In this document: piece by piece, positions 1-64,000 of the stretch | Numbering within the stretch: position 1 is the first letter of the stretch | How the letters are laid out: every line of letters begins with the position of its first letter | Assembly (NCBI GenBank): GCA_965113315.1 | Contig: OZ220364.1 | Direction: 5' to 3' (one strand) | Length of the DNA stretch: 64,000 nucleotides | From: Podarcis vaucheri | Lineage: Eukaryota | Made by a program: the position numbers and the translations under genes | Notes under the pieces: model-generated | What the model was told of the DNA's origin: nothing | What the model saw: only the letters and a program-made list of their open reading frames with translations | Databases searched by the model: none

Positions 1-792
1 AATTGGCTTCTGCTGTGTCGCGTAAGGCTAGCTTTATCTTGCCCTGTTAAAGCAAATTTCTTACGTGAGGGGGAGAGATAAATTAAATAAAAATGAGGAA
101 GACATGGAATCAAACTTGTGCAGAACCAATGTAATAAAACAATTTAGAATTTGATATCAGTATTCTATCCCCAAACTACATGCATTCTCGTGGTTGCTGT
201 TTTTTATCATCTGTTAAAATGAATTATTCAGACTGGAAAAACAAGGGTCAACAGCATAAGGCCAGCAGGCTCAGAAAAGGGCCCTGAATAAATAGCCTGC
301 TGTGGAGAGGACCTCGCCAAACTGGGAAAGACTAGTGTAGGAATTTAGCTTGGAAAGGAAGCAGGTCATGCAAGATGCACTAGTAGCTCTTTCAATGCTT
401 TATGGTCCCTTTAGCCTTAACTATGGCACCAATAACAGCCCTTTACTTGAGAGTAAGCCCACAGTGGAGACAGCCACAAGAAGTGGCTGCAAAAACTAAG
501 TAAATCTGCATAGAAGTCAGTTCCACTGAAAAAAATGTTAATTCTACATAAAGGCATTTAGAATTGAAAGCAGAAGTCAGTTTGTAGCCTCATGTTGGGC
601 TTACCTTATTTGTAGAGTGGCATGTTGATTTCTATTTGTTGTCCACGTTCCTTCTGAGGTGCTAACCCTGAGAGATTTTCTTTCTTTCTTTTTACAATTG
701 TTTCCCGTTTTAAAAAGCATTGAATTGTAAATTATTAAATGAAAGCATAAAAAGCCTACAAAACAAACCCCTGTTCTTTATTATTTCACCAG

Positions 793-854
793 CTGTTGGT
801 ATCCAGATGAAACTTGAGTTTTTCCAGAGGAAATTTTGGACTGCTAGCAGACAG
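793..854 (+). CDS. CACNA2D3: CACNA2D3 internal coding exon, (A)VGIQMKLEFFQRKFWTASRQ; gene continues upstream of the window
   Basis: ttcaccag| acceptor and CAG|gtatgt donor; 62 nt; translation matches the alpha2delta-3 sequence as recalled. Confidence 0.96.
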
Positions 855-1580
855 GTATGTTACAGTTGAGTATTGGATAGCTTTATCCCACGAAGAGAAG
901 AAGAGGTAAAGATCTTGGCAGAACCTGTGCTGCATTTTTCCCCCAATGAAACAATGGTTTCCAATGAATTATGGTTAAATAGAAAATCTAAAGACTCCCT
1001 GCTAGATAAAGCCCATCAGTTTAGTCACCCCAGTCACCTCATCCAATAAAGTCCAAAGTGGTACTCCAAACCAGGACTGCATGCAAAACAGAGCCTGTCT
1101 ATAGGCACTTTTAAGAAGGCGATTTAACAAAATGCAAGGTATATCTTCCACATCAATATTTCTGACCAACTGAAAGCCCAGAGGGAGGGGAAGGCACAGC
1201 TACTGCTACTGCCCACCAAGGAGGGAGGAAGAGGGGTGGAAGTGGTGGAGACTCTGTGGTAGCATCACTGCCTCTCTCCTCCACTGTGCTCTGTGCTCTG
1301 GCACGCGAGGAACTGTGGGGAGGCTGTTTCCTTGTGCAATGGCCCAGTGCTACCAGCCAGCCGCAGCACCACTCCTGGGTCAAGTGGAAGCAGCAGAGGA
1401 GGGGCATTAACAGCCTCACCACCTCTCTTCTCCCCTGGGCTCCGGCGTGTGAGTGCATCCCCCGTGCCACTTTGTGAGGCTGGGTCAGACAGTCTGATCG
1501 CAGCCTCGCAAAGCCACGCAAGATAATTATTTTAATTATCCCTTGTAGTCCAAACCTGATTGCCTTATGCTTTCATCATA

Positions 1581-1912
1581 CAGTGGTGCCCTGCAAGACG
1601 AATGCCTCGCAAGACGGAAAACTCGCTAGACGAAAGAGTTTTCCGTTTTGGAGGTGCTTCGCAAAACGAATTTCCTATGGGCTTGCTTCACAAGACAACA
1701 ATGTCTTGCGAGTTCCTGCTGGTTTTTTTCCTCCCCCCTTTTTCTTAGCCGCTAAGCCGCTTATCAGCTGATCCGATCAGCAGATAAGCCGCTAAAAGCC
1801 GCTAATAGCGCTAATCCGCTAATCCGTCAATGGGCTTGCTTCGCAAGACGAAAAAACCGCTGGACAAAGAGAATCACAGAACGGATTCTTTTCGTCTTGC
1901 AAGGCACCACTG
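1581..1912. mobile_element. Tc1/mariner-pogo (Tigger-like) MITE
   Basis: 22-bp TIR CAGTGGTGCC(C/T)TGCAAGACGAA with 1 mismatch, TA on both sides, internal CAAGACG and GCCGCTAA repeats. Confidence 0.9.
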
Positions 1913-2465
1913 TACTTGGACAGACATTTCTCCTTGCAGACACAATCTTTTTTTATTGGCTCACTCTCTTCCTCTTTGCCCACCTCTAGCCTGCCTCTCA
2001 ACCCACCACCAGTCCTTTCCTGACCAAGTGAACTTGTGTGAGTGAGTCTGAGTGTGTTTGGTTTCTTTACAAACAATCCTCCCTCCCTAATACATGTGGG
2101 AGATGTGAGTTGAATCACATCTATGGTAAAAGTGTATGTTTAATAGGTTTTAATGATGTGGTTTTTTGCTGCTTGGGTCTGATGTAATTGAATTTGTTGA
2201 ATATTATGACTTTGTGTCGTGATTGTGTCTCACTGTAACCTGCTCTGGGACTGGCAATGAAGAGTAGATTAGAAATCTATTAAAGTAAAATAAGTACTTG
2301 GTACAGCTCTTAGTCTGTTGTAGAACTAGATCCCAGTATCAAGTAGGAATCACATAGGTTTCATTTTACTCTCTTAATATTATTTATAAATCAAGCATCT
2401 TTGTTAAGCTCAATAGCAGAAAAAATAAAACAGTATTCTCATGGGATAAATATATTCTCCTACAG

Positions 2466-2510
2466 TGTACATCTCTGGATGGGAGATGCTCTATCAGCTG
2501 TGATGATGAG
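2466..2510 (+). CDS. CACNA2D3: CACNA2D3 exon, CTSLDGRCSISCDDE
   Basis: ctcctacag| acceptor, GAG|gtaaga donor; 45 nt, phase 0/0; in frame with the previous exon. Confidence 0.96.
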
Positions 2511-3119
2511 GTAAGAAGGAGATATTTTCTTAACATTTAATACCTGCAGGGTTGCAAAGTGAACACAAGTAAAAATTGGAGACATTTTTATTTTCTTAAA
2601 GCATGTATTTACAAATGAATACGCAACACAACCTTCAACCAACCCCACCAAAGGACTAAGAGTCCATTTATCTACCGGTAATTTACAAGATCCAGTGATA
2701 AAGCTTTTCCTGGACATATGAACATACCAGTGGTGGTTGTATGCTTGAATGCTGGGGGAATGATTATGTAAAAAGTAAACATATTACTAAGAAGTATGTG
2801 GGCTTTTCTTCTCTTTGCCATTATTTTAAATGTACAGAAAGGTGGAGTTTTCCATTGTTTTGGCCTGGTATTACTTATATAAAGCAACATTTTCTTGAAA
2901 CTTTTTTTCCTCCCCAAAGCTGCCCAGCAATGGGTTATACCTTTTATATTGTGCTAAGGCTCTTGACCAGAGATAGGGATAGAAAACCTGCAGGTGTTGC
3001 TGGACTCCAGCTCCCATCAGCCCCAACCAAAATGGCCAGATTATAGGATTCGGAGTCAAACAACATATTGAGGGCTACAGATTCCCCTTCCGTGCTGTTG
3101 ACTAAAAGAAGAATGAGTT

Positions 3120-3213
3120 CATTTCAAGATATGTGCTTAACCTGAGATTGTGCAGTTTGGATGTTTGTGCATTTCAAGATATGTGCTTAACCTGAGATTG
3201 TGCAGTTTGGATG
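3120..3213. repeat. local direct duplication, 44 bp identical, period 50
   Basis: catttcaagatatgtgcttaacctgagattgtgcagtttggatg at 3120-3163 and 3170-3213. Confidence 0.95.
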
Positions 3214-4215
3214 CCATCCAAACTTCCACCTTCCGCTGGCCGGGCTTTGTGGAGTGGTGAGGCCTACTGCTCACAGCATCTGCAGGGCGGGGGACTTTGC
3301 ACCCCTAACAAATTGCCACAAATACATGCACACACCTTCTGTCATCTGCAAACACTGTGGCAAAATAGATATGTTCCAACATCTAGAGCTCCACAACCTG
3401 AATTGGACCCAAACTTTTTGAATCCTTCCATGAGTGCACATCTCCTTCCCTGAATGGAAACTCTTACAAACCATGGAACAAAATCCTCAAGCCCATGTCA
3501 CCCATCCACGTTATTCTGTTGGATATTGCAATGCATTTATCCTCTCTCACTGTCCATGATGTCATCAAAACAGGACTTTGGGACAAAGGTCTCAGGCCCC
3601 ATTTAGCAGATGGTCAGGGCTGGCTTACTACATTTTGAAGGAAGTGAAGTAATGCACAAAGCCCTCCAGAGTGGCTTGTAGGTCGCTCCAAATCTTCTCT
3701 TCCATCAACTGAGGAGGTCACAAGTGTGGGAATGTTCAGGGAGGCAGGAGAGGATATATTGTTTATTAATATCCTTCCTAAGTTGTGCTAGCAAGTTCCA
3801 TTACTTAGCAGAGTTTTACATTCCCCTGTTAAACGCACAGCAGATAGCTGGTTGCAGGCTTGTGTAAGCCTTTCACTATTACATTCCTGGTAAGTCCCCT
3901 TATATCCCACTTGAAAGAATGAACACGCCACAATCTTGTGTGAAGTATATATTAGAGATTAATATTAACTAACTGCACCACTGTGCAGTCTCAGAGAAGT
4001 GCTGTTTGGCCTCCAGGCCTGCGCAGAGTGTGCCTTTTGTGAGAGATGGAAAACATCACTATTATGTGCTTGGATGAGAAACATAAAGACAGAATCTCCA
4101 CAGTGAACATTTACCAATGCATATGAATAAAGCATTTCCCCTTTGTATAGCTCATCAGTGAACTTCTTTAATTCTTGAAATCAAGCATTTGATCATAACT
4201 TGTGTTATGTTACAG

Positions 4216-4278
4216 AATATTAACTGTTACCTCATTGATAATAATGGATTTATACTAGTTTCAGAAGATTACACACAG
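4216..4278 (+). CDS. CACNA2D3: CACNA2D3 exon, NINCYLIDNNGFILVSEDYTQ (Cache-domain motif)
   Basis: gttacag| acceptor, CAG|gtaagt donor; 63 nt; CYLIDNNGF motif typical of alpha2delta proteins. Confidence 0.97.
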
Positions 4279-5440
4279 GTAAGTGTAAAACTCTTTTTAA
4301 AATCAGTTTCATACAAATTAGGTTTTCTGTCTGATCTGTGTTGAGGAAATAAGTAGCATAAGATTAAAAAATAAATGCAACCTCCCTGCCCAAAAGCATG
4401 TAGTCTATCTTTATGGGGGTCTGAAATAATTTCTGCCTCACAGCAGGGTGGGTCTGCTCTAAAGCTCATAAAATTTTAAATTTATAGAACCCCTTTCTGC
4501 AGACATGTCTGTCACTCTTGAGGAATTTTTACCTTGAGAGTCTCCCCCCCAAAAAAATAATAATTAGAAAGGTTTGTTCTAACATTTTGAAGATAAAGCA
4601 ATTCTGTATGAGCGATACAATTATGGCTGTTAATATAGAGTGTTAAAGTTTGCCCATGGCTTTGGATAGAAAATCAAGTTATTTAATGAATATACCGGAA
4701 GAATTAGGAACAAGTAGAATGTGGTTTGTTATGCATGACTTCAGAAAATACGGATTAGCAGTAGCCCAATATAGCAGCCTCTGGCAATACATATCTATGC
4801 TGAAGTAACTTCATAGACCTAAATTAATTTGGATCAAACAGTGTATGAAAACAATGACCACAAGTCTGCAGAACATATCAAATTTTAATATTTAAATTGA
4901 AAAGCATCCACTGATAACAACTCTATGACTGCATGGTTGAATATTTTTGGAATACTTTTGAGATATTTGGGAGACATTTATTTTTCAACTTATCCACCAT
5001 GAATTTGTCTAATCTCCTTTTAAAGCCACTTAAACTAGTGGCCTTCTAGGGGAACCATGAGCCCTACTTTACAAAGAGCAGTCTTCTGCTTGGTCAAAGT
5101 CCTGTTTAAAGATAAAGAACCGTAAGAAGGGAGAGCTGGAGCCTTGACATTGCCCAACAACAGGTCCCTGGTCATAGTTTCCCCCACTGTGTGGGGATGT
5201 GTTATATTTCTGTTTACATTATAGTAATCATTTCTAAACTTTTATCTATACACATAAATTAGCATGTGCAAATTTCTGCAGATCAGTGTCCTTTCTCTGG
5301 GTGACGTGTTTCCTCTTTTTTTGACCATGGGCACCATCACAGCTCAAGTCACTGAATTCCACAAGTTGTTCTGCACTTTTGTCTGTCCCAAAATCCTTGC
5401 CCTTAACTGTGACTTCCTTGATCAGTGCTACACTTATTTC

Positions 5441-5574
5441 TAGGGTTGCCATATTTTGAAGAGCAAAAAAGAGGACATATTTGCTGACTTCTGCTTTTCA
5501 CTATGGATCTCTCATCTTACATACTCATGGAAATGAGGACAGGTCCTGGAAAAAGAGGACATATGGCAACCCTA
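5441..5574. mobile_element. hAT-type MITE
   Basis: 14-bp TIR TAGGGTTGCCATAT; 8-bp TSD cttatttc/cctatttc. Confidence 0.88.
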
Positions 5575-7491
5575 CCTATTTCCCCTTTATGATACACTCC
5601 CTGGCATAGCAAAGTTAAAACAGATTGAGTTAACTACTCAAACCAGAGAGAATGTATGTGAAAGAACAGAGGAGGATTGGGCAGATATCTCCTTAGAGTT
5701 GTGCAGGACCCAGGAGGACAGCATCTTGTTGAATGGCCACAGTTAACACTGTCTTGATGTGTATTTCCCCTCCTGGATATCCTAGAAATGCAATCTGAAT
5801 ATCTAATCATAGTTTTATATGAGGTCTGTGAGGACATTGGAAATGGTCCTAGCAACACAGAGGCAAAGGATATTGGGTACACAAAATATTGGAAATTATA
5901 GTAACTTTTAATTTTAACTTTTTAAAATGGATTCTTTCATTTTTCATCCTATGGATATTGTGAAAACTCCTCATTTATGGGTAACTAGAGAAGCACTCGC
6001 ATTGTGTTTTCTAGAAAATTCTTAATATGGAATTTTCAATGGAAAGGTCAAATTAAGTTCAGTTAAGCAGAAAATTCTAGAAACATTATCCAACTAAACC
6101 TGCATGATCTCAATACATGCTTAAATACCCCCCTATATAAACCAGCAGAAATTAAACATGCTTGGTTGCATCATTCTACTATTGTTTCAAATTATCCAAA
6201 GCTTATTATTATGCGATGAAAGCTAACATTTAAAGCTGAACTGCAACTGATGCATAGTTGTAGAATCAGATTTCCTTCTTTTTGTGAAATGATATAGGTT
6301 GTTGTCATTTTTGTGAATCTGAGGAAAGTGTAGTTGTTGGGGCCTGTTTGATGCCTGACACCCTTAGCCTCTTGATATTCATTGCTCGCAGGGCCCCAGT
6401 GAACCTGATGTATTAAAGCAATAAAGTACAAATGATCTCCTTGCTCCTAGCAAGATTTACACACCCAAATACTTTCGGGTAGAGAAGGGAATGCTTGTTC
6501 TTTAAGCAGAGGAATGCTTCCGTTTTTGGCTTAGCCTGTAATTTCTTTGCCAACAAACTCCCAGGTGCATATTTGAGGCCATGTCTATCATTTGCCATGG
6601 TATCAGGGTTTCATTAAAACAAAACCCATGGAATCCACACCATCCCTTTTCTTCCCACAGAAATTTTGGGATTACTCCTTTAAGGAGTAGATAGAATGCA
6701 TGCAGGAATTTCATGGGGGGTGGGGCGGTTGTATGAAGCAATGTACTCAAGGGTTTTTAACGAACAAGTTGTTTCTGTGCTACAAAATGACACCTTAGTA
6801 CATATGTATGGGGCTTTCGAAACTGTATGTCAGGAAAGAGGCCTGCCTGGGAGATAACGGGTCTCTTTTGGATTGCCCAGAAAACCTATAACCCAAACGG
6901 TTGTTTTCCTGTCCAAGATTTATCTTCGTTATCCCGGGCCTCTTTAATTTAGTGAACAAGACCATAATGCAGGCTTCCCCAGTATGAAGCTATTCATAGA
7001 GAAACAGAATATAAACATTTATACGTCTGATAAAATGTAGTTTCAAACAGTTTAAGCAGGTCATATAGGAATTACAAAAAAAATACTTTTTTATGATTTG
7101 TTTAGGAAATCCTTTCAAACCCTGTTTATATCTTTATGGAGCAGCTTTTTAATCACATGGGTTTATGCTCAGATTAGAGTATTTTCTTTACAAGCTTTAG
7201 TGTTTGAGTGTATTTTTTATTTTATTTCCAACATCAGATGTTATGCAATGAACCCCAGTCTATTGTGTAAGCTCTCACATCTGCTCATGGGATTATTTTG
7301 TAATCCCTGTAACGTGTCCTGACAGTTAAATCCTTTTTCAATTTTTATGAAAGAGAAGTACCCCTTAAAACTTCATTACGTAGCTGTCAAAACGCCTCCA
7401 ATGGTTTCATAGGAGCTGCCATGGTACATTGCAGCCAGCATAGATTGGCATTTATTTAAATCTCCGGACACGGTTATGTTTTCTCTTGCAG

Positions 7492-7562
7492 ACTGGAAAC
7501 TTCTTTGGTGAGGTTGAGGGCGCAGTGATGAACAAATTGCTCATAATGGGTTCTTTTAAAAG
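7492..7562 (+). CDS. CACNA2D3: CACNA2D3 exon, TGNFFGEVEGAVMNKLLIMGSFK(R)
   Basis: ttctcttgcag| acceptor, AAG|gtaaga donor; 71 nt, ends phase 2. Confidence 0.97.
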
Positions 7563-7773
7563 GTAAGAAGTCTACTCTCCACTACTTTTCGCAGTCATCA
7601 AACAAAAACGATAATACATAGGAAGACAAGTTCAAAAATTATTTTGCTTGTTGCTATGTAATGGCTTCCTTTATTTCTATCCTGATTTTCCGTCTGAGGC
7701 GGCTTATGTGAAAATACAATCACATTGGGCCTGGTTCTTTCCCCTGTGGGCACCACAGTGCTCTGGGTTGGTA

Positions 7774-8131
7774 CCGTATTTTTCACCCCATAGGGCGCAC
7801 CGCCCCATAGGACGCACCTAGTTTTTTTTGGGGGGGGGATAAAGAAAAAAATCCCCCCTCCCAGCCCGAGCTTCCCCTGACCCCAGCCCCGAGAACAGCC
7901 TGCTATCCGCAAGCCTAGGGAGCCCGGCAGGAAGTCGCGCCAGTCTCCCCGGGCTTGCGGAGAGCTGCGCGAAGCCCGGGACTGCAGGGAGCCCGGCGCG
8001 ACTCCTGAGGGTTGCGCAGAGCTTCCTGAAGCCTGGAGAGTGAGAGCCTGCATTTGCCCCATAGGACGCACACACATTTCCCCTTCATTTTTGGAGGGGA
8101 AAAAGTGCGTCCTGTAGGGCGAAAAATACGG
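7774..8131. mobile_element. Tc1/mariner-pogo-type MITE, GC- and CpG-rich
   Basis: TIR CCGTATTTTTC(A/G)CCC, TA flanks, subterminal CCCCATAGGACGCAC repeats. Confidence 0.88.
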
Positions 8132-8254
8132 TATTTCCTCCACCAACCCACCCGGAAGAGTTTTCATTAACTGTGGCTGTTGCAATCACAGAACCCTGAA
8201 GCACCACACTTGTCACTTTTTTCCATGATGAGGAGTTACCATTAGTGAACACTC

Positions 8255-8470
8255 TTTGGATTCAGTCAGTCAACCAGCTATAAATCCGCTTAACAGTTAC
8301 CTCATTTAGCCCACATTTTACCAGCTTCTCCACAAGAATATCATGGGGGACTTTGTCAAAAGTCTTACTGAAATCAAGATACACTATGTCCACAGCATTC
8401 CCCTGATCCACTCAGCTTGTAAAAAAGAAATGAGGTTCATCTGGCTTGACTTGTTTTTTGAGAAATCCAG
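8255..8470 (-). mobile_element. CR1 LINE ORF2 (RT region) fragment, boundaries approximate
   Basis: minus strand reads NAVDIVYLDFSKTFDKVPHDILVEKLVKCG, a CR1-type RT motif. Confidence 0.75.
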
Positions 8471-8686
8471 ACTTGATCTTTCCGCTAATGTAGTAGAAGG
8501 AATTCTATCATTCCATTTTGGCTTAATGGATGGACGACCCCCCCCCCGCAAGTGCACTTTTCCGGGCTTTCCCCATGCTTGCAAATACTTCTGCTGATGG
8601 AACTTATTACACTCTGTATTAGTATATCTTTGCTAATATATGAATTAAGCACACTTTCCAATAGTGTATGAATTTTTGTACACATT

Positions 8687-9456
8687 TGTTTTTGTTTTTT
8701 AGCTTTTATTTATGAAATTTTGACAGTTTTTATACACACACGTTATACAATATCAATCATTGAACTCTTTTCTCAGTCCATCTCTCTATGGCATTCTATG
8801 GAAATCTTGATTTGCTGCATATCCTGATATTTCACCCATTATCTTCTCAAGTCTTCTTTTTTGATGTTATCTGCTGCTTATATGTTAACTCCTACTTGTA
8901 GGTTAAATTGTATATTGTACCCTTAAGTTAATCTCCGAAACACCTCCACTCTTCTCTTCTCTTTAACTCATCCTTATTCCTTAGTTTCGCGGTTATGGTT
9001 ACTAATTATATGTATTCTATCAATTTGTTCTGCCAAAACTCTTCTTCTTTCAGTTTTTTTGCATATACTATTCTAGCTGCAGCGGTTGTGTATAAAAATA
9101 TATTGAGTGCCTTTTTTGGAATGTCATCACCTATTATTTCCTCTGGTCTTTTGGGAAATGTGAGTTTTACAATCTTTTTAAATTCCATGTGAATCATTTT
9201 CCAATACTCTCTAGCGTACTTACATGCCCACCACATATGAATCAGGGTTCCCTCTACCTTCCAGCATAAATTAAACCCCCTTTTGTACATTTTCACTAAT
9301 TTGCTGGGTGTCAAGGAGCACTGGTACATCATCTTTTGTAGGTTTTCCTTAATAAGATAGCAGGCAGAGAAATTCATGGTTCTCCCCCATAATTTTTCCC
9401 ATGCAGACAATTCTATGTTGTAACCAATATCTATAGCCCATATTGTAATTGTTGCC
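8687..9456 (-). mobile_element. 5'-truncated L1-clade LINE (ORF2 C-terminus, 3'UTR, A-rich tail)
   Basis: CWK..GTLIHMWWAC zinc-knuckle region; AATAAA and A-rich tail on the minus strand; 14-bp TSD tttttgtacacatt at 8673-8686 and 9457-9470. Confidence 0.9.
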
Positions 9457-10004
9457 TTTTTGTACACATTATTCTGTTGACAGAATATATCACAAATGGT
9501 AAAGTGTAAATTTTGAAAAATACCTGTGTTTTGGTTCACATACTGTTTGAATTACGTAGATGCGCCTTTAAATGCAAACGGAATAAATTTCTCCTCCATC
9601 TTTAGTTGTCTTGCTACTATGCCTGCTCTGTGGGCCATTCATAGAAAAATCCATATACATATTCTCTGGAAGAATTGGGTTTTTGATCAGTGATCAGTGG
9701 TTGGGAGAGGCATGGAAGCTCTCTAATAAAGGTTTCTTCAGTGAGGCTTTTCTGATGTAAGTAGTTACTGACCTTAGAGGTGTACTCAGGAGAAATTTGC
9801 CTTTGTATTACACACAGATATTCCTGAACTGTAATATCTAACAACTGTCAAATCATTGCTAAACCAAGATAGACTTTGTTGTTCAGGTGAAACAGAAATG
9901 TTTTTAAAAGTTAACAAATAAAATACCTACAGAAATTAAGAAATCGAGTTCCAGGTTATATTGAAAAGCTAATCCCATCCCACAACAATATTTTATTGCA
10001 AGTA

Positions 10005-10138
10005 ATGCGGCTTAGTCCTGCTGGCCACATAACCCGGAAGCTGTACGGCGGCTCCCTCAGCCAATAAAGCGAGATGAGCGCCGCAACCCCAGAGTCGGCC
10101 ACGACTGGACCTAATGGTCAGGGGTCCCTTTACCTTTA
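10005..10138 (+). mobile_element. Sauria SINE 3' fragment
   Basis: ends gagtcggccacgactggacctaatggtcaggggtccctttaccttta; near-identical to the 3' part of 58622-58864. Confidence 0.85.
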
Positions 10139-10860
10139 ATGTATAACTAATGTGTTGGAATTTTTTAAAAGCAAACAAACAGACCTTCATGCACACATGG
10201 CTTATATTTTTGTCATGTAATATGATGTAGAGCATTATACTGAGTTAAGGAAAGTTAGAGAAAGACTGACTAAAGCTAAAGTGGGTGTAGCCCCTTTTAT
10301 AGCCTTGGTATCTAATTTGAGACGGCTCATTGATTGAAAAGTTAATACGCTGAGAACAACCAAGTTCCATCCTGAAGACAGCACACAAAGAAAATGAGGT
10401 GGTTATTTAAACAACAGGAGCTGGCAATTAAAAAGGAGATAAATCCCAAATAGGGTAATTTTCCTAAGTAACCCACCTGCTTCTCCCCTCTCTGCAAAGC
10501 AGATAATTTTTGTTGTAGACTGGGAGAAAGCAGGCAAACAGCAGAGGTCTTTAAAATAGCCCAGCTGCAACATAGACTTTTCTGCAGTCCCCCCTTCCTT
10601 TGTCAAAGCTATGAATAGTCACTTAGGGCCTATTCATATAAATGGCTGCAACAACCTGGCTGGCAGTTCCACATGCTGCAGCAGTAACTGCTCTAAACAG
10701 GAACCATGTGAGAGATGTCAAGTACACAATGTGGTCATTTCCCACACCTGTGCTGCTCACCCCTCCCCCAAAAAGAAAGGCCCCACAGTAGTGAAGAGAA
10801 TGAACAACATCACCGGCTTGCCTCTCATGGCTTCCAATTAACAGGGGCTATTATTGTGGA

Positions 10861-11268
10861 CGTGAGAGCTGGTCCATAAAGAAGGCTGATCACCGAAGAA
10901 TTGATACTTTTGAATTATGGTGCTGGAGGAGACTCTTGAGAGTCCCATGGACTGCAAGAAGATCAAACGTATCCATTCTTAAGGAAATCAGTCCTGGGTG
11001 CTCACTGGAAGGACAGATCGTGAAGCTGAGGCTCCAATACTTTGGCCACCTCATGAGAAGAGAAGACTCCCTGGGAAAGACCCTGATGTTGGGAAAGATT
11101 GAGGGCACAAAGAGAAGGGGATGACAGAGGACGAGATGGTTGGACAGTGTTCTCGAAGCTACAAACATGAGTTTGACCAAACTGCGGGAGGCAGTGGAAG
11201 ACAGGAGTGCCTGGTGAGCTCTGGTCCATGGGGTCACAAAGGGTCGGACACGACTGAACGACAACAAC
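10861..11268 (+). mobile_element. 5'-truncated RTE-BovB LINE
   Basis: RVPWTARRSN...LQYFGHLMRREDSLGKTLMLGKIEG C-terminal signature; GGGGTCACAAAGGGTCGGACACGACTGAAC plus (CAA)n tail; 11-bp TSD attattgtgga at 10850-10860 and 11269-11279. Confidence 0.93.
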
Positions 11269-14070
11269 ATTATTGTGGATACAGGGAAACCTAGTCAAAT
11301 AGAAGCAGCCAAAATGTCACAGGAGGCTTGTATTTGTGGTTTGGCTCTGATTCCCCTTCTTTTCAGGCTTGGTTGCAATGAACGGCACCTAAGGCTGGAA
11401 GTTGCAAAGTCTAGATAGTTGGGAGTGCCTCTGAGCATGTATACGGCGTGACACTGAATAGCCACAACCATCTCCTACACTTTTTGGATTTTGGAATATT
11501 TTCACCTAGGACGGCTGCATTTTGAAAGCTCCCCTTTCAGAGAGCTTAACAATATAATAACTAATGGGCACCCTGGTGCTTAAAGTGTTGCAGTGGTGTG
11601 TTCAGATAAACTTAGTTTGTATCAAAATGTTACAGAATTGTCATATTACAAGACCAGTCTCAAATCATGTTGCTTATGCAAAATGTTCTTCTTATGAGCA
11701 TTTTTCTTTTTTTCTCCTTTTTTTTATTTACTGCACCAGTATTGCTGCTGGAGTTTGCATCCAGTTTATAGTGCTATCTGTTGTCTGGGTTTCCATATAG
11801 GCAGATGTCTAAGCCTTAATACATTACAAAATGGATAGTTAGAAGACATCAGTAGAGGGTTTGTTTTGGTTTGTTTGTTGATGTTGATTGGTTTGGTTTG
11901 GTTTTTTTTTGCCATTGTAATCATGTTTTGCAGGAAGCTTCCAACTGGACTATTTCCCCAGTTGCTGTGGAAAATGGATATGACTACATCTACTCTACAT
12001 TCAACATTTTTTAACTGACTAATGAAGAGCTGGAAGGGAGTAACCCCCCTATACACACATGCCTATTTTAACATATGCATAATCCCAAACCCCTGAGATC
12101 TGGAAGGGGAAAACTCATGGGTCACAATGACACCTATCCACCACTTAAAGCACATCTGCAGCATTTGGTGATAATGCTCATGAGTTGGATCCAGAGTGTC
12201 TCTTACGTGAATGGAAGGGGATGAGATCTAGTGGAGGATCCTTCTGGAAGGAGGGTGGTAGTTTCCCCCCTTTGTGCCATGTCCCACACTGCTCTACAGG
12301 TACTTCCAACTCTCATTTTTCAGGATTTTGAAAATAGACTCCCCCCTCTTCCCTGGGCAGGAGCATTTCCTGAGTGGAATTCTGTCAGACTTATGGACCC
12401 AAGCCTGTGATTTCACCCATTACTACTAAAATCCACGGCAGGTATAATTGTGAACATTTATAAAACATTGGAGGAGTTTCAACTGGACAGTGTAAAGTAT
12501 ACATATTGTCAAATGTTAGTTCTTTCCATTTCAATAAAGCCAAGATGCAAACTAGTCTCTGGTGGAAAAGAACAGCAAATGTTTTTCCCTCTTGTGAAAT
12601 GTACACAGTGCATATATTCTTCCAAAATAAAACCACCGTGTTTCATGTATTGTGAGGAAATTGGAATGAATCTTTAAAGGCATGAAGTGACTACATAGGC
12701 TTGCTATCCTTAAAACTGAATCACGTGCATTTTAGGAGGTTTATATGGTGTGGAAGCCAAATGTTCTTCCTGTTTCTAGGAACAGAATTCCCCTTCCATG
12801 CAGTCGCTTTGATCTGACAATTTTTTATTGGGGCATTTTACGTTCTTCTGAGAAAGATGTGGCACAATATGCTTCCAGACATGATGCTAACCTAAAAATC
12901 AATGGACAGTAGTTCTCTAGAATTGGACCATAATGTTATATTGATAAATCTATTTTTGTACTGCCAGTTTGAGTTTTTCAAATGTATTGAATATTTTGAA
13001 TAACTGTCCAAGAGTAAATATCATACTTTCCTCACTTTCCTTACTTTGCATTCATGTAAGTCACATGAATATCTCTTTGAGAATGTAACTGAACACTTTG
13101 CATTGAAATGTGAGATGCCTACAGAGCATCCCAGGGCAAACATTGTTATAATTTGCTGGCATAACCTGAGCTGCTGGTAATCCTTTGAAGTTAAATTGAC
13201 TTCAGACAGCTTTTCTTCTCTCCTTGTAATCCATTGCAGAGTTCAAACCTTGATTTTTACTATATCAGGAAATTGTCCATAAAAGAGTCGGTTTTGTCTC
13301 AAGGTGTTTTGCTCTAAAAGGATGCATGTTAAGTCGCTAAAAAAAGTTCCGTGGCATTACTTCCAGGAACAAGTTTCTCATGAATGTGTTTTACCTGACT
13401 TTTTGCCTGATACACGGAGAAACTATCCAATGGTCATTGATAATGACAAGGTTGCAGGCAGTTAGCACAGTGATGTCAGAAACACTCAGACATATTATTA
13501 TCAGTTGCTAAAATAAAGCACAGAAGCTAAGTGCAGTGGTGCATAGCCCAAGGCTTGGGCTGGGCCAGTTTTATGGATTTAAATTTAGTTCAGAGGGAAA
13601 GCACATAGTTAGTGTGTTCTTTAGCTATAATCAGCAAAAGAGGAAATGGCTATCTGTAAAATGTAGATACTTAAAAGATACACAATCATTACAAGAAGGG
13701 GTGATAATCTGGAAGTTATTCTTCTGCAGCAGCCTTCCCCAACTTGGTGCCCTCCATAAATTTTGGACTTCAGCTCCCATCAGCACAGCCATGCCACCAA
13801 AATCTGGAGGGCCCCAGGCTAGTGAAGCCTGTGTTGCAGCATTTAGTTTACAAGTACTTGTGGGCTTCCCACAGGTATCTAGTTGGCCAGTGTGAGAATA
13901 GGATGCTGGACGCGATGGGCCATTGCCCAGATCCAGTAAGATCTTTTGGGGATCTTATGAAATGGATTTCAGGTGTATTAGTTTTTAAACAATGGGGTGA
14001 AAACAAGCACATTTCCCCGATTACAGCAGAGTTTAAATTCACCAAGAATGATTATTGCTTATTTATATAA

Positions 14071-14243
14071 TTACAGGTAGGTAGCCATGTTGGTCTGAAA
14101 CAAAATAAAAAAATTCCTTCCAGTAGCACCTTAGAGACCAATTAAGTTTGTTATTGGTATGATCTTTCGTGAAGTGTGCATGCACACAAAAGCTCATACC
14201 AATAACAAACTTAGTTGGTCTCTAAGGTGTTACTGGAAGGAAT

Positions 14244-14244
<1 letters not shown>
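14071..14244. mobile_element. Penelope-like element remnant (inverted pseudo-LTR pair)
   Basis: 57-bp inverted arms 14112-14168 and 14188-14244 with 4 mismatches; partial hammerhead-type core between them; family call is from recognition. Confidence 0.65.

Positions 14245-14245
<1 letters not shown>

Positions 14246-14288
<43 letters not shown>
14246..14288. repeat. (TG)n microsatellite
   Basis: about 21 perfect units. Confidence 0.98.
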
Positions 14289-14291
<3 letters not shown>

Positions 14292-14911
14292 AATGATATT
14301 TATGTCCCCACCCCCTTCCTAATATTTACTCTGTGTCATTTGCTATGTAATTTTAAACAAACAATAATAAAATAGGCAATTAAGGCTGCAGTCTGTAGCC
14401 ACTTAGCTGACGGTAAACTTGTGGGACTCTCTCCGGAATAGATATGTACAGTACTGCACTGGACAAGTAATAAACAATCCTATGCTCTCTGGGAGGGTGG
14501 CTGAGGGGCTGCAGGATGCTGTGGCACCCAGTTCTGTGGATGAAGAGGGAGATCCACAGGCAGGGGCCTCCCTGGTATGGTGGTGGAGAGTTCTGGAGCC
14601 ATTGATCTTCCATGGTGAGTGCTCCACGAACAATTTGTCCACAAATGGGGTGTGTCAGGGATGGATCAGGGGACATTTTGGAATGGATCCAAAGTCCCCT
14701 TCTTACCCTGGCATCTTCTGCCAGCTCTGGAGCTGTTATGGCTGTTTTCTGTCTCATTGGGAACTGAATGGGAACTGGGAATGGGAAAGGCCACTCTCGT
14801 GGATGCACTCCTCTTTCTCCCTGGCTGCAGTGAGCCAGCAGGAGCCAGGAAGTAGTTGCTCCTCTGTGATGGAATCTCCCCACCACCAGCTTTTTTGAAC
14901 TGCTATGTAAT

Positions 14912-15262
14912 ATAATAATAATGATGATGATAATAATAATAATTTTATTGTTTATACCCTGCTCATCTGGCTGGGTTTCCCCAACCACTCTGGGCAGTTT
15001 ATGGCATATCTAAAAATATAATAAAAACACCGAGCGTTAAAAACCTCCCAATACAGGGCTGCCTACAGATGTCTTCTAAAAGTTGTGTAATTCTTTATCT
15101 CCTTGGCATCTGAAGGGAGGGCATTCCACAGGGAGGGTGCCACTACCAAGAAGGCCCTCTGCCTGGTTCCCTGCAACGTAACTTCTTGCAGTGAGGGAAC
15201 CAGCAGAAGACCCTCAGAGGACGACCTTAGTGTCCGATGGGGGTGGAGGCATTTCTTCAGGT
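14912..15262 (-). mobile_element. L2 LINE 3' end with trinucleotide tail
   Basis: minus ORF ...TRQRAFLVVAPSLWNALPSD...TFRRHL, L2 C-terminal motif; similar to copies at 38535, 44293 and 50868. Confidence 0.85.
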
Positions 15263-15889
15263 ATATGAGCATATTAGAAGATTTTGAGAGGATAGCAAAA
15301 GTAAACATTCCCGTACTCTCTTATCTGCCTTTGGCCCAGAGAGAAAACAACAACCAGAAGGCTACTTGCACCGACGTGAGATCCATCACATTCTTGTACA
15401 AAGATATCCCTATAATATTAACGTGTTAGTCATATAGAAGAACAGTAAAGCCACGTATATCTTCATATTGTGATGCATTACATGGAGAGATTGGAAAAGG
15501 CCAAGGGGCATTGTGCCAGAGACAACAATTGGATAAGGAACAGGAAAGTCAGACAGCAGTATTGCGTACCATGGGAAAAGTTTTCTAAATATGTTATTGC
15601 AATTTGCTGCTCTAATGTGGACAAATGTTCGGTACAGCCTCTTCTATAATGATCATTTGGACACCGGGCCTTCAACTGTAACCCATGAATTATGTTACTT
15701 TTAAGTCCCATATGGTATCCTGTTCCAGTTTTGGCAATGAGAAATGGCGAGGGGAAGAGAGCCAAGGTCATAACACTCTTTTTCCTTAGCCAATAGACCA
15801 CCTACTGGGAGCTACTGCTTTAACTGTAGTGAGTGCCTCTCCTTTACTGTACTACCCATCCCTACCAATGTTATGCAATGTTACAGGTA

Positions 15890-16027
15890 GCAGGTAGTTC
15901 AGATGGTAGAACATGAGATTCTTAATCTTAGGGTTGTGGGTTCGAGCCCCATATTGGGCAAAAGATTCCTGCATTACAGGGGGCTGGACTAGATGACCCT
16001 TGTGGTCCCTTCCAACTCTACAGTTTT
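15890..16027 (+). mobile_element. tRNA-derived SINE with CR1-type 3' tail (Squam2-like)
   Basis: B-box ggttcgagccc; tail ggactagatgacc...ggtcccttccaactcta; second copy at 26555-26695. Confidence 0.75.
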
Positions 16028-17530
16028 AGGTATTAACATACCCCTTTCTAAACGCAATTTCTGCTGATCTAGCAGGTAGTGTTGGCTAAGGAGCACTTCA
16101 CCCATTATACATTTCTGCCTCTTCTGTAATGTACATTGAGCATCTTTGGCTAAAAAAAGGCATGATTTGTGTTTCTTTCACTTGTTTCAGAGGCACAGCA
16201 GAACCATTTGTATGATATCCAGCTCCACACACACACCCCAAACAAACTTGTTCATTCTATAAGAAAATTGTGTCATATTTCCTTTCATACATCTGTTCTT
16301 AGCCAAAGGGCTACTCCAACTCCCAATGGCTTTCTTTCTTTCCCCTCTAGGTCACAGAGACCTGTGGCAAATTGTCCACTGTGACATATTCAGCCTCTGC
16401 AACATATTGTGGGGAAGAAGAGAAACCACTTGTGTTAGAATGGCAATTCTAAAACTGTAGGTCTTGTAGCTGAATGTAGTCAGCATTGAGCTTCATGAAG
16501 ATAGTTCAGCAAATATTGTCATATTGTGGGTCCTATTTTTTAAAAAAATACGTTTAAGTATGAAGAAAGTCACATTTCAAACCATTTTTTAAATGTAGCA
16601 CCTCAGTGTATAATCTTTATGGACATTTAAATCTGACTCTCCCATGTTCCAAACCACCACTCTTCTTACTTCACCATAAAACAGCATCATAAAACTACCG
16701 CAGACGAGGTCTGTGCTTGAACCGCTTTTATGAAATGTAAAATGAATAGACGAAATGGACAAATAGTTGAAAACTTTCCTTCATCATTCGGTTGCTACCT
16801 TCTTCTGTATTTTGCAGAAGTCATGTTCCAGTCCACCATGTGCTGATCAAGGCTCATTTATAAGTGTAAATATGGCTTATTTGGTAGAACTGTCTATATA
16901 CTTTAGGTTGAAGTAATGAAAACTCCTCTGGCTGAAATTCAACCACCTACACCTTAGGAGGCCACAAAAAATGGAAGTGCAAGAATATTTCAGTCTCCTC
17001 GCTTTGGAAATGATTTCTAAAGCCAAAATTCAACCACAGGACTGTGACAAACCCAAAGTTAAACACTTTTGAGTCCCATTGATTTATAATGGTAGAGATT
17101 TAAGAACACATTTCTCTTTCCCTTTGAAACTAACTGAATCTTAATGAGCTTTGGCCCTTAATTTTGGACCAAGGGTTAGCTATCTTAGCCTTACGTGGAG
17201 TGCATTCTACCCATTTCCTTGCCTTCTTTGTCTCCCCCCCTCCCATTTTGTTTTCTGTGTCTGTAGTGTTTCTAATTATACCTTTTTTTAAAAAAAAATC
17301 TCACAGCTTTATTGAATACTTACAGACTTTACAGTATTTTCTTTCCCTTTGCCTTTTATTCTTCTTTATCTGGAATATGTATTAATGATCCTTTCTAACC
17401 CCATTGCTCCCTTTTAAATGTTTATTTGTTCTACTTGCCTCGTGGGCAAGTCCTGTTGTATTTCACCCGGTTTCCCCCAGATGTGTTTTCTTTCTTCTAC
17501 TCAAGCCTTTTTTTCTATTCTTCTCTCTAG

Positions 17531-17606
17531 AATTACTCTTTATGACTACCAAGCCATGTGCAAAACAACCAAAGAAAGTAGCGACAGCGCCCATAGCTTA
17601 CTGGAT
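17531..17606 (+). CDS. CACNA2D3: CACNA2D3 exon, ITLYDYQAMCKTTKESSDSAHSLLD
   Basis: long polypyrimidine tract ending ctctctag|, GAT|gtaagt donor; 76 nt; YDYQ.C motif conserved in alpha2delta. Confidence 0.97.
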
Positions 17607-17782
17607 GTAAGTACAGTTAACGTGAACATCCCTGCATTGTTGCTGAGAGCGGGGAAAATGCAGTATATGTGTGTCATCTTTATGTTACAAGTCTTCTCAG
17701 AAGCCTCAGAAGTCTTCTCAAATTGCCTTTCAGCGCTATTCCATATCACGAGAAAAATGGTTTGGAATAAATCAAGGCAAAT

Positions 17783-17884
17783 GAGTTGTATTCATCTTAG
17801 CCCTCCTCAGAGTAGACCCACTGAAAATAATGAACCTAACTTCAATGGGTCTACTCTGAGTAGGACTAGTGTTGCATACCACCC
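17783..17884. mobile_element. short palindromic MITE (PIF/Harbinger-like)
   Basis: arms ctcagagtagacccactgaa / ttcaatgggtctactctgag (19/20); related copies near 37980-38075 and 61167-61286. Confidence 0.7.
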
Positions 17885-19273
17885 AGTGTGATCCACATTT
17901 GCCATTTCAGAACACTCTACAGTAGCATTTTCTTCCTGACTAGCACTAAAGCTTTGTCGCTGTCTTTGTCTGTTATGAACACCTGCTTTCTGGAGTTTGT
18001 AAATTGCCTATAAACATTTGCTGTATTTTAAATTATGAGGGGAATTTCAATAGCCCACAGCTTAACATTAAAACCAACAACACTTCAGCCATTAATGAAC
18101 AATAGATTCATTTTCTAAGCATCTAACTTGTAGACCTACAAAAAGGGTTCTTCCTCCAGATGCACCTTTATTAAAATTATAAAGAGAGAGGCCTAGTGTA
18201 TTTTGAGCCTCAGGATTTTCTGCAAGATTTGTGAGTATTGTTAATGAATGGAAGGGGAGCAGATTGTTTGGGTTCAGGGAGGACTGGAGGGGGGGGAGAA
18301 AAACTGGTAGCCCCATTGCACAAGCATATTTTCATTGTGCAAGCCGACCACCACAACTAGATCTCACCCCAAAATGGCAGTTATATAGTATGAATATTTT
18401 TAATTCACTTGCAATAGAATCCGTGCCTATTTATTAGTCTTCAGTGTGATGGTTGCTGAAATTGTCAACAGAATATGAGTAGAATTCTCTAAAATTATGA
18501 AGCTCTGTAGATTAGGAAGCTTAGTTTTGTACCTACCATTTCTTAAATTTGAAAACACAAAGTGATGGAAGCAAACCAAACTTCCACCGTTTATTATATA
18601 CAATGAAATGGAATATTTTTTGGCTTATGACTGAATATTTTGAAAGAACTGAGAAATAGACTTAAGTATTTTCTTCATTTTCGGTGATTTTTCTTCAGAA
18701 GCAAAATAAAAAGGAAAAAAGTCACATTGGAAAGAATTTTGTTTTCTACCTCAGCCTTAACTTCACTGTTTTATGATCCATCATGGTTTTTTTTAGAATG
18801 GAAAAGGTAAGGTAAAGAAATATACAAGGTTTTGTTTTCCACTTTTTCATTTCACTTACTGCTGTACATGAGGTTTCAGAGTTAATCATTTCAGGTAGAC
18901 GTCATCACTGGGAGATGTCTGATGGTGTCTTTTCCTCTGACAAAATGTATCCACCAGTAGATTCCTCATCCTTCCTGCAAATCTTTGCACTTACCAGAAT
19001 CTGCTCCTGAGCTCAAGCCTGGGAAATAGTAGCCACTGAACGATAAAAAAATCAAATACCCCTTTTATTCATTTCCCTTCTGGACCACTGATTATATTGA
19101 TCATCATTTGTTAAAAAATGTATTACAAAACTAACTGAACCACAAAATCTTGAAGGGGTGGTATTTACCACCAAAAGACTATATGTTCTTGAAATATTAC
19201 ATAAATCCATCACTTGGTGCACTTAAATATTATATATTCTAGTCTTTTGATTAAACAAATTGCTTCTCTCCAG

Positions 19274-19326
19274 CCTTATAAAGCTTTCTTTGCTGCAATA
19301 AAATGGATTGTGACTGAACTTGTCTT
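19274..19326 (+). CDS. CACNA2D3: CACNA2D3 exon, PYKAFFAAIKWIVTELV(L)
   Basis: cttctctccag| acceptor, TT|gtaagt donor; 53 nt. Confidence 0.95.
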
Positions 19327-20607
19327 GTAAGTAACACTTACTAAGATTTGAAGATTATTTGTACCTTTCCATCTTGCATGTTTTTTCATGTATACAGCAA
19401 TTTGCATCGATTTTCAAATCTCCTGTGCATAATTTCAGAACATGCTTAAAACCTGTTTTTATGATGTAGTCATTTCCAACATGCAAACTAAATTTATTAT
19501 TGTGGTTGCAGTTAAATCTAATATGAATATTTGGCTGTTTCCAGTGCTGCTTGGGTGGGCTGTTCCCAACCAAGTATCCTTTTTCAGAGGATCTTCTGTT
19601 CTGCAGTTTCATAAGGGATTCAAACACATAGGCTGTCACACGTGAAGCTTATGCAAGCTCTGTCTGTGTTTCTTGCATTATAATAAATTATTGTCATTAT
19701 CTAATAATATTTAAAATGAAAATGGACGAAAGCTTGAGAAGGCAGCACTGCTAAGCAGTTCAAACACTAAGATTGTAGAAAACACCTTTAACATTTTTAT
19801 TATACTTTTATCTGCAAACCAAGGGATATATGATTGACCTGGTTTTGCAGACTCCCAGCATGCAGTTTTAAAGCTGAATCTCTTGAAAGGAGCAAAGGGA
19901 AAAAAATGTGTGGGTGTGTTTGCTAATTGCCAATGAAAATCTTTGTAAAATTCAAAATCAAGTGATCACTAAGATCAAGTTGAACAAAGCAATCTGCACC
20001 CTACATAGTTATGATAAAAAACATATATTTTTTTTTAGCAAGGATGGATGCTGGACTACAACCTCCATCATCCCTGACCATAGATCATATTGGTTGGGGC
20101 TGATGGGAGTTGAAGTCCAGTAACATCTAGGATGCCAGTGTCATTTCATAGCGTAGAACGAAGGCTAGAATGGGAATAATGTCATCATTTCTTCTTTTAT
20201 ACCATAGCAATGAAGGTTTGTACCATAGCAATGGAATTTTAATACAGTAGCAATGAAAGTTCAATCTACATATTATTTTTAATTAGAGAATCAAAATAGA
20301 CCGTACTGAAAAATAACTCTGCAACTTATCTGAAAGTTAAGATAGCTGAAGACTGCCAAACACTAGAAACTATGAGAAGTTTTACCTATGGAATCTCTTG
20401 ATTATACAATGGAATACCAATTTTAGCAGAATTTGGAATGGCAGGATCAAGTCAACTGGGTTAAAATTAACAACAGTAGAAAAGAGTTCATCTTAAGCTA
20501 CATTTATCTTTATTTTGAATAGAATGAAATGAATCCTGTTACTGACAGCTAATGGTATGAACATGCCAGATGTAATCATTTGATATATTTGATCTTTTGT
20601 GGTTTAG

Positions 20608-20663
20608 GTTTCTGGTGGAATTTAATCTATGCAATTGGTGGCATTCAGATCTAACAACAAAGG
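20608..20663 (+). CDS. CACNA2D3: CACNA2D3 exon, FLVEFNLCNWWHSDLTTK, near the alpha2/delta proteolytic junction
   Basis: ggtttag| acceptor, AGG|gtaagc donor; 56 nt; frame continuous with neighbours. Confidence 0.95.
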
Positions 20664-21844
20664 GTAAGCACACTTTGTATTCATGGTGACATTAACAAAT
20701 ATGTTCTTTGCTTTTATAAACACAAGGCAGCATTCCAAAAGATCCATGGAACTCCATGTGTGCAGGCACTTCCAGTTTTCTGCTATGAGAAGGGAAGCCT
20801 GCCATGCACAGGGACATTTTCCATTGCACATGCGGGCTTCTGATGACAGGCATTGGCTACAGTCCTGAAACCTGTGGGTCAAGCATAGTAAGATGATGGA
20901 GACTACTTAAGGGTAAGTGGTTTGAAGACTGCAGCCAAAGCCCATTACATTATCTGATGGCAGCCTTGCTTTAAAACTGCAGTGAGATTACAGGGCATAA
21001 AGCAAAATGTTTAACCATTTGGAAATAACACTTTCATTTTTCAGCAAAGGCAAAAGAGAATATTGTAGAGCCAAACTTATTTCCTCCTTTGGTCCAATGT
21101 GATTCTCTAGATTGCAAACCATTTTCCTCTTACATCACAGTCCTATGAATGGGTAGTCAAAAGGAAATCCTATTGAGTTCAGTAGGACCTGCTCCCAGGT
21201 AACTATGTATAGGATTGTAGCCACAGTGAGCTTTGCAGTTTTCTTATCTGTTGATTTTTTGTAATTATTTCATTCATTAGACTCAAGGGACAGTAAGGCT
21301 TCTGTCAGCAGAAGGGAGAGGGAAGCAGTTTTCAGCAGTCCACCTCCTTCTTGCAACGCTTCTGCACCCCCCCTAAATCTTCTCCAGAGAGTTGGGGGGG
21401 CAAAGAGAGAGGGAAACCAGTGCAAATTGCTGATCTTCCCATTCCAGTGCTGGCAACGGTATTCCCAGCTGAGCAATCTGGGAAGAGCTCCTTATTTGTC
21501 CCTTCTCCCAGACACTGAACTGAGAGCAGAGCAGAAATTTCCCAGAAGTCTTTTTCCCCACTGATAATATTGCAAAGACTTTTCTTTTTCTCATCCCAGG
21601 GCCCCCTTGCCCCCAAAAAGGCCACTTTGCAAAACTTTACCTGAATATTTTCCCCCTAGAACAACACTAAGTCCAGGAATGTGAAATGGTAGATAGATTG
21701 CCAAAGCTATTGCTGCTGCTGCCACTTAAAAAAACAAAACCTTTAGACAAAACAAATAAATTGTTCATGGTGACCCCACACCTGAAAAGCTGCTGGAGAA
21801 TTTCTTCTCACAACGGAAAAATTGAGTGAAATCATGCACCCAAG

Positions 21845-21986
21845 CAGGGCTTTTTCTCAGGGGGGGCGGGGACTCACAGGAACTCAGTTCAGCACCTCTC
21901 ATGCGGGCGCCATTGCTACTCTTAAGAAAACAAAGGAGGTGTCTTTGGTGAGCTCCGGCACCTCTTTTTCTAGAAAAACAGCACTG
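21845..21986. mobile_element. hAT-type MITE, degraded
   Basis: CAGGGCTTTTT / AAACAGCACTG ends; imperfect 8-bp TSD cacccaag/cccccatg. Confidence 0.6.
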
Positions 21987-23573
21987 CCCCCATGTTCCCT
22001 CCCCAAGTGGAAGAATTAGAGGTTAGATGGCCATCTGTCATAGTTGCTTTAGTTGATATTCATGAATTGGACTAGATGACCCCCAGGCTCTCTTCCAGCT
22101 CATCAATTCTATGAATCTCCTGGACCAGGGATAGTTTTAGCTCCTATTCTAGTGATCCCTGAGGGTACCTTTTTTAGTTTCTCCCACATGATTGAATGGG
22201 GCTAACACGTCTTTGGGGCAAAGCACTGCATTACAGTAGATAAAGGGGGAAAGATCTGCCCCCTACCCCTGACACAGCTCCTGACGCAGCTCCTCCTACC
22301 CAGGGGATCCTACAGGGAAATGCAAGGTGCAGCAGACCATCTGGGTTGTGATCTTGGTCATTTTGCTTGCATTTCCAGCATTGGCAGTCTGCTAGGAGAA
22401 TGTGTAGGTAGCACACAGCAGCCGAATGTAGTCCTCTGATGCTCTTCTGGTCTGCTGGATTGGGGCAGTACTGATGAATTCATGCAGTGTCCTTATGCGA
22501 CCCCTGCCCCCCCCCATGGCATATGTTACGCTACCCAATGAAATGTCCTTTCGGCCCGTGACTCTCTTCCTCAAAACAAATAGAAATAAATGTGTGTTAC
22601 CACTGTAACAGTGTTATTACCTTGCAACCTTCCTTCCTTAAGGGCAAAGGTTTGCCATTACCTCACTAGATAAAGATACTGAGCCTGAGGGGTATTCATT
22701 CACATTATAGCTGGAAGCAGAGCATGTAATTATACACTTCACCTGGTCCCTTTCTTTAATTACCAGGAGACTGGAAAGTACCCCCTCATCCTGATCACTA
22801 GAAAGGTATCATTTTAATGCAGCTTGTGTTTATAGAAGTGGATGAGCTGGCAGTGATATGGAAGGTGGTGAGCAGGCATTAAAGAGAGCAGGTTCAGAAA
22901 CTAGAACAGGGATGGGGAAGCTGTGACCTTCCAGATGATGTTGGACTCCAACTCTTATCAGTCCCTGTCACCGTGAATGATGGGAGTTGGAGCCCAACCA
23001 AGTCTGGGAACACCGAGTCCCTATCCCTGAGCTAGACAGTGAGTTGTCTTCCTCTCTGTCTATTCTATTGAGAATTAAATCAACTGGGTCTGTTTCCCTG
23101 AACACAGCACTCAAAGTATCCCTATCCTTTCATTGTGGTTGTGAGAAATATTCCTGGAATTATTCCTTTATTATGCTTGCAATCCACTTTTAATCTGTAA
23201 AATTGATGGCGACTTAGGTGGCTCCTATTGGTCACATAGCCAGTCTCCAATCAGGGCTCACAAGTGCAAGAATCCTATGGCATCAAGTACTCCCAAACCA
23301 ACTAATGAGTAGCCGGTATAGGCCATAAAGAATGGAGATTAACTGGGCAGAAATGAGTATATGTGTGTTCACATCCATTGTCAAGTATACATGAAAAGAA
23401 TGCGGGGGACCCCTGCAAGTTCACTTTTATTTTGGATACGTTCATCAACTTATAAGATTTTGCCTTTAATTGAGTTTTTCAAATGAGAGCTAATTGTAGA
23501 TGCTCCAGCAATTATAATAAAATACTATTGGTTAGACACTCTTGGCAAACTGTACAAAAATACTGCTATATGG

Positions 23574-23880
23574 CAGGGGTGCCTAACCTTTTTGGAGCAG
23601 AGGGACATATTGATCCATGGTCAGCTGTCTGGGAGCTGCATATCAAAGCAAGAATGCAAAATATTGCAATTTTTATTTTTGAAAATACACATTTTAGAGA
23701 TCTTGGGAGGGATTACAAAATTTTTTGCATCATATTAGAGGACCCATTGGAGCAGCAAAAAGAAAAAACTAATAACTTTTAAAACAAATTTAAAATTGAC
23801 AAATTTTGCTGGATCTTGGGGGCCACCAAAAACCCCTTGGGGGACATATGCAGTCTGCTGACTGCAAGTTAACCACCTCT
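23574..23880. mobile_element. hAT-Charlie-like non-autonomous element, degraded
   Basis: begins CAGGGGTGCCTAACCTTTTT, ends GTTAACCACCTCTG. Confidence 0.55.
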
Positions 23881-24347
23881 GTGATGCATCCTTCAGCCTT
23901 ACCATGTCTGTTCACACTGCTCTCCTCAGCCTCTGTGATGCTGCCGGAATGAGCACAGCAACAAGCGTAAGCCAGGTAACCGGCGTTTGTTGGTCAGAGA
24001 GTGTTTACAGCACCTTCAGCCCTGTTGTTTTGTATACTAGATACTAAAGTCACATTTGTTCATGCACACAGTTTAGCTTGTGTCAGAAATGTTTGTGCAC
24101 CCTGGGTTAGCTAAGGGCAAATCGTGAATATCTAGTTTAATAACATCCCCTAGAAAAATATCATCCTCTTCATAAATGGATTTGTTAATTGTAAAATAAA
24201 GTTTATGCATTACCTATATAAATCACAGGGTGGCAGAAGCAGAGTAACGTTTTCATCCACTGTAAGGCGTTTGATATAGTATCTTACACTGTACGATTCT
24301 GAGTGAAGTTATTACCAAATTCCATCAATCTCTTTTATTTGCTTTAG

Positions 24348-24459
24348 CTCAGAGATTGAAACAAACCCTAGAGCCTTGTGACACCGAATATCCAGCCTTT
24401 GTTTCTGAACGCACCATCAAGGAGACCACAGGCAATATTGATTGCGATGATTGTTTCAA
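24348..24459 (+). CDS. CACNA2D3: CACNA2D3 exon, (A)QRLKQTLEPCDTEYPAFVSERTIKETTGNIDCDDCF(K)
   Basis: gctttag| acceptor, AA|gtaagt donor; 112 nt. Confidence 0.97.
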
Positions 24460-25310
24460 GTAAGTACTTCCTTCTTACTGGTTGTGAAATTCTAAACTTC
24501 ACACCAAAATCTGTGCTACAAACTGCTGCAGTTAGTCTAGTCTAATCCTGGAAGAATGGATAACAGTTAAAGTTTGATGTTCATAAAGTTGTCAAGGAGA
24601 CCAGGAAATGTATTGGCTATATATAAAAATATGAGTTACTCTAGCTTATTGGAAGAGACTTATGTGTGGTCCTAGCCACCAGGACTCTGCTGGTCAAAAG
24701 AGTCAACAATAGTAACTAGTTGCATCACATGGTTGATCTGGGTCTGATTCCATATTCAAATCACCGTATCTCCATCTGATTGATTAGCTTATTAGCTAGT
24801 TATAAATTGCAGCTCTCCTAGTGGCTAACTTTGCAATCTATCAACAAACTAGGTGTCCACATTGTTTCTAAAACTGTACTGCAGCTCTTATCACAGATGG
24901 CTAGTCCCACTGCAGGTGCCTCACAACCTGGGGAACAGCTGCACAGCCAAACTTTCTTCTGATTTCAGGGTGCAGAGTTTAAAGAGTGCTGAGTCCTTGT
25001 GTCTTCTGAATTGACAATGTCAGCTTTATTGAGCAGTTTCTGTTAGTCCCTTAATGAAGTTTGTTGATCAAAGCCTCCTCAGCTTATTGTTAAGAATTTG
25101 CATCCATTTCAGTATTCCTAGCCAAGGGTGAACGTTGCTAAATAAAATGTACAATTTACTGTATATTATTTATATGTGTGCATGAGATAAGATTTTCCAA
25201 GTACAGGGTAACTTTTCTGGAGTCTGGCTCTGCAGCCTTAAATGGTACCAAGCATAAAGGAATTCAAAACCCATTTTTCAACCTTCTTTCTGTTAGTTTT
25301 AGCTGTATTT

Positions 25311-25554
25311 CAGTGTGGTGTAGTGGTTAAGAGCGGTAGTCTCGTAATCTGGGAAACCGGGTTCGCGTCCCCGCTCCTCCACATGCAGCTGCTGGGTGAC
25401 CTTGGGCCAGTCACACTTCTTTGAAGTCTCTCAGCCCCACTCACCTCACAGAGTGTTTGTTGTGGGGGAGGAAGGGAAAGGAGAATGTTAGCCGCTTTGA
25501 GACTCCTTAAAGGGAGTGAAAGGCGGGATATCAAATCCAAACTCTTCTTCTTCT
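25311..25554 (+). mobile_element. Squam3-like (MIR/Ther1-derived) SINE, near full length
   Basis: A-box tggtgtagtgg, B-box ggttcgcgtcc, CORE-like gtgaccttgggccagtcac, (TTC)n tail. Confidence 0.85.
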
Positions 25555-26554
25555 ATAGAGGAGCTACAGTCACAAGAAGATAGGGACATACTCTTTTAAA
25601 TAACTTAGGCAACTACATCACAAGGTTAGACTAGATGACTCTCGGGGTCCCTTCCAACTCTACAATTCTATGATTCTGTGTTTGCTTAGTTTTTCTCCAC
25701 ATCCCAGACTACTTTACCATGCCTTAAAACACAATACTCAGCAACTACAATCACATGAAATTTCTCCCAATACACTTTTTGTATACACTTTTGCCTATTA
25801 TATGCATTTTTAAAATCAATTTTCCTGCATAACAATTTTGAATGTTACTTTTAGTAATATTTTTTCTTGCACACTTACCCCCTAGAATGCACTTTTATTT
25901 GCATTTTTTATTGGATAGCTGCATAATAAAATATGGAGATGCATGTATCTCAAAAGATAGGGTTTTTTTTGTATATTGGTTCAGGAAGTGAAAATTAGTG
26001 GATTTTTATTAAAATGTGAACTACATAAATTTCACTCCCATCCTTACCTGGGATTAACATGCCTTGAAATCACTGGGACAGACTTCCAACTAAACATATA
26101 CATGATTTTAGTATACATTATGGAGTGCAAGTTTCATGTATTCAAAACTACTGGTTGGTTTAACCTATCCCAGGGAGAATCAAGTGGAATGTTTTGCTTG
26201 TAGGGGTTAGGGAGAAGTGTGAAATGCTAGATGAGACATTTTCTTTGCAAGACAGAAAGATTGCCCATTGTTGTTGTTGTTTATCCACTCTTCACCTTAA
26301 GGTCCTGGGGCAGGTTACAACAATTTAAAGTACAGTTTAAAACAGTTTTAAAACTTGCAATTAAAAATGCCATCACAAAAAAATAGAATGTGAACCTTCT
26401 ATGTGAACAGATGAAGGGCCGTATAATAGTCATTGTCGTCATCATCGTAGTAATAATAATATCTGGAGCTAAAGGCCAGGATTTTCATCAGCCATATCTC
26501 AGTCCAAGGATTGGCACAAAAAAAGTTTGTCTGTCGTAGTGCCTATCTTATGAG

Positions 26555-26695
26555 GGATAGCTTAGTCAGTAGATCATGAGACTCTTAATCTCAGAATTGC
26601 TTGAGCTCCATACTGGGCAAAATATTCCTGCACTGCAGAGAGTTGGACTAGACTATCCTTGTGGTCTCTTCCAGCTCTACAATTCTATGATTCTA
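26555..26695 (+). mobile_element. tRNA-derived SINE with CR1-type tail (Squam2-like)
   Basis: tagcttagtcagtagatcatgagactcttaatctcag head; attctatgattcta tail; similar to 15890-16027. Confidence 0.72.
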
Positions 26696-27818
26696 TACTT
26701 CATACCCTACACTAAGGACCGTGGAGCTGCTTGCAAATAAAAGCAGCAAAGAATAAGGTTAATAAGACTGCATAAAAATAGCAGCGCTGTAATAAAAACA
26801 TTACAGAGCCTGTGTGTGTGTGTGTGTGTGTGGCTTATCAAAGAAGGCCTTCCTCAAGAGATAATTCAGTGGTTGTGGCATTGTCCACAACTAAAAATGA
26901 ATCCAAGTTGCACTGAGTGTTGCATCTCGAAACCAGACATTTGACATGGGAAGCATATAAATTCAGCATGAAAACATTTTTTGAAAACAAGGATTGTCCT
27001 GTATATGGATAATTGTAATGGTTAATTTTATGATGCTGGCAAATCTGTCTTGTTGCTAGCATGTAGCCCTAGTGTGCTGATTAATAATGATGAGGCAAGC
27101 CTTAAAACGTGTCGTTTATCTTAATTCTAGTGAAGGACTTGTCGGTGGCTTTTGGATTTCTCTTGTTGAGAACATCAGAAATGTGCCTGAATAGAAAATT
27201 TTCATATGGCACAACTACTACATTTTTAAAGCTTTTTGAGAGCGGCATTGGAATCTGAAGGTCACTAGACGACTTTCTGTTGTGTTGTTCTACTTCTGAG
27301 GTCATGAGGGGACAACCCCAGAGCTGGCAAGTTTGAGGATTGTGGCTTCAGAATGTAATATTTCATGTTGATTTAAGGGGAAAGCTACTTGGATCCAAAA
27401 ATGGGACCAGACTCAGAAGGTCCAGTGTCCTTGGAATGCACTCTCACTGTTTGAAGCTAATGGCTGTCAGCTGTCAAACCACACATTACTCATCAAGTTA
27501 CACTTTGTTCTCCTATGTGACCATTTATTTGCATCCACCAAGAATCAACTAAACAAGTGAAGATTCATAGTTTTAAAGTTTTGTATCTTTAGACATATTT
27601 CTAGGATATGTAGACCTCATTGCTAAATGGAACTATATGGACACATGCGGCTTTGTGAAGTTCTACCCACAGGCGTAAGATATCTTCACAAGAGAATGAC
27701 TAATGTTACCCAATAACATCTGCGTCAATTGTTTGAGTTTCCAGCAAAGTCAGTCCTAAGAAGAATTTCCACTGTGCCATTACAGCTTTATGCCTAAATA
27801 TACCAACCTAGGAATGAG

Positions 27819-27994
27819 CAGGGGCGGATTTTGGTCTTTCAATGGTGCCCCTGTGTGAGGCCAAAATTCAGCCGCCCCCCCCCCCACTTCTTACCTTCTC
27901 TTCTGCCTCAATTCACTACATCATAGTTGCAGCACTTCTTAGGCTCAGCACCCAGTACAGTGGAACTGGTCACACTGCCCTAAATCAGCCCCTG
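27819..27994. mobile_element. hAT-type MITE
   Basis: TIR CAGGGGCGGATTT / AAATCAGCCCCTG; flanking direct repeat gaatgag. Confidence 0.75.
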
Positions 27995-30900
27995 GAATGA
28001 GAACAGGTTAAATGGACTGGCCTTCTTTAAAGGAGAATTGGGGGGATACAGGCAACTCCCAATTTACACAGGGATTATGTTCCAAGGCACCGTGCATTTA
28101 AGTGAAATTGCGCATGTTTGAAACAACGTTGAAAAAGCCTGTGAACATCCCATTCCGTCCCTGCCCTGTTCTGGCCTTTTTTTGTTACATTTTTAGGTCA
28201 CTTCCAGCTTCAGTGTGATGTGCATCTGTGCAGTTGTTCACATATTGGACGTGCCCAAAATGGTCACAGCCTATATTTTAATTCAATACAATCAGTGTGA
28301 TATTTTCCACACTGTGGATGCATGAGGAAGGGAAAGCAAAGTTAGATGAACTACCATTTCCCTTCTTAGTTTGTGATGGCGGGACAGATGTGTGGGTGGA
28401 GTGGCATTCTTTGTACTCCTCTGTCCTTTCCTAGAGTTTTCTTTTACAGTCCAATCCCAATGTTTTCTTGATTTGGGTCCTTGTGAACAATAGGAAGGCA
28501 TGCATCTTTGTGCTGTCCTAGACATAGCCATAGGATTCCCTCACAAAATAATGTTCAATATATCCCAATAACCTCTGGGTTAATGTCTGCTTTGTGTTTG
28601 CTTTTTCGCAGGAAAGTATTTCCCCTATACCATTATATCTTTATGCCTGAAGTATATGAAAATGCTTTCTTTCACCCTCAAATGATGGCAAGTTTTCTTT
28701 GAAGTTACAGATAGGTAGCCGTGTTGGTCTGCCATAGTAGTAGGGAGGGGCCCAGTGAGGTTGGTTCTCCACTGCCAACATAAGGACTCTCTTCTTTCAG
28801 AGGGGGAGATACAGAACTTCCTGTGGTCTCCAGAATGTCCTTGCAAGGGCCTTAGGCTTCCAGGCCCTGGTGCCAAACTAGGCTTCCCTTTCTCATAGAG
28901 CCGAGAACTCTGGAAAGCATTCGCAATGCAACCCTAAGCATGCATACTCTGAAACAAATTCCACTGAATTGAATGAGTCCTGCTCACTTGTAAGTGTGTT
29001 TAGGATGGCAGCCTTTTGTGATTATTTCAATATTCAAAAAGGCTTCAGTTAAATGAAGAAAAGATTTAATTTAACAGGGCTAGTTTTCTCCCCAGATGAA
29101 AGACAGAGATCCAGCCGACTCTTTTAAAGATAATTTCAGGTCAAACGGAATAATATAATTCAGCAGTACTTGGATGAAGTGAGTTGGAAACTGAGTTTAC
29201 TGAAAATTATAGCATTTTAAAAAATAATAAACTAAGATAATTTTCATAGAAAATCATTTTGTATTCCATAGTGGAAAGAAAACCTCCCTATGTTAGTAAT
29301 ACTCTAATCTCAAGACACTCATTATTTTTCTCTGGAAGCAATGGTAAACCAAAAAGAAATAATTTTGAGTAAGTGTTAGAGGCTCATGGGAACACTTTCG
29401 TTCACTGTGTAATTTATTCAATTACTGTCATTAACAATCAACAAATTATGACTTTGGGCAGATTCAAATGTTCTGTTTCTGACAGCATAGTGCTTTCACA
29501 TGACTTTCTTAGTTCAGAATTCATAGGAAAGGGAGATTTCTTATATAAAGATTCCCTGCATTAAAACTGCATCCTACAACCGGGCTAAGCACTTCTCCCT
29601 AATCTATAATGATGAAATGTGAAGCCTAATATTGTTGCTGACATATTGGCACATGAATTCTGAGGTGGTGCCCCTAGGTCCAGTGAGGTACCACATCTGG
29701 AAGAGTAAATTTAAATTGCCCCCCTGATACCACCTCTTTCTAAATGTTTTAATAATCTGGCTTGAAAGCCTTCGCAGACACACTTTCTGATCCTGTCCCG
29801 AGTCCTACTCGTGCAACAACAGCCGTATTCAGTTGGATGGATTTTATGTGATGGGCCAGCTTCTTATGACATTTTCTGCCTTTATACTTTTACTTATTTA
29901 ATGAAACAATGAAATAGTGCTTTGCTGTAAGTAAAACGTTCAATTGTTTGCCCATTTCGTTTTGCTGGACACTGCTTAGATGTTTTCTGTACGCTATATA
30001 AATAGTTTTATAAAGAAATAAAAAATTATACTTAATGGTACTGAGTGAATAAGGTGGTGGAGGGGCATCGTAGTGACAGGCCCTACCCCAAGCATCCAGT
30101 TGAATCCATTGAGTCTATACAGGTGTGGAAATTTCTAGCCTTCTTCAGGTTTTGGGGTGACCGCATGAGGACTCAAACTGGCACAGGGGGTACGCACTGG
30201 CCTTGCTTCCAGTGACCCTGTGAGTACCAGGCCTGCCCTCTCCGCTCCTCACCCTAAAGGTCCAAAGGGTGAGTCTAACCATGACACTGTTAGAGTCCTC
30301 TCTGATCAGAAATCGGGATTCCTGATTCCTAATTGCATTCAGCTGCATGCAGACCTTCATTCTCAAGGCATATACATCAAAGAAGAACTTGAATGTATTG
30401 GGGTTGGGGTTGTTGTGTGCTCTTTACATGCATTCACCCCAGTGCTGGTAGAGGACCTCCCTATAACTAGGAGCCCCAACTGATTGAAAAGAGGCCTACT
30501 AGCATGCACAGACTTGCACATATTGAACTAAATGTTCATGGGTGTTGTCCTCCCAACCAAAGCTTCATCCACCATAATTAATGTTGTGTGAACAGCTGTA
30601 CTGTCATGGGTCCAGTCGCCCTTCAGAAAACTGCAATATAGTGAGTGGCCTCATCTCAACCAAGAGTAATGCAGTTGCTAGTTTCTTAGGCTTGGAAAAA
30701 GAAAACCCAGGATCAAAACCTGGAAATAATTAATCCAGTCCTCAACATCCTATACATGGGTGTGGGTTACTTTTCTTTCTTTCCACTTGATATGGAGAAA
30801 TAACTCGCACTTCATGATGTGCAATGTTTAAATTATTTTCCAAAATATAGACGCCTTAGAGAATGTAGGAGCCTGAAAGAAAATAAGGATTATATAAGAA

Positions 30901-32589
30901 TGCCATTATGGTTATGGTTTGGCTGCTCCAATCGATAATTTTTGTCATCCTATATCCCACTGATTATGAATCTTTTAAATCTTCTACTTAAAAAGCAATT
31001 GAAAACAAGCTAGCCCATATTTTTTTAAGTATCTGGGGCTGTCAACAAGAACACAAAACTGGATTGCTTTTAGTATTTTCCAGTAAGTTATTCTTGTTCA
31101 TTTAAAGTGCAGTTTTAAAAAGTAGATTCACACTATTATACTATCGACAGAATAAGGTGGCGGTCCCAATCAAGCAAAAATGAACTGATTGTTCAACTCT
31201 AAGCATGGTTGTTCAGAAACAAGTTTCAGTGAGCACAATGGGCCTTACTCCCAACTAAGTGTGTTAAGGCTTGTAGCCTCAGCCACTTTGAAAGCAAAAC
31301 AGGTATTAGACTGGTTTCAGCAGAGTTATTTCATTCAGTTTAAGTTGTTTTGTTGGTGTAGTCACTCGCTTTAGCTGAATCAAAACTAAAGTTGTTGGGT
31401 TGGCGTTTTTTTAAAAAAAATACATTTTAAAGCTATGCGCTGGTAGAAGCAGGAAAGCTATTAGGTTTTCCTGCAACACAACCTTTAGAGTCAGATCTTG
31501 ATCCTATGAAGAAGAAAAATGAGCACATCTCACAGACCAGTTTTGGTAACATATGAATGTTCAGCCAAAAGGCTGGACGCTTTTGCAAGCTGTTGGGCAA
31601 GAGAGGCAGAGCAGGGAAACTCCCTGCACCAATTGGTGCGTTTCTATGGTGGTCTGAGTGAGTGGGCAGGGCTTGATCCCTAGTTAAGGGACAATCTGCC
31701 TTAACTCCAGCCTCTCTGTTTGCAGCAGCACTCTCCCTCCCTGCCTGTCTCCCAGCGTGCTGTGCTTCGTTGTCGCCGCTAGAGGACCATGTAGGAATTT
31801 TTCCCAATCTGCATCTTGGATCGCAAATTGTTTTTTTGCCTGCTTCACACTGAATAGCGGGACAGAGTGCTAGATTGTATGCTGTGTTGTTTAAATAGGT
31901 TGATCTTCTTGATTTGGTCACTTTGGGCATTTTATGTACAGGAAAAGAAATAGTTTGATTTAGCCTGCCCTTTGGGCAGCTTCCAAGTGATGGGTCAGCC
32001 CCGAAGCTCACTTCTTGGACTTGGTTCAGAAGGTGAGATAGGGGCCTCCTTTGAGGCCAAACTCCCTCATCCACCTGGGGTTCTGTGGTCCAGGGGGTGG
32101 TGACAAGATAAGGCCTCCCTTCTCACCTTCAGGCTGTGGCCCAGGAATCGGAGCAGGCTTGGAAGCCCCGAATTCCTTAGGCAAGGGCGGGTCGCCCAAT
32201 GTCTACAGTTATACAGTTAAGTTAGTTTCCACCCCATAGTCATCCCCCTCTGCTGATTTCAATTTAAGGTCTAAATAAAAGTGACCCAGTTCAACCCCAT
32301 CTTATGTCTGCCTCTTTATTTGCCTATCAGGGCGCAAATGATTTCTCCTCGTGTTTGTTGTAGTAGTTTTGAAATCTGTAGCATTAGTTAAATTTTAACA
32401 ATGACATATTTAAAGATTGCACACAATGGAAATAAAGCAGGGCCACTAACTCATATTTGTGGTAGTTTTGGACAGAGAGGGGAACTATTAGGATGTTGTT
32501 ATTCCCAAATACATTCATGGTGAGATTAGGAGTAGTCCTTGGACTTGCTCCCAGACCTCCATCCATCTTTTCAGCCTCCCCTTTCCACA

Positions 32590-32925
32590 TGCAGAAGATA
32601 ATCTGAACCAGGGGGGTCCCTCAATTATTTTCTGGAATGGAGTTGAGCATCCAGTCCAACTTCCTGTTTAGTGCAGGAAATCCATACCTTGAGCATCCTC
32701 AACAGACAGTTGTCCAGCTAGAAAACCTCCAGAGAGCAGACCTCCTATCAAAGTAACTGGTCCCATTGTTGCACTGCTCTTACCATCAAGACTTTCAGCT
32801 GAAATCTACCCTCTCCCTGTAACTTGAGTCCATTGGATCTAGCCTTGCCTTCTGAGGGAGCAGAGAACATGCCTCTTTGCCTTCTTCTCTCTGAGTGCCC
32901 TTCAGGTATTTGAAGAATGTATCTG
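32590..32925 (-). mobile_element. CR1 LINE 3' fragment, boundaries approximate
   Basis: minus-strand FKYLKG...ARSNGLKLQ.GRFQL...VRAVQQWDQL, CR1 ORF2 C-terminal motif. Confidence 0.75.
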
Positions 32926-33988
32926 GCATGGAATGTAGCAATAGCCTCCTGGGCCATTTGTTAACATATGAATAGGTAATATTCATTGGATAGTGGAAGA
33001 AAAGGTAGTATAAGGCATTGAGCTGAGATGGAGGCTTTGTTATAGTTTTCCTAAAGTTATCTACATAGGATGAGGCAGAAAGGGGATTGGGGGTCCCAGT
33101 TACCCAATTCCTATGATGGAGTAGGAAAAGAACATCATGACATTTTTTGTGAACACTGGTATATACGGTAACTTTCAATTAATAAATAAATGTAACATCA
33201 AACCAGGGGAAGATATGGAGAAGAAGGAAGTGTGATTTGGTAGTTTTACACTCCTGCTGGATTTAGGCGGAGAAAGAAAGAGCTTGAAGGAATTATCAAA
33301 GAGAGTTGAGATCTGGGATTGGTTAGAGGTTGATTGTAAACTGTTTGGTATGCAAAGGGTGTTTCTCCTGGCATCCAGGAGTCGCACAAGGACTGTGGTC
33401 TGTTAACCAAAGATTGTACTGTGCTATCAGATTGTACTGAAGGAGATTGCTGTTGATCAGTTTCTTTGGGAGCTGAGATTTGAATTTGTGAAGTTCATCT
33501 GAGGACTCTGTTTGCCTGTGCTTTTTTTATATCTAAATAGCAGGGTCCTTAAAATGATTTGGCTTTAATATGATAGAGCACCAGTCTTAGGAGGAATCTG
33601 TGTGGTGGCATTTGACATCCTTACACTTTTTTTGTGATGGTGCAATTATAGGAGCAAAGCAGCAAATGCGTATTTCACAGAAATACAAGTTCACCACTCA
33701 AAAATTCAAACCAGCTATACTTGGAGCAAATTACAAGCTACTTCTTTCCAAATGCCATTAGCTGTTTTTCTGGACTATGGCTGCAATCCTAAACACACTT
33801 ACTAGGAAGTAAGCCCCACTGAACACAGGGAGACTTACTTCTGAGTAAACAGTCATGGAACTGTTCTATGAATAGATTTCAGCCCCAACTGTTTGCAGTT
33901 TGTAGCTCCGAGAGTGTAGAAACTCTATATACATTCTATGAGTCTTGGGAATGAATGGAATAAATATTGGGAATAAATAATTAACTAA

Positions 33989-34252
33989 GGGCCCATCTAA
34001 ACTTCTGTTTGTCCCATGATTTCAAGCCATGGATCTGAGTGGTTTTTATTTTGTCCCATCACTGTCTCTGGGAAAACCTGCTGTTTAATGTTGAATCAAT
34101 CTGGTTTTTTGCAGATTGATGCTTGTTCCAATTTCGCAGTAAACAGCTGGTTTTCCCAGGGACATGATCGGACAAAACAAAAACCCCACCTCTCGGACCC
34201 ATGACTTAAAATCACTTGAAATCAATGGATAAAAGGAAGTGTGGATGGGCTC
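33989..34252. mobile_element. fold-back MITE (PIF/Harbinger-like)
   Basis: ends GGGCCCATCTAAACTTC / GAAGTGTGGATGGGCTC, flanked by TAA and TTA; interior self-complementary. Confidence 0.78.
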
Positions 34253-35637
34253 TTAGCAAGCCTAATGGCCAAACAAGATGTTATAAGAGGAACAAAACTG
34301 AAAGCTCTCCATCGCTTTCTCTTCTCTTCTGTGTAACGTCTAAAACAAACAGCTTTCTTGGCCCCGTGTTGTATCATTGGTTCACAAGAACAGGGAAACA
34401 CGTTGTGTGATGTCATTACAATTCCCATTCAACAGCAGAAAATGAAAGAATAGAGTTACAAAAGTAGAGTTACAAGAGTAGAGTTACATGTGCCTATTAT
34501 AATGTATACCTTGGCCATGGGTTGCTGACATTTATTGTAAGACAACACCCAGAAAGAAACCCAGCCCAGAACTTTAAGATGGGATATTGTACACCTTAAA
34601 GGTGTGAGCACTGTCAGTGCCTCTGATTTGCATCAGTGATAAGCCTTTTGTACTAAAGCTACTGCAGCGTATCAGGTACAATTATAACTTTCCTGAAGGG
34701 TAACATTGTTCTGCATCATTTGGCATGAAAAGAAGGCAGATTATATTGAAATTTCAGCAAAGCTGGTATATATGCTTATCCAGGGCATAGGGAGGCAGTA
34801 GCTACCGCTGAGAATTTTGTGTAAGAGTTTTTCATGCCTAATTTAGAATGAATTTCTGCAGAACCCAGCAACTATTAAATAAATAAAGATCTATACCGGA
34901 AGCAAGCAGCACCAGTTAGTGCTGTGAATAGAATTACTTGTAAGCATTAAAATGCCTTTTTTAAAAAATAAACCACTTAAAGCTGAGAAATACCATAAGC
35001 TGCTAAAGGATATTAACTTCTGTTGCTCTGCCAAATTGCTGTAAAATGTTAACTTTCACTTCAGTTCCCTATGGGAGAGGGAAAGTATATACCCTTCGCA
35101 TATATTGTTTACTTGTAAACATATCAGCTAACCACGTCAAAATTAGCACCCATTTAGGTTCTGTTTGATTTTCTTCATATATAAAGTCAGATCTTGACAG
35201 GTATCACACAGTAGAATGCTATAATGCCGTATGGGTTGGGTGGGGAAGAAACCCTCCTTAAGTGGAAATGTTTGGTTGCCATGATTGTGGGAGCCCATAT
35301 ATAGCCTAGGAGCCACTGGAAAGGAGAGAGGGGATAGAGGAAACCACACGCCTCCCTTCTCCCTTCAGCCAAATTGCCACAACCACGATTGCTTCCCCTT
35401 GTTGTCAACCTAGTATCTATAACTGGGAATGCCAGGATTTGAACCCAGGCCCACCTACTTCCCAAGTGACACTAAGCAATGATTCCTTCTCTATATAATC
35501 GTTACACCATTATATGTAAGAAACATAATTTTTGTAAGCTAAGCCCTGACTACGTTCAGATGGTAAGTTAAGAACTTGCTTTTTATACAGGCCACCAGCA
35601 TAGACAGGGTGCATCTAGTTGTTTACAGCTCTAAGTA

Positions 35638-35864
35638 CAGTGGTACCACGGGTTAAGTACTTAATTCGTTCTGGAGGTCTGTTCTTAACCTGAAGCACCA
35701 CTTTAGCTAATGGGGCCTCCCACTGCTGCTGTGCTGCCGCCACACAATTTCTGTTCTCATCCTGAAGCAAAGTTCTTAACCCGAGGTAACAGAATTACCT
35801 GAGGTAATATTTCTGGGTTAGCGGAGTCTGTAACCTGAAGCGTATGTAACCCGAGGTACCACTG
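35638..35864. mobile_element. Tc1/mariner-pogo MITE, family copy 1
   Basis: TIR CAGTGGTACC(A/T)CGGGTTA, TA flanks; highly similar to 46707-46915. Confidence 0.92.
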
Positions 35865-38534
35865 TATCAGTCCAACTCTGCAAAACACCATCTCCTGGCC
35901 AAAACTGGTTCTGTATCCAGACTCTGAGAGCCTGGTGTGGCACAACAGTGATTTTTGGTGCTTGGAATGACTCTGCTGTTCCATCATTTTCCAGTGGGAA
36001 CTTTGGGTGATACCCAACATTATATGGGTATATTTCCTCTTCCTCTTCTTCCTTCTCCTCCTCCCCCAGCCTTCTTCTAAAGCAGATTTGATGTGTGTGA
36101 GAGAGGCTGTCAGTGGGAAAGAAAAAGAAAGGGCAGGGATGGGCAAATCTGTCTGTTTTCTGTCCTTAAGTTCAGTTCACCACTTTTCCACATCACTTTG
36201 CTATATTATTTTTTTTAATGCCCTCACAAAAATCATCACCATTTTAGTGAGCATTTCCCCTAATATAAACATTTTAATGCAATTTTGCCTCATTTATTAG
36301 AAGCCGTTTCACCTAATGCAATGCATTTTTGTGTTATTTTCACTAATATATGCACTTTTGTGACAGTTTCCCCTAAAAATATGCAACTTTGTACACTATT
36401 TTTAGTTATAGAATTGTACTGCAAAATTTGGAGAAGTGTGAATTTTGGTGGGTAGCTGCATTTCGATTTGTGCATTGTTTCAGAAAGTGCAAATTTCTGG
36501 GTTCATGTTAAAATGTGATCTAAATCAAAATTCTCTCCCATTTATTTTATTTATTTCTTTATAAAATTTGCACACCACCTTTCATCCAAATATCTCAAGG
36601 TTCACAGCATAAAAATTAATCTCCCATCACTAAGAATAGGAAGTCCAATTCTGCTGGGGTATCTGCTTCCCTGGCAGATGGGTGTAACTGGATATCATCA
36701 TTGTACTTTGTTATTAACTCATTTTTAGTTCGTAGAACAGTTGTTTGGAAGCTATGACAGAGGGGAAGATTCATAGTCCCCACCAGGGGAAAAATATTTT
36801 AGAATGAGGATCTCATAATGTATAAGTTGCAATCACTGAATAATATATCCAAGGAGTTTCTGCAAGATGCTAGAAATGTGTGATAGTAAAGGATTTTCTC
36901 TGAATATTTTAACATTCACCAAGGATAGATGGGAATTAATAAATATTTTGAACCTTATAGAAATGCACAGCTTTAATATAGGTGAAATGAAACATGTTTC
37001 CCATCATCTTTTAAACTTGTTTGATTTGGGCACTTTGGAAGCATTCTATACAGTATCTCTCTTATCTTAAAGCTTATTTATGATCTTCAATTTCAACTGT
37101 GCAGCAGAACATCTCAATGTCAAGAAGACATCTGCCTGTCACTTTTTCATCTGAGATTGCCTGATAAGTTGTCAAAACTGCACAAATCTATATGTGTTGG
37201 CTCTGATCCTCCTTTTATCTGTTTACTTTGGAAAGGCTTCATCAATGCTAGAGACTTAAATGAGCTTTGCAGATCAAAGGAGGCCCCAAAAAACTCTTGA
37301 ATGCATTTGTACTTAATATATAAATAAGAATTTGAAACATGACAGATTCTTTAAAGGAGCGTTTTGTAAACTTACAAAAAAATATCCTTTTCCAATTTGT
37401 TTTGGGGTGGGGAAATGAAAGTTTTTCTTAATAGCAATAACTCTTTGTATTAAAAACCATTTCAAGTCATTTCAGCCAGCCACCTCTCAGCATATCATAG
37501 TGTTGCATGCCACCCCAATCTCTGAGCGGCGTGAGATTCCAGGGATTCTGGGTGCTTACCTTTACAACCCACCCACCTGCAGACTTACAACAACAGCAGT
37601 GTCTAGTTTGAGATGCTCATACAGTGATATAAAGGCAAATATTTGTTATTACAGTTTAGGAACCTGTTTCATGCCTGGTCTGACTTTCTGTTCATCTCAT
37701 CCATTATTGTCCACTCTGAGTGACAGGGTTTCTGTCTTCCCATCACCTTCTTGCTGATTATTTAAACTGGAAAGCTACATGCCCCACCCACCTAAAAGAA
37801 AAAAGAAAATAAATGATCACTGTGTTTTTCCATTCAAGCCAATTCTTTTTCATGCAGATTAGTCAATGTGGGTTGAATGCAGGCATAGCCATGTTCAGAG
37901 TCAGCACAGGTGTCATCACTTTCAGTGTGCCTGCTCTAAGCATGACAGGTAAATACGGATCCAGTGTCTATGAGTGGGAGCCAACATTAGTCCTACTCCG
38001 AGTAGACCCATTGAAGTTACTGCATATGACTGACTTTGGCACCTTAATTTGAATGGATCTGCTTTGAGTAGGACTTGGCACTTTCCTTGCAGAAACCCAC
38101 TCTTTACCGGTAAATCAGAGCAAACTGAAAAAAACCTGAATTGCTGTTTGCTCCAATTCAGCAGTAAAGATAAGGTTTTCCTGGGGAAACCGGCAGGGGG
38201 AGAAAGAGAAGCACTCGGACATTGACCAGGAAAACATGGAGCTGTTCCTAGATAGCATGAGGCAAAAGATAAGGGTGGATGAGCCATACTGATTTCATGA
38301 GAACTTAGTAAATAAGAATCCCTAGGATTGCAGCCAAATACTTATGAGGAGTTGAGCACCAACCGCTAGACCATTCCAACATCTCAGATTCCATTGCATG
38401 AACATTATGTCAGTATATTTGAGTAGGATCGGCTTGCCAATTTAATGTTAACAGTGGAAGAGAGAACCTGTTGAAGGGATAAACTGTGTCAACATTTCCA
38501 CAGTTTCCTTTCTGTGGGGAGGAATCTGTGTATA

Positions 38535-38555
38535 ATGATGATGATGATGATGACG

Positions 38556-38613
<58 letters not shown>

Positions 38614-38614
38614 C
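38535..38614. repeat. compound (GAT)n(GAC)2(AAC)n microsatellite forming an L2 tail
   Basis: directly visible; abuts the L2 3' end. Confidence 0.97.
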
Positions 38615-38870
38615 TTATTATTTATACCCCGCCTATCTGGCTGGGTTTCCCCAGCCACTCTGGGCGGCTTCCAACAGAACACTAAAATACAATAACCTAT
38701 TAAATGTTAAAAGCTTCCCTAAACAGGGCTGCCTTCAGATGTCTTCTAAAAGTCTGGTAGTTTTTCTCTTTGACATCTGGTGGGAGGGCGTTCCACAGGG
38801 TGGGTGCCACTACCGAGAAGGCCCTCTGCCTGGTTCCCTGTAACTTGGCTTCTGGCAACGAGGGAACCGC
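38615..38870 (-). mobile_element. L2 LINE 3' end
   Basis: minus ORF LQGTRQRAFSVVAPTLWNALPPDVKEKNYQTFRRHLKAALFREAF. Confidence 0.88.
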
Positions 38871-40480
38871 TGCATGTGCATTGCAAAGATTTGCTTTGGC
38901 AGGGCGTGTTTCTTCTATCAAACAGGGTTGTTGTTTTTAACTCTGCAGTGCTACTTTCTTTCTGGTGATTTTGTGCCTTGATAGAATGTGCAAAGACAGA
39001 CCTTTACCTAGGAGACGTTATCATCTCTGCCTCCTCCAACCTTGCCAGTTGTGAACTTCTAGGACCATAAATGTAGTGACAGGAAGGGCTGTGTGCAGAG
39101 TTCCTAGATGCACCCAGATTGAATTGCATCCAAGCCCAAATGAATTTGGGCCCAGCTTGTACTTGGACTTGACCACCACCAGTCCCCCACTTCCTCCTGC
39201 CTTCCCTAAGCAACTTTTATTTATGAAAGGGGCAGGGTGACCAGGGCAAGCATGGTTCTCTGGTGGAGCCAGGACAGTCCTTACTCTGGGCCAGGGTAAA
39301 CTATTATGAATCAGGAAGCCTGAGAAACTACAAATCGCAAAAACTCCAGCAGGAAATGGCTGTGCTGACCTAGAGCATGCTCAGTAACATCTGGCCCAGT
39401 GAAGAAGAAACCTGGATGGCTTCTCTTGGCTACAGGGAGCCCTTCCCACAACCAGTCCCCCCAAGTCTTCACAAGGTCCTCTTTGACTGAAAGGGTGGCA
39501 GGGAGAACTGGAGACAATTTTCCATGTTTGGTTTTTCCGAGCTTTCACAGAAATGGCTTGGAAAGACCCAAAGTTTTTCCAAGGAGATTATGAAAAAGCT
39601 TGGAAAAACTGAATGCTTTCTGAAGCTAGCAGAGGGGAGCTCACCCATGACTAGACCTTTTCTTCCCCCATCCACAATCTGGGACTGACTATATTTCTTC
39701 TTGTAAAATACTAATAACAAGGCATTGCTGAAAAGTCCAAGGAATGACTTTCCATTTGTAACATACCGCAGAAAAAGTTAAACCTAATGATTATAGTTTA
39801 CATAGGGAGGGGATCATTTTAAACACAAGGAGACTTTTATTGTCATAATATTTTCAGCAAAGTCACTAGAAATATATGGGAGGAATTGTTTGTATTAAGA
39901 AAATTGATTAAAACTGGAATAGAAATACATTTCAGCCAACTTTAAAAAGTTAGATATTCCTGTGAATCAGCCCTTATTTAGGTAAGGATTTGTTTTAGTG
40001 AATAATAAATCTTTGCAGTTGATTAGCAATGTTTGATTGATGAAAAGCAAGAATGCAGCATTCTCTGCCATCTGCAGTGATCTTGGTGCTGCATGTCAGA
40101 GAATGTGAGGTTTAAGTAATCGTAGAATATACCTTCAGCACCGGAAAAAACTCAAAAGTGGTTCACAAGCCAAAGGAAATGTTTTTATTGCATACACAGC
40201 ACCAAACAATATATTAATGTGGCTGTGGAAAATAAAATTTATTCACTGTTTTGTTCTACTGTTTTATTAGTGTTCCAACTTACTTGAAGAAGTGCCTTTC
40301 CCGTAGTTTAAGACAGAGACAGAGGCCCTTCTCATAGAAACACCAGTGTTGATGGTAAAGGAGATTGTGAATGCAAGAGGACGCTTTCTTATTTGTGGCA
40401 CCCCATTTCTGGAACTCCCTCCTGGGGGAGATCAGGGAGGATGAGGTAGCATTCTTGTTCCTCCAGGCCTTTGCAAGTGG

Positions 40481-40862
40481 CAGTGGCGTAGCGTGGGGGG
40501 TGCCAGGGGTGCCGGCCGCACCGGGCGCAACATTTTGGGGGGCGCGTTTCGCCGGGCCCCCTCGAGGAAGCGGGAACCTCTCCAAGACGGGAGAGACCTC
40601 CTCCCGCTGCCAGGCTTCGGAAGGCTGCTCCGAAGCCTGGCGGTGGGGCGGAGAGACCTTCTCCCCGCGCCAGCCTTCGGATGGCTGTCCTGAAGACTTG
40701 TGGTGGAAGCAGTGGCGTAGCGTGGGGGGTGCAGGGGGGCTGCCGCACCTGGCGCAACATCTGGGGGGGGGCGCGGAAGAGACACGAGTGCTAAAATCCA
40801 CGGGTTAGGGGCGCAAATTACTTGCCTTGCCCCGGGTGCTGAGAACCCACGCTACGCCACTG
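40481..40862. mobile_element. young composite hAT non-autonomous element
   Basis: TIR CAGTGGCGTAGCGTGGG; perfect 8-bp TSD gcaagtgg at 40473-40480 and 40863-40870; CpG-rich; second left end at 40710. Confidence 0.93.
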
Positions 40863-40987
40863 GCAAGTGGTTAGGTATATTTTTGTACTATAGGTTTTAT
40901 AACTTCCATTTTAATTATTGGATGTGGTTGACTGGGTTTTATGTTGTTAGTTGCCTTAGGCACCCTTTGGAGAAGATGGGTGGGCTA

Positions 40988-40990
40988 TTG

Positions 40991-41032
<42 letters not shown>
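40988..41032. repeat. (TTG)n(CTG)n microsatellite
   Basis: directly visible. Confidence 0.95.
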
Positions 41033-41034
<2 letters not shown>

Positions 41035-43379
41035 ATTTACATACTGCTTAATGCCCAGATAGGCTTTTAAGCAGTTTACAAAATAACACCAGATTCAGAA
41101 ACATTAAAATATAAACACCCACCATTAAAACACACAATACAACAATCCTATTGAAGCATTACTGCTGCTGAAACAGGAGATTCAGTTTGAAAGATTAAGG
41201 GATATAAATTTAATGAATAATAAACAAATGATAACTCTTATTTCCAGCGTAGAATAGGAGTTGTTACACTAAATTATACAGGGAGATTAAAACTAATTCC
41301 CTGAGTCCAAGTTCTTTCCCCACCGTCCATGTGTGATTTAGAACTGAAGGGCGGTATAGAAGCAAGCTTATTACTCTTTGACCATGAACATATTGTTGGG
41401 GGTGGGGGCTTCCCACACAAACCTTGAGCCCCTGTCAGTAGAGCACATGGAAAACGTTCAGCCCATGTCGGTTTGTTGTGTCTGTTGCTGCTATTGCTGA
41501 AGGGGAGGGGGAGAGTGCAGCAGGAGATGTTTCTGATCACCAGTCATTTTGGGTCAGAGGCTGAGCATTTGCACAACGGCAAAGAAACTCTCCTACTCTG
41601 CCAACTTTCCCATCTCCAGTCCTCCTCCTTCAGCTGCTGCATTGGAGGGATGCATGTGAAGATCTGCTTTCCTGTATTATCCTGGAAAAGGAAAGGCAAA
41701 GTGTGGGATCTTATAGGAGCAATTCCTGTTATAATCTGAAATGCCTCAGTCCTGCTGTCTGCACACTATAGTATAAAACTTCAGACAGTTTAGCAATCGT
41801 TTTTCAAGAGAAACAATGGGCCCCATTTCACTGGAGGGGGTGTGTTCAGTTGTTCTTTCTATGTGTAGGCTCTGCAGGGAAGAATGACGTGGAACTGCAC
41901 TCAGTGGCTGCACCCTTACATTGTCACACCTTGGTGGCCTGCCTTCTCTCATCCATGTGTTCAGCACCACACCACGTATAGCTTACGCTTGTTGGCACAC
42001 TGCACAGTCAGGAAACCCAATCCCATAGGGTGCCCAATCCAACAGAATACCTATGCATCTACAGCATACATTGCAGATGTTTCATTGGATGTGCTGCAAG
42101 CAGCGTGGACTTCAGAAGCAGGGCCAATAAACATCGTTCACACAATTTGCACATGGCGGGAATGACTGAATGGACCTAGATGCACAAATGCTTCAGACAA
42201 AGTCTGACCTAAAGATTTATCTTTTCATGTATCTAAATCTAAGGTTCACTGAGCCATAGCTACTGGAATACATATTATTATTTTAAATTGTCCCAAAATG
42301 TTCCATTCTCTATTTCACCTACTGTTCAAAATCCTGAGCAGCCTAATTTATGGCGGCAATATAGATGTTACACTCATTCATGGTTTCTTTTCTTTTTAAA
42401 AAATGGATATGAGAGAAATGTGAGTTAGAAGTATAGCCAGCAGCCTGGAAAACACATTACAGGACTTGGAAACCAGAACAACAGATATCTGCATGTTGAA
42501 CAGTTGAAGTTTGTTCCACTCCATTAGGGTTTGGTTTATGCAACTGACAATTATGTGAGTAACAGATATTTGAGTATAGGCTGTACATCATTTTCCATTT
42601 ACGACATCCTGATGTGTGTGTGTGTGTATGTGTGTGTGCATGTGTGTTTTCTTTTTTAAACTTAAACCAACAATAGGAAAAATCAAAATGTGACAGCTAT
42701 GAAATGAGATCCCATAGTAACCACTAAAGAATGCAAGCTAAAATAGAATGCCTGAAAGTTAGCTGCCTATCTTGGCCCCCGTAGGAAAAGGGCTTTGTTT
42801 TAACAGGTGCCCAGCACCTATAGCACCTAAGGAAGTCAATGAGCCCTGCAGTTTCTCAGCCACTGTGGCCATCTAGAAGCCTTCTTTGGGCTACCCACAA
42901 GGCCTACAGTCCCTATCGGGCTTTTTTTTTTAAAATAGCAGACTAGGCCTTCCTGTCCCCACAGCAGTGTGATTGCACACATTTTGAAACACACATATCC
43001 CTTCGGTTCGTGATATTGGCTGACTGGTTCTTTGGATCCTGATCCTCTGAAAATGAACTCATGCCCTGGAGGTAAAAAGTTTCATTGTTGATTTTGCAGG
43101 TTTAAATTGTTTAATCGGGATTGAAGTTATATTATTGATGCCCCTGCCATTTTTTCCAACTGAAGTCACAATCCATAAATCTGTGCAACTGACTTGGCAT
43201 ACATAGCAAGAGGCCTTCAGGTGTCCCTGAAATAAACAGGCCCTTCACACGTCCACACGTGTTTGGTCATAATGCCTGGCTTATTGATAATCATAAACCT
43301 AAAATGTTTTCTGGCTGCTGTTGCTTGATTGTGCTGTATTTCCAGTGTGATATGTCATCCTGGCCTAAAGGGTACATAT

Positions 43380-43620
43380 CATGGTTAGGCAAACTAAGGC
43401 CTGGGGGCCGGATCCGGCTCATTCACCTTCTGACGCAGATGGTCAAGGAATCAGCGTGTTTTACACAAGTAGAATGTGTGCTTTTATTTAAAATGCATCT
43501 TTGGGTTATTGGTGGGGCATAGGAATTCGTTCATTTCCCCCCACAAAATATAGTCTGGCCCCCCACAAAGTCTCAGGGACAGTAGACCGGCCCCCTGCTG
43601 AAAAGGTTTGCTGATCCCTG
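43380..43620. mobile_element. hAT-Charlie non-autonomous element (MER1/OC1-like)
   Basis: 5' catggttaggcaaactaaggcc..ggccggatccggc; 3' gggacagtagaccggccccctgctgaaaaggtttgctgatccctg. Confidence 0.7.
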
Positions 43621-44291
43621 GATATGATGAGGGATTCTGGTGCTTTGCAAGAGCAGGGAAGGCCTTGCTTTGCCGTCTTTAGCTGTAGCAAGAGTGACTG
43701 TTACTGCTGAGAAGGGTCTTTCTCAAATACGACCTGGTCATGGCGCGTGCGAGTAGGTTTCTTCCCTTGCTTGTGCTGCAGAAGCAGTGGCGCCATGAGT
43801 GTCAAGACTCAGAGGCCCTCTCTTTCCCTCTGGGCAGCCTGCCTTGGCTCTGGTGCCTCTCCTTTGTCAAGGCTTGTTCTTCGGGTACTTGCACACCCCT
43901 CTATGGCTCTCTGCAGTCCAAGGGCCCCCCATCTCCCTCAGCCTGCCATAATGAAAGGCGCCTGCACAAGTTCACTTCTAAATATAAAGGCAGCATTTGT
44001 GGTCTGTGGGTATGTGTGTCCAAAAAAGGGGGATTGTCCAATCAGAGAAGGCTCACATGACCAAGGGCGTAACCTATCAAAATGTACAGCTATTCGACTA
44101 TTTCCAAAATAAACTTTTCAGCAAAACCAGTTGTTGGCCAGTGGTTTTTTTATGCTTTAAAAAAATGGTTCTCTTGATGCCCTCCCTCATCACCTCTCTG
44201 CACATCAAATGATCAGTCTGAGGACCAGCAAGGGGAGGCTTTGCCTCCTGATCATGGTGCTGGGCTCCATATGCCCCAGCAATGTGTCCAA

Positions 44292-44292
<1 letters not shown>

Positions 44293-44339
<47 letters not shown>

Positions 44340-44438
44340 ACACTGCCCATCTGGCTGGGTTTCCCCAGGCACTCTGGGCGGCTCCCAAGAGAATATTAAA
44401 AACACGATAAAACATCAAACATTAAAACTTTCCCTAAA
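44293..44438 (-). mobile_element. short L2 3' end with (AAT)n tail
   Basis: gcccatctggctgggtttcccc..actctgggcggct motif shared with the other L2 copies. Confidence 0.85.
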
Positions 44439-45939
44439 CTTTAAATTTGTTTTCTTTTTGCCACCACTACCACCAAAAACAGTGGCCTCTTGGGGTGGTT
44501 CTTCACTGGGATACCCCTGCGCTAATGGATGGGCTGCTAGCAATCTAGTATTTGTTTTTTCTTTCTTTTGAGTGATTTATCTCGCCCTTCCTTCCACATT
44601 GTTTTTTATGAAGAAAATTGAAGTCTTTGAGACCTTTTTTTTCTTTTCAGGAAGTTTTCTGCACAGGAAATACTTTGGTTTAAATTCAGCAGTAGTCTCA
44701 AACAAGTGGAGATAATTAAGAAGGGTCTTGAATTATGGCTTCAAAAGAAAAGGTTCCTCGCATGCTGCTGCTATCTATTGTGGCATTACCAATGGCAGTT
44801 GGTGATGATGCGGACGACGACAGTGTTGTAAAAGGCAACGGCTCAAATTCTTGATTTACGTCACTTCACTTCAAAAGAGCTCTCTTGTTTAAACATGAAA
44901 CATTCACCATAAATATTCAACATTAGACCATTTGATTTTTAGACCAGTTGTTGAGCTCAATAAAAGAAACCTTTATCTTCCCCTGAGCTGCAGCTCCCAT
45001 ATCACTAGTGACATAAATGTCACCTTAGCTCAGCAGGTGATTCAGAACACACTCTCCCTTGAAATCCTGAGGGTACCTTAAAATCCAAGATTCGAAGAAT
45101 CCTTTGAAAGCAGAGCACTTTTTAATGCAGGGTTTTGTTTTTCAGTGTGTGTGAGTGTTTATATGTAAAAAAAGTTCCCTTGCAGCCATTGCAATGAGAT
45201 CCCTTCTGCTTTTCATTTTTCTCCTGTATTTTTACAAGCTTCACCAAAGTTGCAACTTTATTTGTTGACTGCATAGAGCCAATGTAATCCATAGTTCGAT
45301 TGCTTGCCTTAGGTTCAAATTAGAGCTTACTGTCAGTGGATTTGGGTGCCACTGTCTCATCTTTGCTTCCACCTGAAAATGGAAACAAAAGATTAGAGAA
45401 TAACTTTACCTGCCCTAAAAATCAAAGAATTGAGGATAGGCCATAAGTATAAACCTTTCTAAATGATTTGAAAAGACTGGTTTCCCCACAACCTAGTTTT
45501 AGTCTAATTTAGTTCATGCTGCAGCCACAAAAATGCATTTTTCTTTTTAAACCAGCTTGAACAAGGGTTATGGCTTTGGGAGACCACCAGGCGCCATCGC
45601 TTCTCCAATCCCTTTCCCTTAATAGTAGGTTTCTTTGTAGGCATCTGTAGATTGCTCAGAGCACCTTCCAGGTGTTAGCCAAAACCACTATGCAGGTAGG
45701 GTATTAAGAAGAATGCTTGTGTCCTGTGTTTCTCTTCCCTTTTGCCTCTGCTTTGTCGCCTAAGGAGTGCTGTTACCAGGGCACAGTGAGAAGGCACTAC
45801 TCATGCACTGAGTGTAATTTGCAAGCCATAAGAAGGCTCATATACCTTTAAGTGCTGCATAGAAAGCAGAATTTCATCAGGTGCAGCTTGATAGCTCAGA
45901 GTGCCTTCCATCAGCTTAGGCACTATCTGAACAGGGATG

Positions 45940-46375
45940 ACTTGGCTACAGTAATCTATCTTCTGGTAACCTAATGAACGGACTGGACTCTTGTGAAGCA
46001 CTGTACGTGCTGCTGTCTTTGAAAATGATTTAGAGGCTTTAATTAATGCAGAATGCAGCTGCCTGATGGTCAACAGGTTAAAGCTAAGCAATCGTATAAC
46101 ACCAATTCTATTACAACTTTACTAGCCCAATTCAAAGTGCTGGTTTTGACCTTTGAAGCTGTTTATGGCTCAGGACCCCGGTACCTTCTGGAATGCCTCT
46201 TAGCTCTTCTTCTGAGGCCTGTCTCTAAGTTCCACCTCTTAGGCAGTCTTGGAGGGTAGTGACAAGGGCCTTTTCAGTGGTGGCTCAAGTTATGTGGAAT
46301 GCTTTCCCTTGTGAGGTCTGCCTGGCCCATTCAGTGCCTTTGTTTTGGTGCCAACTCCTCCCCAGACTTTTGATA
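45940..46375 (+). mobile_element. old L2 LINE ORF2 3' fragment, boundaries approximate
   Basis: QFKVLVLTFEAVYGSGPRYL and gggccttttcagtggtggct..tggaatgct motifs. Confidence 0.7.
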
Positions 46376-46706
46376 GACAAAGGCGATGTTGTTTTGTTAT
46401 TAGTGTGCTGCTAAACTCGCTATGGCTGTTGTGGGAGTTGTTTCACTTTGTTTTTATGACATAATGGGTGGGATTCACTTAATGTGTCCTGTCAGCACAA
46501 GCAATAGGGCTTTCCCCCTCTCTTCCCCCTGTGCCCTCCCCACACTCCCAAAATTGGCTAAGGGTGTTAGAATAACCCCCATAGCAATGCCGTGGGGTGG
46601 AGAAGAGAGGATCATTCCATCTGGCAGGCTTCAGAGCTTGCACTAATGATGTGTGTGTTGTAAGTCACTTGGAGACATTTGGGTAATAACCAACTAGCTG
46701 CTACTA

Positions 46707-46915
46707 CAGTGGTACCTCGGGTTAAGTACTTAATTCGTTCCGGAGGTCCGTTCTTAACCTGAGGCACCACTTTAGATAATGGGGCCTCCCGCTGATGCCG
46801 CACCGCCGGAGCACGATTTCTGTTCTCAACCTGAAGCAAAGTTCTTAACCTGAAGCACTATTTCTGGGTTAGCGGAGTCTGTAACCTGAAGCGTATGTAA
46901 CCCGAGGTACCACTG
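46707..46915. mobile_element. Tc1/mariner-pogo MITE, family copy 2
   Basis: perfect TIR CAGTGGTACCTCGGGTTA, TA flanks. Confidence 0.93.
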
Positions 46916-49699
46916 TACTACAATTCCACCACAATGATTCAGCGATGCAGAAAGCCACTCTAGAAAAAACTATTTCATTTCACCTGGCTCTGGACTCTTT
47001 TAAGGACCCAGTCTTGGTTGCCATGAGTGTTGTCATTGAGGAGTCCAGTCATGTCCAGAAGCTAGAACTCCCAGCTCCAGTCCGTGGGTTTCACCCTTTA
47101 TAGTAAAAACATGCGTTTGAGAGCTTGCCTGAATTGCATCAGAAAGCATACCATGTGGCATATCTCAGTAATTTTTTCCCAGGCATCATAACTGTTTGAA
47201 GTCAATCTACTGAATGGGAAACCCATTGCATATTTGTGAATAATGTGACCTGCTGTTCTACCGAGCAGAAAGGCAGCATAAATTCCTCTGATGAATTGCA
47301 CATCAGAGATTACAGACAGAGCACTACTCAGCCACGTCTTTCATCCTCATCTGACAGTGACAACCTAATCCTTTGCTTATGACCCAGCGTGGAACTGCCT
47401 GGGCGTTTATACAAATTCACCATTGCAGCTTTGTGTCGAGATTAGGCTCTGGGAATGGGGAAGCAGCCAATACTTTGTTAAATTATGCACACATGAAAAC
47501 TTTGTGATAAGAGCGACTTGAGGAAATCCAAAAAGTTTTATCTGCAGTTTCTACAGACAGCACGTGGTCTGTGTGTGGTCTATTTATTGTACACAGAGAG
47601 CTTTGTCATAGTAGGATGGGGTAGCCCTGAAAGGACTTGAAAAGGGTTCAGCTCGGATGCTAATGACCTGCCAGCCCAGTTCTAGAAATCCGATCCATTC
47701 TAGTCCATGGAGTGCTAACTGGGGTCAGCTGGAGCCAATGAAGGTTACCTGATCTCCAGAGGTCTAATGCTTGAATAGCAGTATGGGAAGATTTATTTTA
47801 GTGAAACATGTGAGAGGGCGGAAGAGGTGAGATGTTGTTTTTGTGATGACGATGCTTATTATCTGTTTCTAAATGTACCTTGAAGCTGGACTGGTTTCTT
47901 TGGCTCTCTCTGGGGTGGTTTCTTCTTCATAGTGTGTTGTCAGCTGAATTGAAACTTGCTGCGAATCAGAGGAGTCAGTACATGAATGTGTTACCTCAAT
48001 CCGTTCTTGGTGGATTAGGGAGGGGGGAGGCGTTCATGTGGGTCTTTGCATTAAATGCTGTATTGTTCCAAATAGGGAAGTAGCCATTAATTCTTTGGCT
48101 GTTGGGTATCTGGCTGGGGAAATACATGATCTGGCAAGATGTTTAGTAGCAAGGTGCCCCATGTTCCTGCTGGTTTCTGTGGTGTTTTTTCCCGCAGTTA
48201 AAGCTTGCACACATAGGTGCCGATTCAAATATTTGTGAGCTCTCTTTGAAAACCAAGAACTTGCTGAAAGTGGGTTCCTTGCGACAATTGCCAGAAATCC
48301 TTCCCCTTTAACAATAACATCTAATGCACACTTAACTGCCACCTTAAAGCCCGGTTCTTTTTTATGCTGGCTCCGTGAGGGAGGTGAAGCTCTAGGGAAG
48401 GCTGTAATGTTTTCTAGCACGAAAGGTACTACAGTACATCCTCCACATGCACGATGTGAGACTGTGTGTCGGCCCACCAGTGTCTGTCATGTTACATTTC
48501 CTCCCATGCTTTGAATGTCCTCTGGCAGCATTTCCATGCGTGGGGCAGTCTGCACAATACCATACTGTAGTCAGACCTCAACATGGCAGCCCTCCCCACA
48601 CCAAACCCTCTTTTTTTAAAAATCCCATGAGCGATTCAAGGCAAACAGCAATTGTGTCAACACTACAGAGTATCTCCTTTCAGGCTTCTCCTAAGCTAAT
48701 TTTACACATACAGTCCCTATATAATATTGCACAACATGTAGGATTTGGGTTGTTTCAGTTCTTGAAATGGATAAACGGGAATTGCATTTTATTCCCCTCG
48801 AAACCCGATATATTTATAACTTTCTGAGATAGCACCGTATATAAGAATGTAGCTGTTATTTTCTGTGAAAGAATTTTCCTCCTTTTTCCTTTTTATTGGC
48901 CCCTTCTCTCCCACACACAAAGCCACAGATGCTCCGCTGCAGTGATGTCAGCCTCCCTACATGGTCCAGCTGCTTGGAGGTTTCTGTAGAAAGTTCAAAC
49001 CCTGTGTGTGAGAGAGATACTGTAAAATGCACGTTGTGTTTATCATCACAAAGCTCTCATACTACAGATAGGGGTAAGTGTAACTTTAATGGCGGTTCCG
49101 TAGGTTTGAAGAACACCAAGCAGCATTTAATCTTTCTATTGACGATACTTTAATTGCAGACTTCCCAGTTGTTTCATTCCCAGAATTGGTTCAAAGACGC
49201 CGTCCTCCCTTTCACGTCTGCCCCCTCCCCCCATCTTCTGTGATTTTTGGAAAAAGCAGAGCATTTTCTTAGTAAGACAATATGTATTTTAAGTAGAGAC
49301 GTCTGAGTGGAAATATGCTTTTGTCCACATCTACACATGGTCAAGTCCTCACTTAACTTCAGACATTCCCTGCCAGACCACCAAACTGAAAACATCTATT
49401 CTGGATTTGGTGGCAATACATGTCACTGCATGTTATACTGAACTGATGTAAAGATTAGCATAGAGGTTGACCACAGTTACCATTGCGGGGAGATAGGAGA
49501 ACACTGGGATGCGCCTCTCTTGACAGGGCAAGGATGAACTTTTATGGGAGCCTTTTGAAATCAGATGTAATTTCTAAGCTCCTGGTATTTCTATGTCATG
49601 CATGAGCAGTTCTTTCAATGCTTAATTTCTCTACACACACACACACACACACACACACCCCGCACATACTGTTATCTATGGATTAATTTAAAATACTTT

Positions 49700-51430
49700 G
49701 TTGACTTACATTTTTAAAAGTTGCATTAGATTCAATCTCTCGAGAAGGACTGTGTGATAAATTCAACTCTTCAAGTATAGATAAAAGATTATTGTTCTTG
49801 ATTATATGTCTATATAAGAACACTGTGCTGAAAGTGCGTTGCTCTACAAATGGGCAACTCACAGGATCCATACCAGCCACAAAGGAAGTTAAGCAAGGTT
49901 GTATCCTAGCTCCCACACTGTTTAATTTATATATAAATGATATTATCCAGAGTTTAACATCCCCAAAGTATTACGCCCCTAAATGGGCCACAAAAGCCAT
50001 TTCTATATTATTATACACAGATGATGTGGTACTTCTATCTCAAACAAAAGTGGGCCTAAAAAAGATTGATGAAGGCATTCTCAGGATACTCCCAAAGAGA
50101 ACAGCTGGCTGTGAAATACAATAAAACTAAAATCATGGTGTTTTCAAGAAACTATAGGGCCCATAGATGGTATATGGATAATCAGTTGATCGAACAAGTC
50201 TTTAAATACCTCAGCCTTATTTTCAGTCATTAGGGTCATGGGGAACACATCAGAAATATGTAAAGGAAAAAGCATCTCAAATAGCCAAAATTCTGACAGC
50301 TTTTTTCGTACAAATCAGCACTTGAAGTGTTTAAAGCTAAACCCCTAGCAGTGTTATTACATGGGGCTCAGATTTGGACAGGCGCACACCTTGGGTCTAC
50401 AGAAGCTGTTCAGTCTAAGTTCCTAAGGCCATTCTTTTCTGTTCCATCCTATGTTCCAAATGCTTCATTGTACTTGGGGGCAAATCTCTCCTCTGTTGAA
50501 TTAAAGATTTGGTGTCGGACATTTAATTATTGGTTTCGGCTAAATTTAAACCCCACTGGTCCACTACCTTAAGTATCGCAAGATTGTCATGAGAGCACTT
50601 GGACTGAAATTGTCAACCAAAAGTTTACTTTTCTGGTTTATTACAACAGTTATTAACACTTTGCTTCAGTAAAACAAATAATTTAATTTGACCGTGCCTA
50701 TATGATATTGAGTGACAGAATAATTTGGCCACGATTAGGAAATTTTGTCCATGGTATGATTATTTTCCACCTAGTCATTTGACACATTGGCACCTTATTT
50801 GCAATATTTGCAAAATTTAACAATTCCAGAATACAGATGTGCTTTCACATATGCAAGATCGAATATTTATACACACACACACACACCCTGCCCATCTGGC
50901 TGTGTTTCCCCAGCCACTCTGGGTGGCTCCCCACAGAATTAAAAGCACAATAGAACATCAAACATTAAAAACTTCCCTAAACAGGGCTGCCTTCAGATGT
51001 CTTCTAAAAGTCAGATAGTTGTTTATTTCCTTGACATCTGATGGGAGGGCGTTCCACAGGGCGGGTGCCACTACCATCGGCTGTACTTGAGGGTCGATTT
51101 CAAAAAATTCAGCTGGAAAAGCAGTTATGTCCATGTGGAGATGGCAGTATTGAGTCAGTGGCCCATGTGATTCTGGCTTGCACTCTTTATACTGTCCATG
51201 CCAGGTCACTCAACCATTGCTACTGTGTCCTTTCTTCTAGCAGATCAAGATAATCAGGTGACAGCAAAAACTGCAACAATTTTAGTAGGGGCAATTAGAA
51301 TAAGATCTGTTATTTGATTATTCATGTAAACCTCCAAAATGTATTTTGTATAGTTAAGTTTTTACCTCTATCTTCAGTACATGTTATTTTATTTTCTTGC
51401 CATGGCTAGTGGCTGCTGCAAATAAAGATT
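49700..51430 (+). mobile_element. degraded non-LTR retrotransposon (RTE-X-like): RT domain, C-terminal Cys/His motif, 3'UTR
   Basis: KQGCILAPTLFNLYIND...LLYTDDVVLLS RT motifs; LCPCGDGSIESVAHVILAC; AATAAA at 51421; frameshifts and stops; interrupted by an L2 fragment. Confidence 0.82.
50868..51075 (-). mobile_element. L2 3' end inserted in the RTE-X-like element
   Basis: VVAPALWNALPSDVKEINNYLTFRRHLKAALFREVFNV on the minus strand; (CA)n at its tail. Confidence 0.87.
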
Positions 51431-51524
51431 CTTCTGATCTGACTCTAAAAATATATATATTTTCTGCTATCTTCTGTTAATAATGGTCATAAGTGACACA
51501 TTCCACGTACCTCAGTATTATTTA

Positions 51525-51638
51525 CACTGACTGGCAATGGCTGTCCAGAGTTGCAGACAGGGGACAATTTACCTGGAGATGCCAGAGATTGAACCTGTGA
51601 CCTTTTGCAGGCAAAGCAGATTCTCTGCCATTGAGCTT
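51525..51638 (-). mobile_element. old tRNA-derived SINE fragment
   Basis: minus strand agctcaatggcagag...ggttcaatctctggcatctccagg (A and B boxes). Confidence 0.65.
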
Positions 51639-51823
51639 CCAATAGTGAAGAATGCCTTAATCTTTATTGGTACCTTAGAAATCAAGGCTGGAATTCTGTG
51701 TACACACAACTGGTAGTAAGCATTTTGAACACAGTAGGCCTTACTTCTGAGTAAACATACATATGCAGGATTGTTTCCTTTGTGTTTCTTTGGCTGATAT
51801 TTGAATTGACTCTATTTTCGCAG

Positions 51824-51936
51824 GTCCTTTGTTATCCAGCAAATTCAAAACAGCAATCTCTTCATGGTGGTAGTAAGTAATGAATGCGACTGCGAGTCTG
51901 TTTTGCCAATTACCATGGAACCAATAGAAATAAGGT
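51824..51936 (+). CDS. CACNA2D3: CACNA2D3 exon, SFVIQQIQNSNLFMVVVSNECDCESVLPITMEPIEIR(Y), ending at a U12 AT donor
   Basis: ttttcgcag| acceptor; followed by ATATCCTTTT; 113 nt; frame is kept with the next exon only with the AT-AC boundaries. Confidence 0.95.
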
Positions 51937-52649
51937 ATATCCTTTTACTTGACGCCGGCACGACCTCAGACAAGCAATGCGAATTTTAGTAAAGTGTTCA
52001 AAGTAAATTGGTTTGCTAATTGACTGCATATAACCTCCCTGATCCCACACAAATGCAATTCCATCACCAAGAAAGCCAAATCTTGAGCACTTGTGAATTC
52101 AACAATAGCAGGTTTGCCACAGCCATAGTCTCTCTGCAGCAGTGGCAAGCTTGGGGCTGTGGCCAGTGCTCTTGGTAAGCACTTGCCTCAGTTATGCTCT
52201 TGGCAAGACAAGCAAGTCCAGAATGCAAAAAAAGTAAATGCGAGAGATGATAAAACTATACCTTTATTTGATGATTTATTTTATATTTTCTGTGTAGCAG
52301 AAGTGATGAGGTTTCACTTGATAGCATGCTAATAGTAGGGTCCTGGGAAGGGTGGCAAATCTGATATTCCAGATTTGTGGATTTCAGGACACACCTCTGC
52401 ACCAAACAGGAGTGCCAGCTTGGCCCCACGACTGTGGGTACCCAGGGCCGTGGGTGCCATGCAACATGCATGGCCCTGGCACTGAAATATGTGGGTGCCT
52501 GGGCACCCAGGGCCCCAGGGAGTTGGCACCTGTGGGGAGGTGGTACTGCAAGTAGATGCTCCTGTTTTGTGACAGGCATTCGACTAGAGGGAGTTTCTTT
52601 TAGCTTGATAAATCCTGATTTTTAAGGCATATCCTTAACTTCTGAGAAC
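51937..52649 (+). other. U12-type (minor spliceosome) AT-AC intron, 713 nt
   Basis: 5' end ATATCCTTTT; branch site TCCTTAAC at 52632-52639; 3' end AC at 52648-52649; no polypyrimidine tract; junction T|AT restores Tyr in IRYNESLKC. Confidence 0.93.
52407..52532. mobile_element. small hAT-like MITE inside the U12 intron
   Basis: ends CAGGAGTGCCAGCT / AGTTGGCACCTG; internal GTGGGTGCC and GCACCC repeats. Confidence 0.55.
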
Positions 52650-52732
52650 ATAACGAATCCCTAAAATGTGAACGCTTAAAATCCCACAAGATTAGAAGAC
52701 GTCCAGAGTCTTGCCATGGATTTCATCCTGAG
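52650..52732 (+). CDS. CACNA2D3: CACNA2D3 penultimate exon, (Y)[27 protein letters not shown]
   Basis: AC| acceptor, GAG|gtatgt donor; 83 nt. Confidence 0.95.
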
Positions 52733-53308
52733 GTATGTGTTTTAGTTTACATTGAAAAGGTCTGTTAAGAATGAGCAAAAGTGTATTTGTTCCTTTTCTG
52801 CATCTCCCACTGCCTTTCTTTTCTGCTAGGGTGCTTCATCGTTATCGCAGACTTGGTATACACAAGAAGGACTTTCCCACATTTCTTTCTCAAACAAGGG
52901 TGGCTAAGCCCCCGTTTAGGGGCCTGATCTGGCTCCCCAAGCAAATTTTTCTCACCCCATCCAATGATTTTGGTGGCAGGGGTCCAAAAAGAAAAGAGAG
53001 AGTGTGCTGGGGTGTGCAAAGCCTAATGCCTTAGTGGTTATTCATATTGCTCCCTCCCCCTGTTACCAGACCAGTCATTTGGTGAGCGAAGAGGGGACCG
53101 TGTGCTTCCTGTCTTTGCCTGTGGACAGATCTACACTCATGGTTTCTAGCATTAAGAAAGGGTTAAGGAAAGCTGTAAGGGTCACATTCCATTTAGCTTA
53201 GAACGTTAAAAATGTATTATTAAAATGTGTGTGTTGGTAAATATTGGCTTGGACGATTGTAACGCTCTGCTTTTCTCCCGCTTCACTTATTGTGGGTTTG
53301 TTTTTCAG

Positions 53309-53401
53309 GAGAATGCCAGAGAATGTGGTGGCGTTTTAGGCCTGAGTGCTAAGCCCGCTCTTCTTGTGCTTCCTCTGCTTCTGGCCGTTTTCTCAAGGTG
53401 A
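53309..53401 (+). CDS. CACNA2D3: CACNA2D3 terminal coding exon, ENARECGGVLGLSAKPALLVLPLLLAVFSR* (GPI-anchor signal)
   Basis: tttttcag| acceptor; CGG omega-site motif followed by a hydrophobic tail; TGA at 53399-53401. Confidence 0.96.
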   Translation, partial: ENARECGGVLGLSAKPALLVLPLLLAVFSR

Positions 53402-53755
53402 CACTGACTGAGAAGCAATCACTTGGCATGCTAAACAATACATGGATAAACTGTGAACTGAGAAAAGGTGCAACTTAGAAGACATGAAACTATAGTCAAA
53501 ACATCAGCATTTCATGATTTTAAATGGTGGGATGATATAAACTCTCCAAATTATGTAAAAAAAGAGAGAGAGAGGGAGAGATTTATCTTTTTTTGGTGCA
53601 TCATGCAAAGATGGATTTGCCATACAATAGTCACAATTCATCAAGAACAGGACTTCAGTAGATAGAAACAGATGGTCATTATTTTCTGCTTTGTTCCATG
53701 GAAAACGGTTTAAAACTGTGTACTTTTTAAATAAAGTATATTAAAATCACAATTT
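53402..53755 (+). other. CACNA2D3: CACNA2D3 3'UTR (3' end approximate)
   Basis: between the stop codon and tandem polyadenylation hexamers. Confidence 0.7.
53730..53745 (+). terminator. polyadenylation signals AATAAA (53730-53735) and ATTAAA (53740-53745)
   Basis: first canonical hexamer after the stop, TGTA just upstream and GT-rich ggtgtttgattt downstream. Confidence 0.75.
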
Positions 53756-55359
53756 TCTAGCAGGTGTTTGATTTAACCTAGCCATGAAGCAAGCCCCTGT
53801 GCAAAAGATTGTATTTTACCCCTCCAAAGCATTTTACACGGGTGAAAACAGGGAGACACAGTGAACCTATAAGCTTACTGATAACCCTGAATGTGTGAAG
53901 ACTCCTTTCAGCCTGATTCAGAACTAATTGGGGGGAAACAGACTAACCTTTACACACAGAGAGAGTTAATGCTGATTTCTTTTTTTCTTAATTCTAAATC
54001 AGACTAGTGAATGTTTGCCCATTTTTAATTTGACAGTGTGTCTGATTTTGACACAGTACAGCAGCAAATGTAAAAATATTGAGCTTTAGAATACAGGTAT
54101 TAGGGGAATGATCAGCCTTCCTGCCACTTTGATTGAACGTAATATGCCACACTGTCATTTTCTTGTCATTTTCATCAACACTGTGTCTTCACTGATGTGT
54201 TCTTGATAAAACTGTTTGCAATTAATGATAAATGATGCAAACTCTCACGGGCAGAGCTATCTGATCAACCAGAGTTCTTCATTTAAATTAAACCCTCCTG
54301 GAAACCATATTATTTAGAAATGTCACAAGACTATCATTGCTTAAATCGATATCCATGATTCAGTCATTTTTCTTGACATGTGCTTAACAAAACATGGTTA
54401 GGGAATCGCATTCAGCCGCAAGATTTTTGTATTTATTCACAGTTATTCCTCATATCTGAATAGCAAAAACTAGGGCTGTTACAATCCGGCACAAGTAAAT
54501 GAGGATTAAGGCCAGACCCAAAATCTAATAAAGTGTGCTAGATGCATCAGCTTGTGCTGCAAAGAAGACTTTAAAGACTCCTGCCAGCCCTCGAGTTTAC
54601 AGCTGTGCTGTCTTCTGTCTCTCTTTTCTTTTTCTCTTTTTTGCATCTGTGTCACTTAGAACTCTCAATCCATGGCCTCCTTTCAATTCTGCCAGTGTGT
54701 CCTGAACAGGTGGCTGCCTGAGGCAGATTGATTCAAAGGAAGCAGTAACTGTTTCATTGTGTAAGCAACTATAAAGGACCATTTCCCCCTCAGAACTGAA
54801 ACCCTGCAGGCGGTGGGCATTTTTACTCCCTTCTGGTTTGGAGATCAAGGTGGAAGACCCGAGCATTTGTAGTTGTTTTGCTTATATCTCTCCTAAAGGA
54901 ACTCTTTGTGCCTTTGCTCATGATTCTTTGTTATGCAGCTTGTTCCTATCCATGCTTACTCAAACGTAAGCCCCACTGACTTCAAATGGGATTTGCTTTC
55001 CCAAGCAAGTATACATAGGAGTATGGACGGCATTTATTAAGTCTTTAACATGCCACAAAACTTATTTTTGCTCAAGGGACGAACACAACATATCCCCCAC
55101 CCCCATTCACCCTTGTTACATTTGGCTTTTTTCTAGTTTCTAGCAGAAACATCTTTGGATTATCTTTGCCAACTGCAAAAATACAAATAAGTAAAACATA
55201 CGTATTTATTTATTTACTGCAAAAAAAAGTTCAGCATCGAGGATGGATTGGGAAATAGCACTATAACTGCACACTGCATCTCGGGTTAACACCCAAGTTT
55301 GCATCTAAATGAAACAAACTTATTTTATAGGTCTGCATACTGTATATTATAGGGTTTGA

Positions 55360-55506
55360 CAGTGCTTTTTCTATAAAAAAAAATGTTTAGGGGTACTCTC
55401 ATTTTCCTTCTCACATTGAAATACTGCCCCTCAGTGAGTCCAAACTTAGATTCATAAAATGTTTAGGGGTATGTGTACCCCCTGCGTCCCCCCAGAAAAA
55501 ACACTG
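55360..55506. mobile_element. hAT MITE, family copy 1
   Basis: TIR CAGTG(C/T)TTTTT; perfect 8-bp TSD gggtttga; similar to 62954-63100. Confidence 0.92.
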
Positions 55507-55882
55507 GGGTTTGATATGAACTTACTTTCAGGATAGCAACATATAACTTCTTCTGTCTCTTACTTTATTTGCTCACACAAGTCAAAAGTTGAGCAAAAAG
55601 GGCCCTGAGCACATATGGCCTATTTGAGGGATAGTCAACATGGTGCCCGCCAGACACTGCTGTACTACAACTCCCATGCTCTCTTGGTGTTGGCCAAAAA
55701 GGCAGATTACAAAGAATAAACACACAGGTGCAAATAGAAATGATGCAAATGAAACAAATTCAAAACATATTAAAAGTATTAAAACCCCAATACGTTTGTG
55801 TTCCAGCCAAAAAGGCAAAGAGCATTCCCCACAATAATGTGTGTGAGAGAGCAAGAGCAAATACTTAAGCAGCAGCTCCTCC

Positions 55883-56124
55883 TGTTAAGTTGTGGGCGAA
55901 CATAGCAGATGACACAGTGGTTTCTCCAGAGAAGCTCTTTATTGAAGCTGAACAGAACTGAACAGCAAACAGCTCAGCCGGCCTGCTTTTATAGGCAGCC
56001 GGCTATCAACATTGTAGCAACAACAACCCAGGGTTTCCCACCTAAAATAACTGACGTGGACCTGAGTGAAAACTATCTACACCATCCCCCTGCTGGCCCA
56101 GGGTGAGAACTTCAGTACATAACA
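55883..56124 (-). mobile_element. solo LTR, 242 bp
   Basis: TGTTA...TAACA ends; perfect 5-bp TSD cctcc; minus-strand TATAAAA upstream of AATAAA. Confidence 0.88.
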
Positions 56125-56678
56125 CCTCCTTTCCCCCGTTTTTGGCTTTTCCCAAAGAGGCTCACCTGGCACCTTCATTCTATATATTTAGGTGCCAAGC
56201 AAAAATTCTTCTCCGAGGCCTTTGGCTGATTAAACCACCTATGGCCTTTTGAACTGGGGAGGGGGGTATTGTTTTTGTTCGTTAATATGTTATGTATTTT
56301 GGAGTTCTTATATTGTAAACCACCCCATGGTCCTTGCATGGCGGGTAGTACATAAATTCAATTTCTAAAATAATTTTAGAAAATATCCTAGACAAACTGG
56401 ATTTCAGGAGAAGTTCAATGCAACACAGACCAAAGCAAGCATGTGGAAGAATAATGGAAGAGAATAGAGCCAGCTAGGCCTAGCTAAGCAAGGATGGAAA
56501 AGAGTATTTTGTGGGAGAGAGGGTTGCTCCTCTATTATCCCTTCATTAAGCTGCCTTTTCTAATGTTCTGTAAGCAGTTGCTGCAATGGCTGTTATTGCA
56601 ACAGGTATGTATTTAAGGAACAGTTGCTGCTGTTGTTCAGAGCCATTTGGTTCTGAAGCCCTGGTGTACCTGGCAGTA

Positions 56679-57224
56679 TGTCAAGTCCCCAGTCCAGGGT
56701 CAAACTACACATGTCCAAAAAGTCCAGAGACCAAAGCAGAATCCCACAGAGACCCTGGAGCATCTAAGCTGCAGTTCATCAACGTAGGCAGTTGAGCAGA
56801 AACAGCACCTCCCTTTTATAATTTGCCTGCTGATTGCAGCATCTGGGCTTCATGAGGCATGTGACCCTCAGCCTACGCCAGCTGAGGAATCACACACCTC
56901 CTCCAAGAGCTAGCGAGCCCCACCTGGCCAGCTAGGGAGCTGGGCTGTGGGCTTCTGCCTGCCTCAGCCTCCTAGAAGGTCCCTCCTTCTGCTCCCTACG
57001 CCTCAGAGCCTGTCGTGTTTGTGAAGATGGTGGGGGCTTGTGGCTCCAGTGATGGATCCTGCTGCTCTGGTTCCTGTGCACTGACCCCCATCCTCTTGCC
57101 ATCCTCCGTCACCCTGTGAGTACTTCTTTTCCCATCCCCTGCTTGCCTTGGTGTGCCCCAGTCCTGCCTACACCCCTCGCCGGAATCCTCTTCCTCCTCC
57201 CAGTTGTCCTGCCAGTTCATGACA
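56679..57224 (-). mobile_element. probable Gypsy-type LTR remnant
   Basis: TGTCA...TGACA ends, minus-strand TATAAAAGG, purine-rich U3-like segment; no matching TSD. Confidence 0.5.
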
Positions 57225-58621
57225 CTTTTCAAGGCTTAAAACTAAAACGTTTTAGGAACGCACAATAATTCCATGTTTTGGAAGAATGGGTAACAGATAA
57301 TTATTTGTGTTCCTCATAGATCTGAGGATGCTTTTCTACATATACTGCTTCCAACCCAAAGATCTTCAGCCTACATAATTTTGGTTCAGTCAAAGGGTCA
57401 CGGAGATTGCGTATATAAAAGCCAGCAGACAGCGCCCTCCTTCACTCCTCTGTTAAAGCCTATTATAGCAGAATAGTCACAATATCTTATGAAAGTGTTG
57501 AATTTGTGGGAAATGAAAACAGCATTGCTCAAGTCTGTCCCCCCCCACCATTGAATCTTTTTTTAAAAAAAAAATCTTAATTTAATTCTTTTTTTACATA
57601 TGGCAGTTATTACATCTTTGTGTCTGTCTGTCTTTGAAAGGAAAGGCTTATGCTGAACATATTTAGCACTAATCACTTATGGTCTCCCTAACAGTAAACA
57701 ATGATCTTAAATAGCCTTATGAAGGATGTAAATGATCTACAGTTCATGCACCTTACTTCCAGCTCAGCCTTTGAGGCCTTTAGGCAATTCTGTTTCATAT
57801 TAGAACAAAGCATGAATCTCCAAGACTGCATTTCGCTGGAGAGGGGAAGGGCTGATAATTCTTAGCTGTGAAGTTAGAAATTTGTCCCATTCACTCTTTT
57901 CCGAATACAGCACCCCCTTTCTTCGTAAGGATCTGGCAGATTTAAGATTAGTATAGACAGGATACCCTGAGGAAACATTAATGACCTCCAGAAGGAAAAA
58001 GATCAACACACACACAGAGAGAAACCACTACTACCCTCATGTCGAGTGCTTGATATGTTATATGGTAGCAGAAGACCTTGCAAGCCAGTAGGGAGGCCAA
58101 GGAGCATGCGGACGACTTAGAAATATTAGGTGGGTTTCTTTTCCTCCTTTGGTAACAGTTGCTCGTGGCATCCATGCCAGATTTATGGAAGTATCCTCCT
58201 GCAAGCAATATTTGATACTGTAGAAGTCTCCAGCAAAGCTCCTCCACAAATGCTGGCAAAAGTGTGTGGCCTTATCCACAAACGCCCCCTACCCACCCTC
58301 TAATGCGAAGCTTTTATTTTGTAGTCGTCATTTTAATTGTATTATCTATCAACGTGATTTTGAAAATGGGGGGGGGTAGCCTTGTGTATTTGTATAATCG
58401 AATAGCATGCTACTTGCTTGCAGGTTTCCCACAGGAATCTGGCCACCATGAAAAGAGGATGCTAGGTTATTAGCCTGATGTAGCAGGCTCTCCTTACAAG
58501 GTTCCACATTCTTATGTTCTTGTCTGTAAAGAAGCCTGCGTACAACAGCTGTAACTAAAAGAAGGAAGGCAGCTGACTTTACTAATAATATATGGAACTT
58601 TGCCCCCCCTTTACTATGCTC

Positions 58622-58864
58622 CTGCCAACCTCGCAGTTTGAAAGCACGTCAAAGTGCAAGTAGATAAATAAGTACCGCTCCGGCGGGAAGGTAAACGGCA
58701 TTTCCGTGCGCTGCTCTGGTTCGCCAGAAGCGGCTTAGTCATGCCGGCCACATGACCCACATGACATGTACGCCGGCTCCCTTGGTCAGTAAAGCGAGAT
58801 GAGCACTACAACCCCAGAGTCGGCCACGACTGGACCTAATGGTCAGGGGTCCCTTTACCTTTAC
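58622..58864 (+). mobile_element. 5'-truncated Sauria SINE
   Basis: gtgcaagtagataaataagtaccgct body, (ACCTTT)n-type tail; direct repeat cctttactatgctc at 58608-58621 and 58858-58871. Confidence 0.9.
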
Positions 58865-60970
58865 TATGCTCACTACTGGGGTATATCATAGTATGGCTCC
58901 TTTCCTGCAGTGCTGTTATATTCTTCTCACTCCCTGGTCCTACCTTGATGAATCAGAGCAAGCAGGAGACACCCCAGCCCCATGGTTTCTGCATGATTCC
59001 CATAATCGGAGGACACCGGTGCTGCTTTTTTAAAAATGGCCACTGCGTTGACTACTGGAGGTCCAGCAAGCACTTTTCTTCAACAGCGTAGGAAAAATGA
59101 CAACAGGACTGCAAACCCATGCTGAGTTCAGTAGTAGGAATTGGAAGCTGCAAGACAGAGACTCTGGCTGAGCTTTGGAAGGACCCAGTCTATGATGCTA
59201 GTGTGGAAGTATTTATACAAGGATGTAAATAGTAGCAGTACTGCGATTAGATGAGATCATTTGTGTTCCTGCAGTGCTGTCACATTTCCATGTTCTGCGT
59301 TCTAAAGTAAACTGTACAGAAACCTTGATCTGGTAAATTATTCCAAGGATTAAAAATTCTCTAGGAGGGCAGGGTTTGTTTGTTTTTTGTTGGAGTTAGC
59401 AAGTGATGTGATACAGTTCTCACTGGGATCCTCATAAGAACATGAGGATTACCTTACTAAGGTTGCTTCCAGATGACCTGATTTTTGAGCAGTTATCCCA
59501 GTTTGTTGGCACAAAGTTTGTATGGAAGTTATACATCACTAGCTGCTTGTTCTGATTTGTTTGGGGGGGGGGGAGAGTTATACAAGACTGTATCAAATAG
59601 GTATCCCAGTGCATTTTCTCATAACGTTTGTTACAGCAAAAAGGCCATAGGTTTTTTTTCGAAGCAGGTTTGCTGTGCAAGAGAACCAAGCCACTATAAT
59701 TGTGTGATGTGCATATTTTTTGGTTAGCAATTGAAACCCACCCGATAGCAACAGTCTGGAAATGTAAATGAAGTCCATCAATCTGCAGGATTCCTGAACT
59801 CAGCACGAGTTGCACTAGATTACCTCTTGGGTCTTCCAAATCTTTGATTTTGCAGGCCAGCTGTCTCAGTGAGAATCCCCCATCAGGACCAAATCATCCA
59901 CTCACTTGTGAATAGTTTTACATCCTGGATGTAAAATTCCTGAAAAGTTGTGGCATTGTGCAGGACTGAAGGAGACATTCTCAAAATATTTCATCCCAGC
60001 TTTGGTGCTGTATATAGCAAGAGGAGCCCATTGGGCATTCCTAAATTGGATTCTAGTAGATGCTAGACTGTACATAGGTATATTCAGCCAGAACTGAACA
60101 ATTATCTCCTTTGTTTTGTTTTCTCTCTTTGGTTACAATGAATAACTTCTTATAGATAACTGACACCAGAACTCAGAAATAGTGACCTGAATATTTTTTC
60201 TTTTGTCCAGCAATTTTTCTGCAAGGTTTACTGCCCTTAGAAATGAAGAGATCAGTTTTGTTATTCTAGGGGGAATATATTTAGTCCTGGAAATGGATGG
60301 CGGAGAGTAGGATTCCACACTTAGTCATTTTTTGTTAATGGTAAGCAGAAAATCATCTTACTTTCTGGTTCTAATTACACCTCTCAACCCCAGTCACTGC
60401 AGATGCACTTGGGTGCAATAACTTAAAGCATACCATGGGCAACATTTTTCACACAAGCCTCTTAGATGTCACTATAAATCACTTTCAATCTTCTGGATCG
60501 GTTTTCATCTTAAAGCTCATAGGCTCCTCCTCTTGCATATATATATATATATATATGTAGGACATCTTCCTATAGACATCAGCAAAGGTTTTCTCTGTTT
60601 ACAAAAGGTGGGCTGGATAGTCAGAATAACATTCTTTCTATAATGGAAAGAGAGTCAAAACAGTTCCTAATATCCTGGGAGATTCCATTGCTCTTATCAT
60701 TCCTCTAGAGTCTAGGTTTAATGAAACTCCAAGGACATGCTTGATAACAGCTTCAAATAATAATTCTCTCTACAGTTTTTAAGACGGTGATCTGATTATT
60801 AAGGTAGATTAAACTCAGGGATAAACAACATGGTCCCCTCCAGATGTTGCTGGACTACAGCTCCAGTCCCAGCCAGCATGGCTAATGGTCAGTGATGATG
60901 AGCTACTGTTGGTTTAACATCATCAGTTATGAAACCATGCTAAGGCGTTTAGGCCCCTTTGGAGGAGGTG

Positions 60971-60971
60971 T

Positions 60972-60999
<28 letters not shown>
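60971..60999. repeat. (AC)n microsatellite
   Basis: directly visible. Confidence 0.95.
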
Positions 61000-61002
<3 letters not shown>

Positions 61003-61166
61003 AAAATACAGATAAAAACAAACTTTAAAAACAAGTTGACATTAAATTTAATCAAGATATAATTAAAGTTTGACAAGCTTAGTTTATTTTTCATAATCCC
61101 GTTCACACAATCTTGGTCTGATCTTTTACCTTCTATGAGAACTTCAGTCTGCATTTTTAGGACAGT

Positions 61167-61286
61167 GGATTGTATCCCACTAAGTTATAGTCAGAGTAGA
61201 CCCATTAAAATATAGTGTGTCCAAATTAGTCCTCTCCATTATTTTCAATGGGTCTACTCTACACAAGACTAACTTGGATACAACTC
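61167..61286. mobile_element. short palindromic MITE, same family as 17783-17884
   Basis: ggattgtatcc / ggatacaactc ends; agagtagacccatt / aatgggtctactct arms. Confidence 0.72.
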
Positions 61287-62953
61287 AGAATTCTTTATCA
61301 TGTTAATTTTGTCATGTAAATATCACAGCATTCTTGGTCAATTGTTGCTAAAATCAAAAGCTTTTGACTTGGCAGCTTTCTGACCAATGAGTGCTGACAT
61401 AGCCAAAGAATAATGCTGTTCCCGTTTGCTCGAAGGGCAGGACTAGAACCAGTGGTTGGAATAAATAAATGAATACCCAGTGTACTGAGAGAGAGTAGGA
61501 GCCACTAAGGGCTTAATGCATCTGGGAGCAACCAGAGGAGTAGAAGGGGCTGGGTGGCCTTCTCAAGTTCTCTCTTTCAGTTTCTCTTTCACATTTGCTG
61601 TGTTTTATAATAAGAAATTTATGATAATATTAAGCAAAGGATCCATGTTAAGCCTGCAGCCGTTTCTGTCTTACTTGCAGTGAGACAGAAACCTGCTCTG
61701 AAACATCAGTGGGTAGAAACGGCTAGGAAACAAACATTAGGAGGCAGTCTTGGCAGTGAAGCTGACTGCCTTAGGAGATGGTGGCCTCTCCTTCAAGGAA
61801 GGTGTTCAAGGCTGCCAGGATGCTTCCTGTTGTTCATTTGCTGCAAGTGAACAACAATTGAATGACAGGAAACATCCAGGGATAATGTACAAAAAAGAGA
61901 AATGAATCTCGCAAATGCCAATGCAAATAATAATAAAAACTAACCAACTGACAGACAGACAGACGCGCAAGTTCTTTTTTTATTCAATGTGCCCAATGTG
62001 TTTCAACCAAAACTGCCAACAGGAGCATCAGACGTACTAACTGGAAAATCCCTCAGAACATTCAGAAATCCTTTAGATTCCGTTAAGTCTCCAGCGGCAG
62101 ATCATCTATCCCCCACCTTATAGGCAGAACTTGATACCATCAATCCAAACCTTACTATGAAATGGTCTGCCGTTCTACTCTCCCATCTCACAATATCATA
62201 TCATCGATGACATGGCCTCAGGGCAGGGTGACATGCTGCTTTCTCATATAGAGGAATTTCTAAAATTTTATTTTCGATATGTAGAAATTTATTTTATTTT
62301 TATATGGAGAAGTGAACCACCATGAACAATCATGTGATTTGAGGAAAGTTGGGCCATTTCAGGGTAATTGGGTTAGGACCGAAAAGAAAATAATAAAAAG
62401 AAAACAAAATAAATCAGATTTATTAGCCTCGATGCTAAATCACTCAAATGATCTATGAGAGTAAATGAGAGAACAAAACCATGAAAGCCAGAAAATGGGT
62501 TTCAAATTAAGCCCGAGGGAGATAATGATCAAGATATACAAAGAAAGACTGATTAGCATAGATGGGAACATCAGTGGACAAGCAGAAGAATAAATCTCAC
62601 TTGGACAGCTGCTCAGATCAGACTGAAGCACATTTAAAAGGATGAAAACAACATACATAGCCATTCCTCATCTAGAGTTTGGAAGGTGGCATCCAATGGA
62701 GGGATTTCTCCTCTCAGTGTGCCCCACAGGCAAGATGCAAATAAATGTGGTAGTTGGTTTCCTGAGATTTCTGAGAATCCTTAGAAAGATCATGACAGGG
62801 TTGGGACGAGGGATGGGGAGGAGAGAAAGAAACCAACCAAAGCTCATGTACAAATGAAACAAGCACAAAGCTGTAGTTTCTGCCCTGCTCTTCTCAGGGC
62901 AGTTCACAACATAAAAATATATACTGTATATAAAAACTCAAAATTCATAAAAC

Positions 62954-63100
62954 CAGTGCTTTTTTTCTTTAAAAAAAAATGTTTAGGGGTACTCTCATTT
63001 TCCTACTCATATTGCAATACTGCCCCTCAATGAGGCCAAACTTAGATTCTCAATGTTTAAGGGTATGCTTCCCCCTGCGTCCTCCCAGGAAAAAGCACTG
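62954..63100. mobile_element. hAT MITE, family copy 2
   Basis: TIR CAGTGCTTTTT / AAAAAGCACTG; perfect 8-bp TSD cataaaac. Confidence 0.93.
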
Positions 63101-64000
63101 CATAAAACAAACTAATAATCCAGTGTTTTAACTAACTAACAAAATCATTGCTGGTGTGGAAAGAACTTGTTTCTATGTTTAGGGCCACATTTTCAAATCC
63201 AGTAGGACTTTGTAGAAATTAGCTGTGCAAATGTACCGCCTATAGAAAAATGCGAGCCCCAAGATGCCTTTGACAAATTAATATGAAGAGCATATAACAG
63301 TAATTTTAGTCAGCTTCTCTAGTTGGGCCTGCCAAAGGTAGGCTATTTTGTGTCAGAAGCAGAAAGTCACGCACTGTTACTATACTTGTGCTGACTCCTC
63401 TCTAATCTCTCAACACATTTTAAAGCATATACTAATGACAACTTACTTTGCCAGAAGAGACAAACTAAACAAGCACAATATCTATGGAAAATTTAGTTGC
63501 CAAAAACTGTATTTTTATTTTTTGTTTTTTTAAAAAAAGCTTGAAACCGTTTCTCGAACTGCATTGGACAATTGTCTGACCAGTTCTATTTCAATCACGG
63601 TTTAGGACTAGAAAATTATATGGTGTGGGTTTGTCGTGCTTCAGTTTCCAGGCTCAGTGAATTCTATGCATTACTGGGCTTAGATGGTCTCATTATGTTA
63701 GGGCAGAGTTTATCAGCAGCTGAGGCATTAACCAAAAAACGTTTTTCTGGAAAACAGAGGAAATGATGAGTTGGTGATTTTTTTTGAGCAATGGGTGGGT
63801 GGAGTAATATTGTGAAAAACATGTAAGAAGCCATCAATATTTTTAGATCTGAAGTGTGTGTGTGTGTATATATATATATAGAGAGAGAAGCCAACCATTT
63901 TAAAGGAGACCTACACTATTAGCAAGCCACCAAACTGCCTGCCTACCAGTTACATATACAGTAAGGGCAAATCAAGTGCTTGCTAAACTTGATTTTGCTG

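Follow-up and report, generated by a model that had tools for sequence, protein, structure and literature searches.

The penultimate intron of CACNA2D3, at positions 51937-52649 on the + strand of the window (i.e. the entire 64,000-nucleotide stretch of Podarcis vaucheri contig OZ220364.1 that was analysed), is a genuine and already catalogued U12-type AT-AC intron. It is very probably cut at exactly these boundaries in RNA-like contigs, with the minor spliceosome as the likely agent, and the GT and AG dinucleotides that overlap its ends are likely to be by-products without regular use. The donor, the branch site and the terminal AC all lie where the original prediction had placed them, and reading across the AT-AC join gives IRYNESLKC, as it had claimed.

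Identity and exon structure of the gene

A search with the upstream exon returned 68 protein matches, among which every match with a subunit name was alpha-2/delta-3 and the best named ones were from squamates. The identity of the gene as CACNA2D3 (alpha-2/delta-3) is confirmed by this comparison of peptides, in that the exon peptides fit it rather than its paralogues. Alignment of a close full-length protein places 11 exons on the window's + strand, and the other donors of the gene that were inspected are of the major GT type. Neither exon flanking the intron matched any PDB sequence, and no domain was found in the two exons with Pfam. The exons that bear on the present analysis are as follows.

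24348-24459, + strand: CACNA2D3 exon before a 27.4-kb major-type intron, located by tblastn with protein P0003, its flanks and the loose end of an X2 contig
51824-51936, + strand: CACNA2D3 exon of 113 nt, ending in phase 1 within a Tyr codon
52650-52732, + strand: penultimate exon of 83 nt, with GTATGT behind it as the major-type donor
53309-53401, + strand: last exon, coding portion only; 30 codons whose product has a hydrophobic tail, with a TGA at 53399

The 27.4-kb major-type intron (24460-51823) that precedes the exon carrying the U12 donor holds repeats, and lone U12-like donor motifs occur within it at 37382 and 49901, away from any exon. Further RTATCCT sites in the window also lie away from exon ends. 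A fragment resembling a LINE ORF is present at approximately 9176-9486, with a similar piece at another locus (L007), and many short repeats in the window are common to other loci.

Boundaries and splice signals of the intron

The elements of the intron are listed below.

51937-52649, + strand: U12-type AT-AC intron of CACNA2D3, 713 nt, the penultimate intron of the gene
51937-51946, + strand: U12 5' splice site ATATCCTTTT, following an exonic T and conforming to RTATCCTT
52632-52640, + strand: U12 branch site TCCTTAACT, with two A residues 12 and 11 nt from the end of the AC
52648-52649, + strand: 3' splice site in use, the terminal AC, seen as a joint in contigs

The branch motif TCCTTAAC at 52632-52639 ends 10 nt before the end of the intron and is the sole + strand copy in the window. 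When 12 donor-acceptor pairs were tried, this AT-AC pair was the only one that restored both exons in full; another AT-AC pair stays open but loses 8 residues. A donor, a branch site and an AC within 1 kb arose in a fraction of 0.10 of 200 rough dinucleotide shuffles, so the splice motifs by themselves are only suggestive; the intron is settled as real by the unique full-exon restoration among the 12 pairs together with the AT..AC joint found in contigs of two sequencing runs, X1 and X2.

Measured from the two branch A residues, the AC is 11 and 12 nt away, the AG that the original prediction had proposed as a decoy acceptor 8 and 9 nt, and the next AC 16-17 nt. The distance to the AC is within the range of 11-13 nt expected of U12-type introns, which Turunen et al. 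(PMC3584512) describe as the optimum between branch site and acceptor in a text that also gives AT-AG as disfavoured. This distance rule would select the AC over the AG.

Both donor and branch site conform to the full U12 consensus, and the base at donor position +5 is C. These features make it extremely improbable that the major spliceosome handles this AT-AC intron, as it does in some sodium channel genes: such introns do exist, according to PMC2831892, but those described there have G at +5, and the paralogues of CACNA2D3 carry U12 signals as well.

The branch region had also been described as resembling a U12 donor. The lookalike ATATCCTTAAC is indeed present at 52629, but the likeness is absent from human CACNA2D3 and from the paralogues. 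As a real donor this site was rejected, with no CCTTAAC downstream on the + strand and no counterpart in human or in the paralogues.

Transcript evidence

Four runs were aligned to positions 51650-52950, using contigs from X1 and X2 and raw reads from X23 and X21. A joint from 51936 to 52650, with AT..AC at the ends of the 713 skipped bases, was found in contigs of X1 (depth 13) and X2 (depth 56.5), both presumed to be RNA, none of the candidate runs being recorded as such. The AT..AC cut can slide by 3 bases with the product unchanged. X1 and X2 seem to derive from related species, since several bases differ from the window. The raw-read runs X23 and X21 cover the exons to a depth of zero or approximately one read and show no joint. 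The junction by which the original prediction could be checked was present in contigs of two of the four runs, the other two barely covering the exons.

No joint from 51934 and no other splice joint at these exons is listed for the X1 and X2 contigs, from which rare variants are dropped. Low-level use of the exonic GT is possible, because contigs lose rare variants and the GT products are predicted targets of nonsense-mediated decay (NMD). Contigs that hold the intron have depths of 4.6-5.6; since the next major-type intron is similarly deep (5.1 in X2), they are not taken as selective retention and are uninformative on slow splicing.

Minor-spliceosome components in the genome

U12 and U11 genes were each represented by two matches above the Rfam cut-off. 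Of these loci (G000 C29:42597806, C17:24850125, C26:26661572, and C1:102921884), the two U12 genes are nearly identical to each other, and the U11 pair consists of one gene and one degenerate copy. By eye, the U12 of this genome carries AGTAAGGA, the complement of TCCTTAACT with one A bulged, and the best U11 starts with AAAAAGGG, which pairs with donor positions +4 to +10 with one G-U pair. Removal of the intron by the minor spliceosome is likely in this animal. The binding of U11 to positions +4 to +10 of the donor and of U12 to the branch site would mask or out-compete weak major-type sites.

Overlapping GT-AG sites

Three sites could serve major-type routes around the intron.

51935-51936, + strand: exonic GT, possible major-type donor AAG/GTATAT, formed by the last base of an AGG Arg codon plus T, without G at +5
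52645-52646, + strand: decoy AG (GAG) of the original prediction, 8-9 nt from the branch A residues and part of the TGA that closes the 7-codon route
52625-52626, + strand: AG 23 nt before the end of the intron; joined to the exonic GT it inserts 7 codons, which in this genome include a TGA stop

The possible donor AAG/GTATAT matches the U1 consensus at 6 of 9 positions; two genuine CACNA2D3 donors score 7 and 8. Joining GT 51935 to AG 52646 reads AGA ACA TAA, and the immediate stop attributed to this pair was thus reproduced. As a working decoy the pair is not supported: it is not among the joints listed for the contigs, none of the 50 deposited models matches it, and two snakes and a turtle apparently lack its AG. 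The models of these three animals translate the end of the intron as C-E-H, where this genome reads stop-E-H; the decoy AG would therefore stem from a TGY to TGA change, and the pair is not a conserved unit. The GT also occurs in human CACNA2D3; the AG at -3, judging from these proteins, does not appear to be conserved.

One reading of the pair is a fail-safe, in which slow minor splicing diverts the transcript to GT 51935 and AG 52646, so that a stop arises 79 nt upstream of the final junction and the mRNA is degraded by NMD. The immediate stop, predicted to be NMD-competent, agrees with it, as does WDFY1, where cryptic major-type donors were activated once the U12 sites were weakened (as described in PMC1874599). 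However, the AG belongs to a GAG that follows the U12 branch site by 6-7 nt, the C-E-H of the two snakes and the turtle would leave no AG, the pair appears neither among the contig joints nor in any of the 50 models, and plain retention of the intron already gives a stop, so that a decoy is unneeded. We regard this reading as very unlikely; the decoy is an annotation hazard and probably not a mechanism.

The second route, the GT with the AG at -23, is the one further lead. In a U2/U12 twintron both routes are used. Drosophila prospero is named among these twintrons in a table of PMC2831892. In such twintrons, as here, major-type sites overlap a minor intron; at the present locus, in contrast, only the minor route was observed, and stops close the major routes nearby. 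A twintron-like overlap would have the major spliceosome join the GT at -2 to the AG at -23, adding 7 residues in snakes and turtles and leading here to a stop and NMD. The inserts of the models P0009 and P0010 (snakes) and P0019 (turtle) align with this route, which suggests that the AG is present in four reptiles including this one, and the GT is common to human. In addition, the survey underlying the Minor Intron Database (MIDB) ignored cryptic sites within 2 nt of canonical ones, a filter through which, on this reading, a twintron would have been missed by surveys. Against it, the joint is listed in neither X1 nor X2, the TGA closes the route in this genome, the donor is weak (6 of 9 U1 matches), the GT is absent in the alpha2delta-4-like paralogue and in Ile-bearing fish proteins, and the three models were produced automatically, a predictor that seeks GT-AG being expected to build just such models. 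We consider such an overlap improbable, and equally improbable the fuller proposal of an unrecognised twintron in which the GT and the AG at -23 have been kept and minor-spliceosome activity sets the ratio of normal alpha2delta-3 to a second product. If the GT were truly used, the locus would offer a compact test case of how the two spliceosomes compete over a single donor.

The preferred explanation remains that the overlapping GT-AG likely arose by accident within coding sequence and does not act as a control switch, and the history of the codon before Tyr is consistent with this. The position preceding Tyr could be read in 62 proteins, with 6 junction-breaking models left out: 36 have Arg there, 23 have Met, and 3 have Ile. 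Met is found in shark, lungfish, coelacanth, and most of the ray-finned fish matches; the Ile-bearing proteins are from fish, and Ile codons cannot yield a GT. The alpha2delta-4-like paralogue has no GT at -2. The codon was probably ATG (Met) in early jawed vertebrates and would have become AGG (Arg) by one change in tetrapods. A GT is unavoidable where T follows ATG, and a single change turns ATG into AGG, so the GT is most simply a leftover, and it appears best explained as that of an ancestral Met codon. What speaks against a leftover is that the wobble G is kept in human and in this reptile although AGA would silently remove the GT, these two species being too few for a test.

In MIDB, a GT precedes ATATCC in 2 of 352 entries (human CACNA2D3 and mouse Tcea2), vs 6.1 expected from base frequencies (Fisher p = 0.06), in a set where human and mouse rows are not independent and where branch sequences may account for a few of the 352. 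A GT before AT-type donors is rare, though not significantly so, and this rarity weighs against the by-product reading. Before GT-type U12 donors a GT at -2 is common (74 of 959 GTATCC entries in MIDB), which favours that reading.

Mis-modelling of the junction in databases

The 50 deposited models comprise 26 that read YNES, 14 that read YIL (into the intron), 4 that read YIES, 3 with a 7-residue insert, and 3 others; all 18 unnamed contig ORF calls run into the intron. The three insert models (two snakes and one turtle) match the GT joined to the AG at -23 in an open frame, and P0005, one of the three others, fits the GT joined to an AG within the next exon. The YIES reading is reproduced by a junction shifted by +4 or +5, the latter corresponding to the following feature.

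51942-52654, + strand: annotation trap; moving the junction by +5 costs one mismatch, makes its ends CT..AC (GT-AG if read from the opposite strand) and changes YNES to YIES

A shift made by the aligner would account for the YIES models. The expectation that predictors restricted to GT-AG mis-model this junction was borne out in that 24 of the 50 deposited models differ, a proportion that is not a census, since the matches are cluster representatives; none of them differs through the pair named in the original prediction, which predictors would avoid because of its stop.

The human intron and earlier records

The suggestion that the intron may already be catalogued in mammals proved right. MIDB (Olthof et al. 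2019, PMC6717393) lists, in its file 1 row 759 and file 8 row 415, a minor intron of human CACNA2D3 at chr3:55073558-55073776, 219 nt in length, with the same GGT/ATATCC donor. The 12-base donor of the human intron, GGTATATCCTTT, is identical to window positions 51934-51945 and therefore includes the same overlapping GT, and the branch core CCTTAACT is common to both introns. They differ in length (713 nt here vs 219 nt in human) and in the bases preceding the branch site (ATAT here vs CATG in human). As the terminal AC and the exon number are both missing from the MIDB table, the orthology of the human and reptile introns rests on the donor context and the position across vertebrates. That position is conserved in the four paralogues, and 32 of the 68 proteins (from coelacanth, fish, frogs, birds, and panda) show a YIL read-through that agrees with the same donor. 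The same row 759 labels CACNA2D3 as human-only and not mouse (PMC6717393); the mouse gene may carry an annotation error at this intron, since the donor signature recurs across vertebrates. File 6 of MIDB, which covers alternative events, has no CACNA2D3 entry, and the method as described in PMC6717393 skipped cryptic sites within 2 nt of the canonical ones.

Regarding the family, all four alpha2delta genes are given as minor-intron genes by Baumgartner et al. (PMC6865273) and likewise in PMC8767276, and CACNA2D1, 2 and 4 are listed as such in PMC7507305. The minor intron is present in all of CACNA2D1-4, as it is in the four paralogues of this genome (phase 1, aligned position). The intron and the minor-intron status of the family are thus already known and in print. 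A full-text literature search combining CACNA2D3 and minor splicing found no paper, and the supplements of PMC8767276 and PMC7367187 gave no match; the CACNA2D3 minor intron is catalogued, yet no dedicated study was found in the full-text search. A degenerate donor pattern searched in metagenome contigs gave 25 matches, none of which was homologous.

Minor introns of the alpha2delta paralogues

Three more alpha2delta loci were found elsewhere in this genome, each with a phase-1 U12-type intron at the aligned position.

D1-like intron: GT-AG, 1749 nt, U12-type
D2-like intron: GT-AG, 2609 nt, U12-type
D4-like intron: AT-AC, 2087 nt, with the weaker donor ATATCTTT and without the exonic GT

The D1, D2, and D4 labels are our own putative assignments from the known family sequences; that of D4 also rests on the exon end AAT, which is common to the human table row. 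Across the four loci (C29:5541387, L005; C10:77226790, L006; C29 near 56709285, L003; and window position 51937), the D1-like and D2-like introns are GT-AG, vs AT-AC for the D3 and D4-like introns. On the aligned sequences, the intron subtype has thus switched between one half of the family and the other. Subtype switching of minor introns is described in general in PMC2831892 and PMC3584512; for the alpha2delta family no description of it was found in the literature passages searched. The donor of the D4-like intron (L003, minus strand) is ATATCTTTG, with T at +6, and human and mouse CACNA2D4 have ATATCC; by this comparison it appears to be a weakened U12 donor in this reptile.

Significance

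The biological weight of the finding is small, as the intron and the status of the family were already in print. Its consequence is practical: approximately half of the alpha2delta-3 models retrieved are wrong at this junction, near the C-terminus, and some lack the C-terminal tail, which presumably carries the GPI-anchor signal.
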